DNA of 64,000 bases from Vicinamibacteria bacterium (GCA_041485905.1 JBGPKK010000004.1:1525-65524); one strand, 5' to 3'. Shown: positions 1 to 64,000, counted from the stretch's first letter. Made by a program: numbers and translations. The notes: generated by a model from the sequence alone, not told the origin.

Positions 1-1073
1 GAAATGTGATTGCGCACGTAGTCCCGCGCCTGCCTGGAAATGACCTCTGAGCGAACCCCCATGTGTACGTTGACCTTCCGGATCTGATTCGAGTTGTACG
101 TCACGTTCGCCACCACGTCGGTGTACGGCAGCGACGTCACTTTGGTCGGGTTGTTCACGCCGTCGACCAGGTCGTAGGTGAGATCGAGATCCTCGACGAC
201 GCCGGCGAGCGCCTGGGGCGTGAAATGATTCACGACCCGCGTCAACCGCGGCGTCCCCGGCGTCGTGATGTTGTCGACGTAATAGCTGATCATCAGCGCG
301 CGAAACATCGACGTCTTGTCGGTCGTGTCCCAGGCGCTCGTCGTGGTCTGCACCTGCTTGATCAGGATGATCGGCACCTGGGGCGCGGTGAACTGGTTGA
401 AATGGAACGAGTCATTCGAGTTGTTCATGCCGAAATAGATGTGCGTGGCGTCCTTGCTGGTGATCGTCTGGATGGCGGTGCCCTTCGAGTTCTTGAAGAG
501 CACGAGATCGCCGACCAGGATCGGCGGCGTATCGTTCGTGGTATCTCCGGTCAGCCAGAGCGAAGTGATGGGCAGCGTCACCGACTGTCCGTTGTTCGCG
601 ATCGTGCCTTCGAGCACCGTCGGCGTGCCCGGAACGAGGGGCGGCGTCTGGACGACCGGCACGAACTCGTCGACCGTCATGATCGTGATCATGTCGGTCT
701 GCGATCCGTTGATGGTCGGCCCGAGCTGAAATCCGGTCGTAATGGCCGCAAGATTCAGCGTCGTGTCTGCGTCGACCACCAGATCGAATGTGAGCGACGT
801 GAGGGGCGGCCCCGGCCTGGCGAACGAGGTGACGCCGGCGCCGCTCGGCATCGGGATCCCCTCGGGTCCGATGATCCGGCCCGCCATCATGACGTCTCTG
901 ACCAGTTGGTTCGTCCCGGCCCGCAGGTTCTGGTTCGTATCCGACAACTGCGCCGCCGAGTCGGTGATCCAGAGCCCGTTTCTGAACGTCGTCAGGGCCG
1001 CGCCGGTGACGATCAGCGTAATGGTGGTGCTGACCAGAAGCTCGGTAATCGTGAAGCCGTGTTCGCGCGACAT
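1..1073 (-). CDS. Minor pseudopilin, PilW/GspJ-like (type IV pilus or T2SS); 3' end runs off the window start
   Basis: Own translation of the minus strand from ATG at 1073: MSREHGFTITELLVSTTITLIVTGAAL... This is a prepilin-type N-terminal cleavage/methylation motif (G|FTxxE plus a hydrophobic helix). The frame stays open to position 1. It is absent from the ORF track because it is open-ended. Confidence 0.7.
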   Translation of the reverse strand, partial: MSREHGFTITELLVSTTITLIVTGAALTTFRNGLWITDSAAQLSDTNQNLRAGTNQLVRDVMMAGRIIGPEGIPMPSGAGVTSFARPGPPLTSLTFDLVVDADTTLNLAAITTGFQLGPTINGSQTDMITIMTVDEFVPVVQTPPLVPGTPTVLEGTIANNGQSVTLPITSLWLTGDTTNDTPPILVGDLVLFKNSKGTAIQTITSKDATHIYFGMNNSNDSFHFNQFTAPQVPIILIKQVQTTTSAWDTTDKTSMFRALMISYYVDNITTPGTPRLTRVVNHFTPQALAGVVEDLDLTYDLVDGVNNPTKVTSLPYTDVVANVTYNSNQIRKVNVHMGVRSEVISRQARDYVRNHI

Positions 1074-1095
1074 CCTGTGCACGTGGTTGCTCTTT

Positions 1096-1641
1096 CTATG
1101 AGTACGCCGAGATGAACGTGGACAGCGTGTAGGTGCGCTTGGTCGGACCGTTCTGGTACGTGATCGTCACGGTCACCGATCGCAGCTGGCCGTTTTCATT
1201 CGCGACGTCGCGGATCGCGATTTCTCGCGTGTATTGGCCGAGAGTAATCGTCTGGTCGTCGGCCGTGTAGAGCGTCTGATCCCTGCCCGGCAGGAGGATC
1301 GCTTCGATCGCTTCGTCGTCGGCCGTGTTGACCAGGCCGTCGTCACCCGGCGTCTTCAGCGGCTGCGGTCCGTCGACGAAGATGCCGCCGTCGGCGCCCG
1401 TCGCGCCGTGCACGTTGCGGATCTGCACCCATGTCAGCTTGTGGGAATCGCGCGCGCTGTAGACCGCCTCGATCGCCTGGGAGGCCTTCTGCGTGACGAT
1501 CACGTCGGCGGGCGAGCTGCTCAGGTTCTGCATGCCCGTCGCGAGCACCGCGGCGGCCCCCAGCACGCCGACCGTCAGCACCCCGAGCGCGATCATCGTC
1601 TCGACGAGCGAGAAGCCGTTCTGAGATGACGTGCGAAGCAT
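1096..1641 (-). CDS. Prepilin-type N-terminal cleavage/methylation domain protein (PilV/GspI-like pseudopilin)
   Basis: Internal Met 203 of track ORF 1096..2247 gives MLRTSSQNGFSLVETMIALGVLTVGVL..., the classic G|FSLVE pilin leader plus helix. The upstream 202 codons are Arg/His-rich shadow sequence. Confidence 0.75.
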   Translation of the reverse strand: MLRTSSQNGFSLVETMIALGVLTVGVLGAAAVLATGMQNLSSSPADVIVTQKASQAIEAVYSARDSHKLTWVQIRNVHGATGADGGIFVDGPQPLKTPGDDGLVNTADDEAIEAILLPGRDQTLYTADDQTITLGQYTREIAIRDVANENGQLRSVTVTITYQNGPTKRTYTLSTFISAYS

Positions 1642-1643
1642 GG

Positions 1644-2213
1644 CTACACCACGTTCCAGTTCTTGCCGTCCCATTTGTAGCCGCGCACGCGCCCCGTCGA
1701 TCCGAAGATCGTGATGGCCCGCGCCGACCGCGGGATGCCGGAGATGGACAGGAACACGGTGCCGTTGGCCGAGACGCCATCCTGGTTGACCAGCTGGCCG
1801 TCCGGTGTGAATTTCACATTGGTCACGGAGCCGAAATAGGTCGCGGAGTTCATGCCGAAATGCTCGGGCGTATCGGGCACGCCGGTGCCGAACGAGTACG
1901 TCACGCCGCCCTCGAGGAGGACGGTCGAGATCGTCGTGGTCGTCGTCGTCGTGTCTTCCCGGACAATCGCCACCTGGTTGGGATTGGTGAACGTGACGCG
2001 CATGAAACGGCGCTGCGTGATGGCGAGCTCGCGCGCTTGATTCAGCCGTCCGAGAACGACGCGCATGCCCCCGTCGGCTTTCAGGCCGGGGCGCGAGGCG
2101 TTGATCTGGAGCACAGCCATGCCCGACAGGATGGCCATGAGGCCCATCACGAGCATCATCTCCACGAGGTTGTAGCCGGCCTCTCTGTTCAAACGATAGT
2201 TCTCTTGAGTCAT
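1644..2213 (-). CDS. GspH/FimT-like pseudopilin
   Basis: Met 38 of ORF 1644..2324 gives MTQENYRLNREAGYNLVEMMLVMGLMAILSG..., a prepilin methylation motif (G|YNLVE). It lies 2 nt upstream of the next pilin gene, so the three genes form an operon. Confidence 0.75.
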   Translation of the reverse strand: MTQENYRLNREAGYNLVEMMLVMGLMAILSGMAVLQINASRPGLKADGGMRVVLGRLNQARELAITQRRFMRVTFTNPNQVAIVREDTTTTTTTISTVLLEGGVTYSFGTGVPDTPEHFGMNSATYFGSVTNVKFTPDGQLVNQDGVSANGTVFLSISGIPRSARAITIFGSTGRVRGYKWDGKNWNVV

Positions 2214-2242
2214 TCTCTGTCCTGTCTGGCTGACCTTCGGAA

Positions 2243-2258
2243 CGCAAAGTCGATGCCG
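2243..2258 (-). promoter_or_regulatory. Candidate sigma-54 (-24/-12) promoter of the pseudopilin operon
   Basis: The minus strand reads CGGCATCGACTTTGCG. GG and GC have exactly the spacing of the TGGCAC-N5-TTGC consensus. The element ends about 30 nt upstream of the ATG at 2213. Confidence 0.45.
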
Positions 2259-2419
2259 TAGCTTTGATGACGACAACACATTGACCCTGAATAACTTATC
2301 GGCGATTTCGATTTCGAGCTTCAATTGGCGCTCGTACGGAAACTGCCAGATCGGTTACGATTTCGTGATTTCACGGGGTCGCCGGAGCCGGCACCTGTCA
2401 CGCGTCAACGCGGTGCATC

Positions 2420-4222
2420 ATGCACACCCCGCCGGTCGTGCCCCGTGATAGGTTACTCATCGCTTTTATGAACGGCGGCAAGCTCATTGTGTTGACGGCA
2501 CCACTTACCGAATCGATCGATCACGCCGGGTACTTCATTCAGATGAGCATGGCGTCGCTGCCGATGTGGCTCGAGGGTATTCTGAACAAGAAGTACCCGA
2601 AATGGCGCGACGTCGAGCGCAATCAGGATCACTCGGCGCGTTACATGCCGGCAGGGCTGCGCGTACTCGAAGCGGCGCTCCTCCGCGAGTACGACCCGAA
2701 CGACATCGTCGCCTGCTACCCGGACGATCTGGACACGTTCATCGGCCCCGACACCCGCATCGTCGCGGTGTCCACGCATAATCCGCTCGGCGTCACGTTC
2801 GCGGCGGGCGTCTACACCTCCATTTTTGGGTCCGCAAAGCAGCCGATCAACTCTCACTACGCCCGCGAGATGTTCGACCGCGTGAAAGCCAGCCCGTTCC
2901 GCCAGAACTTCAAGGTCATCGTCGGCGGGTCGGGCGGCTGGCAGATCTCGCAGACCAACATGTGGGACGAACTGAGCGTCGACTGCATCGTTGAAGGACG
3001 GAGCGAGTCCACGGCGACGATGGATCTGTTCGCGAAGGCGATTCGCGGAGAGGCGCTGCCCCGCCAGATCGACGTTGGCCACCCTCGCGAGCGCGACGGT
3101 ATCCTCATTCCCGACAAGCGGACGACGTTCGGGGTCGTCGAGATGACGACCGGCTGCGGCCGGCGGTGCCAGTTCTGTCTGCCGGACTTGAACCCGCAGC
3201 TCGACGTGCCCAAAAACCGGATGATGCAGGCGGTCCGCGCCAACGTGCGCGACGGCAACAATCAGATCTCGCTGGCCACCGAAGACATGTTCATCTGGGG
3301 CCAGGTCCACACTGACACGCCCTTTTACTTCCCGAACCGCGAAGCGCTGCTGGACCTGTATTCCGAAATCGTCACGACGCCGGGCGTCGACCACCATGTG
3401 CTGAGCCACGCCACGATTGCGCCCGCGGTAGTGGATCCGCTCCTTATTAAGAAGCTGTCGGATTTGTGCCTGGACAAGAGTCCGATCAAGCTGCCGCTGC
3501 TCAGCACGCATCCCGAAAAGCGCGCGCTCGTGCCTCTCATTGGGCTCGAAACCGGATCGGTGCGCACGGCAAGACAGATTATGCCGAGCAAGGGCGTGCC
3601 GTTCTCGATCGAGGACTGGCCGAGCGTCGTGGTCAGGGGCCTCGAAGTGCTGAACGAACACAACTGGTTTCCTGCGATGACGCTCATCATCGGCAACCCC
3701 GGCGAAACCGATGACGACGTCAAGGCGACGATCGATCTGATTTACGAAGTCGAGCGGCGCGGTCTCTTCGCGTTCTTCATCCCGTCCATCTTCACGCCAC
3801 TCCACGACACGCGCATGGAGCAGAGGACAGGCGTCACCCAGACAAAGCAGCTCTCACCGCTTCAGTGGCAGTTAATGATGAAGTGCTGGAAGATGAACCT
3901 GCGGCCGGGACAAATGAGCTGGTGGGGACCGATGGCCTGGCGGCTGGGGGCTCTCGGGCTGTGGGCGTACAAGCTGCGCAAGCTCAACGGGCCCAATTTC
4001 ACCTGGCCGATGCTGATGTTCGCCAGCGCGTTGCCGGAAGCGGTCCTCGGCAAGCTTGGCAAGATCCACGTCGGCCGGCCGGTGCCGATCAAGACGCGCA
4101 AAGAGCTGCTCGCCACGATCAAGCCCCACCAGTGGCAATACCTGCGCGAAGACAACGGCGACGTGCCCCAGAGTGGGCCCGCGCCGACGCCGCAGCGCAT
4201 CATCATGGCTCCGGCAGTTTAA
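2420..4222 (+). CDS. Radical SAM protein with an N-terminal B12-binding-like (Rossmann) domain
   Basis: CGRRCQFC (CxxxCxxC) cluster motif preceded by a VAVSTHNPLG...VIVGGSGG Rossmann-like segment. The start is uncertain; an alternative is Met 17 at 2468. Confidence 0.8.
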   Translation: MHTPPVVPRDRLLIAFMNGGKLIVLTAPLTESIDHAGYFIQMSMASLPMWLEGILNKKYPKWRDVERNQDHSARYMPAGLRVLEAALLREYDPNDIVACYPDDLDTFIGPDTRIVAVSTHNPLGVTFAAGVYTSIFGSAKQPINSHYAREMFDRVKASPFRQNFKVIVGGSGGWQISQTNMWDELSVDCIVEGRSESTATMDLFAKAIRGEALPRQIDVGHPRERDGILIPDKRTTFGVVEMTTGCGRRCQFCLPDLNPQLDVPKNRMMQAVRANVRDGNNQISLATEDMFIWGQVHTDTPFYFPNREALLDLYSEIVTTPGVDHHVLSHATIAPAVVDPLLIKKLSDLCLDKSPIKLPLLSTHPEKRALVPLIGLETGSVRTARQIMPSKGVPFSIEDWPSVVVRGLEVLNEHNWFPAMTLIIGNPGETDDDVKATIDLIYEVERRGLFAFFIPSIFTPLHDTRMEQRTGVTQTKQLSPLQWQLMMKCWKMNLRPGQMSWWGPMAWRLGALGLWAYKLRKLNGPNFTWPMLMFASALPEAVLGKLGKIHVGRPVPIKTRKELLATIKPHQWQYLREDNGDVPQSGPAPTPQRIIMAPAV

Positions 4223-4223
4223 G

Positions 4224-4251
4224 TCGTCAATCGACTGTCGACTGTCGTCTG
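4224..4251. repeat. Tandem heptamers TCGTCAA TCGACTG TCGACTG TCGTCTG directly after a stop codon
   Basis: Read directly. The array starts 2 nt after the TAA at 4220-4222 and is followed by ATTTTGG. Confidence 0.8.
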
Positions 4252-4452
4252 ATTTTGGCGGCGCTCTTGGATTAAGGTTCAGGCGTGACCGCCTCGATCC
4301 TTTCGAAAGACTCCGCCGCCGTCGTGCTGGCTGCCGCCACAGCCGGGATGGGGCGATGAACCGCAGCTGCGACGCCACGCGTACGGGTCCCGTATGGATT
4401 GACCCGAAGCGCGATCAGCACGGAGTACGCGAACAAGTAGAATAGTCGCCAC

Positions 4453-6084
4453 ATGTCCGCGCGACTGACCGCTGCGACGCTCACCGCCGTCCTGATGTCG
4501 ATGGCGCCGCTCGCCGGCCAACCAAGCGCACCGACCCTCGACGTCCTGATCGCACGCGGGGGGCGGTATGTCGCCCAATTCATCGACCGCTTCTCGAACG
4601 TCGTCGCCGAAGAGCGCTACGTGCAGGACACGCTGGGCAACCTCCCGTCGGTCGCGCTGGGCGGACGCGGAGGCCTTCAACAAATGGCCCCGGCGTCGAG
4701 GCACCGGGAACTGAAGTCCGATTTTCTGCTCGTCAAAGTCGGGCCGTCAGATTTCTTGCCGTTCCGCGACGTCTTCGAGGTGGACGGCACGCCGATCCGC
4801 GATCGCGAACAGCGCCTCGCGAGACTCTTTCTGCAACCCGCGGCGACGGCGACGGAGCTGGCGCAGGCGCTGGACATCACCAAGGAAAGCGCGCGCTACA
4901 ACATCGGCGCGATGCAGCGCACGATCAACACCCCGATCATGGCGCTGACGTTTCTTCAGCTCGATACCCAGAGCCGCATCCGCTATACACTGGGCAAACG
5001 CGATCCGGCCGCCGGCGACAACGTCTGGATTGTCGAGTACAAGGAACAGGGGCGGCCGACGTTCGTTCGCGGCCTGCGGGACGCCGACATCCCGGCCTCC
5101 GGCCGCTTCTGGATTGACGCAGCCACCGGCCGCGTCGCAAAAGCGGAGCTCGCGCTCGACACACCAGGCATTCGCGCGCGCGTGACGACGACCTTCCGCC
5201 TCGACGAGCATTTCCAGATCGACGTACCGATCGAGATGCGCGAGCAGTACTTTCTCGATCGAGGGCAGGTCACAGGCACCGCCAGCTACGGCCGCTTCCG
5301 CCGGTTCGACGTCAACGCCGACGAGAGCTTTCACAATCCCACTGCGCAGACGATGACCCACACGCGGACGGGCATCGTGCTCACTGAGATGTCGTCCGGC
5401 CGGTTCACGATGGGAAGCCCCGCGTCGGAGATCGGCCGGCGGTCCGACGAGACGATGCACGACGTCACGATCAATCGTCCCTTCTTCCTCGGCCAGCACG
5501 AAGTGACGCAGCAGGAATGGCGCGCGCTGATGACGACCAATCCCAGCCGGTTCGCCGACTGCGGACCGCGCTGCCCCGTCGAGAACGTCACGTTCGCCCA
5601 GGTCGAGCAATTCATCGCGGCGTTGAACGGGTCCCCGGCCAACGACGTCGTGTTTCGCCTGCCCACCGAAGCCGAGTGGGAATACGCGTGCCGCGCGGGC
5701 ACCGCCGGTCCGTTCGCGACAGGCGACACGCTCACGACCGCGCAGGCCAACTACAACGGCAAACAGCGATACGGCAACGCCGCGCTGGGCCTGTTCCGTG
5801 AGCGGCCGACGCGCGCAGGCGGGTTCCCGCCCAACCCATGGGGCCTCGTCGACATGCACGGCAACGTCTGGGAGTGGACGGCGGACTGGTACGGCCCGTA
5901 CCCCCCCAGCGACGCAGTGGATCCGATCGGCGAGTCGGGCGATCGGCGCGTCATTCGTGGCGGCAGCTGGCAGACCGACGCGGCGGGCGCGCGCTGCGCG
6001 ATGCGGTCCACCCGGCAACCCGGTGACCGCGACTCCGCCGTCGGTTTTCGAGTCGCCGCCGACCGGAAGGTCCGACAAGAGTAA
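4453..6084 (+). CDS. Secreted protein with a C-terminal formylglycine-generating-enzyme (SUMF1/FGE) domain
   Basis: Signal-peptide-like N-terminus (LTAVLMSMAPLAGQ). The C-terminal half carries GRFTMGS..., LPTEAEWEYACRAGT, WGLVDMHGNVWEW and RGGSW motifs. Confidence 0.85.
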   Translation: MSARLTAATLTAVLMSMAPLAGQPSAPTLDVLIARGGRYVAQFIDRFSNVVAEERYVQDTLGNLPSVALGGRGGLQQMAPASRHRELKSDFLLVKVGPSDFLPFRDVFEVDGTPIRDREQRLARLFLQPAATATELAQALDITKESARYNIGAMQRTINTPIMALTFLQLDTQSRIRYTLGKRDPAAGDNVWIVEYKEQGRPTFVRGLRDADIPASGRFWIDAATGRVAKAELALDTPGIRARVTTTFRLDEHFQIDVPIEMREQYFLDRGQVTGTASYGRFRRFDVNADESFHNPTAQTMTHTRTGIVLTEMSSGRFTMGSPASEIGRRSDETMHDVTINRPFFLGQHEVTQQEWRALMTTNPSRFADCGPRCPVENVTFAQVEQFIAALNGSPANDVVFRLPTEAEWEYACRAGTAGPFATGDTLTTAQANYNGKQRYGNAALGLFRERPTRAGGFPPNPWGLVDMHGNVWEWTADWYGPYPPSDAVDPIGESGDRRVIRGGSWQTDAAGARCAMRSTRQPGDRDSAVGFRVAADRKVRQE

Positions 6085-6087
6085 CGG

Positions 6088-6170
6088 GAACACAATGGAC
6101 ACAAAGGACACCAAGGGAAGACCGATAGGAATTTTCCTTTGTGTCCTTAGTGTCCTTTGTGTTCGATCCG
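6088..6170. repeat. Miniature TIR-bounded element, copy 1 (ends GAACACAAWGGACAC)
   Basis: GAACACAATGGACACAAAGGACACC...CTTTGTGTCCTTAGTGTCCTTTGTGTTCGATCCG. The two ends are reverse complements. It is homologous to 8848..8920. Confidence 0.7.
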
Positions 6171-6985
6171 CGCTGGCGCTCCCCGCGGTCTCCATCGCCG
6201 CCGCCGCGCGCTCGATCCAGCCGGGCGAACTGGTCGTCCTGACGATCGACACCGCGGTCCGCGCGGATCGCCTGCGCGTGCGCGCGTTCAATCGCGAGAT
6301 GCCGGCCGTCCAAGTCGGTCCCCTGCAGTGGCGCGCCCTCGTCGGCATCGATCTCGGGACGGGTCCGGGTCGCTATCCCGTCACCATCGACGCACGATCA
6401 GGCGCACACACGGCGCACGCCGCACATGAACTGGTCGTGCTGCCGCGCCGGTTTCCGACGCGAACCCTGCAGGTCGACCCGGCCTTCGTGAATCCTCCGG
6501 CGAGCGCCAGCGCACGCATCGCCCGCGACGCGCGCGATCTGCAGGAGCTGTGGAAGCAATCGACGCCCGAGCCGCAGTGGTTAGAGGGGTTCCTCCGCCC
6601 GGTGCCGAACCCGGCGAACAGCGCGTTCGGGACGCGCAGTATCTACAACGGTCAGCCTCGGAGTCAGCACGGCGGCGCCGATTTTCTGAGCCCGCTTGGG
6701 ACACCGGTCAACGCGCCAAACGCCGCGCGCGTGGTGCTCGCGCGCGACCTGTACTTTCTGGGAAACACCGTCGTGCTCGATCACGGGCAGGGACTGTTCT
6801 CGATCCTCGCCCACCTGTCCATGCTCGCGGTGCGGCAGGGGGATGTCGTCACGGGCGGTCAGGTCGTCGGCCAGGTCGGCGCCACTGGCCGCGTCACCGG
6901 CCCGCATCTTCACTGGGCCGTGCGCGTCGCCGGCTCGCGCATCGATCCGCTGTCGTTAGTCGATCTCCTCGGTCCGCGACACTGA
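6095..6985 (+). CDS. M23 family metallopeptidase (LytM-like)
   Basis: HGGAD (HxxxD) and GPHLHWAV (HxH) motifs. Met 100 of ORF 5798..6985 gives a good signal peptide, MDTKDTKGRPIGIFLCVLSVLCVRSALA|LP. This start lies inside the repeat element. Confidence 0.8.
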   Translation: MDTKDTKGRPIGIFLCVLSVLCVRSALALPAVSIAAAARSIQPGELVVLTIDTAVRADRLRVRAFNREMPAVQVGPLQWRALVGIDLGTGPGRYPVTIDARSGAHTAHAAHELVVLPRRFPTRTLQVDPAFVNPPASASARIARDARDLQELWKQSTPEPQWLEGFLRPVPNPANSAFGTRSIYNGQPRSQHGGADFLSPLGTPVNAPNAARVVLARDLYFLGNTVVLDHGQGLFSILAHLSMLAVRQGDVVTGGQVVGQVGATGRVTGPHLHWAVRVAGSRIDPLSLVDLLGPRH

Positions 6986-6997
6986 TCAACACAAACG

Positions 6998-8794
6998 CTA
7001 GCGCCGAACCACCCGCGCATCGAGCGCGTCCCAGCGCGCGTACCCCACCGCCAGCTCGCTGTGCACCGCTTCCAGCCGCGCGAGCGTTCGCCTGATGGCG
7101 TCGGCCGCCTCCTTGTAAAACTCCGGATCGGCGATGGCGGCGTTGAGCTGACGCTCCTCGGCCTCGAGCGCCTCGATGTGCGACGGCAGTTCGTCGAATT
7201 CCCGCTGTTCTTTGAAGGACAGCTTCTTTTTCGGCTGTGAGTCGCCCGGCGCGGTTCCGGCGCGGGGCTTTCGCCGGAGATCACGACGAGCGGGTCCGAC
7301 CGGCGCGTCCACGTTGCGCTGCCGCAGCCAGTCTTCGTAGCCCCCCACATATTCCTGAATGCGGCCGTGGCCCTCGAACACGAGCGTGCTGGTGACGACG
7401 TTATCGAGGAACACACGATCGTGGCTGACGAGCAGCAAGGTGCCGGGCCACTCGACGAGCTGCGATTCGAGCAGCTCCAGGGTTTCCAGATCGAGATCGT
7501 TGGTCGGCTCGTCGAGCACGAGGAGGTTCGCCGGCCGGGTGAACAGCCGCGCGAGCAGCAGACGATTGCGCTCGCCTCCGGACAAGGCCTTCACCGGCGA
7601 ACGCGCCCGCTCCGCCGGGAAGAGGAAGTCGCGCAGGTACCCGTGCACGTGACGCGGCTGTCCGTTGACGGTGACCGTTTCGTTCCCGTCGCCGACGGTG
7701 TCGAACACGGTGCGCTCCGGATCGAGCTGCTCGCGCTGCTGATCGTAGTAGGCGATCTGGACGTTGGCGCCGCGCCGCACTTCGCCGGCATCCGGCTCGA
7801 CGGCGCCGAGCAACAACCGCAGCAACGTCGTTTTGCCGGTGCCGTTGGGACCGATGAGGCCGATGCGATCGCCCCGCATGACGCGCGTGCTGAAGTCGCG
7901 TACGACCGGCTTATCGCCAAACGCCTTACTGATGGCGTCCGCCTCGATGACGAGCTGTCCCGAGGGGTCGGCGCGTTCCATCTGCAGGCGCACCGAACCC
8001 GCCTCCGCCCGGCGCGCGGCGCGTTCCTCACGCATCGCTGTCAGCGCACGGACGCGGCCTTCGTTCCTCGTGCGGCGGGCCTTCACGCCCTGCCGCAGCC
8101 AGGCTTCCTCTTCGGCCAGCCGCTTGTCGAATTTCACCTGGTGGATCGCCTCGTTCGCCAGCCACGCCTCTTTCTTGCGCAGGAAACCCGCGTAGTCCCC
8201 CGGCCACGACAGGAGACGCCCGCGATCGATCTCGACAATCCGCGTGGCGATCCGCTGCAGGAACGCGCGATCGTGTGTGACGAAGATGACGGCGCCAGGA
8301 TAATCGACGAGAAACTCTTCGAGCCATGTGATGGCGGTGATGTCGAGGTGATTGGTCGGTTCGTCGAGCAGCAACACGTCGGGCTGGGAGACGAGCGCGC
8401 GCGCGAGCAGCACGCGGCGCTTTTCGCCGCCTGAGAGCGTGTCGACGATCCGATCGGGCGAGAGTTCCAGGTGCGACAGCACGCGATCGACGCGCCAGTG
8501 CTGGTCGTCTTCGCTACCCCCTAGGCCGTCGGCGACAACAGCGAAGACCGAGCGGGCGGCCGACAGCGGCACGTCCTGTTCGAGGCGGGCGGTTCGCACG
8601 CCGGGTTGACGCCAGATCGAACCGGCGTCGGGAGCCACCTCGCCGTCGATGACGCGAAGCAGCGTGGACTTCCCGGTCCCGTTTCTCCCGATCAGGGAGA
8701 CGCGCTCGCGCGCGTCGACCTGCAGCGCGATGTCGTTGAGCAACGGAAGGTGTCCGTACGCGATGGACACATGATCGAGGACGACGACCGGCAT
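6998..8794 (-). CDS. uup: ABC-F family ATPase, Uup-like
   Basis: Two Walker A motifs (GRNGTGKST, GPNGTGKTT) and two signatures (LSGGEKRR, LSGGERNR). The C-terminal coiled-coil tail is LSFKEQREFDELPSHIEALEAEE. The start is Met 286 of ORF 6998..9649 (MPVVVLDHVSIAYG). Confidence 0.9.
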   Translation of the reverse strand: MPVVVLDHVSIAYGHLPLLNDIALQVDARERVSLIGRNGTGKSTLLRVIDGEVAPDAGSIWRQPGVRTARLEQDVPLSAARSVFAVVADGLGGSEDDQHWRVDRVLSHLELSPDRIVDTLSGGEKRRVLLARALVSQPDVLLLDEPTNHLDITAITWLEEFLVDYPGAVIFVTHDRAFLQRIATRIVEIDRGRLLSWPGDYAGFLRKKEAWLANEAIHQVKFDKRLAEEEAWLRQGVKARRTRNEGRVRALTAMREERAARRAEAGSVRLQMERADPSGQLVIEADAISKAFGDKPVVRDFSTRVMRGDRIGLIGPNGTGKTTLLRLLLGAVEPDAGEVRRGANVQIAYYDQQREQLDPERTVFDTVGDGNETVTVNGQPRHVHGYLRDFLFPAERARSPVKALSGGERNRLLLARLFTRPANLLVLDEPTNDLDLETLELLESQLVEWPGTLLLVSHDRVFLDNVVTSTLVFEGHGRIQEYVGGYEDWLRQRNVDAPVGPARRDLRRKPRAGTAPGDSQPKKKLSFKEQREFDELPSHIEALEAEERQLNAAIADPEFYKEAADAIRRTLARLEAVHSELAVGYARWDALDARVVRR

Positions 8795-8847
8795 CTTACG
8801 AACGTACCACGAACGCGCCGCCAGGTTTCCTCTGCGCGTCGAAGATT

Positions 8848-8920
8848 GAACACAACGGACACGATGGAAAATACCCAAAGGCCTTAGCTTTGTGTCCTTG
8901 GTGTCCTTTGCGTTGATCCG
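8848..8920. repeat. Miniature TIR-bounded element, copy 2
   Basis: GAACACAACGGACAC...CTTTGTGTCCTTGGTGTCCTTTGCGTTGATCCG. Same orientation and same termini as 6088..6170. It sits in the divergent spacer between the uup-like gene and the TolB-like gene. Confidence 0.7.
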
Positions 8921-8941
8921 TGCGAAAATCAGGCCATCCAC

Positions 8942-10066
8942 ATGCGGTACACGCCGACTGCCCTGGTGCTCGCTGTCCTCGTTGTCCTCGGGGCCACGCT
9001 CGCGGCGCAGTCGCCCGCGCCATCTCAGGAGCGCGATTTCCTCACTCGTATCCGTCGCCTCACCGTCGACGGGCGCCGCGCCGGCGAAGGCTATTGGTCG
9101 CCTGACGGGAAACGGCTGGTGTTTCAGAGCGAGCGCGAGCCCGGCAATCCCTTCTATCAGATTTACACGCTCGATCTCGGCACTGGCGACACCACACGCA
9201 TCTCGCCGGGCATGGGCAAGACGACCTGCGCGTTCTTCCGGCCGGGAACCGACGAGATCCTCTTCGCGTCGACGCACGCGGATCCGAAATCCAGGCAATG
9301 GCAGGAAGAGGAGCTGGCGTTCCGGGCGTCCGGCAAAGAGCGGCGGTACTCGTGGGACTACGACCCCGAGATGGACATCTACGCCTACAGTGAAAAGACA
9401 GGCGCCCTGAAACGGCTGACGACCGCGCGCGGCTACGACGCCGAGGGCAGCTACTCCCCTGATGGCCAGTGGATCGTCTTTTCGTCGATGCGCGACGCGT
9501 ACGGCCGCACGTTGAACGACCGCGAGAAGAAGATGCTCGACGAGAACCCGAGCTACTTCGCCGAGATCTACATCATGCGCGCCGACGGATCCGGACAGAA
9601 GCGGCTCACCAGCGTCCCCGGCTACGACGGCGGGCCGTTCTTCAACCACGACGGCTCACGCATCGTCTGGAGGCGGTTCGACGAGCAGGGACTGATCGCC
9701 GATGTGTGGACGATGAAGCCGGACGGGTCGGATCAAAAACAGATCACCGATTTCAAATCGATGAGCTGGGCGCCGTACGAACATCCGTCCGGTCAATATT
9801 TCATCTTCTCGTCGAACAAGCTGGGCTTCGAGAACTTCGAGCTGTTCATGGTCGATGCGCAGGGAACCAAGGAGCCGGTGCGCGTCACCTATTCCGATGG
9901 CTTCGACGGGCTGCCGGTCCCCTCTCCCGACGGCACGATGCTCGCCTGGACGTCGAGCCGCTCGGGCGGATCGGCGGGTCAGTTGTTTCTGGCGCAGTGG
10001 AATCATGAAAAAGCGCTCGCAGCTATCAGGCAAGCGCCGCCGCGAAAGATGAAGGGAAAATCATGA
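8942..10066 (+). CDS. TolB-like/PD40 beta-propeller repeat protein, secreted
   Basis: Signal peptide (LVLAVLVVLGATLAAQ). Repeated SPDGKRLVF, SPDGQWIVFSS, SPDGTMLAWTS propeller motifs. Confidence 0.8.
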   Translation: MRYTPTALVLAVLVVLGATLAAQSPAPSQERDFLTRIRRLTVDGRRAGEGYWSPDGKRLVFQSEREPGNPFYQIYTLDLGTGDTTRISPGMGKTTCAFFRPGTDEILFASTHADPKSRQWQEEELAFRASGKERRYSWDYDPEMDIYAYSEKTGALKRLTTARGYDAEGSYSPDGQWIVFSSMRDAYGRTLNDREKKMLDENPSYFAEIYIMRADGSGQKRLTSVPGYDGGPFFNHDGSRIVWRRFDEQGLIADVWTMKPDGSDQKQITDFKSMSWAPYEHPSGQYFIFSSNKLGFENFELFMVDAQGTKEPVRVTYSDGFDGLPVPSPDGTMLAWTSSRSGGSAGQLFLAQWNHEKALAAIRQAPPRKMKGKS

Positions 10067-11904
10067 TGCGTCGCCTGTGCCTCGTCGCTATTGGGGTCGC
10101 CGTGATCTCGGGACGGCCTGTAGGGCACGCCTTTCAAGGCGTGCCGAACGCCGGTTCGACCGCGACGCGTCAACACGTCCAGACGCTGGCATCCGAAACA
10201 TTCGACGGCCGGCTCACGGGATCTGCCGGCGAGCGTCTCGCCGCCGATTACATCGTGTCCGAGCTCCAGAGAATCGGCGCCAAGCCGCTGCCCGGCCAGG
10301 CCGATTACCGCGTGCCGTTCGAGTTCACGGCCGGCAGCCGTGACGGCGGATCGACGCTGTCACTGTCTGGCGCGGGCCCGAATAGAGCCACTCCAACGTT
10401 CGCCGCACGCGCGGATGTGCAGGCCCTCTCTTTCTCCGACAACGCCGACGTCACCGGGCCGCTCGTGTTCGCGGGCTACGGCATCGTCGTCCCGGAGGCG
10501 CAGGACTTCGGGTACGACAGTTACGCGACGCTCGACGTGAAGGACAAGGTCGTGCTGGTGCTGCGGTATTTTCCGGAGGATGCGGAACAGAAGACGAAGG
10601 GGATCCTCGCGCGCTACTCAGATCTCCGCTACAAAGCGCTGGCGGCGCGGCAACGCGGGGCCAAAGCCATGCTCGTCGTCACCGGGCCGCGATCGCCCAA
10701 CGCCGGCGAGACCGTTCCCATGAGCTTCGACACCGCGCTTGCCGGCTCCGGCATCGCGGCGGCGAGCATCAGCGGCAACGTCGCGAAATCCATCTTTGGC
10801 GCCATCCCTGACAAGACACTCGACGCCGTGCAGCAGTCGCTCGACACCGCGAATCCCCACGTCGCCGGCTTCGACATTCCCGGGCTCACCATCACACTGC
10901 ATGCCGCTGTCGTGCGTGAAAAGCAGCAGGGTCACAACATCCTCGCCGTGCTGCCGGCAACCACGCCGCTGACCGGTGTCAGCAAGCCGTGGGTGGCGAT
11001 TGGCGCGCACTACGATCATCTGGGGCACGGCACCAACGGGAGCTCGCTCGCGCGGAAGGAAGAAGCAGGTCGCATCCACTACGGCGCCGACGATAACGCA
11101 TCGGGCACGGCCGCCGTCCTCGCGATCGGCGAAGCGCTCGCGAAGCAGCCTCGGCGGCGCAACGTGCTGCTCGATCTCTGGTCGGGCGAGGAGCTCGGGT
11201 TGATTGGATCGGCGGCGTTCGCCGCGCAGCCGCCGGTGCCGATCGATCAGATCGCGGCCTATCTGAACTTCGACATGGTCGGCCGGATGCAGGACAACAA
11301 GCTCGCGGTGCAGGCCGTCGGCACGTCCTCCGCGTGGGCGAAAATCATCGAGCAGGCGAACATCGCGGCCGGATTCGATGTGCAGGTTCAGCAGGATCCG
11401 TATCTACCCACTGACGTGGGCACGTTCAACGAGGCGGGCGTCCCCAGCCTGAGCTTTACCACCGGCAATCACGTCGACTACCACCGCCCGACCGACACCG
11501 CAGACAAGATCGACTACGAGGATCTCGATCGGGTCGTCGGCTTTGCGGCGGCCATCGCGCGGCGCCTCGAGGATCGCGACGAGCCGCCCACGTTCACGAA
11601 AGTCAGCGAGCCGGCGCAGGGCGGCTCGCGCGCCGGTGTGCGCGTCTTCACCGGCACCATTCCCGACTACACGTCAGAGGTCAAAGGCCTGCTGCTCGGC
11701 GGCGTCATCGGCGGCGGCCCTGCCGAACAGGCCGGCCTGCAAAAGGGCGACGTCATTGTGGAGATTGCGGGTCAGTCGATCACAAACATCTACGACTACA
11801 CTTACGCGCTCGATCTCCTCAAAATCGGCCAGCCGGTGAAGGTCGTGTACGTCCGCGCCGGAAAGCGGACGGAGACGATGCTGACGCCCGCCGCGCGCAA
11901 ATGA
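10063..11904 (+). CDS. M28 family aminopeptidase with PA domain and C-terminal PDZ domain
   Basis: GAHYDHLGHG, GADDNASGTAAVL, SGEELGLIGS and NFDMVG motifs. PDZ-like GLQKGDVIVEIAGQSI. ATGA overlap with the upstream gene. Confidence 0.85.
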   Translation: MMRRLCLVAIGVAVISGRPVGHAFQGVPNAGSTATRQHVQTLASETFDGRLTGSAGERLAADYIVSELQRIGAKPLPGQADYRVPFEFTAGSRDGGSTLSLSGAGPNRATPTFAARADVQALSFSDNADVTGPLVFAGYGIVVPEAQDFGYDSYATLDVKDKVVLVLRYFPEDAEQKTKGILARYSDLRYKALAARQRGAKAMLVVTGPRSPNAGETVPMSFDTALAGSGIAAASISGNVAKSIFGAIPDKTLDAVQQSLDTANPHVAGFDIPGLTITLHAAVVREKQQGHNILAVLPATTPLTGVSKPWVAIGAHYDHLGHGTNGSSLARKEEAGRIHYGADDNASGTAAVLAIGEALAKQPRRRNVLLDLWSGEELGLIGSAAFAAQPPVPIDQIAAYLNFDMVGRMQDNKLAVQAVGTSSAWAKIIEQANIAAGFDVQVQQDPYLPTDVGTFNEAGVPSLSFTTGNHVDYHRPTDTADKIDYEDLDRVVGFAAAIARRLEDRDEPPTFTKVSEPAQGGSRAGVRVFTGTIPDYTSEVKGLLLGGVIGGGPAEQAGLQKGDVIVEIAGQSITNIYDYTYALDLLKIGQPVKVVYVRAGKRTETMLTPAARK

Positions 11905-11980
11905 AGGTTCGCACGAGACGTCCCCACGACACGCCCGCACCGTAACACCTCGTTCGTATTAGCGCCTGATGGCCGCGCGC

Positions 11981-12481
11981 TCATGCGCGCATGGTCCGAT
12001 AGAAGGTGATCAGGTCCATCCCTTGCGGCGGCGCCGCACCAAGCTGCCGCAACATCGTCGTCACCTGACCGCGATGGTACGACCCGTGGTTCACGACGTG
12101 CTGCAGCATGTGCCAGAAGATCGACCGCCGCGCGTCACCATTGACCATGGTGTATTCGAACACGCGGTCCATACCCTGCTCCCCCAATCGATCCAGGACA
12201 GCGCGCACGTTCGATTCGAGCTCGGTCCACTTTGCACGCAGGGTGGCGACGTCCGGCAACGTGTCTACTGGCGGCGGCGCCGTTGGCGACTGCCCGTTCC
12301 ACCGCGAGCACCACGCCCATTCCGCGGCGTATGTGTGCGCGAGCGTGTCGCGGACAGAGCGAAAGCTGCTCCCGAGGTTTCGAGTCAATTCTTCGGGCGT
12401 CAGCTTTTCGGCCGCATCGAGCACCCGGTCGCGCGCCCAGTAGTGGTAATCGAGCAACGTCCGCAGTTCCTCCAGCGTCAT
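11981..12481 (-). CDS. DinB family protein
   Basis: LDYHYWARDRVL...HVVNHGSYHRGQV pattern typical of the DinB/YfiT fold. 4-nt overlap with the upstream gene. Confidence 0.85.
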   Translation of the reverse strand: MTLEELRTLLDYHYWARDRVLDAAEKLTPEELTRNLGSSFRSVRDTLAHTYAAEWAWCSRWNGQSPTAPPPVDTLPDVATLRAKWTELESNVRAVLDRLGEQGMDRVFEYTMVNGDARRSIFWHMLQHVVNHGSYHRGQVTTMLRQLGAAPPQGMDLITFYRTMRA

Positions 12482-13455
12482 TCAGCCTCCTTCGCTCCGC
12501 CTGACCCATCGAACCGACCTGACCCACCCGACCTTGAAATGAGATTCCTCGCGACGAACATGATGTTGGCGGGCCGCTCGGCGAGCCGTCGCATGTACCA
12601 CGGGAACCAGTACTCACCGTAGGAAATCAGCACACGAAGATCGCGGCCAGACGCCACGAGCTGCTGCTGCAGCTTCTGTTGTATCCCGTACAGCATGGCG
12701 TACTGGTAAGCCGAACGAGGCACGTGCTGCGCTTCGATGTGCGCGTTCAGTCGATCGATGAGCCTCGAATCGTGCGTCGCCATGTGCAGGAGCGTTCCGA
12801 CCCGATGCTCGTTCAGGATCCGACACGCCAGACGGTAGTAGTTCTCGTCGACGTCCGATTTCTTTGGGTACGCAACCCGCGGCGACTCGAGGTACGCGCC
12901 TTTGACGAGCCGGACGGCCACGCCGATTGGCAGCAGCGTGTCAAGGTCTCGCTCGGTCCGGTACAAATAGGCCTGCAGCGCCACGCCCACCAGGGGTGAC
13001 CGCGATCGGGCCCGCCGGAAGAGCGCGAGCGTCGCGTCCACGTACTGCGTGCTTTCCATGTCCATCCAGACGAAGTTGCTCCGCTGGGCGGCGCGATCGA
13101 TCAATCGCTGAAGATTATGGGCGCAGAGCTCCGCGTCCAGATCGAGCCCGAGCTGGGTGGGCTTTACCGAGATCTGCGCATCGAGGCGCGCGGCATGGAC
13201 GCGGTCGAGAACCTCGAGGTAGTGCCTCGTCACCTCTTCAGCCGCATCGGCCGTCGTCAGGTTTTCTCCGAGATGCGTCAGGATGGCGCCGATGCCTCGC
13301 GCCTGCTGCCGGGCGGCGGCCGCCATCGCGTCGTCCAGGAGCTCTCCCGGCATGAACCGCGACACGGACCGCATCACGAACGCCGTCTTCGTCGCCCGCT
13401 CGCGCAGCCACGCGTTCGTGGAGGCGGCGAGCAGCAGCGCGCGCGCGATGTTCAC
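12478..13455 (-). CDS. Proline dehydrogenase (monofunctional PRODH)
   Basis: ISVKPTQLG, VWMDMEST, RLVKGAY, ATHD, YGEYWFPWYMRRLAERPAN motifs. Confidence 0.85.
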   Translation of the reverse strand: MNIARALLLAASTNAWLRERATKTAFVMRSVSRFMPGELLDDAMAAAARQQARGIGAILTHLGENLTTADAAEEVTRHYLEVLDRVHAARLDAQISVKPTQLGLDLDAELCAHNLQRLIDRAAQRSNFVWMDMESTQYVDATLALFRRARSRSPLVGVALQAYLYRTERDLDTLLPIGVAVRLVKGAYLESPRVAYPKKSDVDENYYRLACRILNEHRVGTLLHMATHDSRLIDRLNAHIEAQHVPRSAYQYAMLYGIQQKLQQQLVASGRDLRVLISYGEYWFPWYMRRLAERPANIMFVARNLISRSGGSGRFDGSGGAKEAE

Positions 13456-13470
13456 CGTGGAGACCTCTGA

Positions 13471-14262
13471 CTACAGCAGACCCTTGACCATCCCGCCGTC
13501 CACCTGCACCGACGCGCCCGTGACGTACGCCGCGGCATCCGAGAGCAGAAAGGCCGCCACGCGTCCGAATTCGTCGGGATCTCCGTAGCGGCCCATGGGA
13601 ATCGCCGAGACGGAGCGCTGGCGCTGCTCGTCGGGGGAAATGCCGGCCTTCTTCGCGTTGATCGCGTCGATCTCCTGCACACGGTCGGTGCCGATCCGGC
13701 CGGGCACGAGTTGGTTGACGCGAATGCGGCTCGCCGCGAGCTCGAGCGCCAGCGTCTTCGCGAGTGCGGCAACCGATGCGCGCAGCACATTCGAGAGCGC
13801 GATGTTGGGAATCGGTTCCTTCACAGCGGACGAAGTGCTCATGACAATCGCCCCGCCGCCGCGCATCTGCATCGAGGGAACGACGAGCCGGATCTGCCGG
13901 ACGACGCTGAGCACCAGCAGTTCGAATGCCGACTGCCATGCGGCATCGTCGAAATCCAGGACGCGGCCGGCCGGCGGACCGCCAGCGTTCGTGAACAGCA
14001 GGTCGATCCCGCCGAAACGATCCAGCGTGGCCTGATGCCAGCGCGCGATCGCGTCGGCCGAGGCCAGATCACCCGCAGTCGCCAGCACCGGCGTGCCCGT
14101 CTCCTGCTCGATCCGTCGACCTGCGGCGTCGATCGCCTGACGATTGCGGGATGCAATCGAGACCTGCGCGCCGTCGGCGGCGAGAGCGCGCGCGACGGCG
14201 AAACCCAGCCCTTTGCTGGCTCCCCCGACCATTGCTACCTTCCCGCTCAGTTTCAAATCCAC
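13471..14262 (-). CDS. SDR family oxidoreductase
   Basis: GKVAMVGGASKGLG (TGxxxGxG-like) motif. I prefer GTG at 14262 (MDLKLSGKVAMV...) because AGGAG lies 7 nt upstream. The track start at 14286 sits inside a repeat. Confidence 0.8.
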   Translation of the reverse strand: MDLKLSGKVAMVGGASKGLGFAVARALAADGAQVSIASRNRQAIDAAGRRIEQETGTPVLATAGDLASADAIARWHQATLDRFGGIDLLFTNAGGPPAGRVLDFDDAAWQSAFELLVLSVVRQIRLVVPSMQMRGGGAIVMSTSSAVKEPIPNIALSNVLRASVAALAKTLALELAASRIRVNQLVPGRIGTDRVQEIDAINAKKAGISPDEQRQRSVSAIPMGRYGDPDEFGRVAAFLLSDAAAYVTGASVQVDGGMVKGLL

Positions 14263-14280
14263 GCCCGCACTCCTGAATCT

Positions 14281-14375
14281 GGTCACTTGTTCATCGGGTC
14301 ATCTGGTCACTTGAAGCGATTGATTCAAAATGAATGACGAGATAACCAGATGACCAGATGACCAAATTCATGTTC
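14281..14375. repeat. Long imperfect hairpin built from tandem 8-mers (CATCTGGT / ACCAGATG)
   Basis: GGTCATCTGGT (14297-14307) pairs perfectly with ACCAGATGACC (14353-14363). Both arms are tandem 8-mers. The element is AT-rich relative to its flanks and lies between the htrA stop and the SDR start. Confidence 0.7.
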
Positions 14376-14524
14376 GCCCTGATGGTACACGAATTGATGG
14401 GGTTGACCTGAGCCGTGGATGTGGGGGCTGCTGCTGGCCGTCCGGATTCTGGTGACGGTCAACGCAGCAGCCGACCACATCAGTCAGCTCCGGCCCCTCG
14501 GAGAGTTGCTGGGCGGGTCGCGCC

Positions 14525-16039
14525 TTACGCTGTCGGTCGTACTGTCACGAATACGTGGCGCCCTTCGCGATTGATCAGCAGCAGCAACGGTTTGTCGGCG
14601 CTGCGGCGAACCGCCGTCCGCAGGTCCTCGACATTCTCCACCGATTGCCGGTTCACCTGCTCGATCACGTCTCCCGCCTGCAGTCCGGCATCGGCCGCGC
14701 GGCCGTCAGGCCTGACGTCCTCGATGACGACCCCTTTCGTGTTCTTCGGAACACCGAAACGGGAGGCGACCTCGGGCGTCAGCGGGGCCACCGAAATCCC
14801 GAGCGATGTTTTATCGTCGGTCGCCGGCTCCGCGCCTCGCCGCGTGCTTTTTCCAGCCGAGACTTCTTCCGGCTTCACCGACAACGTCTTCTCGCTGCCG
14901 TCGCGCAGCACGACCACACTCGCCGCCGAGCCCGGCTTGGTTTCGGCCACCCGGTTGCGCAGCGTGTTGGTGTCCTGCACCGGCTGTCCGTTGAACGACA
15001 GAATCACGTCGCCCTGTCTGATGCCGGCCCGCTCTGCGGCGCTGCCCGGTTCGACTTCTGACACGATGGCGCCGTTCACCTGCTTCAGTCCGAGAGTGGA
15101 CGCGATGTCTGACGTCACCGGCTGGACCAGTACCCCGAGCCGCGCCCGCGTGACTTTGCCGTTGGCGCGAAGCTCGTCGACGACGTGACGCGCCATGTTG
15201 GCCGGGATCGCAAACCCGATCCCGATGTTCTCGCCCGAGTTGGACAGAATCTGCGAGTTGATGCCCACGAGCTCGCCCTTCGTGTTCACGAGCGCGCCGC
15301 CCGAGTTGCCGTGGTTAATCGGCGCGTCGGTCTGCAGGAAGTCCTCGTAGTTGCGATCCTCGCCGACGGCCGTCGACCGCCCCTTGGCGCTGATGATGCC
15401 CATCGTCACCGTCTGGCCGATGCCGAGAGGATTGCCGACGGCGAGCACCACGTCGCCCACCTGGACGGCGTCGGAGTTCCCAAGGGTGAGGGCGTGCAAA
15501 TCCGACGCGCTGACTTTGATGAGCGCCAGATCGCTGGGCCTATCGGTACCGACCAACTTCGCGGTGACCGTTCGCCCGTCGGTGAGATCGACCTTGATGT
15601 CGTCCGCCCCGTCGACAACGTGATCGTTCGTGAGGATGTACCCGTCGGTGCTGATCACGACGCCGGACCCCAGGCCCCGCTGTTTGAAGGTGCGCGGCTG
15701 CTGGCCGCGGCCGCCGAATTGATCGCCGAAGAAGCGGCGGAAGAGGTCGTCTTCCTGAAGGTCGGTCGGCGATACCTTCGCTTTGCCCTCGACACGAATC
15801 GTGACGACGGCTGGCGCGACCACCTTGACGATATCGGCGTACGAGTCGCGTCCGCCGGCGATGGCATGACCGATGGCCGGCGGCGTCGCCGTCGCGGAAT
15901 GTTCCGTTTTGGCTTGCGTGGTGAGCGCGTCAGCCGCGAGCCCGTGCCACGTCGCGCCGCCGAGCAGCGCGACCGCCGCCAAAGCTGCGAGACCCGCCTG
16001 CGTGGCGCGCCGCGTGAGAGTGGTGCGTTCGTCGTTCAT
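14525..16039 (-). CDS. htrA: HtrA/DegP/DegQ family serine endoprotease with two PDZ domains
   Basis: Catalytic TNDHVV, DLALIKV and GNSGGAL. Two PDZ-like segments. N-terminal signal anchor. Confidence 0.9.
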   Translation of the reverse strand: MNDERTTLTRRATQAGLAALAAVALLGGATWHGLAADALTTQAKTEHSATATPPAIGHAIAGGRDSYADIVKVVAPAVVTIRVEGKAKVSPTDLQEDDLFRRFFGDQFGGRGQQPRTFKQRGLGSGVVISTDGYILTNDHVVDGADDIKVDLTDGRTVTAKLVGTDRPSDLALIKVSASDLHALTLGNSDAVQVGDVVLAVGNPLGIGQTVTMGIISAKGRSTAVGEDRNYEDFLQTDAPINHGNSGGALVNTKGELVGINSQILSNSGENIGIGFAIPANMARHVVDELRANGKVTRARLGVLVQPVTSDIASTLGLKQVNGAIVSEVEPGSAAERAGIRQGDVILSFNGQPVQDTNTLRNRVAETKPGSAASVVVLRDGSEKTLSVKPEEVSAGKSTRRGAEPATDDKTSLGISVAPLTPEVASRFGVPKNTKGVVIEDVRPDGRAADAGLQAGDVIEQVNRQSVENVEDLRTAVRRSADKPLLLLINREGRHVFVTVRPTA

Positions 16040-16130
16040 GGCTATGTTCCCTTTCTTGAAGATCGAATCAGTTGTGCCGCGGAGCTTCGGTCCGCCACAC
16101 CTAATTAGACGGGAGGTAGCCTTTCGAGGA

Positions 16131-16158
16131 CGTTACGCGAACATTACATCGGTGTAAG
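16131..16158 (-). promoter_or_regulatory. Candidate response-regulator boxes upstream of htrA (TTAC-N6-GTAA and GTAA-N7-GTAA)
   Basis: The minus strand reads TTACACCGATGTAATGTTCGCGTAAC, 94-118 nt upstream of the htrA ATG. The direct GTAA repeats have an 11-nt period, as expected for OmpR-family tandem sites. Confidence 0.3.
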
Positions 16159-16184
16159 GTAGGGGGCTCAGAGCTTCGGCAGGA

Positions 16185-17513
16185 CTAAGTCGGCAACGAT
16201 ACTGTGAATACCGATCCCCGGCCGGGCTCACTGGTGACGTCGACCGTTCCGCTGTGCGCCTCTATGACCGCTCGCACCAGGCTGAGCCCAAGCCCGAGGC
16301 CGCGCTCCGCGCGACTCGTGTCTCCCCGAAAGAGGCGGTCCCAGATGCGCGGAAGCTCGTCGGGTCGGATGCCGACGCCCGTGTCGCGGACACGTAAAAG
16401 GGCGCGGTCGCCTTCCCGGAAGACGTCGACGTCAACACGACCGCCGGCCGACGTGTACTTCACCGCGTTATCGATCAGGTTGGCCGCAACCTGCTCGAGC
16501 CTCGTCCTATCAGCGGTGACGACGACCTCGGCGGAGGCGTGCGCCGTGAGGCCGACCCCCTTCGATTCGGCGACATCACGATAGAGATCGACGGCCCGCG
16601 CGACGATATCGCCCAAGCGTACCGGCCCGCGGTGCAGCTGCATCGCGCCGCTCTCGGCCTCCGAAATGTCCATCAGCGTCGTGAGCATCACCAGCACGCG
16701 ATCCGACTCTTCGACGCAATCGGCGAGCGCTTCCCGATAGCGATCGAGATCGGGGGGCGCTGCCAGCGCCATTTCGGCGGTTCCGCGCAGGCGCGTCAGC
16801 GGCGTTCGCAAATCGTGCGACACGTTGTCGAGCGACCCGCGCATGGCCGTCACGAGCCCTTCGATCTTATCGAGCATGGCGTTGAACAGTATCGTCAGCT
16901 CGTCGATCGCATCGTCGCTGCTGTCGCCGGAGAGCGGCACGCGCTCGTCGGTCCGGCCGGTGCGGATGATGCGTCCGACCGCCCGAGTGAGCCGCCGTAT
17001 CGGCAGGATCGCGGAACGCGTCACCATGAAGCCGCCGGTCAGCGCAACGAGGACGACCGTCAGCGTGACGATTCCGAGCGCCGCGCGAAATCTGGCGAGC
17101 AGGTCCTGCCGTGCGTCGGTGCTCTTGCCGACTTGCACAAGCGTGCCGTCCCACAGACTGAGCGAAGCCGTTTCAAGCGCGGAGGGATCCCATCCCTCGG
17201 GTTGACTCAACACGAGGGCCTCGGCGCCTCGATCGACCACGCGCACAAAGAGACGCTCTGGCGCGGTGCGCTGCTCCGCCCGCACCGTGTCCGCGAGCGC
17301 GCCCAGCCCGCCGCGCTGATACGCCGACGCATACTCGCCCAGCTTGGATTGGATGATCTGCCGATCGCGCTGGGCCAGCGATGCCGCCGTCAGCCAGTAC
17401 GTCAGGAAGACGATGACAATCGATCCGCTAACGAACAAAGTGGCATACCACAGGGCCAGGCGCAGCCCGAAGGTCGGAAAAAGTGCACGAGAGTCGTTTG
17501 CAGTTTCTGCCAT
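16185..17513 (-). CDS. Sensor histidine kinase (two TM segments, HAMP, HisKA, HATPase_c)
   Basis: H-box VSHDLRTPLT, N-box LIDNAVKYT, G-boxes DTGVGI and GLGLGLSLV. Confidence 0.85.
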   Translation of the reverse strand: MAETANDSRALFPTFGLRLALWYATLFVSGSIVIVFLTYWLTAASLAQRDRQIIQSKLGEYASAYQRGGLGALADTVRAEQRTAPERLFVRVVDRGAEALVLSQPEGWDPSALETASLSLWDGTLVQVGKSTDARQDLLARFRAALGIVTLTVVLVALTGGFMVTRSAILPIRRLTRAVGRIIRTGRTDERVPLSGDSSDDAIDELTILFNAMLDKIEGLVTAMRGSLDNVSHDLRTPLTRLRGTAEMALAAPPDLDRYREALADCVEESDRVLVMLTTLMDISEAESGAMQLHRGPVRLGDIVARAVDLYRDVAESKGVGLTAHASAEVVVTADRTRLEQVAANLIDNAVKYTSAGGRVDVDVFREGDRALLRVRDTGVGIRPDELPRIWDRLFRGDTSRAERGLGLGLSLVRAVIEAHSGTVDVTSEPGRGSVFTVSLPT

Positions 17514-17537
17514 CTCAAAAAGACTCCCGACCCCTTT

Positions 17538-18212
17538 TTACGATTCGCGTAAGACGTACCCGACGCCCCGGACGGTGTGGAGCAGCTTTTTCTCGAACGG
17601 CCGGTCGATCTTCTCGCGCAGGCGGCTCACCAGCACGTCGACGATGTTGGTCTGCGGATCGAAGCTGTATTCCCAGACGTGCGACAGGATCATCGTTTTC
17701 GACACGACCCGGCCCGGATTGCGCATCAGGTACTCGAGCAGCGCGAATTCACGCGGGCGCAGGTCGATCGGCTGTCCGCCGCGCGTCACCCTTCGCGACA
17801 GGAGATCGAGCACGAGATCGTCGACGGTGAGCGTCGCGGCCTCGGGCGCGCGGGTGGCACGCCGGACGAGCGCCTGCACGCGCGCGAGCAGCTCGGCGAA
17901 GGCGAATGGTTTGGTGAGGTAATCGTCGCCGCCGGCCTGAAGACCCTTCACGCGGTCATCCACCGTGCGGCGAGCGCTGAGAATCAGCACCGGCGTTCCG
18001 ATGCCGCGGCGCCGCATCTCGTCAATGACCGAGAGGCCGTCGCGTTTGGGCAGCATCAAGTCGATGATCGCGACGTCGTAGAGCTGATCCCGTGTGCGCT
18101 CGAGCGCCGCCTCGCCGTCGGGTTCGGCATCGACGGCGAACCCCGCCTCGCGCAGACCCCGCGCCACGAAATCGGCAATCGTGGCATCGTCTTCCACGAT
18201 GAGCGCGCGCAT
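17538..18212 (-). CDS. OmpR/PhoB family response regulator
   Basis: MRALIVEDD..., DVAIIDLMLP, LTKPF, and a winged-helix C-terminus (VHTVRGVGY). Confidence 0.9.
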   Translation of the reverse strand: MRALIVEDDATIADFVARGLREAGFAVDAEPDGEAALERTRDQLYDVAIIDLMLPKRDGLSVIDEMRRRGIGTPVLILSARRTVDDRVKGLQAGGDDYLTKPFAFAELLARVQALVRRATRAPEAATLTVDDLVLDLLSRRVTRGGQPIDLRPREFALLEYLMRNPGRVVSKTMILSHVWEYSFDPQTNIVDVLVSRLREKIDRPFEKKLLHTVRGVGYVLRES

Positions 18213-18313
18213 AGCCGGATCATATCCCCGCGTCGCATGTCGGTACCCTTGGCGTCAGCCCGGCCGTCCGACAGCCTTCGCTCGTCTCGCGAATCTTTAG
18301 GGCTGCCGCTCGA

Positions 18314-19180
18314 TCAGGATGTGGAGAGACAGAACCGCGCGGCGTGCAGCCAGCAGGTCGGCGATTCGTCGTGCGCATCGCGGCGCAGACGCTTGATCGT
18401 CGGGAACGGGCCACGTCTGAACGCCTGTCCCAGCCGATCGTTCATCTCAGGATCGCGAACACCCTCCGCCGAGTAGATCGCCACCATCGCGACCGTGCGG
18501 GCGTCGAAATGGTCGCCATTCCGGGTCAACAGGACCACGAACCCTTTGCCAATGGAGCCCATCGCGGGCATCGTGCACGTCAGCGGCAGAATCATCCGTC
18601 CGCTGGCGGCGAGGGCGTCGAGCCAGGTGTCCTCGGGATGCGTCACCCCGGCGTTGACGAGGATCGCATCGAACTCCTCGTCGAGGCGCTTGGACGCGTT
18701 GCCGTGCCGCGTGTCGACCCACGACATCGACGCGAGGTTCTGACGTGCTTCGGTTGCAAGCGTCTCGTCCACCTCGAACGCGACGACGCGCCCGGCCGGA
18801 CCGACGCACTGCGCCATGATCGCCGTGTAGTAACCCAGCCCGCAGCCGACGTGCAGGACTCGCGCACCCGGCACGAGACCGAGCGCGTCAATCCAGACGC
18901 CGAGCGTCCCGGGCTGGCCGTTGAACAGGTGACGCGCCGGATCGATCGCAATCGCGATGTTGTGATACACGCGCGCCGCGTCTGCATCGGCCGTAGGGCG
19001 AGTCTGCATGCCCCAGCCGGCCATGACATCGACGTCCGTCAGCACGGTCCAGGGGCCCGGCCGCAGGAACTGTTCGCGTGGCACCGTCGCGAACGCATCG
19101 ACGAGCACCGACGACCGCAGTTTGCAGACCGCTTCCAGTTCTTCCGCAAAAAACCGCCGCCGGTCTGCCAGGCCGATCAC
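18314..19180 (-). CDS. Protein-L-isoaspartate O-methyltransferase (PCMT)-like methyltransferase
   Basis: VLHVGCGLGYYTA SAM motif I and VVAFEVD motif II. I place the start at GTG 19180, overlapping the upstream stop (GTGA). The upstream part of track ORF 18314..19495 is shadow sequence. Confidence 0.7.
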   Translation of the reverse strand: MIGLADRRRFFAEELEAVCKLRSSVLVDAFATVPREQFLRPGPWTVLTDVDVMAGWGMQTRPTADADAARVYHNIAIAIDPARHLFNGQPGTLGVWIDALGLVPGARVLHVGCGLGYYTAIMAQCVGPAGRVVAFEVDETLATEARQNLASMSWVDTRHGNASKRLDEEFDAILVNAGVTHPEDTWLDALAASGRMILPLTCTMPAMGSIGKGFVVLLTRNGDHFDARTVAMVAIYSAEGVRDPEMNDRLGQAFRRGPFPTIKRLRRDAHDESPTCWLHAARFCLSTS

Positions 19181-19626
19181 TTCTTCCTCCGTTTCGTCGA
19201 TTTCGACGCGACGGGGATCAGCGCCGACATCTTCACGGCGACCGCGCGAACCGGCCGCCATTCGCAGGCAAACTTGCCGCCCGGCCTCTCGACGAAGAGG
19301 ATTTCGCCTCCCTCGTTCAGTCGTTTGAGCACGGTGTGAATGGCGGCCAGGCTGTTGGAGTACTTCGACAGGTCGAAGCCGATCGCCTCGAGCCGATCGC
19401 GCACCTCCAGCGGGGTCATCGGGTAGCCTGCCCCTTTCAGGACGACACGGCAGGCATCGGTGAGGCCCCAGTAGACGGTCGGCACGAAGCCGCACAGCCG
19501 ATTGAGCGTGCCGATCGTCTGCTCGAGCTGCGCCAGCCGCTCGTCGATCTCCTTACGCTGGCGTCCGAGCTCTTCGTATTCGTGGACGGCCGCATCGAGG
19601 GCGCTCTTGTACTGGTCGATGGCCAT
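19177..19626 (-). CDS. Hypothetical coiled-coil plus winged-helix-like small protein
   Basis: MAIDQYKSALDAAVHEYEELGRQRKEIDERLAQLEQ (coiled coil), then YPMTPLEVRDRLEAIGFDLSKYSNSLAAIHTVLKRL (wHTH-like), then a basic tail KSTKRRKK. It is translationally coupled to the PCMT-like gene. Confidence 0.55.
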   Translation of the reverse strand: MAIDQYKSALDAAVHEYEELGRQRKEIDERLAQLEQTIGTLNRLCGFVPTVYWGLTDACRVVLKGAGYPMTPLEVRDRLEAIGFDLSKYSNSLAAIHTVLKRLNEGGEILFVERPGGKFACEWRPVRAVAVKMSALIPVASKSTKRRKK

Positions 19627-19630
19627 GGCA

Positions 19631-19655
19631 CGATTTATACATAATGTATAAATCG
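19631..19655. promoter_or_regulatory. 25-bp perfect AT-rich palindrome (probable operator)
   Basis: CGATTTATACAT A ATGTATAAATCG, with 12-nt perfect arms. It ends 5 nt upstream of the ATG at 19626, within the divergent spacer to the efflux operon. Confidence 0.5.
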
Positions 19656-19801
19656 ATGTCAACTACCGCTGGAATGGTCGTGCGAACGTAGTACGCTAGC
19701 AACGCAACCTCGATGGCGGTTGCGCCGCCTGGGAACGACGCGACGTAGGCTCACCACTTCGCCCTGTCTCGTCGACGTGTCAGGCGAGAAAGGGACGCGA
19801 C

Positions 19802-21202
19802 GTGAGAGCCGTACCCCCGGTCCTGTTTCTGGTGCTCCTGTTCGGTCACGGTATGGCGACACCCGCCGCGCAGACCCAGGGACCACCGCCGATCAGTCCT
19901 TTTCTTGGCGGGGTACCGTCCGGGCAACCGACATCGGAGCCGCTCTCCCTGTCGATCGCCGACGCGCTCCGCCGCGCCTTCGAGCACAACCTCGGCGTAC
20001 TCCTCTCCGGCGACGGCGTCGATCGCGCGCGCGGCGCGAGATTACGCGCGCTGGCCGACCTGTTGCCCAACGTCACCGGACGGCTGTCCGAAACGCGCCA
20101 GCAGTTGAACCTCGCGGCCTACGGCTTTCCGCTCCCGTCCGGCATCCCCAGCATCGTCGGGCCGTTCAATTTGTTCGACGCGCGCGTGTACGTTTCGCAG
20201 TCGGTGCTGGATTTCAAGGCGCTCAACGAGGCGCGCGCCGAGGGGCACCACATCGCTGCCGCCCGTTACGACTACAAGAACGCGCGCGATCTCGTTGTGC
20301 TCGTCACCGTTAACGCCTACGCGCAGGCGCTCGCCGCGTCGGCGCGCGTCGACGTCACACGGGCGCAGGTCGACACCGCGCAGGCCCTCTATACCCAGGC
20401 GGTCGACCTCAAACAAAGCGGCCTGATTGCCGGCATCGATGTGCTGCGCGCCGAGGTGCAGCTTGGCACCGATCGCCAGCGGGTGACGGCCGCGCAGGCC
20501 ACGTTCGAGAAGGACAAGCTCCAGCTCGCGCGGCTGATCGGACTGCCTCTCGGCCAGGCGTTCACGTTGACCGATCAGATCTCGTCGGCGCCGATTCCCG
20601 AGATGACGCTCGAACAGGCGCTCGACCGCGCTTACAAGACCCGCGGAGACTATCAGGCGGCGCTCGAACGGGTGCGCGCCGCGGAAGCGACGCGCCAGGC
20701 GGCCGTCTCCGAAGCGCTCCCCGCCGTCCGCGTGAACGCCAACTACGGCGAGCTGGGCCATTCACCGGCCGAAGCGCACGGCACCTTTATGATTGCCGGC
20801 GCCGTCGAGGTGCCGATCTTTCAAGGTGGAAAAACCCGAGGCCGTGTGATGGAGGCCGACGCCGATCTGCGCAGCAGGCGCGAGGACGCCGACGATCTGA
20901 AGGCGTCTATCTATTATGAAATCCGCGCGGCGATGCTCGATTTGCAGGCCGGCAACGAACAAATGCGGGTCGCCGCGCGGGGCCGCGAGCTCGCCGCCAG
21001 AGAGTTGACCCAGGCGCGCGATCGGTTCGCCGCCGGCATCGCGGGTAACATCGAAGTCGTGCAGGCGCAAAGCGCCGGCACCCTCGCCAACGATCAGTAC
21101 ATTGCGGCGCTGTACGCCACCAATCTCGCGAAAGGCGGCCTCGTGCACGCGGTCGGCATCGCGGAAGAAACGGCACGCCAGGTGTTCGAAGGCCTCCGCT
21201 GA
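19802..21202 (+). CDS. TolC-family outer membrane efflux protein
   Basis: Signal peptide. LSLSIADALRRAFEHNL start typical of OMF proteins. Two coiled-coil repeat halves. Confidence 0.85.
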   Translation: MRAVPPVLFLVLLFGHGMATPAAQTQGPPPISPFLGGVPSGQPTSEPLSLSIADALRRAFEHNLGVLLSGDGVDRARGARLRALADLLPNVTGRLSETRQQLNLAAYGFPLPSGIPSIVGPFNLFDARVYVSQSVLDFKALNEARAEGHHIAAARYDYKNARDLVVLVTVNAYAQALAASARVDVTRAQVDTAQALYTQAVDLKQSGLIAGIDVLRAEVQLGTDRQRVTAAQATFEKDKLQLARLIGLPLGQAFTLTDQISSAPIPEMTLEQALDRAYKTRGDYQAALERVRAAEATRQAAVSEALPAVRVNANYGELGHSPAEAHGTFMIAGAVEVPIFQGGKTRGRVMEADADLRSRREDADDLKASIYYEIRAAMLDLQAGNEQMRVAARGRELAARELTQARDRFAAGIAGNIEVVQAQSAGTLANDQYIAALYATNLAKGGLVHAVGIAEETARQVFEGLR

Positions 21203-22437
21203 TGGCCGATCAACCAGAAACGGTGCCCTTCACCCGCCAACGCGGGTTCCGTATCGCCGTCGGTCTCCTGATCATCGGGCTCGTCGGCGTCGGCGCGTGG
21301 GTATGGCTGACAGCCGCGCGCGAGTCGACCGACGATGCGCAGGTCGAGGCACACGTGACGCCGATTGCGGCACGGGTCGGTGGAACGGTGTTGCGGGTGC
21401 CGGTCAGCGACAACCGGCAGGTCGAGGCCGGCACCGTCCTCGTCGAGCTCGATCCGCGGGATTACCAGGTCGCGGTGTCGAAAGCGCGGGCGGAGCTGGC
21501 CGATGCCGAAGCGGCGGCGCTCGCGGCCCGGAGCAACGTGCCGATTACATCGACCACATCCGCCAGCAACGTTACGACCGCGCATGGCGCCCTCGCGCAG
21601 GCGCGCGGCAGCATCGACGAGGCGGAAAAGGAAGTCGAGGCGGCACGCGCTCGGCTCGTCTCGGCGCAGGCGCGCCAGCGGGAGGCCGAGGCCAACGCCG
21701 CCAAGGCGGCGCGCGACGTCGAGCGGCTTCGTAGTCTGCTCGCCAAGGACGAAGTCGCGCAGCAGCAATTCGACGCAGCCGTGGCGACCGCCGATGCGCA
21801 GCGCGCGGCGGCCGACTCCGCCAAGTCGCAGGCGGCAGAGGCAGACGCCGGTATCCGCGTCGCCGAGAGCCGGCTGGTGCAGGCGCAGGCCGGCGAGCAG
21901 CAGGCGCGCGCCGGTTTGGCATCGGCGCAGACGGCGCCCGAACAGGTGGCCGGCATGCGCGCGCGCGCCCAAGCGGCCCAGGCGCATGCAGAGCAGGCGA
22001 AGGCCGCGCTCGAACAGGCCGAGCTCAACCTGCAGTACACCGCCCTCAAGGCGCCGATGCGCGGCGTCGTCAGCCGCAAGAGCGCGGAGGTCGGACAGGT
22101 CGTTCAGCCGGGCCAGCCGTTGATGGCAATCATTCCTCTCGACACCGTGTGGGTCACGGCGAACTTCAAGGAAACGCAGCTTCGAGACATGCGTCCCGGA
22201 CAATCCGTCACGATCAAAGTGGACGCGTACGGCGGGCGCGACTTCAAAGGCAAGGTCGACAGCATCGCCGCCGCCACCGGTGCGCGGTTCAGCCTGCTGC
22301 CGCCCGAGAACGCCACCGGCAACTACGTCAAGGTCGTGCAGCGGGTGCCGGTGAAGATCGTGCTCGAAGCCGGCCAGGATCCGGAACGTCTGCTGCGGCC
22401 CGGCATGTCGGTGGTGCCGACGGTCTATACGAAATAG
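21202..22437 (+). CDS. HlyD/EmrA-family periplasmic adaptor
   Basis: TM anchor, then STDDAQVEAHVTPIAARVGGTV...VELDPRDYQ, a long Ala-rich coiled coil, and NYVKVVQRVPVKI at the C-terminus. Confidence 0.9.
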   Translation: MADQPETVPFTRQRGFRIAVGLLIIGLVGVGAWVWLTAARESTDDAQVEAHVTPIAARVGGTVLRVPVSDNRQVEAGTVLVELDPRDYQVAVSKARAELADAEAAALAARSNVPITSTTSASNVTTAHGALAQARGSIDEAEKEVEAARARLVSAQARQREAEANAAKAARDVERLRSLLAKDEVAQQQFDAAVATADAQRAAADSAKSQAAEADAGIRVAESRLVQAQAGEQQARAGLASAQTAPEQVAGMRARAQAAQAHAEQAKAALEQAELNLQYTALKAPMRGVVSRKSAEVGQVVQPGQPLMAIIPLDTVWVTANFKETQLRDMRPGQSVTIKVDAYGGRDFKGKVDSIAAATGARFSLLPPENATGNYVKVVQRVPVKIVLEAGQDPERLLRPGMSVVPTVYTK

Positions 22438-22442
22438 CAAAA

Positions 22443-23975
22443 TTGACCGAGCCGCACCGCCACGTCAACCCGTGGATCATCGCGATCGCCGTGATGTTCG
22501 CGACCTTCATGGAGGTCCTCGACACGACGGTGGTCAACGTGTCGCTCCCTCACATCGCGGGCAATCTGTCGGCGAGCATCGACGAGGCGACGTGGGCGCT
22601 GACGTCGTATCTGGTAGCCAACGCGATCATCCTGCCCATGACCGGGTGGCTGGCGAGCGTGTTCGGGCGCAAGCGCCTGCTGATGGCGTCGGTGGCCGGT
22701 TTCACGGTGTCGTCATTCCTGTGCGGCCTTGCGCCGAATCTGACGATGCTGATCGTGTTCCGCTGCCTGCAGGGCGCCACCGGCGGCGCGATGCAGCCGC
22801 TGTCGCAGGCGGTCCTCCTCGAAGCGTTTCCCCCCACGGATCGCGGCAAGGCGATGGGCTTCTGGGGCCTTGGCATCGTGGTGGCGCCCATTCTGGGACC
22901 GGTGCTCGGCGGATGGCTGACCGACAGCTACAGCTGGCGCTGGGTCTTCTACATCAACATTCCCGTCGGCATCACGTCGCTCATCATGACGCGGCTCTTC
23001 ATCTTCGATCCGCCGTACATCCGGCAGGAAAAACGGCGCATCGATTACTGGGGCATCGGGATGCTCGCCGTCGGCATCGGCGCGCTGCAGATCGTGCTCG
23101 ACAAGGGACAGGAAGAAGATTGGTTCTCCTCGAACATGATCACGACGCTCGCCGTGCTGAGCGCGGTGACGATCGTCGTGTTCATCGTCCATCAACTGCG
23201 GACCGACGATCCCGTCGTCGATCTGCGCGCGTTCAAGGCGCGCAGCTTCGCCGTGGGCGTGTTCCTGATGACCGTCGTTGGCTTCGTCATGTACGGGAGC
23301 ATGGTACTGCTGCCCATCATGCTCCAGACACTGCTCGCCTATCCGCCGATGCAGGCGGGGATCGCGATGGCACCGCGCGGCATCGGGTCGTTCTTCATGA
23401 TGCCGATCACCGGGCTGATGACCGGCCGATTCGATCCGCGGAAGCTGCTGACCTTGGGGTTGCTGGTGGGCGGTGGCACGCTGCTCTGGCTGTCCCGACT
23501 CAGTCTCCAGGCGGGCTACTGGGACATCTTCTGGCCGCAGTTGATTCAAGGCGCCGGGATGTCGCTGCTCTTCGTGCCGCTGACGACGGTGGCGATGGAT
23601 CCGATCCCGCGCGAGAAGATGGGCAACGCGACGAGTCTGTTCAACCTAATGCGCAACATCGGCGGCAGCATCGGCATCGCCACGACCGGCACGCTGCTCG
23701 TGCGGCGGCAGCAGGCGGTCACGACGCTGCTCGGATCGCACGTCACCGCCTACGACGCCGCGTCGAGGGCCATGTTCGAGCAGGCGCGCGCGGGATTCAT
23801 CGCGGCCGGCGCCGACCCTGTGACCGCCACCAATCGCACGTACGGCGCGCTGTTCGGCATGGTGATGCGGCAGGCGTCGATGGTGTCGTTCGTCAGCATC
23901 TTCCAGATGCTGGGCGTGCTGTTTCTGCTCCTCATCCCGCTCGTGCTGATCATGAAGCGGCCGAGATCACGGTAA
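22443..23975 (+). CDS. DHA2 (EmrB/QacA) family MFS efflux transporter
   Basis: NPWIIAIAVMFATFMEVLDTTVVNVSLPHIAG is the signature N-terminus. The only in-frame start that retains TM1 is TTG at 22443. The upstream part of track ORF 22149.. overlaps the adaptor gene. Confidence 0.85.
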   Translation: MTEPHRHVNPWIIAIAVMFATFMEVLDTTVVNVSLPHIAGNLSASIDEATWALTSYLVANAIILPMTGWLASVFGRKRLLMASVAGFTVSSFLCGLAPNLTMLIVFRCLQGATGGAMQPLSQAVLLEAFPPTDRGKAMGFWGLGIVVAPILGPVLGGWLTDSYSWRWVFYINIPVGITSLIMTRLFIFDPPYIRQEKRRIDYWGIGMLAVGIGALQIVLDKGQEEDWFSSNMITTLAVLSAVTIVVFIVHQLRTDDPVVDLRAFKARSFAVGVFLMTVVGFVMYGSMVLLPIMLQTLLAYPPMQAGIAMAPRGIGSFFMMPITGLMTGRFDPRKLLTLGLLVGGGTLLWLSRLSLQAGYWDIFWPQLIQGAGMSLLFVPLTTVAMDPIPREKMGNATSLFNLMRNIGGSIGIATTGTLLVRRQQAVTTLLGSHVTAYDAASRAMFEQARAGFIAAGADPVTATNRTYGALFGMVMRQASMVSFVSIFQMLGVLFLLLIPLVLIMKRPRSR

Positions 23976-23984
23976 ACTGCTGCC

Positions 23985-25112
23985 GTGAGAATGTGGGGTG
24001 TCGTTCTTCTGATGGTGATGGCGCCGGGGTTCCCGCCTTCGCTTCGCTTCGGCGAGGCTCGCCGCAGCGCAGAGGGCGGAGGCGGCAGCCCTGCGGCGAG
24101 GGCGGCACAGGAACCGGCGCGTCCATCGTTCTCAGAGTTCCTCGCCGGCGTCCGCACCGAAGCACTCGCGCGCGGCATCCGACCGGAGATCGTCGACCAG
24201 GCGCTCTCGAACATCGACCAGCCGCTGCCCGTCGTCATCGAGCGCGATCGCGCGCAGGCCGAAACGGTGTTCTCGCTGGAGAAGTACGTGGCGCGGCGCC
24301 TGACCCCGAAGCTGGTCAGAGCGGCGCGCGAGGGGCTTGCCACACACCGGATGCTGCTCGACCAGATCAGCGCGCGCTACGGCGTGCCGTCTCAGATTCT
24401 CGTGTCCGTCTGGGGAATCGAATCGAACTTCGGCCGCTTCAGCGGTGTCCGGCCGACGATCGCCGCGCTCGCCACGCTCGCGTGGGACACGCGGAGGGCT
24501 GCATTCTTCCGCGCAGAGCTCTTCGCCGCGCTCGACATCCTCAATCACGGCGACATCAACGTGTGGAACATGCGCGGCTCGTGGGCGGGCGCGATGGGGC
24601 AGGCTCAGTTCATGCCCTCAAGCTACCTGAAATTCGCGCAGGACTTCGACGGCGACGGACGGCGGGACATCTGGTCGTCGCGGGCTGACATCTTCGCATC
24701 CATCGCCAATTATCTCGAGGGGCACGGGTGGACGGCCGGCCAGAGCTGGGGCCGCGAGGTTCGCCTGTCGAAAGAAGACGCACGGAAAGCGGCGGCAACC
24801 GTCGCGCGGCGCGCCGGCACGTGCCAGGCCACGCGCGACATGACCGTGGCGCTGCCCATCAGTGAATGGGAACAGCTGGGAGTGCGGCTGCCCAATGGCG
24901 CCGCGCTGCCGGCGACCCCTGCTGACGCCGCGCTGGTGTCCGGGGCGACGCGGCACTTTCTCGTTTATCACAATTACGACGCAATCATCGAATACAACTG
25001 CTCTCATTCGTACGCCATCAGCGTGGGTCTGCTTGGCGATCAGATCGCGTCCGATGCGCCGCCGCCACCGTCCGCGCCCAAGCCAAGAAGATCTCGGACG
25101 AGGAAGCGGTAG
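23985..25112 (+). CDS. mltB: Lytic murein transglycosylase, MltB family
   Basis: VWGIESNFG (catalytic Glu), GAMGQAQFMPSS, DFDGDGRRDIW motifs. Confidence 0.85.
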   Translation: MRMWGVVLLMVMAPGFPPSLRFGEARRSAEGGGGSPAARAAQEPARPSFSEFLAGVRTEALARGIRPEIVDQALSNIDQPLPVVIERDRAQAETVFSLEKYVARRLTPKLVRAAREGLATHRMLLDQISARYGVPSQILVSVWGIESNFGRFSGVRPTIAALATLAWDTRRAAFFRAELFAALDILNHGDINVWNMRGSWAGAMGQAQFMPSSYLKFAQDFDGDGRRDIWSSRADIFASIANYLEGHGWTAGQSWGREVRLSKEDARKAAATVARRAGTCQATRDMTVALPISEWEQLGVRLPNGAALPATPADAALVSGATRHFLVYHNYDAIIEYNCSHSYAISVGLLGDQIASDAPPPPSAPKPRRSRTRKR

Positions 25113-25226
25113 CGCACCCCCGACGGCCAGCGCTTTCTCGTCAACACGCTTCTTGACGAAGTGTCGTCGGAGCCCTTGGCTGGACGGCTGGGCTTCGCCA
25201 GTAACACCTTCCGAAGTCGGTCGTGC

Positions 25227-25955
25227 CTAGAGCGCGCTCTGCCAGACCGCGCGTCCGACGAAGAACGGCCCCAGCCGCTCCAGATACAATGCCGTCTGCT
25301 GTGTCTTCCTCATGGTTTGCACGATAGCGGAGAGCGGATACAGGTCCTTGGCGATGAGGCCGACGACGAAGTCGTTGTCATTTTTGTCGAGACCGTGGCA
25401 GGCGAGGCGAACGTCGTGGGCGAGATCGGCCGCGCCGAACGACATGCCGATGGTCCCGTGTTCGGCGAGAATCACGCGCTGCTCGTCGGGCGGCAGCTGT
25501 GTGAACCGTCCGCTCCGACGCAGCGGATACCACACGCCCCATCGCCACGCCGGATTGAGCACCGTTCGCACGGGGCGATGCAGCAGCACGTCGATGAGAT
25601 CGGGCTCGTACCCGAGCGAGTACGTGCGTCCCACCATCGTGTACTCCGGCTTCTGCGCGAGCGACGCGAACGGCGACTGGGTCAGGAGCGGACGGACGCG
25701 ATCGAGAAAGAAGCCGGGGTCCTCGCCGAACGTCAGGAGCCCGACGCCGCGCGGGTCGTTCATGTCTTCATACAGGACGCCGGGCAATCCCGCGTTCTTC
25801 AGCGCCCCGACGAGCGCCGCCGAGTCGGCGCAGCCGCCGAACACCAGCAGCTGCATGAACAGCCGCGTGTCAGCGCGCTGCGGCAGCCCGGCTTTCATCC
25901 CGCCTTTTTCGCTGATGTCCGGAGGCTCAGGGCCGCGCCGCGTCTCGGTTGACAT
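25227..25955 (-). CDS. Chlorite dismutase family protein (HemQ/coproheme decarboxylase-like)
   Basis: Met 26 of ORF 25227..26030. Segments such as LTFGEDPGFF, WYPLRRSG, EHGTIG are typical of the Cld/HemQ fold. Confidence 0.7.
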   Translation of the reverse strand: MSTETRRGPEPPDISEKGGMKAGLPQRADTRLFMQLLVFGGCADSAALVGALKNAGLPGVLYEDMNDPRGVGLLTFGEDPGFFLDRVRPLLTQSPFASLAQKPEYTMVGRTYSLGYEPDLIDVLLHRPVRTVLNPAWRWGVWYPLRRSGRFTQLPPDEQRVILAEHGTIGMSFGAADLAHDVRLACHGLDKNDNDFVVGLIAKDLYPLSAIVQTMRKTQQTALYLERLGPFFVGRAVWQSAL

Positions 25956-25963
25956 GCGTTGAG

Positions 25964-25969
25964 TATAAT
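25964..25969 (+). promoter_or_regulatory. Perfect TATAAT -10 hexamer 12 nt upstream of the GNAT ATG
   Basis: Read directly (gagTATAATccgcgcacttcaATG). It implies a very short leader or a leaderless transcript. Confidence 0.4.
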
Positions 25970-25981
25970 CCGCGCACTTCA

Positions 25982-26449
25982 ATGCCGGCCTATCACGTTC
26001 GTCCCGCGACCATCGACGACGTCGACGCACTCGTCCACCACCGCGTCGCCATGTTCACGGACATGGGTACGACGATCGACGTCGATACGGTCGAACGCGC
26101 CTTCCGCCGCTGGCTCGCCGAGATCATGCCCGCGGGCACATACCGCGCGTGGGTCGTCGAAACCGACCGCCACGAGATTATCGGGGGCGGAGGGATCACG
26201 ATCCTTCCGTGGCCGCCCGGACCGCAGTTTCTCGGCGGGCGGATCGCGTTCGTGTACAACGTCTACACCGAGCCCTCGCATCGGTCTCGCGGAGTCGGGC
26301 GTACGATCATGGACACGATTCATTCGTGGTGCCGCGAGAACGGCATCGGCGTCGTCGGGCTGACGACGAGCGAGGCCGGCCGGCCGCTCTACGAGTCGAT
26401 GGGCTATCAGCCGGCGCAGGCGCCGACGATGTTCGCCGGCCTGGACTAG
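25982..26449 (+). CDS. GNAT family N-acetyltransferase
   Basis: Acetyl-CoA motif A RSRGVGRTIM; length about 155 aa. The start is Met 12 of ORF 25949..26449. Confidence 0.8.
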   Translation: MPAYHVRPATIDDVDALVHHRVAMFTDMGTTIDVDTVERAFRRWLAEIMPAGTYRAWVVETDRHEIIGGGGITILPWPPGPQFLGGRIAFVYNVYTEPSHRSRGVGRTIMDTIHSWCRENGIGVVGLTTSEAGRPLYESMGYQPAQAPTMFAGLD

Positions 26450-26499
26450 CGAAACGCGGCAATTTTGGATAGGATCTCGTTCCCGGAGACTAATTAACG

Positions 26500-26874
26500 A
26501 TGCCATTCATCATCACTGACCCCTGCATTGAAACGAAAGATTCCGCCTGCGTCGACGTCTGCCCGGTGGACTGCATCCACCCGCGCAAGGACGAGCCCGA
26601 ATTTGCGGCCATCACGATGCTCTACATCCATCCGGAGGAGTGCATCGACTGCGGCGCGTGCGTGCCGGCGTGCCCGGTCGCCGCGATCTACGAGAGCATC
26701 GACGCGACGCCGGCAAATCAGAAGGATCTCATCGAGGCGAACGCGATTTATCGCAACGGCGATGCCGATCTCATGGCCAAGGCCGAAGAGATCGTCAAGG
26801 CCCACGTCGCCTCGCACGCGGAACTGATGGCCATCCCGGCCGCGGAGCGCGCGGCGGCCCACGCCAGCCACTGA
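26500..26874 (+). CDS. Ferredoxin (7Fe/2x[4Fe-4S]-type)
   Basis: CVDVCPVDC and CIDCGACVPACP cysteine clusters. Confidence 0.85.
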   Translation: MPFIITDPCIETKDSACVDVCPVDCIHPRKDEPEFAAITMLYIHPEECIDCGACVPACPVAAIYESIDATPANQKDLIEANAIYRNGDADLMAKAEEIVKAHVASHAELMAIPAAERAAAHASH

Positions 26875-27629
26875 AGATCGCCACCTGGAACGTCAACGGG
26901 ATCCGGGCGCGCCACGCGCAGGTCCAGGACTGGATCGAGCGCGAGCGCCCGGATGTCGTCTGCCTGCAGGAAATCAAGGCCGCCTCCGATCACGTGCCGG
27001 CCGCTCTCTGTGAGATGGAGGGCTACTGGTGTTATTGGCACGGCGGCAAGGGCTATTCCGGCGTCGGGCTGCACGTGCGTCAGGACCTCTTGCTCGGCCG
27101 GCCGACCTTCGCGCATCCCGCCTTCGACTACGAGCATCGCATCGTCACCGCCGACCTCGCCACTGACGCCGGCGAGGTGACCGTGGCCTCGATCTATGCG
27201 CCGAACGGCGGCAAGGACTTCCCCGCGAAAATGCGGTTCCTCGACGCGATGGACGGCTACGCCGCGTCGTTCCAGTCCGCCCGTCGCGCCCTCGTGCTGT
27301 GCGGCGATCTGAACGTCGCGCGCACGGATATCGACGTCCACCCGAAGGAGCGGAAGCCGCGGGCGATCGGCCAGCTCCCCGAGGAACGCGCCATCCTCGA
27401 ACGGATCATCGGCCGCGGCCTGGTCGACGTCGGGCGCGCGCTCGACCCCGACAACGACGGACTGTTCACGTGGTGGGCTCCCTGGCGCAACATGCGGCAG
27501 CGCAACATCGGGTGGCGGCTCGACTACGTGCTCGCCAGCACGGCGCTCGCAGAACGCGCCACGGCATGCCCCGTGCAAAAGGACGTGGGCACGAGCGACC
27601 ATGCGCCGGTTGTTGCGACTTTCGTCTAG
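26871..27629 (+). CDS. xth: Exodeoxyribonuclease III
   Basis: LKIATWNVNGIRAR..., CLQEIK, and C-terminal SDHAPV. The homology begins at a CTG codon (26871) that overlaps the ferredoxin stop (CTGA). The nearest in-frame canonical start (GTG) is 67 codons upstream. Confidence 0.8.
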   Translation: MKIATWNVNGIRARHAQVQDWIERERPDVVCLQEIKAASDHVPAALCEMEGYWCYWHGGKGYSGVGLHVRQDLLLGRPTFAHPAFDYEHRIVTADLATDAGEVTVASIYAPNGGKDFPAKMRFLDAMDGYAASFQSARRALVLCGDLNVARTDIDVHPKERKPRAIGQLPEERAILERIIGRGLVDVGRALDPDNDGLFTWWAPWRNMRQRNIGWRLDYVLASTALAERATACPVQKDVGTSDHAPVVATFV

Positions 27630-27650
27630 CCGCGTTCTTACTAAAAACCC

Positions 27651-28862
27651 GTGTCGATCGTAGTACAGAAATACGGTGGCTCCAGCGTCGCTGACGTGGC
27701 GCGCATCCGGCAGGTGGCCGAGCGGGTGATGCTGACCCGGCGAGCCGGTCATGACGTCGTCGTTGTCGTGTCCGCCATGGGCGACACCACCGACGAGCTG
27801 CTCGCGCTCGCCAAGCAGGTATCGCCCAACCCCGACCGCCGCGAGCTCGACATGCTGCTCACCGCCGGCGAGCGCATCTCGATGGCACTGCTGTCGATGG
27901 CCATCCGCGAGCGGGGCGGCGACGCCATCAGTTTTACCGGCAGTCAGTCCGGCATCATCACCAACGATCGCCACGTCGACGCGCGCATCATCGAAGTCCG
28001 TCCGTTCCGCGTACAGGACGAGCTCGCGCGCGGCAAGATCGTCGTCATCGCCGGGTACCAGGGCGTCTCGTACCGCCGCGAGATCACGACGTTGGGCCGC
28101 GGCGGCAGCGATACGACCGCCGTGGCGATGGCGGCGGCCCTCGGCGCGGCATACTGCGAAATCTGCTCGGACGTCGACGGCGTGTACTCCGCCGACCCGC
28201 GCGTCGTGCCGGACGCGCGCCGCATCGGCACGCTCGCGTACGAAGAGACGCAGGAGCTCGCCGAATCCGGCGCGAAAGTGCTGAACGCGCAGGCGGTGGA
28301 ATTCGCCAAAGCCGAGGGGATCGCCATTTACGCGCGCGCCGCCAACTCGCCGCTTCCAGGTCCTGATCCATCCGTCGACGGCACGGTGGTGCGTCGCCAC
28401 GCGCCGCGTGCGCCGGGCACGGTCGTCGGGGTCGCGAGCGAGCGCGACCTGATCGTGCTCGAGATGGAACAGCCTGAAGGGATTCTGGAGTTTCTGGACA
28501 GCGCGCGCGTGACTGGCAAACAGATACATCAGAGCGGCGATGGACGCCTGACGCTCGTGATTTCGCGCGAGAACCTCCACGACGAACCGCGCGTCCGCGC
28601 CGAACTGTCTTCCCGGTTCGGCGACCGCGTGCGGCTTGTCGACGATCTCGGCGCCGTCAGCGTCGTCGGTGCGGGCATCAATCGGTCGTTTGAACACCTC
28701 CGCCGTGGATCGGACGGGCTTGGGTCAGTCCACGCCTTGCCACGAGGCATCGCGACCTCGTCGTTCCGCATCACCTGGCTCATCGACCGCGCCAGGGTCG
28801 ACGATGCCGTGCGCGCGCTCCATCGCACGTTTCTGGAGCAACCCGCGCCGCCCGTTCCGTAA
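27651..28862 (+). CDS. lysC: Aspartate kinase
   Basis: [31 protein letters not shown], and C-terminal ACT domains. Confidence 0.9.
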
Positions 28863-28888
28863 TCTGCAATCTGCAATCTGAAATCTGC
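28861..28888. repeat. Tandem heptamers AATCTGC AATCTGC AATCTGA AATCTGC filling the lysC-pepT spacer
   Basis: Read directly. The first unit shares the AA of the lysC TAA. The array ends 6 nt before the pepT ATG. Confidence 0.8.
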
Positions 28889-28894
28889 CATTAC

Positions 28895-30130
28895 ATGACC
28901 TCTGTCCTCGACCGGTTTCTTCGCTACGCCCGCTACGACACACAATCCGACGAGCGCTCGACAACGTATCCGAGCACGGCAACGCAGCTCGTGCTGTTGC
29001 GTGATCTTGCGAGCGAGCTCCGCGAGCTGGGACTGGCGGATGCCGACGTCGACGCGCACGGTTACGTCATGGCGACGATTCCGGCCACCACTGCCAAGCC
29101 GAACGTGCCGACGATCGGCTTCATCGCCCACGTCGACACCTCTCCAGAAATGAGCGGCGCCGGCGTCAGACCCATCGTCCACCGTCACTACGACGGGCGC
29201 GATCTGATCCTGCCAGACGACCCGTTGATGGTGCTTCGGCTGGCCGATAATCCGCCCCTCGCGGAGCAGATCGGCAACGACATCGTCACGGCTTCCGGCA
29301 CGACGCTCCTCGGCGCCGACAACAAAGCAGGCGTCGCCGAGATCGTCACGGCGGCGGCGTATCTCATCGGGCGCCCCGACGTCGCGCACGGACCGGTACG
29401 CATCGCCTTCACACCGGACGAGGAGGTCGGCCGGGGCACGGCCTATTTCGATGTGAACCGGTTCGGCGCGCGCTGCGCGTACACCATGGACGGGGGCCGC
29501 CGCGGCGAGGTGGAAAGCGAGAGTTTTTCGGCCGACGCGATGACGGTCGCGTTCCACGGTTTCAACACGCATCCCGGCTACGCCAGGGGGCGGATGGTGA
29601 ACGCCATCAAGGTCGCGGCCGATTTCATCAATCATCTCCCAGCCGATCGGCTGTCGCCTGAAACGACCGACGACCATGACGGGTTCGTTCACCCTTACGT
29701 CCTGCAAGCGGGTGTCGAACGGACCTCAGTCAAGCTGCTGATCCGTGATTTCGTGACGGAAGGATTACGCGCCAAAGAAGCGAGCGTCGAAGAGCTCGCG
29801 CGTCAGGCCGTCGCCCGGTTTCCGGGATCGCGAATGGACGTGGCGGTCGAGGAATCGTATCGAAACATGAAGGAGATCCTCGATCGTCATCCAGACGTCG
29901 TGGAGCGCGCCTGCGAAGCCGTGCGCCGTGCCGGTCTCGAGGTGCGGTCTCGGCCCATTCGGGGCGGCACCGACGGCTCGAAGCTGTCCTTTATGGGATT
30001 GCCGACGCCGAATATCTTCGCGGGCGAACACAACTTCCATTCGCGCCTCGAGTGGGTATCGGTGCAGGACATGGAAAAGGCAGTCGAGGTCATCGTGAAC
30101 CTGTGTCGGATCTGGGAAGAGGCCTCGTGA
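28895..30130 (+). CDS. pepT: Peptidase T (tripeptide aminopeptidase, M20B)
   Basis: MTSVLDRFLRYARYDTQSD, IAHVDTSP, GADNKAGVAEI, TPDEEVGRG. Confidence 0.9.
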   Translation: MTSVLDRFLRYARYDTQSDERSTTYPSTATQLVLLRDLASELRELGLADADVDAHGYVMATIPATTAKPNVPTIGFIAHVDTSPEMSGAGVRPIVHRHYDGRDLILPDDPLMVLRLADNPPLAEQIGNDIVTASGTTLLGADNKAGVAEIVTAAAYLIGRPDVAHGPVRIAFTPDEEVGRGTAYFDVNRFGARCAYTMDGGRRGEVESESFSADAMTVAFHGFNTHPGYARGRMVNAIKVAADFINHLPADRLSPETTDDHDGFVHPYVLQAGVERTSVKLLIRDFVTEGLRAKEASVEELARQAVARFPGSRMDVAVEESYRNMKEILDRHPDVVERACEAVRRAGLEVRSRPIRGGTDGSKLSFMGLPTPNIFAGEHNFHSRLEWVSVQDMEKAVEVIVNLCRIWEEAS

Positions 30131-30237
30131 TCGCCTCCCTGACGGTTTCACGGATTGTTTACGATTTCCCTAGGAACTAACCCAAGAAGACGTCGTCCAT
30201 ATACAATGAAGCTGCAGTTCCCTCTCGCCTCCTCACG

Positions 30238-32403
30238 ATGCAATATGTGACCGTCCGGCTACGGACCTTCGTCTTTGTTTGCACGCTTGTCGGCGTGTGC
30301 GCACCGCCTGCGCGGGCCGCCACCATCGTCGCATCGCACGAGGACGCCTTCATCGCGCACGATTCGGGGCGCGACGTCTGGTCCATCGGCAGCCGTGAGC
30401 TCGAGCTCGTCGTCGGCTTCGACCCGTCGGGCACCCTGACGCTGCAACGGCTGTGGAATCCCCTGACCGGTCGGTCCCTGGACATCACCCCGGACGCGGA
30501 CGTCAGCGTCACGGCCGGCGGCACACGCTTTCTGCTGTCCACCAGAAACAACGGCCTGACGCTGCTGGGCGTCGACGCGGAGGAGACCGACAACGGCGTT
30601 CGTCTGGTTTTCACGTTCGAACATCGCGGACTGCGGTTGCGCATCTCGCGCGCGTACGCCTGCTATCCCGGCTCGCCCACCATCGAAACCTGGACGCGCA
30701 TCAGCGGCAGTGACGCGGTCACCGACGTGCCATTGAGCGGCATGATCGGCTGGCAAGTCACGATGCCGGCGGCCAACGTCACATGGCTCGGCGGACTGCG
30801 CAGCCACACCCACGAGGGCGAGCTCGAGCCATTCGAGATCGCCCAACGCGATCTCGATCCAGGCGAGCACTGGGAGATCGGCGCGACCGGACGCTCGACC
30901 GAAGAGTACATTCCGTTGGTGGTGGTCGACGACGGACAGGAGGCGTTCTACGGCGGCATCATGTGGTCGGGCGCCTGGAAGATTGTGTGCGAACGGACGG
31001 GGGATCGGCTGCGAATGACCGCCCTCATTCCGGATTCACCCGCGGTCGGTCCCGTGCGACCGATCGAGGTCCCGCACACGTTCTTTGGCTTCACCTCGCA
31101 TGCGCGCGCCAGTCAGTCGGCCGCGCTGTGGCAGTTCATCGTGCGCGGCATTCGGCACGGCCGCTCGTTCACGCCGCTGGTGACATACAACACGTGGTTT
31201 GCCTACGGCACGACGATTACCGAAGATGCGCTCGTTGACGAAATCGATCGCGCTTCCGCGCTCGGCGTCGAGCTGTTCGTCGTCGACGCAGGCTGGTATG
31301 TCGGCGCCGGGGCCAACGGCAATTCCGATTTCGGATCCGGCCTCGGAAATCTGACGGCCGATCCCGACCGCTTCCCGACCGGGCTGGCCTCACTGGCCGA
31401 CTACACGCATAACGCCGGCATGAAGTTCGGTCTCTGGGTCGAGCCGGAGCGAGTGGCGTTGGAGATGCTGGACCAGCTGTCTGGCATCCGTGAGAGCTGG
31501 CTGGCCACCCACGACGGCTCGTACGGCTCGAACAGTGTGGCGCAGGTGTGTCTGGCGGGCCCGCAGGCGCGCAAGTGGCTCCTCGATCGGCTGACGCGCC
31601 TCATCGAGTCCGTTCGACCCGACTACCTGAAGTGGGACAACAACGGCTGGATTAACTGCAATCGGTCCGGACACGGTCACGGCGCCGACGATGGAAACTT
31701 CGCTCATGTCGATGCGCTGTACGGATTGCTGAGCGAGTTACACAGCCGCTTTCCGGATCTGCTGATTGAAAACGTCTCAGGCGGCGGCAACCGGCTGGAC
31801 TTCGGAATGCTCGGCTTGACCGACGTCGCGTGGATGGACGATCGCACGCAGCCCTCGGCGCACGTCCGTCACAATCTCGAGGGACTCACGTTCGCGTTGC
31901 CACCGGCGTACCTTCTGTCGTTCGTCATCGCGGGCGGCGGCGAAGAGATCGACATGGGCAACGATCTCGCGAACATCGTACGCAGCCGCATGCCCGGCGT
32001 GCTCGGCATGACGTTTCGCACGGCGAACCTCAACGAGGAGACGACGCAATACCTCGCCGGAGAAATTCAACGCTACAAAACGTACCGCGACATTGTTGCG
32101 CGCGCCGGTGGAACCCTTCTGAGCGGTCAGGCGCCGCGCGCGGACGGGTCGTGGGACGTCATCGAGGAAGTCGCCGACGACAGGCTGAGCGCTGTGCTCT
32201 TTGCATTCAAGAACGACCCGAGCGAGGGCCGCCTGATCGTGCACCTGCAGGGGCTTCGCAGCGATCTGACCTATGAAGTCCGCTCCGCCGATGTCGGCGT
32301 GATCGGAAGCGCCGGGGGCGACGTCCTCATGCAGGATGGGATCGAGCTCGTGCACGGCGACGGATCGCTCGCGCACGTGCTCGTGCTGACAGCCCAGCCG
32401 TAG
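30238..32403 (+). CDS. GH36-like alpha-galactosidase, secreted
   Basis: Signal peptide; FVVDAGWY, KFGLWVEPE, YLKWDNN, ENVSGGGNRLD motifs. Confidence 0.75.
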   Translation: MQYVTVRLRTFVFVCTLVGVCAPPARAATIVASHEDAFIAHDSGRDVWSIGSRELELVVGFDPSGTLTLQRLWNPLTGRSLDITPDADVSVTAGGTRFLLSTRNNGLTLLGVDAEETDNGVRLVFTFEHRGLRLRISRAYACYPGSPTIETWTRISGSDAVTDVPLSGMIGWQVTMPAANVTWLGGLRSHTHEGELEPFEIAQRDLDPGEHWEIGATGRSTEEYIPLVVVDDGQEAFYGGIMWSGAWKIVCERTGDRLRMTALIPDSPAVGPVRPIEVPHTFFGFTSHARASQSAALWQFIVRGIRHGRSFTPLVTYNTWFAYGTTITEDALVDEIDRASALGVELFVVDAGWYVGAGANGNSDFGSGLGNLTADPDRFPTGLASLADYTHNAGMKFGLWVEPERVALEMLDQLSGIRESWLATHDGSYGSNSVAQVCLAGPQARKWLLDRLTRLIESVRPDYLKWDNNGWINCNRSGHGHGADDGNFAHVDALYGLLSELHSRFPDLLIENVSGGGNRLDFGMLGLTDVAWMDDRTQPSAHVRHNLEGLTFALPPAYLLSFVIAGGGEEIDMGNDLANIVRSRMPGVLGMTFRTANLNEETTQYLAGEIQRYKTYRDIVARAGGTLLSGQAPRADGSWDVIEEVADDRLSAVLFAFKNDPSEGRLIVHLQGLRSDLTYEVRSADVGVIGSAGGDVLMQDGIELVHGDGSLAHVLVLTAQP

Positions 32404-32470
32404 ATCTATCTTGTTTGCGTCTGCCATCGCTCGGGCGATCGGTGAAGACGCACGAGATCAGGTATTCTTG

Positions 32471-33169
32471 ATGCACCCAATGAGCGAACCTGAACCGGCT
32501 CTCCTCCCACTCGATCCGCCCGCAGCAGAAGCAGTGGCAATGGACAGCGAGGCGTCAGCGACGCCATCGGTCGAGCCCACGTTCGACGCGGCGTCGATTC
32601 CTCCGCCGGCTCACGCGTTCGAATCGCCGGCGCCGCCTCGGCTGGACCGCTGGGCTCGCGCCGGCCGGGATCTGATGTCCGGCTTTCAAACGCTGGTGTC
32701 GGCCGCGGTGTACGCCACGCTCATCGTGACGTTCGGCTTCCAGGTGGCGCGCGTCGACGGCCTCAGCATGGCGCCGACGCTCGAGGATCACGATCGGCTC
32801 ATCGTCAACAAACTGGTGTACGAGCTGGGCGATCCGCGCTCCGGCGACATCGTAATGCTCTACTACCCGGTCAATCCCGAGAAGATGTTCGTCAAGCGGG
32901 TGATCGCCAGAGAAAACGACACGGTCCGCATCGTGGACGGCCGCGTCTATGTGAACGATCAGCCGCTGCGCGACGATTACGTGCCCGCCGAATTCCGCAG
33001 CCACGACGACTACGGCCCGGAAGTCGTCAAGCAGGGCTATTACTTCGTGATGGGCGACCACCGGAACAACAGCTCGGATAGCCGGCATTGGGGTCCGGTC
33101 CCGAAGAAATACATCGTCGGCAAGGTCAAGGTCCGCTGGTGGCCGATTCAGGACGCACGGTTCTTCTAG
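32471..33169 (+). CDS. lepB: Signal peptidase I
   Basis: GLSMAPT (catalytic Ser), VKRVIA (catalytic Lys), GDHRNNSSDSR. ATG at 32471 is preferred over TTG at 32411; the start remains uncertain. Confidence 0.85.
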   Translation: MHPMSEPEPALLPLDPPAAEAVAMDSEASATPSVEPTFDAASIPPPAHAFESPAPPRLDRWARAGRDLMSGFQTLVSAAVYATLIVTFGFQVARVDGLSMAPTLEDHDRLIVNKLVYELGDPRSGDIVMLYYPVNPEKMFVKRVIARENDTVRIVDGRVYVNDQPLRDDYVPAEFRSHDDYGPEVVKQGYYFVMGDHRNNSSDSRHWGPVPKKYIVGKVKVRWWPIQDARFF

Positions 33170-33210
33170 CTGACAGCTGAGATCCCTCTTTTGTGCTCTA
33201 CTGAAGCGCT

Positions 33211-34014
33211 GTGTCCGGACCCTGTACCGTTCTCATAGCCGCGGCCGATCTCCTCCCCACGCTGAAGCAGCGATTCCTCGACGCCGACAGCGAGCTGCTC
33301 GCCTTCGCCGATACCGAGGCGCTCAAGGCGCTCGACGCGATCAGCCGCCGCCGCCCGAGCGTGGTGACGCTCGAACGGGCGTTTGCGGCAACGCCGCGGG
33401 GCGCCGCGCTCATCAACCGCATCAAGGCCGATCCGACGCTGACGGGATCGGAAATCCGCGTCGTCTCGCACGACACCGACGACACGGACGTGGTCTCGCC
33501 GGCCACAACACCGAGCGATCACGCCGCCGGTCCCGCCTCGGCTGGACCAGCGGCACCGGCTGCGGTGGCTCCACCGGCGGCACCCGCGCCGGGCGGACCA
33601 ACCTCCGCCGCCGTGGCGGCACCGGCGCCTGCGGCCGTGGCCGCGCCGGCGCCCTCGGTCGTTGCCACGCCGGCCGCGCCGGGTGCCGCACCGCTCGATC
33701 AGCGCGGCACCCGCCGCGCGCCGCGTTTCAAGCTGGTGGGGAATGTGGAGGTGGTCGCTGACGGCAATGCCGCCACGCTCATCGATCTCTCGACCGTCGG
33801 GGCGCAGATCATGTCGGCGTATGTCCTGAAGCCGAACCAGAAGCTTCGCATGACCATCGCCGACGAGCAGGCGACGATCCGCGTCAGCGCCGTCGTGGCC
33901 TGGGCCTTATTCGAGATCCCGCCCGAGAGCGGGCCGCGCTATCGCGCGGGGATTGAATTCATTGATGCGAAGGCGGCGGAGGTGGACGCGTTCCGCGTCC
34001 GTCACCAGGCGTGA
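33211..34014 (+). CDS. PilZ domain protein with N-terminal receiver-like domain and Ala/Pro-rich linker
   Basis: RGTRRAPRF ... LIDLSTVGAQI matches the RxxxR / DxSxxG c-di-GMP motifs. The central segment is a PAAPAAVAPPAAPAPGGP low-complexity linker. Confidence 0.7.
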   Translation: MSGPCTVLIAAADLLPTLKQRFLDADSELLAFADTEALKALDAISRRRPSVVTLERAFAATPRGAALINRIKADPTLTGSEIRVVSHDTDDTDVVSPATTPSDHAAGPASAGPAAPAAVAPPAAPAPGGPTSAAVAAPAPAAVAAPAPSVVATPAAPGAAPLDQRGTRRAPRFKLVGNVEVVADGNAATLIDLSTVGAQIMSAYVLKPNQKLRMTIADEQATIRVSAVVAWALFEIPPESGPRYRAGIEFIDAKAAEVDAFRVRHQA

Positions 34015-35294
34015 GTCAATTCCGGCGTGATGTCTTTCCGGATGATCGTATCGTCGCGCTCGGAACCGGTCGAAATGATCGCGGCAGGGACGCCCGACAC
34101 TTCTTCGAGTCGCGACACGTACCGGCGCGCCGCTTCGGGCAGCTCGGCGTAGCGGCGCAGTCCGCGCGTCGGCGCCAACCAGCCAGGCATCGTCTCGTAG
34201 ACCGGCTCGCAGGCGGCGAGCCGTGTGATGTCCGAGGGAAAGTCCGCTAACGTCTGGCCCTCGCATCGGTACGCGGTGCAGATCTCGATCTGATCGAGCC
34301 CGTCGAGCACGTCCAGCTTCGTCAGCGCCAGCGCGTCGAGGCCGTTGATCCGGACGCTGTAACGAATGGCGACCGCGTCGTACCACCCGCAGCGTCGCGG
34401 CCGGCCGGTGACCGCGCCGTACTCATGGCCGCTCTCGCGCAGCCGGTGGCCCATCTCCCCGGACAACTCGGTCGGCAGCGGCCCTTCGCCGACGCGCGTT
34501 GTGTACGCCTTGGCGACCCCGAGGACGCCGCCGATCGTGCGCGGACCCACGCCAAGACCGGTGCACACGCCGCCGATGGACGCGTTGGACGAGGTGACGT
34601 ACGGATAGGTGCCGTGATCGATGTCCAGCAGCGTTCCCTGCGCGCCCTCGAACAGAATCGATTTGCCGGCCCGCATCGCGTCGCTGAGCATCAGCGAGAC
34701 GTCACGCACCCACGGCCGGATGCGCGCGCCGTCGGTGAGCAACTGATCCAGGACCGGCCGCCAGTCCATGGTCGTGTCCTGCACAAGACGATTGCGCGCG
34801 GTCACGTTGTCGCGAACGTCGTGCTCGAGCGCCTGCGGATCGGCGAGGTCGCCCGCCCGGATGCCGCGCCTGGCAATCTTGTCCTCGTAGGCCGGACCGA
34901 TGCCGCGCGAGGTCGTGCCGATCTTGCGCTCCCCGCGGCGCGCTTCTGACAGTAGATCGAGATCCCTGTGGTACGGAAGGATGAGGTGCGCTTTGTCGCT
35001 GAGGACGATCCGGTTGTCGACGTCGATTCCGTGCTTCGTCAGCGCGTCCACCTCGGCCAGCAGCGCCTGGGGGTCGACGACAACGCCGTTGCCGATCACG
35101 CAGATGATGCCGGGATGGAGAATGCCGGACGGAATCAGGCGCAGGATGAATTTGGTGCCGCCCACGTAAACCGTATGGCCGGCGTTGTGACCGCCTTGAT
35201 AACGCGCGACGATGTCGAAATGTGGCGTCAGCAGATCGACGATCTTGCCTTTGCCTTCGTCGCCCCACTGGGCACCTAGCACCGCCACATTCAT
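34002..35294 (-). CDS. purA: Adenylosuccinate synthetase
   Basis: MNVAVLGAQWGDEGKGKIVD, GGHNAGHT. Full-length homology pattern. Confidence 0.95.
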   Translation of the reverse strand: MNVAVLGAQWGDEGKGKIVDLLTPHFDIVARYQGGHNAGHTVYVGGTKFILRLIPSGILHPGIICVIGNGVVVDPQALLAEVDALTKHGIDVDNRIVLSDKAHLILPYHRDLDLLSEARRGERKIGTTSRGIGPAYEDKIARRGIRAGDLADPQALEHDVRDNVTARNRLVQDTTMDWRPVLDQLLTDGARIRPWVRDVSLMLSDAMRAGKSILFEGAQGTLLDIDHGTYPYVTSSNASIGGVCTGLGVGPRTIGGVLGVAKAYTTRVGEGPLPTELSGEMGHRLRESGHEYGAVTGRPRRCGWYDAVAIRYSVRINGLDALALTKLDVLDGLDQIEICTAYRCEGQTLADFPSDITRLAACEPVYETMPGWLAPTRGLRRYAELPEAARRYVSRLEEVSGVPAAIISTGSERDDTIIRKDITPELTHAW

Positions 35295-35342
35295 AAGGAC
35301 CAAGATTCTACCTGACTATCGACGATGGACTGATCACTGTCG

Positions 35343-35657
35343 TCAGTCGACTGACGACCTCTGGTCTTGCTCGACCGTTTTTCGCTGACACTCGATCAGT
35401 TGCTGGCCCGCGTGGCCCGTGGATCGGTCGGCGCCAGCAGCGACCTTGCGCCGCTGGCCCACCTCGCGCTCGTGCTGGTCGGCGAAGGCGAAGTATTCGC
35501 TCCGTGCCGGGCACGCGATCGTGCGATCGCTGGTGCCGACACGCGACGAAGACCGTCCACGTCCGACGATATTGTCGCGATCACGGAATTGATCGAGACC
35601 GGCGAGTTGGAAGACGCGTGCGGCGCGCGAGTCAAGTGAAAAATTTTTCATTTTCAA
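35343..35657 (-). CDS. Hypothetical small ORF; coding status doubtful
   Basis: The ORF is open, but the + strand frame (35367..35639) is equally open. Hand-counted third-position GC is only about 70 percent in both. There are no recognisable motifs. The start is TTG. Confidence 0.25.
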
Positions 35658-35658
35658 A

Positions 35659-35687
35659 TTGACAAGCCGCGCGGCGCTTCTTAAGGT
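35659..35687 (+). promoter_or_regulatory. Sigma-70-like promoter: TTGACA, 17-nt spacer, TAAGGT
   Basis: Read directly. It lies about 55 nt upstream of the ATG at 35744, which has a GAGGA SD. Confidence 0.4.
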
Positions 35688-35743
35688 CTACTCTTTCGCC
35701 GATGTAGTCCCACGTTCGCGTACTTCCAACGTTTGAGGAACGC

Positions 35744-36880
35744 ATGCTAACGCCTCGTTCGACATTGACGCGCCGCATCGTCGCGGCGCTCGATGCGTCG
35801 CCGTCTCGGATCCCGGTGCTCGTCGGTGGATGCGGGAGCGGCCGTACGACCCTGCTGCAGCAGCTCCGCGATCGCGTGGGCCGGGGCCCGGCGCAGTCGA
35901 TTGACGTCGAACGAATCGCGACGACGCCGGAACGGTTCCTTCGTGCGATGGCCGCGAGCGCGCCGGTTCCCCTTGGCGACGGGTCGCCGCGCGGCGCGCG
36001 CGCCGCTTTCGACACCACGATGGATTACTTCACCCGGGCGCGCACCAGCGGTGGCGATCCGGTCACCTTCCTGCTCGACGAGTTCCTCGAGCTGCGCACG
36101 TTCGAAAGCTTTCCAGGACTGCGCCGGATCCTCCACGAGTTCATCGACTGTATCTCGTTGAGCGGTAACAGGTTTGTGCTCACCAGCCGCTACATCGTGC
36201 GCACCCTGCGGCTGCTCCGGGACCGGTCGGCGCGCTTCGAAGTCATCCACATGCCCGGCCTGACGGTCGAGGACACGATTGATATGATCGGGTTGTCGGC
36301 CGGATCCGAGAATGTGGCTGACGCCGAGTACACCGCACGCAGCGTGCAGGCGCTTTCCGATGCGCGACCGGCCTATGTTCGGGCGGTCGCCGACGAGCTC
36401 GCGTCGATGCGGCAGCACGGCGGCGGCGACGCGGTGAGTGCGCTGGCCTCGCTGATGGCGCCAGGCGGCGGGCTGTCGAAGGTGTGCTGCTTCTGCTACG
36501 AGCTGCGGCTGCACCGCGCGCGCGGGTACGGCGCGCTGAAAGCGATTCTTGAAATCCTGGGCGAGGAAGAAGGGCTCACGCTCACCGAGATCTCACAGCG
36601 CCTGCAGCGCACGCCCGGATCGACGAAGGACTATCTCTCGTGGCTCGAAGACGTGGACCTGGTGACGGCGCGTCAGAAGCGCTACAGCTTCACCGATCCG
36701 CTGCTGCGCGTCTGGGTCCGCCTGCACTGCCGCGTGACGCCGCCGAGCGAGGACGATCTCGTGCGCGAGGTGCATCGCTACGCCCTGCCGCGGCTGCCGC
36801 AGCACGAGCCCACGCCCGCGCCCGCGCTGGTCATGGCGGCGGCCGGCGGGGTCGTCTCGGGGATTATCGAGATCGATTAG
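35744..36880 (+). CDS. ATPase of the archaeal-ATPase/DUF234 type (P-loop NTPase plus C-terminal winged helix)
   Basis: Walker A GGCGSGRTT, Walker B FLLDEF, and a C-terminal wHTH-like LTLTEISQRLQRTPGSTKDYLSWLEDVDLV. Confidence 0.7.
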   Translation: MLTPRSTLTRRIVAALDASPSRIPVLVGGCGSGRTTLLQQLRDRVGRGPAQSIDVERIATTPERFLRAMAASAPVPLGDGSPRGARAAFDTTMDYFTRARTSGGDPVTFLLDEFLELRTFESFPGLRRILHEFIDCISLSGNRFVLTSRYIVRTLRLLRDRSARFEVIHMPGLTVEDTIDMIGLSAGSENVADAEYTARSVQALSDARPAYVRAVADELASMRQHGGGDAVSALASLMAPGGGLSKVCCFCYELRLHRARGYGALKAILEILGEEEGLTLTEISQRLQRTPGSTKDYLSWLEDVDLVTARQKRYSFTDPLLRVWVRLHCRVTPPSEDDLVREVHRYALPRLPQHEPTPAPALVMAAAGGVVSGIIEID

Positions 36881-36881
36881 A

Positions 36882-36960
36882 AACTTAGAACTTAGAACTT
36901 AGAACTTAGAAGGACAGAGCGCAGTCCTTTTCACTTCTTAGGTTTCAGTTTTAAGTTTCT
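36882..36960. repeat. AACTTAG x4 tandem array plus an imperfect complementary arm (bidirectional terminator-like hairpin)
   Basis: The array starts 1 nt after the TAG at 36878-36880. There is an inner GGAC-N8-GTCC hairpin. The right arm (CTTCTTAGGTTTCAGTTTTAAGTTTCT) encodes the last codons (EKLKTET) of rnc on the opposite strand. Confidence 0.7.
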
Positions 36961-37882
36961 CTAACGCCGCCCGCGCCGCTTCCTGCTCCGCCTCTTTCTT
37001 GCTCGGTCCCGTCGCCGCGGCGATCGCCTCGCCGCGCACCACGACTTCAACCTGAAACAGCTTCCGGTGATCGGGGCCCACGGTGCCGGCAATCCGGTAT
37101 TCGGGCAGGGCGTAGTCATGCGACTGCAGATATTCCTGAAGCGACGATTTGTAGTCCCGGCCGGCGAGGCCGTGCCGGCGGACGTCGTCCAAGAGCGGGC
37201 CGAACTCCCGCGTGATGAACGCGTGCACCTGCTCGATGCCGCCATCGAGATAAATCGCCGCGATGAGCGCCTCGTAGCCGTCGGCGAGCAACGCCTGCTT
37301 GCGGCGCCCGCCGGTTTTCTCCTCACCGCGTCCGAGTAACAGATGATCGCCGAGGCCGAGCCGCTCGGCCTGCTGGGCGAGCGCCGCCGTCGACACCAGC
37401 GACGCTTTGGTCTTCGACTTCTGCCCTTCGTCGAATGCGGGAAAATCCCGGAACAACTGATCGGCGATCACGAAGCCCAGCACCGCGTCGCCGAGAAACT
37501 CGAGCGATTCGTTGTCGAGCACGCCGCCGCTCACATCCTCGTTGGCGCGCGAGGTGTGCGTCATCGCGTGCTCGAGCAGTCCGATGTCGCGAAACCGGTA
37601 CCCGATCGCCTGCTGCAGCGTGTCGAATTCGTCGCGCAGCCGAATGACGCGTCCGCCCGACACCGCGGTCCGATGACTCTCGATGATGCGCCGCGCCTCG
37701 TCGGCGTCGTCCTCGTTGACCGAGAGGCGCACTTCGCCGAGCGCCCCGACCGTAGGCGGAAAGACCGAATACGGCACGTTGGGGGACATCACCGACGGCA
37801 CGCCGTGCGCTTCGAGCAGACCGCGGACGACGCTCGCCTCGATGTCGGAGTGCGCGCGGAAGATGATGACCAGATCAGCCAC
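36938..37882 (-). CDS. rnc: Ribonuclease III with an N-terminal DUF2007-like (putative signal-transducing) domain
   Basis: NESLEFLGDAV signature, and a dsRBD at the C-terminus (GPDHRKLFQVEVVV). The first 80 aa or so (LVIIFRAHSDIEASVVRGLLEAHGVPSV...VRLSVNEDDADEARRII) follow the DUF2007 pattern. Confidence 0.9.
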   Translation of the reverse strand: MADLVIIFRAHSDIEASVVRGLLEAHGVPSVMSPNVPYSVFPPTVGALGEVRLSVNEDDADEARRIIESHRTAVSGGRVIRLRDEFDTLQQAIGYRFRDIGLLEHAMTHTSRANEDVSGGVLDNESLEFLGDAVLGFVIADQLFRDFPAFDEGQKSKTKASLVSTAALAQQAERLGLGDHLLLGRGEEKTGGRRKQALLADGYEALIAAIYLDGGIEQVHAFITREFGPLLDDVRRHGLAGRDYKSSLQEYLQSHDYALPEYRIAGTVGPDHRKLFQVEVVVRGEAIAAATGPSKKEAEQEAARAALEKLKTET

Positions 37883-37897
37883 GGTCGGTGGGGACCC

Positions 37898-40171
37898 TCA
37901 CCGCGCGAGCTCCACGACCTCGGCGATCCTCGTTGAGGCTGCTGCTCCGACCGCCTCCACCTTGAGCAAGATCATCGTCATGTCGTCGTGCTGGGGTGCG
38001 CTGCCGACGAACGCCTGGATCTCGCGGAGAACGCGCTCGCGCAGCTCGTCGGAGGAGAGGTGCGCGTGCTCTTCGATGAGCTGGCCGAGGCGGCCCTCGC
38101 CGAAGAAATCGTCGGCTTCGTTCATGGCCTCGGTGATGCCGTCTGTGAACAACAGTGCCACGTCGCCCGCATGGAGCGTGAGCGTGTGCTCTTCGAGAAG
38201 ACGCTCGAACATCTCGCCGTTGTCGATGTTCAGGCCGAGCACGAGACCGTCGGGCGCCAGGACGCGCACGTGGCGATCCAATGGAGAGTCTGGCCCCGGC
38301 AGGTACATGAGGGGCGTGTGGCCGGCACGCGCATACGTCATCGTGCGGGCGTCGAGGTCGACGACGGCGTAGGTCATCGTGATAAAGCTGCCGGGGTTGA
38401 GGTTCGCCGCGATGATGCGGTTGGCCGCCAGCATCAGCCCGCGCGGCGAGGTGTGAATCTGGCTGAGCGACAGCACCAGGCCCTTGAGCTCCGCCATGTA
38501 CAACGCGGCCGACGTGCCCTTTCCTGACACGTCGGCGATCAGGACGCCCAGGCGGCGGTCGCCCAGCCGGAAGAAGTCATAGTAGTCGCCGCCTACTTCC
38601 CGCGCCGGGACGCACAGCGCGCTGACCGAGAGGCCCGGCATCTCGAGCGGCCCCTGTGGCAGCAGCGACATCTGAATTTCTCGCGCGATGCGCAGCTCTT
38701 CCTCGAGCCGCTTCTTCTCGGCCGCCTGACGCAGCAGATCCTCGATGCTGGCGGTCATCGAGTTGAACGACACCGACAGCTCGCCCAGCTGATCGTCGGT
38801 CTGGACCGCAATCTTGTGCGTGAAGTCGCCCTGGCGAACGCGCTCGGTGCCGGCGAACAGCTCGTGGACCGATCCGGTGATCGACTTGGCGAGCGCGAGC
38901 CCGGCGAAGAGCGCAATGAACTCGATGATCAAAAACAGACCGGCGACGATGAAGAGCACGGTGAGCAGGACTTGTCCATAGCTGCGGCTGCCGATCGATC
39001 CCTGAACCGCCGAAATGTGGCTGTAGATCTGACCGATGCTGAGCTCGACGGACACGAGCAGCGTCCCGATCGTGCCGGTGTTCCAGTCGCGATATTCGAG
39101 AAAGGTGATCCAGTTGAGCGGCCCCGTGGACTCGGCCCGGGCGGCCGCGGCGTCGCCGCCCGATCGGCCGGCCAGCGGTGTCGCTTCGGCCTGATCGCCG
39201 ACCTGCAGCGCGCTCGTGCCCCGGACGTCGACCCCCGTCTCCTCTCGCAATTGCTTTTTCACGGCGTCGCTGACGATCAGATCGGCGACCACCGCATAAC
39301 CCGGCATGGTCGAATCCGGAAACGCCACCGCCCGCAGCATCATGTGCGTGTCTTCGGCGCCGCCCGTCAGCTCCATCCGCTGACCGCTGACGATGATGGT
39401 CTTGCGCGAGTCCACCTGCTCGGGCGAGAGGCCTGTGGTGTGGCGGTATGCGAACAGTCCGGCGAACCCGCCGCAGTCGATCCACGAAGGCACAGTCCGG
39501 GGCGGCTCGACGTGCGCCCACGGTCCTGCCGTCGCCGGCGCGGCCGTCGCGCTGGTCGCGGCGGCGCCGCGGCCGGTCTGCGCGCACGGACGATCGATCG
39601 GCACGAGCGCGAGCGACGCGTCGGGAGACTCGCCGGCGGCCATCTCCTGCCGGCGCGCGAGAATGCCTGCGACACCCTGTCCGCCGGCGCGCTGGATCTC
39701 GAGCGCGGTGCTCGCGGCCAGAAACCGCGCGCGATCCTCCATCGCGCCCAGGCGCGTGCGTACCAGATACGAGCTGAAGTTGAAGAACAGGAGCAGGCCG
39801 CACAACACGAAGAACGTGACGATCAGCGTGGCGGGAACGAGCCCGATGAAGATGTACGAGAGCATCAGTTTGCGGCGCACTCGCCAGAGCAGCCGTCGCT
39901 TCGCGATGACCAGAAGACGGAAGACGAAATATGCGGCGCCGACCGCCAGCGCCACACCGGCCGCGGTGTCGATGATGCCGAGAAACGCCGGCGCGATGCC
40001 AAACAGCCCGAGGCCGTAGACGACGAGCCGCGCGACCAGCCCGATGACAATCGCGCGGCCGGGCAGCGTGTGCAGGAGTGCGTGTCGCACGCCTTGTCGG
40101 CGATTTCGAGCCGGCCCGGCGAGCGACGGTATCGATGATGCGAGCCTGCGCGAGGATCGTGGTCCGGCCAT
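37898..40171 (-). CDS. Membrane-bound HAMP domain / PP2C (SpoIIE, RsbU-like) serine phosphatase
   Basis: Multiple TM segments, a large extracytoplasmic segment, HAMP (DDQLGELSVSFNSM), and PP2C motifs GGDYYDF, DVSGKG, TDGITEA. Confidence 0.85.
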   Translation of the reverse strand: MAGPRSSRRLASSIPSLAGPARNRRQGVRHALLHTLPGRAIVIGLVARLVVYGLGLFGIAPAFLGIIDTAAGVALAVGAAYFVFRLLVIAKRRLLWRVRRKLMLSYIFIGLVPATLIVTFFVLCGLLLFFNFSSYLVRTRLGAMEDRARFLAASTALEIQRAGGQGVAGILARRQEMAAGESPDASLALVPIDRPCAQTGRGAAATSATAAPATAGPWAHVEPPRTVPSWIDCGGFAGLFAYRHTTGLSPEQVDSRKTIIVSGQRMELTGGAEDTHMMLRAVAFPDSTMPGYAVVADLIVSDAVKKQLREETGVDVRGTSALQVGDQAEATPLAGRSGGDAAAARAESTGPLNWITFLEYRDWNTGTIGTLLVSVELSIGQIYSHISAVQGSIGSRSYGQVLLTVLFIVAGLFLIIEFIALFAGLALAKSITGSVHELFAGTERVRQGDFTHKIAVQTDDQLGELSVSFNSMTASIEDLLRQAAEKKRLEEELRIAREIQMSLLPQGPLEMPGLSVSALCVPAREVGGDYYDFFRLGDRRLGVLIADVSGKGTSAALYMAELKGLVLSLSQIHTSPRGLMLAANRIIAANLNPGSFITMTYAVVDLDARTMTYARAGHTPLMYLPGPDSPLDRHVRVLAPDGLVLGLNIDNGEMFERLLEEHTLTLHAGDVALLFTDGITEAMNEADDFFGEGRLGQLIEEHAHLSSDELRERVLREIQAFVGSAPQHDDMTMILLKVEAVGAAASTRIAEVVELAR

Positions 40172-40197
40172 GGACGTGGACTTCGCGATATTAACAG

Positions 40198-41373
40198 ATG
40201 TATCGTAACTGGCTCGTGAAGCTCACAGCGACCGCGCGGTTCAGCACGATCTGTCTGCACGCAGGACAGGAACCCGATCCGTCGACAGGCGCCATCATCA
40301 CGCCCATCTATCAGACATCGACCTACGTCCAGGAAGCGCTCGGCAAGCACAAAGGGTTCGAGTACGGTCGCACGCAGAACCCGACGCGTCTGGCCGTCGA
40401 GAAAAACCTCGCGGCAATCGAAGGCGGCAAAGCGGCGTTCGCGTTTGCCTCAGGCATGGCCGCGATCGGCGCCATCGCCACGATGCTGCAGTCTGGCGAT
40501 CACGTGATCGTCTCCGACAACGTGTACGGCGGAACGTACCGCCTCTTCGAGAAAGTGCTGCGCCGCTATCAGATCTCGTTCTCCTACGTGGCCACATCGG
40601 ACCTCGACAAGGTCGAGCGCGCAGTGACGCCGAGCACGCGGATGCTGTTCGTCGAGACGCCGACCAATCCCATCCTCGCGCTGACCGATCTGAAAGCTGC
40701 CGCGGATCTCGCGCATCGGCACCGCCTGCGGCTGGTCGTTGACAACACGTTCGCGAGTCCCTACGTCCAGCGGCCCTTCGAGCTCGGCGCGGATATCGTC
40801 ACCCACAGCACGACCAAGTACCTCAACGGCCACAGCGACAGCGTCGGCGGCATTGTCATCGCCACGCGGGACGACGATATCGAGTGGCTGACGTTCATAC
40901 AGAATGCGGAGGGTGCGATTCTCGGCCCGTTCGATTCGTGGCTGGTACTGCGCGGCACCAAGACGCTGCCGCTGCGCATGCAGCAGCACAACGCCAACGG
41001 CCTCGCGCTCGCGCAGTTCCTGGCGGCGCATCCCAAGGTCCGCCACGTGCATTACCCGGGGCTGCCGTCACACCCGCAGCACGAGCTCGCTCGACGTCAG
41101 ATGCGGGGATTCGGCGGCATGGTGGCGTTCGAGCTCGGATCCCTCGAAGCCGCGCGGCGGCTGCTCAACTCGGTCCGCCTGCTCGCGCTCGCGGAGAGCC
41201 TCGGCGGCGTGGAGACGCTCATCTCCCACCCCGCGACGATGACGCACGCCTCGGTGCCGGCCGAGCGTCGCGCGGCGCTCGGCATCACCGAGGGCCTCGT
41301 CCGGATTTCAGCCGGTATCGAGGACATCGAGGACCTCAAAGAGGACCTCGCGCAGGCGCTGGATCGCGTCTGA
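40198..41373 (+). CDS. Cys/Met-metabolism PLP-dependent enzyme (cystathionine gamma-synthase/beta-lyase family)
   Basis: TICLHAGQEPD, YGRTQNPT, STTKYLNGHSD (PLP Lys). Confidence 0.85.
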   Translation: MYRNWLVKLTATARFSTICLHAGQEPDPSTGAIITPIYQTSTYVQEALGKHKGFEYGRTQNPTRLAVEKNLAAIEGGKAAFAFASGMAAIGAIATMLQSGDHVIVSDNVYGGTYRLFEKVLRRYQISFSYVATSDLDKVERAVTPSTRMLFVETPTNPILALTDLKAAADLAHRHRLRLVVDNTFASPYVQRPFELGADIVTHSTTKYLNGHSDSVGGIVIATRDDDIEWLTFIQNAEGAILGPFDSWLVLRGTKTLPLRMQQHNANGLALAQFLAAHPKVRHVHYPGLPSHPQHELARRQMRGFGGMVAFELGSLEAARRLLNSVRLLALAESLGGVETLISHPATMTHASVPAERRAALGITEGLVRISAGIEDIEDLKEDLAQALDRV

Positions 41374-41378
41374 CCAGA

Positions 41379-42005
41379 GTGATCGACTTCATCCTTCACA
41401 GCGATAACAAGCTGCTCGAGCTCGTCGCCACCTACGGTTCGTGGGTGTACGGGATTCTCTTTGCCATTGTGTTTGCGGAGACCGGCTTCGTGGTCACGCC
41501 GTTCCTGCCGGGCGATTCGCTGCTGTTTGCGACCGGCGCGCTGTGCGCGACCGGCGCGCTGAGGACGATGCCGGCCTTCGGACTCCTCGCGCTCGCCGCC
41601 TTCACCGGCAACGCCGTGAACTACACGATTGGGCGCATGGTGGGCCCGCGGGTCTTCGCCGCCGGCATCTCCCATCGCCTGCTCAACCGCGAGCATCTCG
41701 GGCGCGCCCATGCGTTCTTCGAGCGCTACGGCGGCAAGGCCGTCGTGCTGGGCCGTTTCGTCCCCATCGTCCGCACCTTCGTCCCGTTCGTGGCCGGCGC
41801 GGCACAGATGACGTCGCATACGTTCGCGATCTACAACTTCGTCGGGGCGGTGGCGTGGGTCGCCCTGTGCCTGGGGTCGGGTCTGCTCTTCGGGAATGTG
41901 CCGATCGTGAAGGACAACTTCTCGCTGGTGACGATCGGGATCGTGTTCGTCTCAATCCTGCCGATGATCATCGAGTACGCGCGGCATCGGGGACGGCAAG
42001 AATAG
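41379..42005 (+). CDS. DedA family membrane protein
   Basis: FAETGFVVTPFLPGDSLLF and GRFVPIVRTFVPFVAG motifs. GTG start 5 nt after the upstream stop. Confidence 0.85.
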   Translation: MIDFILHSDNKLLELVATYGSWVYGILFAIVFAETGFVVTPFLPGDSLLFATGALCATGALRTMPAFGLLALAAFTGNAVNYTIGRMVGPRVFAAGISHRLLNREHLGRAHAFFERYGGKAVVLGRFVPIVRTFVPFVAGAAQMTSHTFAIYNFVGAVAWVALCLGSGLLFGNVPIVKDNFSLVTIGIVFVSILPMIIEYARHRGRQE

Positions 42006-42323
42006 CTAGCGCGTGACGCCGGTTATCCAATCGATATAGCGCTCGCTCCCGCCGTCCACCTTGACGACGATGAACTCCGGAAGCTCGTAGGAATGGAGCT
42101 GGTGGAGTCTCGCCTCGAGCGCCGCCAGGCGATCGCCGGTCGTCTTGATCACAATCTGGCGCTCCGTGTCCCGCTCGACCGCGCCTTTCCATCGATACAC
42201 GGAGACCATAGGCGGATGCACGTTCACGCACGCGGCGAGCCGCTCCTCGACGAGTTGTTGCGCCCACTGCTCGGCGCGATCGTCGGCCGGCGCAGTGGTC
42301 AGGACGATGAGGATGTCTGTCAC
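42006..42323 (-). CDS. cutA: Divalent-cation tolerance protein CutA
   Basis: LAACVNV...SVYRWKG...YELPEFI pattern; 105 aa. Confidence 0.9.
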   Translation of the reverse strand: MTDILIVLTTAPADDRAEQWAQQLVEERLAACVNVHPPMVSVYRWKGAVERDTERQIVIKTTGDRLAALEARLHQLHSYELPEFIVVKVDGGSERYIDWITGVTR

Positions 42324-42386
42324 GGCTCAACAATATCGCGGTTGCGCCTTGTACTTTCTTCCGGATTGTTGTACCGTCGTGGGCGC

Positions 42387-42746
42387 GTGGCCACCCTGGA
42401 GCATCGCCCGAGCGCGAAGCGCCGCACCCAGCCCTCCAAACGACCGGCGAAAGGCCGCCGCATCGTACAGTTTCTGCTGATCTTCGTGGCGGTCGTGGCC
42501 GTGATCGACGGCCTGGTCGGCGATCGGGGATTACTGGCGATGCTGCGCGCGCGCCACGAATACGACGAGCTCGCCGCGACGATCGCCCGCCAGCGCGCCG
42601 AAAACGCGCGCCTGCGCGAGGAGGCGCGGCGGCTTCGCGAAGATCCGGCTGCCGTCGAGGAAATCGCCCGGCGAGAGCTCGGCCTCATCAGGCCCGGCGA
42701 GAAGGTCTTCATCGTCAAGGACGTCGCGCCGCCCTCCGGAAAATAA
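42387..42746 (+). CDS. ftsB: Septum formation initiator FtsB/DivIC family
   Basis: TM helix (IVQFLLIFVAVVAVIDGLV), then a coiled coil, then EEIARRELGLIRPGEKVF. A GTG start is the only one that retains the TM helix. Confidence 0.65.
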   Translation: MATLEHRPSAKRRTQPSKRPAKGRRIVQFLLIFVAVVAVIDGLVGDRGLLAMLRARHEYDELAATIARQRAENARLREEARRLREDPAAVEEIARRELGLIRPGEKVFIVKDVAPPSGK

Positions 42747-42753
42747 TGAAGTC

Positions 42754-44427
42754 TCACTTTCGCTCCCCCGTCCGATCGCGAAGCCATGACGGCGACGAGG
42801 GGGCACGCACGAACTCGTAGCCGTCCTCGACCTGGTTGGCGTAACAGAGCGCCCCCGGCTGCGCGCAAAGCGGACCGACGCGCGTCTGTGCGCAGGACCC
42901 CGGCCAGGCGACACCCTTCGAATCGGCCAGCAGCAGAATCTTTTCGCATCCCGCGGTCGCGATCGGCGGCTGCGCGGGTTCGCGGCCGGAGACCCGCTCG
43001 GCAAAAATTTCCGCGACCGGATTGTCCAACGCCGGCCAGCGGCGCCAGACAGAGGCGGCGAGCGCATCCGGCTTCAGATAGTTGTCGGGCAAGCGCGGCG
43101 CAAACGTGACCGCGCACCAGACCATCGAGGCGGCCGCGAGGACACGGAACCAGCCTCGCTCGGCGACCTCCGAGCTTGCAGAGAAGAACGGAACGGCCAT
43201 CGGCAGCAGCCAGAGACCGTACCGGCTGGGATTTGGCGTGCCGCCGCTGTTGACGTTCGTCGCCTGACTGAAACCGACAAGGAACAACGCGCCGACCATC
43301 AGCGCCGCGCCGTGCTCGAGCGTCAACAGGCGCCGAGGGCCCCGCCAGAGGGTGATGAGCGTCGCGGCCACGACGGCGGCTGTAAAAAACGGCGCGTGCA
43401 CCAGGATTCCGACGTTGAGATCGACCGGCACAGCGATCAGCTCGCGCAGGGACGGCCGGTGCCAGTCGATGGCGCCGTGCAGTGCCGAGAAGATGCCGAG
43501 CCGCGCGTAGTAGTAAATCGGATGCAGGGCGGCCAGCGCACCGCCGGCCACGAGGGCTGTCCACATCCGCCGGTCGCGGCGGCCGTGCCTGACAAACCCG
43601 CACGCCGCAGCCACGAGCATGGCGCCGGCGATCGGCGGATTTTGCGCCGCGGCCATCCCGAACGCGATCACCGACCACCACGGCGCCACCGCGAGGCAAG
43701 CGGCGCCGATCGTCAGGAGTGAAAAGGTAAACGCCTCGGCGTGCGCCTTGTCCAGCCACCAGAGAACGGGACCGGCCGCAAACAGCAGCACGACTGGATG
43801 CGAGACATGTCGCCACAGCACCGCGACGGCAATCAGCAGAAGCAGACAGTTCAGCGCGGTGAAGCCGTAGACAGGGTTGACGCCGTTGGCCAGCGCGATA
43901 CGCACAAATGGCGCGGCGAGCAGCGGGTACAGCCAGAAATGTGTGTAATCCTGGCGCCCGTCCGCACCGCGGTAATTCGGATCAACGAGGTTTATGCCGG
44001 TGTCGCCTGGAAAAAACTCCGGCACCCGCGTAATCACCGACGCGGGCACACTGGGGGCGGAGCCGTCGGCGAGACTGAGGGACATGGCGAGGTATTCGGC
44101 GCCGTCGCCGACACGGCGCGGGCTGGAGAGCGAGATCAAGCCCAGGGTCAATCCGATCAGCGATGCCGCGAACCAGACGCCGGCGCCTCGCGTCGGCGGC
44201 GCGAGCATGCTGCCGATGAGCAGCAGCACGAATCCCACGACCGCCGGCCGCCCCGCCTGAGTCGCGGAGATCCCGACGCGGGCAAGGCGAAGCTCTCCCC
44301 CGCCTGTCGCGACAATAAGGATGGATACGAGGAGAAAGAACGCCGCCGCACCGACGAGCACGGTGCGGAGCGTTGTCGATTTCGACCGTGCCGCGAGGCG
44401 CGCGGCCGGCGCGACGCCCGGCGACAA
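42754..44427 (-). CDS. Polytopic integral membrane protein (GT-C/O-antigen-polymerase-like architecture; function unknown)
   Basis: More than 10 hydrophobic segments. No motif that I can name. Confidence 0.55.
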   Translation of the reverse strand: MSPGVAPAARLAARSKSTTLRTVLVGAAAFFLLVSILIVATGGGELRLARVGISATQAGRPAVVGFVLLLIGSMLAPPTRGAGVWFAASLIGLTLGLISLSSPRRVGDGAEYLAMSLSLADGSAPSVPASVITRVPEFFPGDTGINLVDPNYRGADGRQDYTHFWLYPLLAAPFVRIALANGVNPVYGFTALNCLLLLIAVAVLWRHVSHPVVLLFAAGPVLWWLDKAHAEAFTFSLLTIGAACLAVAPWWSVIAFGMAAAQNPPIAGAMLVAAACGFVRHGRRDRRMWTALVAGGALAALHPIYYYARLGIFSALHGAIDWHRPSLRELIAVPVDLNVGILVHAPFFTAAVVAATLITLWRGPRRLLTLEHGAALMVGALFLVGFSQATNVNSGGTPNPSRYGLWLLPMAVPFFSASSEVAERGWFRVLAAASMVWCAVTFAPRLPDNYLKPDALAASVWRRWPALDNPVAEIFAERVSGREPAQPPIATAGCEKILLLADSKGVAWPGSCAQTRVGPLCAQPGALCYANQVEDGYEFVRAPSSPSWLRDRTGERK

Positions 44428-44461
44428 CCGATCAGACCTCCAGCGGCGCGATTATACGAGG

Positions 44462-44650
44462 TCACCCTCCCTTTACTGCAGCCGGGCATCCACGTCGCCC
44501 GATCGGCGCTGAGCGTCCGGCGTGGCCAGCGGCGCGCTCCCCACTGCCGCTCGACGACCCAACCCGTGAGGAGCGGGCAAAGAGCGTCCGCAACAACCGA
44601 TAGATCGCGAGCGATCGGGTGAGGCCGACGCAGCGATCGAAGCGGCGCAT
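44462..44650 (-). pseudogene. Internally deleted remnant of an FkbM-family methyltransferase 5' end
   Basis: MRRFDRCVGLTRSLAIY + RLLRTLFARSSRV parallels MSRFDRAVGLLRSLAIY ... AAVLRTLFARTASV of the intact FkbM gene at 46494. The SAM-binding segment between them is missing. Confidence 0.45.
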
Positions 44651-44680
44651 GGGTGATGTGAGGTCCCGTGCGACCACCGT

Positions 44681-44686
44681 TATAAT
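44681..44686 (+). promoter_or_regulatory. Perfect TATAAT hexamer 2 nt upstream of ATG 44689 and 11 nt upstream of ATG 44698
   Basis: Read directly (gtTATAATcgATGccaacgATG). Confidence 0.35.
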
Positions 44687-44688
44687 CG

Positions 44689-45687
44689 ATGCCAACGATG
44701 GGCTCGCACGCAAACACAACCGATGAAGCGAGATCCGGCCGCCTATCGCCGGCAGACGAGGCGTGGAGCCTTGCGGTGGCCGCGGCCGAGAGCGCCGAGC
44801 GACTGGCAGACGCCGGACAGTTTGCGGCGTTTGCGCTGAACGACGTCTCGCAGTTGCAAGCCGTGCCCGCCGGACATCCCGATGCGCTCATCACGTGGCG
44901 TCCCGGTGTCGGCTGGGAGACGCCCTTGCCGACCAACGATGCGCGCTACGCGCTCATCGATTTGTATCTACCCATCTGTAGCGCGACCGCCGCGAGACCG
45001 ATGACCGTCGGCCATCTCGGCCAGAGCCTCGACGGTTTCATCGCGACGCACGCGGGCGAGTCGCAATTCGTCACCGGCCGCGAAAACATCCTGCACCTGC
45101 ATCGGATGCGCGCGCTGTGCGACGCGGTCGTCGTCGGCGCCGGCACCGTGGCCGCCGACGATCCGCAGCTCACCACGCGGCTCGTCCCCGGTCCGAATCC
45201 GGTGCGCGTCGTCTTCGATCCCACCCGCAGGCTGGCGTCCACGTATCGCGTGTTCACCGACGACCTGGCTCCGACACTCTACGCGTGCGGCCGCTCGCTG
45301 ATATCCCCGGGCGAGAGTCATGTCGGCTGCGCCACAATCGTTCCGCTGGACGATGACGGCGACGTGTCGGTCGTGAACCTGCTGCACGTCCTGCACGACC
45401 GCGGCTTCACGCGGATCTTCGTGGAAGGCGGCGGCATCACCGTCTCCGCGTTTCTCGAAGCGAACCTGCTCGATCGACTGCACGTGGCCATCGCGCCGCT
45501 CTTTATCGGCGACGGGCGGCCGGCGATCCGCCTGCCCGCGCGCGCCACCCTCAGCGACTGCCACCGTCCAAGGTACCGCGTGTTCCGCATGGGCGGCGAC
45601 GTCCTGTTTGACTGCGATCTCGCCTCGCCCGGAGACGACACCGACGAGGCTGGACCCGACGGCCCACCCATCACGCGGGTAATCTAA
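44689..45687 (+). CDS. RibD C-terminal domain (pyrimidine reductase/DHFR-like) protein with an N-terminal extension of about 105 aa
   Basis: GQSLDGFIAT, LRALCDAVVVGAGTVAADDPQLTTR, IFVEGGGITVSAFL, HVAIAPLFIGDG motifs. Confidence 0.8.
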   Translation: MPTMGSHANTTDEARSGRLSPADEAWSLAVAAAESAERLADAGQFAAFALNDVSQLQAVPAGHPDALITWRPGVGWETPLPTNDARYALIDLYLPICSATAARPMTVGHLGQSLDGFIATHAGESQFVTGRENILHLHRMRALCDAVVVGAGTVAADDPQLTTRLVPGPNPVRVVFDPTRRLASTYRVFTDDLAPTLYACGRSLISPGESHVGCATIVPLDDDGDVSVVNLLHVLHDRGFTRIFVEGGGITVSAFLEANLLDRLHVAIAPLFIGDGRPAIRLPARATLSDCHRPRYRVFRMGGDVLFDCDLASPGDDTDEAGPDGPPITRVI

Positions 45688-46494
45688 GTCTTGCGCGTCG
45701 CTCCGAAGAAGAGCTCCACGCGATTTATGACCAGAGCGATGTGGACCAGTACGATTCAGCTGCGCATAGACGTCGCCAGGGCGCCGCTGCGCGGCAGGCG
45801 TGCGCAGGCTGGCCATCAGCCCTCGTTCGTCGAGCCACGTGCTCTCAGCGAGCCGGGAGGACTCACCCACCGACCAGTTGAAGCGATACGGGCCGAGAGC
45901 CGTCAGACGTGTCAGGCACGGCTGGACGTGGTCGAGCCCGCGAGGGAGATATTCGAACGACAGCGCCGGCACCGCCTGCGTGAGGCCGGCGAGCACCGCC
46001 GGCTCGCCGCCTTCGACGTCGATTTTGACGAAGGCCGGCACGCCGAATCGCGCGATCAATCGATCGAGCGTCGTCATCTCAACGTCGATACGGCGATTCC
46101 AGCGCACGCGGGCGAAGTCCGGGTCGCGCGATCGCGCGTCGCGCCACTCGAGCGCCAGCGTCGTCACCGTGGGTGTGCGTTCGCTGATCGACAGAGAGGA
46201 CTGCCCGGGCGCATCGCCGACCGCCGCCTCGACGACCTCGACGCTCGCCGTGCGGGCGAACAGCGTCCGCAGCACGGCGGCGAAATCCGGCTGCGGCTCG
46301 ACCGCGATGACGCGGCAACCGAGCGAGGCCAACGCGCGGACGCGATTCCCGACGTGGGCGCCGATGTCGAAGACGAGATCGCCCGGTGTGACGAACTGTG
46401 CATACAAGCGACGCAGACGCCGCTGACGCAGCGGAATCGCGTGATAGATCGCGAGAGAACGCAGGAGGCCGACGGCCCGGTCGAACCGACTCAT
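44968..46494 (-). CDS. FkbM family SAM-dependent methyltransferase. Homology covers only the first 250 codons or so (about 45745..46494); the ORF then continues antisense through the RibD_C gene.
   Basis: FDIGAHVGN, VIAVEPQP, KIDVEGGE motifs. ATGA overlap with the upstream gene. There is no stop codon until 44968. Confidence 0.7.
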   Translation of the reverse strand: MSRFDRAVGLLRSLAIYHAIPLRQRRLRRLYAQFVTPGDLVFDIGAHVGNRVRALASLGCRVIAVEPQPDFAAVLRTLFARTASVEVVEAAVGDAPGQSSLSISERTPTVTTLALEWRDARSRDPDFARVRWNRRIDVEMTTLDRLIARFGVPAFVKIDVEGGEPAVLAGLTQAVPALSFEYLPRGLDHVQPCLTRLTALGPYRFNWSVGESSRLAESTWLDERGLMASLRTPAAQRRPGDVYAQLNRTGPHRSGHKSRGALLRSDAQDLDYPRDGWAVGSSLVGVVSGRGEIAVKQDVAAHAEHAVPWTVAVAEGGARGQADRRPPVADKERRDGHVQSIEQVRFEKRGDGDAAAFHEDPREAAVVQDVQQVHDRHVAVIVQRNDCGAADMTLARGYQRAAARVECRSQVVGEHAIRGRQPAGGIEDDAHRIRTGDEPRGELRIVGGHGAGADDDRVAQRAHPMQVQDVFAAGDELRLARVRRDETVEALAEMADGHRSRGGRATDG

Positions 46495-47324
46495 CGGCCA
46501 GCGCGCGGCAGCCAGGCCGCCAGGTCCTCATGGCAGACAATCACACGCGAAGAGCCGCTCTCGACGTGTGCGAGCCGCCGCGCCAGCCAGTCGTGAATCA
46601 CAGTCGACTGCTCGGGCGCGATTTCGGCGGCCGCGTCCGCCCACCCTTCGATCAGCTGCCGCTGCAGTTCGCGCGCTTCGGGCGGCAACACCCAGTCGCT
46701 CGCGTCCCGCCGAACGTGATAGCCAGCTTCGGCAAAACAGCGTGCCGCGCATGCCGCCGCGTCGGGACCGGCTGCCGGGCCGCCCAGCCCCTTGTCGGTC
46801 TTCTGATGCCGATTCATGAGCTCCCGAATCGCGTCGTCCTCCGGTTCGGCAGGTGAGCAGCGGAACTGGCCGTTATAGGTGAGCGCGAACAGCGCCGCCG
46901 CGCCGCTCTCGCGGCATCGAGCGGCCAGCGTGCGCAGCCAGGCTTCTGACACCAGGTCCAGCAACGCCGACGCGGTCACGAGATGGCGGCCGGAGAAGAT
47001 GTCCGCATCCGCGAGCGCTCCGAGGTCCACGCGCCGCGTTTCGGCGCCGAGGTCGCTCCCGCCCGCGTTCGCCCACGCAGACATCCGCGCCGGCACTTCC
47101 GCAAGCAATACCGGATCGCGATCGACGACCAGCCAATGTTGCGGATCCGGCAGACGACCAGTCAGATACCGGACGTTGGATCCTGTGCCGGTCGCCAGAT
47201 CGAGCACGCGCAACGGGCGGTCGGCTGAGAGCACACCGGCAACCGCCTCCGTCAGTGCTGTCGACCGCGCCGCGACATCGGCAGGCTCGCGCAGCGCGAG
47301 CCAGTTAGAGAGGGAATCGGCCAT
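46491..47324 (-). CDS. Class I SAM-dependent methyltransferase
   Basis: Met 148 of ORF 46491..47765 (MADSLSNWLALREP...). VLDLATGTGSN motif I. Confidence 0.75.
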   Translation of the reverse strand: MADSLSNWLALREPADVAARSTALTEAVAGVLSADRPLRVLDLATGTGSNVRYLTGRLPDPQHWLVVDRDPVLLAEVPARMSAWANAGGSDLGAETRRVDLGALADADIFSGRHLVTASALLDLVSEAWLRTLAARCRESGAAALFALTYNGQFRCSPAEPEDDAIRELMNRHQKTDKGLGGPAAGPDAAACAARCFAEAGYHVRRDASDWVLPPEARELQRQLIEGWADAAAEIAPEQSTVIHDWLARRLAHVESGSSRVIVCHEDLAAWLPRAGR

Positions 47325-48372
47325 CAGTCGCCACGCGTTCGAGCACCGCCGCCATCTTATCGAACGCCGCATCCCACATCGGCAGTCGATCGCGCGCACG
47401 CCGCGCGCCCTCCGCAAGACGATCGCGGACGCGCGCATCGCCGAGCACGCGCGACAGCGCTTTGGCCAATGCCTCGACGTCGCCCGGCGGCGCCAACAGG
47501 CCCGCGTCACGCCCGACGAGGTCGGGGATCGCGCCGGTGGTCGTGCTGATGACGGGCAGCCCGCGGGCCAGCGCTTCGGCGACGGCCATCCCGTAGGTCT
47601 CATGCAGCGTCGCCAGCACGAACAGATCCGCGCGGTCGTAGGAGACGTCCAATCTCGCGGCATCCTGTTCGCCGACCAGCGAGACGCGATCCTCCAGGCC
47701 GCCTTCCCCCAACCGAGCACGCAGTCGCTCGACGGTCGGCGGATGCCGATCGAGGCTGCCAACACAGGTCAGCCGCCAGTTGCGATGCGGAACCCTGGCG
47801 AGCGCGCGCAGCAGAATCTCGTGCCCCTTCCCCGGAGTGAGTGACGCAACCGATAGCAGGTGCGGCAACGGCCCCCCAGAGCCGCGCGCCAGCGGCACGC
47901 GGTCGGTGCCGGGCTCGACAATCGCAATCCGATCAGGTCGGACGCCGTAATCCGCCAGCGCGGCGACCGTCGTGCTGCCGGTCACGACCACGTGGCTCAC
48001 GGCCGCAAGCGCGCGCCGCTCGGTCACCTTCAATCGCGCCGCGGTGTCCGGGTCGATGCCGATTTGGGCGGCCAGCGGCAGATGGACGAGCGCAACGATT
48101 CGCAGGCGCGACGATTGCCGTTCGATCTCGTCGGGAAGAGCCCCGAGCGCGAGGCCATCGACCAGGACCGTCGCGCCGTCAGGGATCTCCGCGAGCACAC
48201 GCGCCGCGTGGTCCCGCGCCGCTGCTGCAGGGAACGGGAAGCTGCCGTCGAGCTCCCGCACGACCACTGACCAGCCAAGGGCGCGGAGCCCCGCTGCCAT
48301 GCGTCTGTCGTACGCGTATCCGCCGGTCAGGCTCTCCAGGGAGCCCGGAACAATGAGCACGAGTGATCTCAT
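47305..48372 (-). CDS. Glycosyltransferase, GT4 (GT-B) family
   Basis: LSVASLTPGKGH and HETYGMAVAEALARGLPVIST (E-x7-E region). Confidence 0.85.
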   Translation of the reverse strand: MRSLVLIVPGSLESLTGGYAYDRRMAAGLRALGWSVVVRELDGSFPFPAAAARDHAARVLAEIPDGATVLVDGLALGALPDEIERQSSRLRIVALVHLPLAAQIGIDPDTAARLKVTERRALAAVSHVVVTGSTTVAALADYGVRPDRIAIVEPGTDRVPLARGSGGPLPHLLSVASLTPGKGHEILLRALARVPHRNWRLTCVGSLDRHPPTVERLRARLGEGGLEDRVSLVGEQDAARLDVSYDRADLFVLATLHETYGMAVAEALARGLPVISTTTGAIPDLVGRDAGLLAPPGDVEALAKALSRVLGDARVRDRLAEGARRARDRLPMWDAAFDKMAAVLERVATDGRFPL

Positions 48373-48417
48373 GACGCGGGCGTCTTGTTCTTCGTGGCCT
48401 TTGTGGTTCGAAAAGTC

Positions 48418-48831
48418 CTAGGACTGGTTCTCGATTCGCGCGTCGTACGCCGCCCACGCGACGTGGGATTCGTGCAGGGTCACGCGCAGGCTCTCGATCG
48501 TGCCCGCCGACGGTCCCAGTTTGCCGCGGCGAATCGCCACGACGATGCCGTCGAAAACCGCCCGCGCCAGAAACTCCGTGGTGGTGTTGCGTCCCTGGAA
48601 GGCCGTGACTTCGTCCAGGTTGCGGAAGTTCATCTCGGAGAGGACCGCGTGCAGCGCCTCCCCCGCGCGGGCGATGTCGACCACGACGCCGTCGGCATCG
48701 AGATCCGGCCGCCGAAACTCGACGTCGACGACGAACGTCGCGCCGTGGAGCCGCTGCGCCGGTCCGAACGCATCGCCGGTGAAGCTGTGCGCGATCATGA
48801 AGTGGTCGCGTACGGATACGCTGTACATCAC
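48418..48831 (-). CDS. 6-pyruvoyl-tetrahydropterin synthase / QueD family protein, divergent active-site motif
   Basis: DHFMIAHSF, RLHGATFVVDVEF, TTEFLARAVF, LHESHVAWAAY follow the PTPS fold pattern. The usual CxxxHGH is replaced by AQRLHGA. Confidence 0.8.
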   Translation of the reverse strand: MMYSVSVRDHFMIAHSFTGDAFGPAQRLHGATFVVDVEFRRPDLDADGVVVDIARAGEALHAVLSEMNFRNLDEVTAFQGRNTTTEFLARAVFDGIVVAIRRGKLGPSAGTIESLRVTLHESHVAWAAYDARIENQS

Positions 48832-48852
48832 AAACTCCTCGTCAGCTATCAG

Positions 48853-49827
48853 CTACGAATATCTGATCCGATGGCACAACGTGTCGCCGGGTCGTTCGGC
48901 GATGTCAGCCATCACTCGCGGCAAGTCCTCGAATTCGCTCTCGCCCGTGATCAGCGCATCGAGCGCGGGATCGGCGAGCGATGCGAGCGCGAGCTGCATC
49001 CGCCGCCGCGTGTCCCACCGCGCCCGCTGCGAGGGGGCGACGCGTCCCACCTGTGACGATTTCAGCGTGAGTCGCCGCGAATGAAAATCCCGGCCGAGAG
49101 CGACCGGCACCATCTGATCGCCGTACCAGCTCAATTCGGCGATCGTTGCTTCGAATCCCGCCACTCGCAGGGCCAGCTCGAGCCCCGCCGCCGAGCCGCT
49201 CGCGTGAATCACGACGTCGGCTCCTTCCGAGGCGGTCTCCGGCCGAGCGAAACCGACACCAAGCGCGCGCGCCATCGCCGCGCGGTTCGCGTTGATGTCG
49301 ACGAGCTCGACGTCGCAGCCCGGGATGCGCCCCGCCAGCCACGCGACCAGGCAGCCGACGGTGCCGGCGCCGATGACCGTCACGCGATCGCCAATCTGCG
49401 GCCCGACATCCCACAACCCGTTGATGGCAGTCTCGAGGTTGGCGGCCAGTACAGCGCGTGCCGGCAGCAGCCCATCGGGCAGGACGTACACCGATCGCGC
49501 AGGCACGACGTACCGCGTCTGGTGGGGATACAACACGAACACGCAGCGGTCCTGCAGGTCAGCCGGCCCACGTTCGACCTGCCCCACGCTGGCATACCCG
49601 TATTTGATGGGCGCCGGAAATGTTCCCACCTGAAACGGCGCGCGCATGCGTTCGTACTCGCTGACCGGCACGCCTCCTCGAAACACGAGCGCCTCAGTCC
49701 CCCTGCTGATGCCGCTGTACAACGTTCGGACGACGATGTCGTCGGCCGACGGCTGCGGCAGCGTCTCGGCGCGGATTTCGCCGCGCCCCGGAGCCGCGAT
49801 CCAAAACGCTCGGGCGTGCTCAACCAT
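48853..49827 (-). CDS. Zinc-type MDR dehydrogenase (BchC-like)
   Basis: Met 73 of ORF 48853..50043. YSGISRGTE and GAGTVGCL (Rossmann) motifs. Confidence 0.8.
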   Translation of the reverse strand: MVEHARAFWIAAPGRGEIRAETLPQPSADDIVVRTLYSGISRGTEALVFRGGVPVSEYERMRAPFQVGTFPAPIKYGYASVGQVERGPADLQDRCVFVLYPHQTRYVVPARSVYVLPDGLLPARAVLAANLETAINGLWDVGPQIGDRVTVIGAGTVGCLVAWLAGRIPGCDVELVDINANRAAMARALGVGFARPETASEGADVVIHASGSAAGLELALRVAGFEATIAELSWYGDQMVPVALGRDFHSRRLTLKSSQVGRVAPSQRARWDTRRRMQLALASLADPALDALITGESEFEDLPRVMADIAERPGDTLCHRIRYS

Positions 49828-49873
49828 AGGGGCCAGGCTTGGAGGGGTACAATGCCACAATTCCCCGAGACAC

Positions 49874-50632
49874 ATGATCGACCCTGGCTGGCGGTTTCCG
49901 GACGCGCCCCTGCGCGCGAGTGTGGTCACGACCGGCGCGGCCGGATTGATCGCGGTTGTCGCGGTCGCGTCGATGATGCACATGAGCCTGCCGCTCGGCG
50001 AGCTGTATCCCGTGAAGGCCGCCGCCCTGTTTGGCGTCGGCATGCTGATCGCGATCGGGTTCGTGCGCGATCATCACCCGTTCGCGCGGTTCGGGCCGGC
50101 CAACACGGCAACGACCGCTCGTGCGATGCTCGTGGCGCTGGTGGCAGGCATGGTCGGCGAACGCGGGATGCCGCCCGTGGCCGTCGCCGCGGCCGGCGTC
50201 GCGCTGGCCGCCACGGCGCTCGACGGACTGGACGGCTGGCTCGCGCGCCGCACGGGGATGATCACCGATTTCGGCGCCCGGTTCGACATGGAAACCGACG
50301 CGGTGCTGATCATGGTGCTGGCGATCCTCGCCTGGCGGTTTGGAAAGGCCGGCGCGTGGGTCCTCCTGTGCGGGTTGCTGCGGTACCTCTTTGTTGCAGC
50401 CGGCTGGTGGTGGCCCTCGCTCCGACAGCCGCTTCCGCCGAGTCTCCGCCGGAAGGCGATCTGCGTCGTCCAGGTCGTCGGCCTGGGCCTGGCGATCGTG
50501 CCGGCGATCACACGGCCGGCCAGCACCCTGGTGGCTGCGATCACGCTGGCGGCGCTCTGCTACTCGTTTCTCGTGGATGTAAGGTGGCTGGTGCTGCAGC
50601 CGCTAACGGTAGGCCGGACCTTATCAGGCTAG
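49874..50632 (+). CDS. CDP-alcohol phosphatidyltransferase family protein
   Basis: DGLDGWLARRTGMITDFGARFDMETDA equals the D-G-x2-A-R-x8-G-x3-D-x3-D motif. Several TM helices. The start is Met 77 of ORF 49646..50632. Confidence 0.8.
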   Translation: MIDPGWRFPDAPLRASVVTTGAAGLIAVVAVASMMHMSLPLGELYPVKAAALFGVGMLIAIGFVRDHHPFARFGPANTATTARAMLVALVAGMVGERGMPPVAVAAAGVALAATALDGLDGWLARRTGMITDFGARFDMETDAVLIMVLAILAWRFGKAGAWVLLCGLLRYLFVAAGWWWPSLRQPLPPSLRRKAICVVQVVGLGLAIVPAITRPASTLVAAITLAALCYSFLVDVRWLVLQPLTVGRTLSG

Positions 50633-50660
50633 AAGCAGGCCGGACTCTATTAGGTCCGGC
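50611..50660. terminator. Hairpin between convergent genes (GCCGGAC-N8-GTCCGGC, with an extra direct AGGCCGGAC copy)
   Basis: AGGCCGGAC at 50611 and 50637, with the inverted copy at 50652-50660. A 9-bp outer stem or a 7-bp inner stem is possible. It overlaps the stop at 50630-50632. Confidence 0.45.
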
Positions 50661-50669
50661 GAGCTGATC

Positions 50670-50903
50670 TCAGACCGACGACTGCAGATGCCCGAGCTTG
50701 TCTTTCTTGGTCTGCAGGTAGCGTCGCGACGAGTCTGACGCCGGAATTTCAATTGGCAGCCGCTCGCAGAGCGACAGTCCATCGCCGGTAACGCCGGCCA
50801 GCTTCCGCGGGTTGTTGCTGAGCAGCCGAACCCGACGGACGCCCAGATCACGGAGCATCTGCACGCTCATCCGATAGTCGGGAGGACGTGAGCGAAGTGT
50901 CAA
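50670..50903 (-). pseudogene. ribA: C-terminal fragment of GTP cyclohydrolase II (ribA remnant)
   Basis: DYRMSVQMLRDLGVRRVRLLSNNPRKLAGVTGDGLSLCERLPIE...RRYLQTKKDKLGH matches only the last 75 aa or so of RibA. The zinc/catalytic N-terminal two thirds are absent in every frame upstream, where the sulfatase-like gene begins. Confidence 0.6.
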
Positions 50904-52534
50904 CTCAGAACGACCGACGGAGCTGGACCGTGCTCGCGGTCGCGCTCGTGCTCCTCGATCTGTCGCTCACCTTCAGCAACATCTGGCCGACGCCGGCTGT
51001 TGGCTGGCGCGGTGAATTGTCTGTGGAAGTCGCCGCGTGCCTGCTCGTGATGGCGATCGCCGCCCGGTTCGGCACCCCGGGGGCCCCGGGGGCGCTATCG
51101 CGCGCGGTGCTCCGAACCCTGGCCCCGTTGTGGGTGCTGCTCGTGCTCGGGCGGTACGCGGCGGTCACCGCGCCTGCCCTTTACGGGCGCGACATCAATC
51201 TTTACTGGGACGTGCGGCACGTATCGGCGGTGGCAGCGATGTTGGCGCGCGCCGCCTCTCCCGGCCTCGTCTTCCTCGTGGTCGCCGCAGCTGTGCTCGT
51301 TCCGCTTCTGCTCTACGCCGTGCTGCGGTGGGCGCTCCGGCGGGTGAGCGACGCGATGAGCCGCCCGCGCGAACGCCGTGTGCTGGAACTCGTGGCGACT
51401 CTCGTCGTGCTGTGGTTCATCGGTCAGCGGCTCGACGGCCGCTTCCCTGTCGTGCCCCGGTTCGCGACGCCGGTCACGCAAGTCTATGCGCGACAGGCGC
51501 GGCTGCTTGTCGGCGAGCTGACGGCCCGGAACGCCAAGACGCTCGGTCCCACACCGGTTGTTGATTCCGATCTGTCGCGCGTCAAAGGCGCCGATGTCTT
51601 CCTCATCTTCATCGAGTCCTACGGTGCGGTCACCTACGATCGGCCGGCGTTTGCCGAGTATCTGGCACCCGTGCGCGCGAAACTGGACGCCGACATCCGC
51701 GCATCGGGCCGCGAGGTGGTCTCCGCGTACGTCGAGTCGCCGACCTTCGGCGGGAACTCGTGGCTGGCACATATCAGCCTGCTGTCCGGTGTGGAAGTGC
51801 GCGACGAGGACACCAACGTCCTGCTGATGGCGCAAAAGCGCGAGACGCTGGCGACCACCTTCGCGCGTCACGGTTACCGGACAGTCGCGCTCATGCCGGG
51901 CCTGCAACAGAGCTGGCCGGAAGGCAGCTTCTACGGGTTCAACGAGATCTATGGCACCGATCGGCTCGACTACCATGGACCGGACTTCGGCTGGTGGAGC
52001 CTGACCGATCAGTTCGCGTTGGCCCGCTTCGACAAGTTGGAGGTCGCGGCGCGAGCACGCGCTCCGTTGTTCGTGTTTTTCCCCACCATCAGCACGCACA
52101 CGCCGTTCAGCCCCACGCCCCCGTACCAGCCTGATTGGGAGCGCATGTTGACGAAGGACCCGTACGACGCCGCCGCTCTGGATGCCGCGTGGGCCGACAC
52201 GCCGGACTGGCTGAATCTGGGCCCGAGCTATGTGCGTGCGGTGGCGTATGCCTTTGGTTCGCTTGGCGGATATCTGCGGCTGCGCGCGGATCGCGATTTC
52301 GTCATGATCCTGCTGGGCGATCATCAGCCGCCGGCGGCCGTCACCGGCGAGGGCGCGCGGTGGGACGTACCGGTACACGTCATCGCGAGCCGCAAGCAGG
52401 TGCTCGATCGGCTGCTCGCGCGCGGGTTTCGACCAGGGCTGGCGCCCGCGTCCCCCGCCATCTCGCGGATGCACGAGCTGCTGCCGGTCCTGCTCGGCGC
52501 GTTCGGAGACCGGGAGCGAGCCGGCGTGTTCTAG
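50888..52534 (+). CDS. Membrane-anchored sulfatase-like (LTA synthase / alkaline-phosphatase superfamily) transferase
   Basis: N-terminal TM block, then FLIFIESYG, TFGGNSWLAH, FFPTISTHTPF, LGDHQPP. Confidence 0.75.
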   Translation: MSEVSTQNDRRSWTVLAVALVLLDLSLTFSNIWPTPAVGWRGELSVEVAACLLVMAIAARFGTPGAPGALSRAVLRTLAPLWVLLVLGRYAAVTAPALYGRDINLYWDVRHVSAVAAMLARAASPGLVFLVVAAAVLVPLLLYAVLRWALRRVSDAMSRPRERRVLELVATLVVLWFIGQRLDGRFPVVPRFATPVTQVYARQARLLVGELTARNAKTLGPTPVVDSDLSRVKGADVFLIFIESYGAVTYDRPAFAEYLAPVRAKLDADIRASGREVVSAYVESPTFGGNSWLAHISLLSGVEVRDEDTNVLLMAQKRETLATTFARHGYRTVALMPGLQQSWPEGSFYGFNEIYGTDRLDYHGPDFGWWSLTDQFALARFDKLEVAARARAPLFVFFPTISTHTPFSPTPPYQPDWERMLTKDPYDAAALDAAWADTPDWLNLGPSYVRAVAYAFGSLGGYLRLRADRDFVMILLGDHQPPAAVTGEGARWDVPVHVIASRKQVLDRLLARGFRPGLAPASPAISRMHELLPVLLGAFGDRERAGVF

Positions 52535-52609
52535 ACTCGCCCGCTTATCGTGGGTAATGGGGTAAAATCCGCCTATCGGATAAGCCGAACGATAAAGAAA
52601 GAATCCATT

Positions 52610-54544
52610 ATGAATCGACGCCTGTTGGTCGCCTGCGGCGCGGTGCTGTTGCTGTGGATCGTCGGAGTGAGCGGCGCCGGGCGCAGCGTGGTCGCCGACG
52701 CGGCCATGAAAGGAGACAAGGCCGCGCTCCGCACGCTGCTGCAGCAGAAGAGCGACGTCAACGCGCCCCAGATCGATGGGGCGACGGCCCTGCATTGGGC
52801 GGTGTACCGAGATGATCTCGCCACGCTGGACCTGTTGATCCGCGCCGGAGCGACGATCGACGTGGCCAATCGCGAGGGCATCACGCCGTTGGCGATGGCG
52901 TGTCTCTACGGCAACGTCTCGATGATCAACAAATTGATCAAAGCCGGCGCGGATGTGAAGCAGCGCGGACCGAACGGACAGACGCCGCTCATGCTTGCCG
53001 CGCGTAACGGCGAGCCAGAGGCGATCAGGGTCCTCATCGCCGCCGGCGCAGAGGTAAACGCGAAAGAGCCGGTGCGCGGCACGACGGCGCTCATGTGGGC
53101 AGTCGAACAGAAGCATTCGTCGGCCGTCAAGGCGCTGCTCGACGGCGGCGCGGACTTCAAAGCCCGCTCGGGCGGCGCCGGTCTGCCCCGAGCCTATATG
53201 TCCGGGCGCGTGAACACCGCAGCGGTTGAAGCCGCGGTTCGCCGACGTGCGGCGGCAGCCGCGGCCGGCAGAACGTACGAAGAACAGCTGATCTTCGAGG
53301 GCGTCAATGGCCGCTTTGGGGCGCCTGGCGGCGCCGGCGGCCAGGGCGCTGCGGGCGGGCGCGCGGCAGCAGCGGCCGGCCAACAAGGTGCACCGGCCGC
53401 TGCCGGAGCGGCCGGTCAACAGGCCGCGGCCGGCGGGGGTCGCGGTCGCGGCGGTCGAGGCGCGGGTGGGCGGGCTCAGGGTGCGGGCCAACCAGCCGCC
53501 GACGCTCAGGCAGAAGTCGAAAATCCGGACAACCCCGAAAACACCGAAGTGGTCGTCGCGGGCCTGGTCGGCGGCGGCAGCGGCGGCCTCACGGCGCTGG
53601 TGTTTGCGGCGAGGGAAGGCGACCTGGAGTCGGCGAATCTGCTGCTCGAAGCGGGCGCCGATGTGAATCAGGTCACGGAGTACGGCTGGACGCCGCTGCT
53701 GACAGCGACCAACAACCGGCACTATAAGCTCGGCACGTTCCTGATCGACTGGGGCGCGGACGTCAACATCGCCAACAAAGGCAAATGGACGCCGCTCTAC
53801 CTGGCCACCGACAACCGCAACATCGAGGGCGGTGATTATCCGGTGCAGAAGCCTGACATGGATCATCTGGAGTACATCAAGGTCCTCCTGGACCATGGAG
53901 CCGCTCCGAACGGCCAGGCCAAGGACAACACCTTGAGCCGCACGATCTTCACGATGCAGTGGTTCCTGGAGTCGGGCGTCACGCCGTTCGTCCGCGCGGC
54001 GCAGTCGAGCGACACCGCGCTCATGAAACTACTGCTCCAGTACGGCGCCGATCCGAAGATCGCGAGCGATCACAACGATACGGCGCTGACCGCCGCGGCA
54101 GGCGTCGGCTGGGTCGAGGGAGTGACCTACGAGCACTCGGTGAAAGAGAACGTCGAGGCCGTGAAGATGGTGCTGGATCTCGGTCTGGATCCAAACCACG
54201 CCAACAACGACGGGCGCACGCCGCTCATGGTCGCGGCGATGAAGGGCAGAAGCGAGGTGGTGCAGATGCTCGTGGACCGTGGCGCCAAGCTGGATACACG
54301 GGATCGCGGGAACCGAGACACCGAGACCACGGTGTCCGTCAATGCGGGCCACACGTGGCAGGCGCTCGATTACGCGGACGGTCTGGTTCGGGTGGGCGTG
54401 CAGTCGGCTGTCAATCGACCGGAGACTGCGGCGCTCATTCGCAAATTGATGACCGCACGCGGACTGCCGGTGCCGCCGCCCAACCGGGTCGTCGAGTCCA
54501 TCTGCATCGTGGAGATCTGCAAGGAAAGGGTCTGGGACAAATAG
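52610..54544 (+). CDS. Secreted ankyrin-repeat protein with a central Gly/Ala/Gln/Arg low-complexity insert
   Basis: Signal peptide MNRRLLVACGAVLLLWIVGVSGA. Repeated G.TALHWA / G.TPLM.AA / LL..GADVN ankyrin motifs lie on both sides of the insert. Confidence 0.85.
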   Translation: MNRRLLVACGAVLLLWIVGVSGAGRSVVADAAMKGDKAALRTLLQQKSDVNAPQIDGATALHWAVYRDDLATLDLLIRAGATIDVANREGITPLAMACLYGNVSMINKLIKAGADVKQRGPNGQTPLMLAARNGEPEAIRVLIAAGAEVNAKEPVRGTTALMWAVEQKHSSAVKALLDGGADFKARSGGAGLPRAYMSGRVNTAAVEAAVRRRAAAAAAGRTYEEQLIFEGVNGRFGAPGGAGGQGAAGGRAAAAAGQQGAPAAAGAAGQQAAAGGGRGRGGRGAGGRAQGAGQPAADAQAEVENPDNPENTEVVVAGLVGGGSGGLTALVFAAREGDLESANLLLEAGADVNQVTEYGWTPLLTATNNRHYKLGTFLIDWGADVNIANKGKWTPLYLATDNRNIEGGDYPVQKPDMDHLEYIKVLLDHGAAPNGQAKDNTLSRTIFTMQWFLESGVTPFVRAAQSSDTALMKLLLQYGADPKIASDHNDTALTAAAGVGWVEGVTYEHSVKENVEAVKMVLDLGLDPNHANNDGRTPLMVAAMKGRSEVVQMLVDRGAKLDTRDRGNRDTETTVSVNAGHTWQALDYADGLVRVGVQSAVNRPETAALIRKLMTARGLPVPPPNRVVESICIVEICKERVWDK

Positions 54545-54552
54545 ACCTTTGG

Positions 54553-54616
54553 CCATGAAAGCACGCAATCACGAAAAGGACCCTGGCGTTATTTTCGTGT
54601 TTTCGTGTTTTCGTGG
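54553..54616. repeat. Hairpin built from tandem 8-mers (CACGAAAA / TTTTCGTG x3)
   Basis: TTTTCGTG x3 perfect at 54592-54615. The left arm is degenerate, CCATGAAA GCACGCAAT CACGAAAA. It lies between convergent genes and contains the stop of the minus-strand gene. Confidence 0.7.
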
Positions 54617-55282
54617 TTGCCTTTCCTTCTGAGTGACGAGCGCCGCTTTGACGCGCGGGGCGGAAGGCAGCAGCATCACGCCGGTCAGGTACAACGCCAC
54701 TGTGACAAACGCGACATAGCCGGTGATTGCGGCCGGTGGCTGGTACTGCAGCCCGCCGAGCGTCACCCCCTCCAGCAGAGTCATCACCACGCGTTTGGCC
54801 AGACCGCCCCGCGGATCGTACAGCGAGGCCAGCACGATGTACTTCAGAACGAACGCCCCGCCGAAGACGACCGCCAGGCTGCGCAGGAGCCGCGACCGAT
54901 CCGGCTGGGCCGCCCACGTGTTGAACAGCAGCAACAGAAAGAACATCGTGAAGATGAAGTGAAGGAAACCCGACTCCGGCGTCATCAGGTTGAAGACCTG
55001 TGCGCTCGCCGCGAACAGCGTGGCGATCACAATCGCGCCCGATAGATTTTCCAGAGCGGAGCGGTCGGACCGCATCAGCCGTTGCGGTGCGAGCACACCC
55101 GCACGGAACAGCAGGCCGAGAACGAGCGTGGCAAGGATGAGCGCGATGAGCGGCGGCGGCAGAAACCCCATCCCTTGACCGATCGTCGATCGGAATCCGC
55201 CGAGCAGCGCGACCGTGAGGAAGAGCAGCGGCAGCGTGAACGCCTCGTGCGCGGCCGTGGGGTCAAAGATCGTCGAACGCAC
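54569..55282 (-). CDS. Hypothetical integral membrane protein
   Basis: 6-7 hydrophobic helices. GTG start overlaps the upstream stop by 1 nt. Confidence 0.6.
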   Translation of the reverse strand: MRSTIFDPTAAHEAFTLPLLFLTVALLGGFRSTIGQGMGFLPPPLIALILATLVLGLLFRAGVLAPQRLMRSDRSALENLSGAIVIATLFAASAQVFNLMTPESGFLHFIFTMFFLLLLFNTWAAQPDRSRLLRSLAVVFGGAFVLKYIVLASLYDPRGGLAKRVVMTLLEGVTLGGLQYQPPAAITGYVAFVTVALYLTGVMLLPSAPRVKAALVTQKERQPRKHENTKITPGSFS

Positions 55283-55812
55283 TACTTCCGTTCCTGAAGC
55301 AGCTTCAGCGGGTTCAGATCGGCAAGACCGTGCGTCAGGCCGCGCTCGAGTTCCGCCTTCAGCTCGGCGGCCGAGTGCATGCCCAGCGTCGGGTCGTCCA
55401 CAGTAACGGCCGGATTGGGCGCGACGGCCGTCGCACGATTGACCGCGTCGAGACCTTTCCGAAACAGATCATCGTCGTTGTAGATCCTGCCCCACCCTTC
55501 CCGGTAACAGCTGTATGCCACGTAGAACTGCGTGCGCGCATCCTGCTGGGCGGGATCGGCGCGCTCGAACGCCGCTCGGGCTTCCGGAAAATGATCGCCG
55601 CGGAAGAACGTGAGCCCGCGGTCGAAGCTCGCGGCATCGATTCTGTACGCGCCGACGGTCGAGGCGACACCGCCTGTCATCTGGGCGATGGTGCGCGGCT
55701 GGTTGATGTACACCCACACGATGAACGCCGCGTAAAGCAGCGCGCCTGCGGCGCCGGCGAGTCGGGTCAGCGGCGCATTCATCCGGGCATGATTATTGTA
55801 CCGTCGATCCAC
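55282..55812 (-). CDS. Hypothetical membrane-anchored protein
   Basis: A single TM (LAGAAGALLYAAFIVWVYI) followed by a soluble helical domain. An alternative start is Met 11 at 55782. Confidence 0.55.
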   Translation of the reverse strand: MDRRYNNHARMNAPLTRLAGAAGALLYAAFIVWVYINQPRTIAQMTGGVASTVGAYRIDAASFDRGLTFFRGDHFPEARAAFERADPAQQDARTQFYVAYSCYREGWGRIYNDDDLFRKGLDAVNRATAVAPNPAVTVDDPTLGMHSAAELKAELERGLTHGLADLNPLKLLQERK

Positions 55813-55861
55813 AGCATCCGGGACGCCAGGTCGCCCTGCGGGGCATCCTCAACGTCGACGT

Positions 55862-55891
55862 TTGACATCCCGCCCGCCGCTATGTTATTTA
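55862..55891 (+). promoter_or_regulatory. Sigma-70-like promoter of the blaI-like operon: TTGACA, 18-nt spacer, TATTTA
   Basis: Read directly. The -10 element lies inside the palindromic operator. Confidence 0.45.
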
Positions 55892-55920
55892 CATAGCACT
55901 TGTGCTACTAAAATAACATA
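55881..55920. promoter_or_regulatory. 40-bp AT-rich near-perfect palindrome (probable BlaI-family operator)
   Basis: TATGTTATTTACATAGCAC TT GTGCTACTAAAATAACATA. The outer 10-nt arms and inner 6-nt arms are perfect, with 3 mismatches between them. The last base is the A of the blaI-like ATG. Confidence 0.6.
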
Positions 55921-56312
55921 TGGCCAAATCACGCCCTACGGTTCTGACACGGCGCGAGCGGCAGATCATGGACATCCTCTACCGGCGTGGCCGTGCCACC
56001 GCCGCCGAGGTGATGGACGAGCTCTCGGGCGATCCCAGCTCCTCAACGGTCCGCACTCAATTGCGCGTCCTGGAAGAAAAAGGTCACGTCCGCCACGAGG
56101 AGCAGGGACTGCGCTACGTGTATGTGCCGGCCGTGCCTCGCCATTCGGCGCGGAAATCGGAATTGAGACACCTCGTCGATACGTTTTTCGACGGCTCCGC
56201 GGAGAAGGCCGTCGCGGCGTTGCTTGGAGGTGATGGCGCCCGGTTCTCCGATGAGGAACTGGAGCGCATGGCCGATCTCATCGCGAAGGCTCGGAAGGAT
56301 GGTGCCCGATGA
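55920..56312 (+). CDS. BlaI/MecI/CopY family transcriptional repressor
   Basis: LTRRERQIMDILYRRGRATAAEVMDEL...STVRTQLRVLEEKGHV winged-helix pattern; 130 aa. ATGA overlap with the next gene. Confidence 0.9.
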   Translation: MAKSRPTVLTRRERQIMDILYRRGRATAAEVMDELSGDPSSSTVRTQLRVLEEKGHVRHEEQGLRYVYVPAVPRHSARKSELRHLVDTFFDGSAEKAVAALLGGDGARFSDEELERMADLIAKARKDGAR

Positions 56313-57961
56313 ACACGATGAACCTGCTTCTCACCAGCACGATCAAGGTGTCCCTCATCGTGCTCGTCGCGCTGATGGCGGTCGCAGCGCTGCCGAAACG
56401 ATCCGCCTCGGTGCGACATTGGCTGCTCGCCGCCGCCATCGTCTGTGCGGCGGCGGCACCGCTCCTGGAGGCGGTCGTGCCGGCATGGGATCTCCGGCGG
56501 GCCGAGTCATCGGGCGGAGGCATGACCCTCGGCGAGACGCTGTACCAGGCCGCGCCCCGGCAGGCGTCCCCACGGCACCGCGTGAGCGTCGGACGGTTGG
56601 TCGGTCAGACCCTCGTGCCGACCTGGATCGCAGGTGCGAGCATCAGCCTGTCCCTCCTGCTCGTCGGACTCGCGCGGCTGGCGTGGCTCGCCTCAGGTTC
56701 CGAGCGGATCCGCCGCGGGACATGGTACGACCTGGCGGAGGCCATCTCCCGGGAGTACGGGCTACGCCGTACGGTCCTGCTGCTGCAAAGCGATCATCCC
56801 ACGTTGCTTGTCACCTGGGGACTGATGCGGCCGAAGGTCATTCTGCCGCGGGCGGCGCGCGAATGGTCTGAGGACCGTGCGCGCATCGTCCTCTGTCATG
56901 AACTGGCGCACATACGGCGCGGAGACTGGGTCGTGCAGATGGCGGCCGAGATCGTGCGGTCCGTCTACTGGTTCAATCCCCTTGTGTGGATCGCGTGCAG
57001 GCGGTTGCGTCTGGAGAGCGAACAGGCCTGTGACGATAGGGTGCTCAACCTTGGCGTGGAACGAACCGAATACGCCGCCGAGTTGTTGGACCTCGCACGC
57101 GCGTTCAAGACACACCGGCGGATCCTGGCGTTTGGGTCTCCGGCGCCAGCCATCGCCCATCCGTCCAGTCTCGAAAGGAGAATTCGCGCCATGTTGAATG
57201 CCCGTCTCAATCGAAACCCCGTCACGCGATCGACCTCGGTCGTGACCGCGATCGCGTTATTGACCATCACGGTCTCGATCGCCGGATTCGGCGCGGCCGC
57301 GCAGTCTGGAGCCGCCACGTTCTCGGGAACCCTCATGGATGCGATCGGTCACATTCTCCCAGACAAGGCCGTTGTGCTCGCGGACGTTCAGAGCAAGGCG
57401 AAACACGAAACTCGCAGCGACCAGAACGGTCACTTCGAGCTCGGAGGACTGCCCGCGGGCGAGTATCTCCTTGAAACGGCGCTCGTCGGTTTTGCCAGGG
57501 AGCAGGGCCGTGTCACGCTCGGGGCCGGACAGAACCTGAAGCAGGACGTCGTCCTCCAGGTCGGCTCGCTCTCGGAGACGATTTCGGTCACTGGGGGCCC
57601 GGACAGTGGTGGTGGGACGATCCGGGAGTCGCGGAACGCTTCCACTCAACCCGAAGTCGATCCGTGCAGCCAATCAACGATTGGCGGGTGCATTTCTCAG
57701 CCGAGGAAGATCCGAGACGTGAAACCGCGATACCCTCAGCAACTGTGGGAAGCCGGGAAGGGTGGCACCGTCCGCCTCGAGGGACGCATCGGCACCGACG
57801 GATTCTTGAAGGATCTGCGAGTGATGGCTCCGGCCGATCCCGATCTGGCCAATGCGGCGGTCGAGGCCGCCAGTCAGTGGCAGTTTTCGCAGACACGCCT
57901 GGACGGGGTCCCGATTGAAGTCCGCCTGACTATCAGCGCCAATTTCAAACCGCAGCAGTAG
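56309..57961 (+). CDS. BlaR1-type M56 peptidase sensor with C-terminal CarboxypepD_reg-like and TonB_C domains
   Basis: TM block, HELAHIRRGD (HExxH), then GTLMD...NGHFELGGLPAGEYLLE (CarboxypepD_reg-like), then KPRYPQQLWEAGKGGTVRLEGRIGTDG...QWQF (TonB C-terminal). Confidence 0.85.
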   Translation: MNTMNLLLTSTIKVSLIVLVALMAVAALPKRSASVRHWLLAAAIVCAAAAPLLEAVVPAWDLRRAESSGGGMTLGETLYQAAPRQASPRHRVSVGRLVGQTLVPTWIAGASISLSLLLVGLARLAWLASGSERIRRGTWYDLAEAISREYGLRRTVLLLQSDHPTLLVTWGLMRPKVILPRAAREWSEDRARIVLCHELAHIRRGDWVVQMAAEIVRSVYWFNPLVWIACRRLRLESEQACDDRVLNLGVERTEYAAELLDLARAFKTHRRILAFGSPAPAIAHPSSLERRIRAMLNARLNRNPVTRSTSVVTAIALLTITVSIAGFGAAAQSGAATFSGTLMDAIGHILPDKAVVLADVQSKAKHETRSDQNGHFELGGLPAGEYLLETALVGFAREQGRVTLGAGQNLKQDVVLQVGSLSETISVTGGPDSGGGTIRESRNASTQPEVDPCSQSTIGGCISQPRKIRDVKPRYPQQLWEAGKGGTVRLEGRIGTDGFLKDLRVMAPADPDLANAAVEAASQWQFSQTRLDGVPIEVRLTISANFKPQQ

Positions 57962-57980
57962 TATTCTCGTCGATGCAAAG

Positions 57981-59756
57981 ATGCTGCAACTCGCAGTGCT
58001 CGCCTTGCTCGCGCAGGGTCCGCCGGCCCAACCGGCATCGACCGCGCCGGGCACCATCGAGGGTGTGGTCGTCAAGGCCGGCACGCGCGAGCCGCTCGCC
58101 GGCGCACGAATCCAACTGAATCGCGAAATCGGCGACCCATTCCAGCGCGTGCAGCGCCAGCCTCCACCGGGGAGCGGCGACCCTCCGCCTCCCCCTGAGG
58201 ATCACTTCGGAGCCACGACAGGATCTGACGGTCGCTTCGTGATTGAGAACGTTCCGCCTGGAGAATATCGGCTGTACGCCACTCGCACGGGTGGATATGT
58301 GCCGGCCGAGTACGGTCAGCGCTCACCGACCGGACGCGGGATTCCCTTCGAGCTCATGCCCGGCCAGAAGGTGACGGGCATCCAGCTCACTCTGACTCCG
58401 ACCGGTTCGATCACGGGCCATGTGTACGATCGCGACGGCGAACCGGCGGGCCGCGCGGTCGTGCAGGCTCTGAGGCCGTACTACCGCGACGGCACGCGGA
58501 CGTTGACGATCGTCGAATCGGTGCTGACCAACGACCGCGGGGAGTACCGGCTCTTCTGGCTGCCCCCGGGGCAGTACTACGTGACGGCAAAATCCGGCGA
58601 CGAGCCAGACAGCCGTCCTGTGCGCATCACCGAACCGGCTCGCTTTGTCACGTTCGAGCAAGCGACAAGTCCCGCCGTGAGAAATCGAACATTGCCAACC
58701 GGCGAAGTCGTGGAAGAAACTCAGGTCCCTGTGTATTACCCCGGAACGACGGAGGCGACCACCGCCGCGCGGATCGATCTGCGTTCGGGTGGAAACGCCG
58801 ACGGGATTGACATTCCAATCGCGGCCGGTCCGGTACGCACGCGGCACGTTCGAGGATTTGTCACCAACCAGATGACCGGGCAACCGCTCGCGCTAGCGCA
58901 AGTACTCGCGGTACCCCGGACATCCTATCCCAGCGTCGTGGTTCCCAACGATCTTTCCAAAGTTGACGGATCGTTCGATCTCGCCGGCGTCATGCCCGGA
59001 TCCTATTTCCTCTTTGCGACGACACGGGGCTTGGCCGGCGCTGTGTCCCTTCAGATCGGTGACAGGGACGTCGACAACGTGGCCATCGCGGTGACGCCAG
59101 GATTCCGCGTGTCCGGCAGAGTGATTGTCGACGGCGAGTCGAGAGACGACGGCGATCCGACCGGAGCCAGGCGTGTCAACTTGCACCGCGATCCGGACAT
59201 CCTGGGCATGCCGAGCGCCGCGCCCACATTCAGCTTTCCCTCCGCCGATGGCTCGTTCGTTCTCGAAGGGGTGTCGTTCGGCGATTTCCGTGTGACGGTG
59301 GGTCGACCGGAACGGGTTCAGTCCCTGCCGCAGGACATGTATGTCAAATCGATGCGGATGGGCAACCAAGACGTGCTGGAGAACGGGCTCCACCTGTCCG
59401 GCCAGCCGCGGGACCTGCTGGAGATCATCCTCGGAGCGAACGGCGGCAGAATCAATGGCATCGTCATGAATGCGAGGAGGGAACCGCTGGCGGGTGCGAC
59501 TGTCGTGGCGGTTCCGAATGCCAGCGATCGGTCCAAAAGCGACCGCTACAAGAAGGTGGCGAGCGATACGTCGGGCCGGTTCCGACTGCAGGGTCTAGCG
59601 CCCGGCGAGTACACCGTGTTCGCCTGGGACGACATCGAAGAGGGCGCGTGGCAGGATCCTGACGTCATGCGCGCCTATGAAAGTCGTGGCACGTCGGTTC
59701 GCGTTCGCGACGGAAACGACGAGAACGTCCAATTGACGGTCATCACAGGACGCTGA
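57981..59756 (+). CDS. CarboxypepD_reg-like repeat protein, paralog 1
   Basis: Repeated G.V....G.P..GA.V......DG.F....PPGEY motifs. Minimal signal-like N-terminus MLQLAVLALLAQG. Starts 19 nt after the sensor gene. Confidence 0.8.
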   Translation: MLQLAVLALLAQGPPAQPASTAPGTIEGVVVKAGTREPLAGARIQLNREIGDPFQRVQRQPPPGSGDPPPPPEDHFGATTGSDGRFVIENVPPGEYRLYATRTGGYVPAEYGQRSPTGRGIPFELMPGQKVTGIQLTLTPTGSITGHVYDRDGEPAGRAVVQALRPYYRDGTRTLTIVESVLTNDRGEYRLFWLPPGQYYVTAKSGDEPDSRPVRITEPARFVTFEQATSPAVRNRTLPTGEVVEETQVPVYYPGTTEATTAARIDLRSGGNADGIDIPIAAGPVRTRHVRGFVTNQMTGQPLALAQVLAVPRTSYPSVVVPNDLSKVDGSFDLAGVMPGSYFLFATTRGLAGAVSLQIGDRDVDNVAIAVTPGFRVSGRVIVDGESRDDGDPTGARRVNLHRDPDILGMPSAAPTFSFPSADGSFVLEGVSFGDFRVTVGRPERVQSLPQDMYVKSMRMGNQDVLENGLHLSGQPRDLLEIILGANGGRINGIVMNARREPLAGATVVAVPNASDRSKSDRYKKVASDTSGRFRLQGLAPGEYTVFAWDDIEEGAWQDPDVMRAYESRGTSVRVRDGNDENVQLTVITGR

Positions 59757-59757
59757 T

Positions 59758-61464
59758 ATGATCCAGTTGGCGCTCATCGCGCTCCTCGCCCAGAACGCAT
59801 CTTCGTCCATTCAAGGCGTTGTCTTGAACGCCGGGACCTCCGTTCCGCTTTCCAAAGCCATCGTCGAAATCCTGGGAGACGACAACAGCGCGCCTCCGCT
59901 GCACACCACGACCACGGAAGGCAACGGACGATTCCTGATTCCGAACGTACGCCCGGGCCGCTATCGGCTCGTCGCCAGTCGGCCCGGCTACGTGCGCCGG
60001 ACGCTCAGCGTCGCTGTCTCGCAAGGGCGGACCGAAGAGGTGCAGGCGCTGCTGACCCCGACCGCCGCAATTTCCGGACGGGTCACCGGCGTCAACGGCG
60101 AGCCGATGGGCAACGTCGACGTCGACGCGTTGAGGGCGTCGTATCAGGACGGGCGCCGCGTTCTGACGGCGGTGCAATCCGCGCATACCGACGATCGCGG
60201 CGAGTATCGACTGTTCTGGCTGCCCCCGGGCAGGTACTACGTGAGCGCGACACATTCGGACGCAAAAAGCATGGTGCACCGGATGATTGCGTCCGGCCTA
60301 ACCATCAGCGTTGGCGGCGGCCCGAGGCAGTTCAACATGGTGAGATCGACCGGCGATCCCGCGGTGGCCGGGTCAATCTTCGGGCCCGGAGTCGAGGAGC
60401 AGCAATCGGAGCGCTACGTCACTGTTTACTTCCCCGGGACGATCAGCGAACAGACCGCGTCGCCCATCGATGTGCGCGCGGGCGCCGATGTCGGCGGCGT
60501 CGACATGCAGCTGGCGCCCGGGCGCGCGCGGCACGTGCGGGGCGTGGTCGTCAACGGGGCGACGGGGCAGGTCGCCCAATACGCGGGGCTCCGGGTGATT
60601 GGGGCCGCTGCCCTTCCGGGCAGGCTGGGGATGACCGGCAGCGGCCAGGCGGAAATCAACCGGGACGGCTCGTTCGACCTCACGCTGTTACCCGGACCGT
60701 ATACGTTCGTTGGCACCGCCGGGAATGGAGTCGGCTATGTGAGCCTCGAGATCGGCGATGCGGAGGTCGACGGAGTCCAGGTGGTCGCGCTGCCCGAGTT
60801 CAACGTCAACGGCCGTCTCGTCAGCGACGGCGGGGACAACGCCGATCTGCTTGACCTTCGCATCAGCCTCCGCCGTGATCTTGGCATTCAGGTTACGGAG
60901 TCGCCCGCGTCCAGCTTGTATAGCAATCCGCGTGCGGACGGAACGTTTGTTGTGGATGCCACTCCCGGAGACTATCGGGTGAGCGTGTCCCCGATCCTGA
61001 ATCTCAATCCAGCTCCTCCGTCCTTCACGGTGCCTCCGAGTCTGCGCAACGCCTACATCAAGTCGATCCGCCTGGGAAACGTGGACGTGCTCAACAGCGG
61101 CGTCCATCTCGAGCGCCCGCCGTCAGATTTCCTCGAGATCGTCATCGGCACCAGGCCGGGCACTGTCGAAGGCACCGTCGTCACCGAGCAGCAATCTGCG
61201 GCCGCTGGCGCTACGGTCGTACTGCTGCCAGATTTTCGTCGTCGAACGGAGCTGTACAAGACGATCACGACCGATGCGTCGGGCCGATTCCACATGGACC
61301 GGGTTCCTCCGGGCGATTACCGCCTGTTCGCATGGGACGACATCGAAGAGGGCGCGTGGCAGGATCCTGACGTCATGCGCGCCTATGAAAGTCGTGGCAC
61401 GTCGGTTCGCGTTCGCGACGGAAACGACGAGAACGTCCAATTGACGGTCATCGCAGGGCGCTGA
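59758..61464 (+). CDS. CarboxypepD_reg-like repeat protein, paralog 2
   Basis: Starts 1 nt after the paralog 1 stop. MIQLALIALLAQNASS... The last 120 nt before the final two sense codons are identical to paralog 1. Confidence 0.8.
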   Translation: MIQLALIALLAQNASSSIQGVVLNAGTSVPLSKAIVEILGDDNSAPPLHTTTTEGNGRFLIPNVRPGRYRLVASRPGYVRRTLSVAVSQGRTEEVQALLTPTAAISGRVTGVNGEPMGNVDVDALRASYQDGRRVLTAVQSAHTDDRGEYRLFWLPPGRYYVSATHSDAKSMVHRMIASGLTISVGGGPRQFNMVRSTGDPAVAGSIFGPGVEEQQSERYVTVYFPGTISEQTASPIDVRAGADVGGVDMQLAPGRARHVRGVVVNGATGQVAQYAGLRVIGAAALPGRLGMTGSGQAEINRDGSFDLTLLPGPYTFVGTAGNGVGYVSLEIGDAEVDGVQVVALPEFNVNGRLVSDGGDNADLLDLRISLRRDLGIQVTESPASSLYSNPRADGTFVVDATPGDYRVSVSPILNLNPAPPSFTVPPSLRNAYIKSIRLGNVDVLNSGVHLERPPSDFLEIVIGTRPGTVEGTVVTEQQSAAAGATVVLLPDFRRRTELYKTITTDASGRFHMDRVPPGDYRLFAWDDIEEGAWQDPDVMRAYESRGTSVRVRDGNDENVQLTVIAGR

Positions 61465-61466
61465 CC

Positions 61467-63185
61467 ATGATCCATCTTGCGCTCATCGCGCTGCTCGCTC
61501 AGAACGCGTCTTCTTCACTTCAAGGCATTGTCTTGAACGCCGGGACCAACGCTCCGCTTTCCAAAGCCGTCGTCGAAATCCGTGGAGACGACAGCAGCGC
61601 TCCTCCGCTCTACACCACGACGACCGAAAGCAATGGAAGATTTCTGATCCCAAATGTGCGGCCGGGCCGCTATCGGCTTGTGGCCAGTCGACCGGGGTAC
61701 GTGCGCCGGACGCTCAGCGTGAGCGTTGCCCAAGGACGGACCGAAGACGTACAGGCGTTGCTGACGCCGACCGCCGCCATTGCCGGACGGGTCTCTGGCG
61801 CCAACGGCGAGCCGATGGGCAACGTCGACGTCGACGCGCTGAAGGCATCGTATCAGGATGGACGACGCATTCTCACCACCGTGCAAACCGTGCGGACCGA
61901 CGATCGCGGCGAGTATCGACTCTTCTGACTGCCCCCGGGCCGATACTACGTGAGCGCGACGCATCAGGACGCGAAAGGCATCATGGAAAGGATGATGGGG
62001 TCGGCTGGAACCTTCGAGGGCGGCATTGGCGTCGGCCCGAGCCCGGGTGGTTTCAACCAAGCCAGATCCGTCGGCGATCCCGCCGTCGCTGTCCAACTGC
62101 CCCAGCTCGAGCTCGAAGCGCAGCAGCAGTCGGAACGGTACGTGGCCGTCTATTTCGCAGGAACGATTAGCGACCAAAGCGCGTCGCCCATCGATCTGCG
62201 CGCCGGCGCGGACGTCGGCGGCGTGGATCTGTTGCTGGCGCCGGTGCGCGCGCGGCACGTGCGAGGCGTCGTCATCAACGGCGCGACCGGGCAAGTCGCG
62301 CAGTACGCGGGGCTCAGAGTGATCGGCGCCGCTTCCCTTCCCGGTGGGCCTGGTGGCGGCATGAATGCCGACGGCCGCGCGGAAATCAACGAGGACGGCT
62401 CGTTCGACCTCACGCTGTTTCCTGGATCGCATATCTTGATCGGCACCGCCGGAAACGGAGTCGGATACGTGAGCCTCGAGCTTGGCGATGCGGATATCGA
62501 CGGAGTCCAGGTTGTCGCGCTGCCCGCGTTCAACATTCCCGGCCGCCTCGTCAGCGACGGCGGTGACGACGCAGACCTGCGTAACCTTCGCATCAGCCTC
62601 CGCCGCGATTTGGGGATTCAGGCCACCGCGTCGCCGTCGTACAGTAATCCCCGTGCAGACGGAACGTTCGTCGTGGAGGCGACTCCTGGAGACTATCGGG
62701 TAAGCGTCTCCCCCATCCTGAATCTCAATCCGGGTCCTCCGTTCTTCACGGTGCCGCCGAGTCTGCAAAACGCGTACGTCAAGTCGATCCGCTTGGGAAA
62801 TGTGGACGTTTTGAATATCGGGGTCCGCCTCGAACGCCCGCCGGCAGATTCACTCGAGATCGCCATCGGCACCAATCCAGGCGCCGTCGAAGGCACCGTC
62901 GTGAACGAGCAGCAGGCGGCTGCTGCCGGTGTCACCGTGGTTCTCCTCCCCGACTTCCGTCGTCGAACCGATCTCTACAAGACCATTACGACCGATGCAT
63001 CAGGCCGATTCCACATGGATGGGGTTCCTCCGGGAGACTACCGCGCGTTCGCGTGGCGGGAGGTGGGCGACGGATCCTGGCAGGATCCGGAATTCATCCG
63101 CGCGTACGAAAACCGCGGAACGCCGGTCCGAGTCGGTGAGGGAACGCCGACCCCCGTCACGCTGACCGTGATCCCGCCGCAGTGA
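61467..63185 (+). pseudogene. CarboxypepD_reg-like repeat protein, paralog 3, interrupted by an in-frame TGA at 61926-61928
   Basis: Track ORFs 61467..61928 and 61950..63185 are in the same frame. RLF*LPPGRYYVSATH aligns with RLFWLPPGRYYVSATH of paralog 2, a TGG->TGA change. Confidence 0.7.
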
Positions 63186-63292
63186 TATTTTCTCTGACGG
63201 ATGTAGGGGACGGTCTTGAGATCGTCCCGAGAGGAAGGCGATGCGATGCGGCGGCGTTGGTGTATTCTGATGCGCAAGAGAGCCTCCCACAA

Positions 63293-64000
63293 ATGAAGAG
63301 CACACGCCACGTTCGCTTCGCTCTGTTCGTTGCGGCGCTGGCGTCGGCAACGTCAGGCGCGATCGCCATCGCGCAAACGGTGTCGCTGAAGCCGCCCACC
63401 GCCGCCGATTGGGATGCACTCGCCAAACTGCCCGACTTCACAGGTGTGTGGGAAACGGGCGGCGGCCCGGCACCGCAGCGAGGCGGAGCCCGCGCCGGTG
63501 CGCCAGGCGATGCCGCTGCGCCCGCCGGAAATCGCGGAGCCGGCGCACAAACCGCACCCGCGCGAGGCCGGCAAGGAGCCGGCGCAGGTGGCGGTCGCGC
63601 GGGCGGGCCGTCGCTCACGCCTGAATACGCGGCGAAGAGAGCGGCGCTCCTCGCCAATCCGCCTGAGGACAGCCCGGCCGCCAACTGTCTGCCGCCGGGC
63701 ATGCCGGGGATCATGGGTCAGCCCTATCCGATGGAGTTTCTGCTGACGCCCGGTCAGGTGACGATCCTGATCGAGGCGTACAACCAGATTCGCCACATAT
63801 ACACCGACGGCCGCAAGCTCCCCGACGATCCCGATCCGACGTTTTACGGCACGTCGGTCGGCCGGTGGGATGGCGACACTCTGGTGGTGGACACGGTGGG
63901 CTTCTCGCCGATCACGCAGATCGCGAACGGCGTCCCGCACAGCGACAAAATGCGGATCGCCGAGCGCTTCCGGCTCGCCGATCCCGACACGATGAGCATC
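63293..64000 (+). CDS. Hypothetical exported protein (5' partial view; runs off the window end)
   Basis: Own translation: MKSTRHVRFALFVAALASATSGAIAIAQ (signal peptide), then a Gly/Ala/Arg-rich stretch, then CLPPGMPGIMGQPYPMEFLLTPGQVTILIEAYNQIRHIYTDGRKLPDDPDPTFYGTSVGRWDGDTLVVDTVGF... The frame is open to 64000 and is not in the ORF track. Confidence 0.6.
   Translation, partial: MKSTRHVRFALFVAALASATSGAIAIAQTVSLKPPTAADWDALAKLPDFTGVWETGGGPAPQRGGARAGAPGDAAAPAGNRGAGAQTAPARGRQGAGAGGGRAGGPSLTPEYAAKRAALLANPPEDSPAANCLPPGMPGIMGQPYPMEFLLTPGQVTILIEAYNQIRHIYTDGRKLPDDPDPTFYGTSVGRWDGDTLVVDTVGFSPITQIANGVPHSDKMRIAERFRLADPDTMSI

Follow-up and report, generated by a model that had tools for sequence, protein, structure and literature searches.

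Layout of the gene cluster

The window analysed here is a stretch of 64,000 nt, read on one strand, from a Vicinamibacteria bacterium (GCA_041485905.1 JBGPKK010000004.1:1525-65524), a soil acidobacterium. It carries a cluster of five genes, all on the plus strand, encoding a BlaI-family repressor, an M56 sensor protease and three all-beta-sandwich proteins (P1, P2 and P3), in that order. The features are as follows.

55862..55867, plus strand: candidate -35 hexamer TTGACA, read from the sequence
55883..55898, no strand: predicted operator O1, TGTTATTTACATAGCA, with the dyad TGYTA-N6-TARCA (motif scan)
55903..55918, no strand: predicted operator O2, TGCTACTAAAATAACA, ending 1 nt before the blaI start codon
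55920..56312, plus strand: BlaI/MecI/CopY-family winged-helix repressor, 130 aa (Pfam Penicillinase_R, PF03965)
56309..57961, plus strand: BlaR1-like M56 sensor protease, 550 aa (Pfam domains)
57981..59756, plus strand: P1, type-A multi-beta-sandwich protein, 591 aa, signal-like N-terminus MLQLAVLALLAQ
59758..61464, plus strand: P2, type-B multi-beta-sandwich protein, 568 aa (ORF, homology)
61467..63185, plus strand: P3, second type-B copy (B'), interrupted by an in-frame TGA at 61926-61928
63244..63259, plus strand: weak terminator-like hairpin, the sole match of the region scan, within the 107-nt gap after P3

The ORF calls give intergenic spacings of -4, 19, 1 and 2 nt along the cluster, the values reported in the first-pass annotation, and the blaI stop and the sensor start share 4 nt (ATGA). 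These gaps are too short for promoters, and thus the downstream beta-sandwich genes would share one transcript with blaI. The single transcript proposed earlier is the simplest reading of the sequence, given the short gaps, the lack of a second operator copy in 64 kb and the recurrence of the gene order in a distant genome (L001). Neither the motif scan nor the promoter and terminator scan found operator- or terminator-like sites between the cluster genes. The generic scan of positions 55600-63400 returned one promoter-like and one terminator-like match, not above chance, and Rfam and tRNA scans of the window gave no matches. The hairpin after P3 is no evidence by itself, because it is a single match and shuffled sequences yield more; it likely marks the end of the unit, ahead of the next gene (ATG at 63293). 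In a near relative that has A, B and B', the gaps are wider (522, 34 and 224 nt), so co-transcription is not guaranteed everywhere.

The module had been described as fused. Nothing is fused in the window, where the genes are merely adjacent: the sensor stops at 57961 and P1 has its own start at 57981, so the A module is not joined to M56. Real fusions occur in other genomes and are described below.

Candidate promoter and tandem operators

Eighteen nt downstream of TTGACA, and within O1, sits a candidate -10 element (TATTTA). Upstream of related blaI genes, TTGAC is found at the corresponding position in 29 of 42 regions. We infer this promoter, since the generic promoter scan made no call there. 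The two 19-nt arms of an inverted repeat, at 55881-55899 and 55902-55920, run up to the blaI ATG. The palindrome seen on first pass is therefore real, and it resolves into two tandem 16-bp operators (TGYTA-N6-TARCA) rather than one. At up to 1 mismatch, the motif occurs in the 64-kb window only at O1 and O2, with 0.44 matches expected by chance.

At least one such site lies upstream of related blaI genes in 38/42 loci, and two in 31/42; the last site ends -1 to 4 nt from the start codon in 29 of the 38 loci having sites, and the tandem layout recurs in about 30 related loci. O1 and O2 overlap the candidate promoter and reach the start codon, and a BlaI-like dimer is expected to sit there. Upstream of A/B pairs that lack BlaI, no operator was found in 0.9 Mb of loci, so regulation of those pairs in trans by such a BlaI is unsupported.

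Repressor and sensor protease

The repressor matches Penicillinase_R (3.2e-26) over aa 9-122, corresponding to profile positions 1-114 of 115. Its match to Bacillus licheniformis BlaI in the PDB is weak and restricted to the N-terminal DNA-binding domain. Close orthologues lie upstream of related sensors in all of the loci with room (48/48).

Based on Pfam, the sensor has a Peptidase_M56 domain at aa 3-293 (6.4e-31). Its zinc site HELAH is at aa 197-201 (nt 56897-56911), with ESEQACDD about 35 residues on; both are invariant among three sensor orthologues and, judged by these residues, the HExxH...E protease site is intact. A transmembrane segment at about aa 308-327 follows the M56 domain, and the remainder of the protein contains a CarboxypepD_reg domain (aa 338-417, nt 57320-57559, 3.5e-13) and a TonB_C domain (aa 472-547, nt 57722-57949, 3e-12). 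Pfam gave no match to a penicillin-binding/transpeptidase domain (PF00905), and the NCBIfam model blaR1_generic covers the protease half only (model positions 101-323 of 585). The architecture first described is confirmed. The lack of a PBP or transpeptidase match rules out canonical beta-lactam sensing by this protein, in line with the earlier view that its cue is not a beta-lactam. No beta-lactamase or low-affinity PBP gene lies downstream or among the neighbours scanned, the downstream genes being those of the beta-sandwich proteins.

A search of PDB sequences returned no relative of the sensor at E<=0.001. The combination of M56 and TonB_C is not unusual, being reported to rank second in frequency among M56 architectures in InterPro (PMC13492132). 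The protein does not resemble a TonB energy transducer, of which it has TonB_C only; its N-terminus is the M56 protease rather than an ExbB/ExbD-coupled anchor, and neither ExbBD nor a TonB-dependent receptor was found among the ten large window ORFs scanned. We also considered whether the sensor CarboxypepD_reg is a copy of a specific A/B domain and rejected this, the similarity being generic only.

An ordered pair of beta-sandwich proteins and a broken duplicate

The three downstream genes had been taken for equal paralogues of 570-590 aa. They are homologous, and P1 and P2 are intact ORFs; they form an ordered pair, A (P1) then B (P2), followed by a duplicate of B (P3) that is broken and reads as 153 + 418 codons. 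P1 falls in orthologous group A, and P2 and P3 in group B; P1 and P2 are 48% identical in amino acids and P2 and P3 80% in nucleotides. The last ~45 codons of P2 are 97% nt-identical to the 3' end of P1, and on this identity the shared end is a product of gene conversion.

The TGA of P3 replaces the near-invariant Trp of GEYRLFWLPPG (Trp154 to stop). Compared with P2, P3 has a dN/dS of 0.17 before the stop and 0.22 after it, and the stop is thus a nonsense mutation of recent date, a variant within the population or an error in the sequence. A close relative has an intact third gene. Recoding of the TGA as Sec or Trp was rejected, as P1, P2 and P3 all end with TGA and homologues have Trp.

As first described, P1-P3 match CarboxypepD_reg-type beta-sandwich families only (Pfam). 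An AF2 model of P2 (pLDDT 83.7, pTM 0.76) is all-beta save for short helices and comprises about five or six beta-sandwich domains. No Plug or barrel was matched by Pfam in P1, P2 or P3, and the P2 model contains only beta-sandwiches, so these are not TonB-dependent receptors. The short, hydrophobic, signal-like N-terminus without a basic n-region, pointed out in the first-pass annotation, is real and family-wide, with K/R absent there in 78 of 93 homologues. Against the PDB, Foldseek with the P2 model recovered only generic multi-beta-sandwich proteins (whole-chain TM 0.1-0.2), and a profile search of A/B against PDB sequences gave domain-level matches only, the best to NOMO2 (2.5e-27). Neither search found a relative of A/B with known function.

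Distribution of the A/B family and of related sensors

Acidobacteriota, to which the A/B family is restricted, are abundant in soil and genetically little studied. Full-length homologues (~550-600 aa; 626 matches at 96-100% coverage) share the motifs GEYRLFWLPPG, AYVKSxRLG and a C-terminal FAW...W.DP.F. An exhaustive search with P1 recovered 3724 cluster representatives at E<=1e-30, among them fusions of A to M56. Identity of A-type orthologues is 43-68%, and the A gene leads the pair in every case; the order A then B is invariant in the window and in all close loci (L003, L007-L013).

A/B pairs stand beside BlaI/M56 in 2 of 45 loci with room and without it in the other 43. Related sensors have A/B downstream in 1/55 loci (54/55 without), counting only loci with at least 250 nt of room downstream. 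Other genes that follow related sensors encode TIGR03435-family proteins, HEAT-repeat proteins and, once, a TonB-dependent receptor. Judged by gene content, neither module needs the other. Co-occurrence of such sensors with such proteins, raised in the first-pass annotation, is therefore not a general link, and what stands of it is that the split arrangement recurs and that fusions are found. The split form, with separate genes for sensor, A and B, also occurs in L001/L011 (sensor 48%, A 52% and B 47% identity), and the near relative carries it with A, B and B'. L001, L016 and L105 all have the window sensor as their best M56 match; by this measure, the A/B-linked sensors are mutual nearest relatives.

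In L139 the A/B module is joined to a Tricorn-like propeller, with a two-component system as neighbour, and A/B also lie beside ADOP/MacB-like permeases. Our literature searches found nothing on BlaR1 with TonB in Acidobacteria or on TIGR03435, and nothing relevant on the carboxypeptidase regulatory-like domain in Acidobacteria.

Fusion of A to the M56 protease

In at least 11 protein clusters and four inspected loci, the gene order is BlaI, M56 fused to a full A module, then B, and Peptidase_M56 is present in 11 of 18 long relatives of P1. The inspected fusions are as follows.

L016: M56-A fusion, 974 aa
L105: M56-A fusion, 994 aa
L136: M56-A fusion, 984 aa, the second-best P1 match in the whole representative library
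L137/L138: M56-A fusion, 1022 aa

Gene junctions at these loci have 4-nt overlaps or 6-nt gaps, and the fusions occur in diverged lineages (M56 identity 37-48%). As their sole ectodomain the fused sensors have the A module, and they lack TonB_C, so TonB_C is dispensable for this type of system. The fusions suggest that A belongs on the sensing side. The functional link between the switch and A/B is, on the evidence of these gene fusions, stronger than the author of the first-pass annotation could know, as A is joined to an M56 protease in many relatives.

Comparison with known systems

To our knowledge, the canonical proteins are a small minority among BlaR-like M56 proteases, most of which have no beta-lactam sensor, and a cue or output is known for almost none of the latter. 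The BlaI/BlaR kind of switch senses penicillin in staphylococci. As in BlaI/BlaR1 and MecI/MecR1 of Staphylococcus aureus and B. licheniformis, the repressor gene lies directly upstream of and overlaps the M56 protease gene, the protease has HExxH and a downstream Glu, an ectodomain follows the last transmembrane helix, and palindromic operators (here predicted) lie at the promoter of the system itself. Unlike these systems, the cluster has no transpeptidase-like sensor domain and no beta-lactamase or PBP2a target, and the genes that appear to be co-transcribed encode beta-sandwich proteins. The operators differ as well, BlaI/MecI half-sites being of the TACA/TGTA type and those of the window TGYTA.

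A BlaI-like repressor with an M56 protease that lacks a beta-lactam-binding domain is shared with non-canonical BlaIR systems, namely CenIR of C. difficile (PMC13492132), PvmSR of P. aeruginosa (bioRxiv 10.64898/2026.08.03.742534) and, in the passages of PMC13492132 that cite it, mycobacterial BlaI/BlaR. These sensors differ in having short or unrelated C-terminal regions, and none is reported with CarboxypepD_reg-TonB_C or with a pair of the A/B type. TonB1 and TonB10 of B. thetaiotaomicron (PMC10350073) have the same domain order, M56 then TonB_C; unlike them, the window sensor has CarboxypepD_reg in between, and a BlaI gene, operators and the A/B pair are present. FecA/FecR/FecI offers a possible analogy, in which an inner-membrane protein that spans the periplasm touches a receptor in the outer membrane, and a transcription response is released by regulated proteolysis. 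There is no sequence relation to that system, and the cluster is without an ECF sigma/anti-sigma factor, an STN domain or a receptor gene.

Tandem CarboxypepD_reg/transthyretin-like beta-sandwiches like those of A/B also occur in human NOMO (9c7v), B. anthracis TIE (6fwv), Gram-positive pilins and the SdrD B repeats (2.5e-27 for NOMO2 in the PDB profile search; E 1e-14 to 1e-8 by Foldseek). In contrast to those arrays, with which whole-chain TM-scores are only 0.1-0.2, A/B have their own full-length architecture and motifs, occur in Acidobacteriota only and have no sortase or isopeptide context.

A proposed self-repressed switch with an extracytoplasmic partner

We consider it somewhat probable that the cluster is a self-repressed, non-beta-lactam proteolytic switch of the BlaI/BlaR1 type, with the Acidobacteriota-specific A/B pair as its extracytoplasmic partner or sensing module. 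The BlaI-like dimer would repress its own operon from the tandem operators O1 and O2. Outside the cytoplasmic membrane, CarboxypepD_reg and TonB_C take the place of the penicillin-binding domain, and an extracytoplasmic cue other than a beta-lactam could activate the M56 protease, by analogy with BlaR1/MecR1. As in those systems, the repressor would then be cleaved or inactivated and blaI-blaR-A-B(-B') transcribed as one unit. A and B would be Sec-exported multi-beta-sandwich proteins, which we infer to act as a pair on the extracytoplasmic side of the switch. As the M56 ectodomain, a whole A module appears to replace CarboxypepD_reg-TonB_C in many relatives, with B still adjacent, and the window can thus be read as a split form of a BlaI, M56-A, B system. 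A/B could form or complete a ligand-binding receiver, or could bind the same ligand as the sensor; the latter would resemble BlaR1, where beta-lactams are bound by the sensor domain and also by the beta-lactamase or PBP that is induced. From the fold, one might guess at a glycan or envelope polymer as ligand.

The locus and its fused relatives provide a concrete pairing of one class of non-beta-lactam sensor with a conserved A/B partner. If A/B are the receiver, they would represent a new sensor module for signalling by regulated proteolysis, and the locus an entry point into a protein family that has thousands of members. A broader reading, possible if rather doubtful, is that A/B are an Acidobacteriota-specific heterodimeric extracytoplasmic receptor module usable in several kinds of signalling system: fused to M56, free beside M56-TonB_C as in the window, fused to the Tricorn-like propeller of L139, or next to ADOP/MacB-like permeases. 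The window would then be a BlaR-type pathway that delegates perception to secreted partner proteins.

A, B and B' could instead be purely output, as the first-pass annotation suggested, that is, induced envelope, adhesion or nutrient-capture effectors, with CarboxypepD_reg-TonB_C alone sensing the cue. This would be the ordinary case of a widespread regulator ahead of uncharacterised envelope proteins, and it fits the location of A/B downstream of the regulators in one tight same-strand cluster with the only operator pair, as well as the resemblance of their fold to surface and adhesin beta-sandwich arrays. A/B pairs are also widespread without an M56 sensor and must therefore have a function of their own. 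We nevertheless hold a pure output role to be on the unlikely side, as it leaves hard to explain that A is the sole M56 ectodomain in the fusions (11 or more protein clusters, 4 inspected loci), and canonical bla and mec outputs are unfused to the sensor. Less probable again, and indeed improbable, is an incidental juxtaposition, in which a generic BlaI/M56 cassette happens to lie upstream of unrelated A/B genes, with read-through possible and the real BlaI regulon elsewhere. The two modules are mostly found apart and the neighbours of the cassette vary widely; against this, the same gene order is seen in a distant lineage, M56-A fusions recur in diverged lineages (M56 identity 37-48%) and there is no other operator within 64 kb.

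Unlikely, too, is a relay across the envelope, in which the sensor TonB_C would dock to a TonB-dependent transporter in the outer membrane, at its TonB box or N-terminal extension. The cue would then be ligand occupancy of the transporter, as for FecA-FecR, and A/B would assist this uptake route as accessory proteins in the periplasm or at the cell surface. In favour of a relay, the sensor has a genuine TonB_C domain (3e-12), a signal-transducing role has been proposed for M56-TonB_C proteins of Bacteroides (PMC10350073), and in L065 a CarboxypepD_reg-Plug-barrel receptor gene lies directly 3' of a related sensor. However, no TonB-dependent receptor or ExbBD is present among the ten large window genes scanned, the fused M56-A sensors have no TonB_C, and A/B have no Plug or barrel. 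Such a relay concerns the nature of the cue, and it is compatible either with the A/B-partnered switch that we favour or with A/B as pure output.

Organization of the gene cluster

The cluster consists of five reading frames, all on the forward strand, which together span 55920-63185 of the window, and we checked their junctions by direct reading of the sequence. The features, including two predicted operators, are:

55883-55898, first 16-bp dyad, TGTTATTTACATAGCA, predicted operator
55903-55918, second 16-bp dyad, TGCTACTAAAATAACA, predicted operator, adjoining the first
55920-56312, + strand, repressor gene, 130 aa
56309-57961, + strand, sensor gene, 550 aa; start overlaps the repressor stop by 4 nt
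57981-59756, + strand, P1, 591 aa; 19-nt gap 3' of the sensor gene
59758-61464, + strand, P2, 568 aa; 1-nt gap after P1
61467-63185, + strand, P3, homologous frame; 2-nt gap after P2

The first-pass annotation, which is largely right overall, had read these genes as a single operon, and this reading is plausible.

Repressor, sensor and operators

The 130-aa repressor belongs to the BlaI/MecI/CopY family (Penicillinase_R, 3.2e-26). The sensor carries an M56 protease domain (residues 3-293, 6.4e-31) with an intact catalytic motif (HELAH at 197-201, with ESEQACDD about 35 residues further on), followed by a hydrophobic segment, a CarboxypepD_reg domain (338-417, 3.5e-13) and a TonB_C domain (472-547, 3e-12). 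A domain scan of the 550-aa protein found no penicillin-binding domain, and the generic BlaR1 model of NCBI covers the protease half only. Thus, the sensor was correctly described at first pass as combining CarboxypepD_reg and TonB_C domains without a penicillin-binding domain. The architecture is not rare. In a 2026 survey of ~15,000 M56 proteins, M56 plus TonB_C is the second commonest arrangement, a beta-lactam-binding domain occurs in only ~6%, and a BlaI gene lies near ~96% (PMC13492132). Bacteroides TonB1 and TonB10, both uncharacterised, have the same combination of M56 and TonB_C (PMC10350073).

The palindromic operator proposed earlier corresponds to a real inverted repeat with 19-nt arms (55881-55899 and 55902-55920), which is made up of two adjacent 16-bp dyads rather than a single palindrome. 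An alignment of the regions upstream of 42 related blaI genes revealed a common layout: TTGAC(A), ~17-18 nt, site 1 (TGYTA-N6-TARCA, with a TATTTx -10 candidate inside the spacer) and site 2, which stops -1 to 4 nt from the start codon. At least one TGYTA-N6-TARCA site is present in 38/42 regions and two sites in 31/42. The operators are thus conserved, and they are unique to this promoter in the window: the two dyads are the sole motif matches in 64 kb with one mismatch permitted (0.44 expected by chance), and the same search found no separate operator 5' of P1, P2, P3 or any other window gene. The leader of the operon mRNA would be very short and would lack a Shine-Dalgarno sequence.

A and B proteins

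P2 has more than 600 full-length homologues (550-620 aa, 40-62% identity) that cover 96-100% of its length, so the architecture of the family is fixed and includes motifs of its own; it is not a loose string of repeats. In a one-genome-per-species scan all family matches were Acidobacteriota (Terriglobia, Solibacteraceae, Vicinamibacterales). A confident AF2 model of P2 (pLDDT 83.7, pTM 0.76) comprises about five or six beta-sandwich domains and one disordered loop (180-215). The relatives that structure and sequence searches returned (NOMO, the B. anthracis TIE protein, Gram-positive pilins and SdrD) are similar only at the domain level (whole-chain TM-scores 0.1-0.2), and no conserved enzyme motif was identified in the A/B family.

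Every close locus has two adjoining genes, A first and B second. The first is nearer P1 (43-68% identity) and the second nearer P2 (43-58%), whereas A and B share just 35-40%. By these identities, P1 is of type A, and P2 and P3 are two copies of type B. The three paralogues recognized at first pass are homologous, but they are a conserved A-B pair with a B duplicate instead of equal repeats, and P3 is broken. P1 and P2 share 97% nucleotide identity over their last ~45 codons (59620-59756 and 61330-61464), compared with 50-60% over the remainder. This tract is a product of gene conversion or unequal crossover, through which P2 acquired its C-terminus from P1; P3 retains the native B-type end (...TVIPPQ).

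P3 is interrupted by an in-frame TGA (61926-61928) at a near-invariant Trp of the family motif GEYRLFWLPPG, which leaves 153 codons, the stop and 418 codons. P2 and P3 are 80% identical at the nucleotide level, and their dN/dS (0.17 5' of the stop, 0.22 3' of it) shows that purifying selection acted on P3 through almost its entire history. The TGA is a nonsense mutation that arose very recently, a population variant or an assembly error. The third gene is whole (588 aa) in the closest relative found.

The short signal-like N-terminus lacking a basic n-region, noticed at first pass, proved to be a family trait. It consists of M, 1-4 residues, 8-10 hydrophobic residues and A-Q; Lys and Arg are absent ahead of the hydrophobic core in 78/93 homologues, and a few carry the usual basic n-region. 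These peptides lack a lipobox. We infer a Sec signal peptide with a degenerate n-region, and thus A/B proteins would be extracytoplasmic.

Association of the switch with A/B genes

The first-pass annotation tied the BlaI/M56 switch to the beta-sandwich array, and a co-occurrence analysis gives a mixed picture. In representative genomes, 45 A/B-centred loci have 2.6 kb or more of upstream sequence; BlaI and M56 genes lie directly 5' of A/B in only two of these (L011, which is the same place as L001, and L016), and no operator was found upstream of the others. Conversely, 55 metagenomic loci have sensor relatives (27-58% identity) and 250 nt or more of downstream sequence. A/B family genes follow the sensor in just one of them (L105), and a BlaI gene is present in all 48 with room upstream. 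Other sensors are followed by TIGR03435-family genes (five loci), HEAT-repeat proteins (five distant loci) or, once, a TonB-dependent receptor. Given these counts, each module occurs mostly alone.

Nevertheless, the combination is not accidental, because the split form recurs and A is repeatedly fused to the protease. The split order BlaI, M56-CarboxypepD_reg-TonB_C, A, B is found again with tight spacing in the distant genome L001 (identity to the window: sensor 48%, A 52%, B 47%) and, including the second B copy, in a near relative. In L016 (974 aa) and L105 (994 aa) the M56 gene continues without a stop into a complete A module, lacks TonB_C and is followed by a B gene. Further fusions came from an exhaustive search of 1.84 billion cluster representatives with P1: the best 150 matches include 16 proteins of 900-1030 aa that end in an A module of ~580 residues, and a long M56-A-type protein is the second-best match overall. 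Peptidase_M56 was identified in 11 of the 18 long relatives scanned, and both loci inspected (L136 and L137/L138) have the order BlaI, M56-A, B, their genes overlapping by 4 nt. Of 75 M56 domains compared, that of the window sensor is nearest to those of L001, L016 and L105, which suggests a common origin of A/B-linked sensors.

A second sensor (M56-CarboxypepD_reg-TonB_C) lies at 10093-11069 of L137, ~1.3 kb 3' of the fused operon, so this genome has both sensor types. In another fusion, at L139 (4001-8894), the A module is joined to a Tricorn-like propeller/TPR region N-terminal to it (1010 aa). A B gene comes next, with a histidine kinase/response regulator pair on the upstream side and an ECF sigma factor on the downstream side. 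TIGR03435 (4e-66), another Acidobacteria-specific secreted family behind the same switch type, forms 1-4 tandem genes after BlaI/M56-TonB_C cassettes in L064, L067, L073, L078 and L081. The sole receptor case seen, with CarboxypepD_reg, Plug and barrel domains, directly follows an M56-TonB_C sensor (L065, 2015-3007).

Proposed mechanism and relation to other BlaIR systems

In BlaR1/MecR1 systems the M56 protease is switched on by an extracytoplasmic event, which leads to loss of repressor activity and to de-repression of the operon and the regulator genes within it. By analogy, an extracytoplasmic event would switch on the window protease, and inactivation of the repressor would de-repress the whole operon, regulator genes included. 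A and B may act jointly on the sensing side, external to the cytoplasmic membrane. A/B could be the receiver itself or bind the ligand of the sensor, much as one ligand is recognized by both the sensor domain and the induced enzyme of the canonical system. The TonB_C domain present in the sensor could also contact an outer-membrane receptor, but fused sensors lack TonB_C and no receptor gene was found nearby, among the ten large window genes scanned. We consider it somewhat probable that the cluster is one autoregulated unit in which A/B are functionally coupled to the sensor, and hold any specific role for A/B with less confidence.

The locus has the features of BlaIR-type systems except the two that define beta-lactam sensing, as it has neither a PBP-like ectodomain nor a target that is a beta-lactamase or PBP. 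Its best placement is in the growing non-canonical group (CenIR, PvmSR, mycobacterial BlaIR), from which it differs in ectodomain and partner proteins. We found no paper on a BlaIR-A/B association and no described function for the A/B family; the A/B pair structure and its split and fused relation to M56 sensors are what this analysis adds.

Neighboring genes

Distant beta-sandwich family members (29-37% identity; L029 13456-16044, L051 11606-14113, also L031 and L033) immediately precede ADOP-family duplicated permeases (TIGR03434, 1e-244; MacB-like), with 4-nt spacing or a slight overlap. In the window, a + strand gene at 63293-64000, 107 nt 3' of P3, runs off the end; it encodes a normal basic signal peptide (MKSTRHVRFALFVAALASA...) and has no match in Pfam or NCBIfam. 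In 13 loci its homologues (~300-350 aa) are found no more than 6 kb from A/B genes, frequently next to a DUF6152 gene. Upstream of the operon (52550-54544 and 54569-55812) are a secreted ankyrin-repeat protein (664 aa) and two overlapping minus-strand membrane proteins (237 and 176 aa) without family matches. The near relative has these three genes flanking its operon as well, and at L006 an ankyrin-repeat protein lies ~4 kb from the A/B pair.
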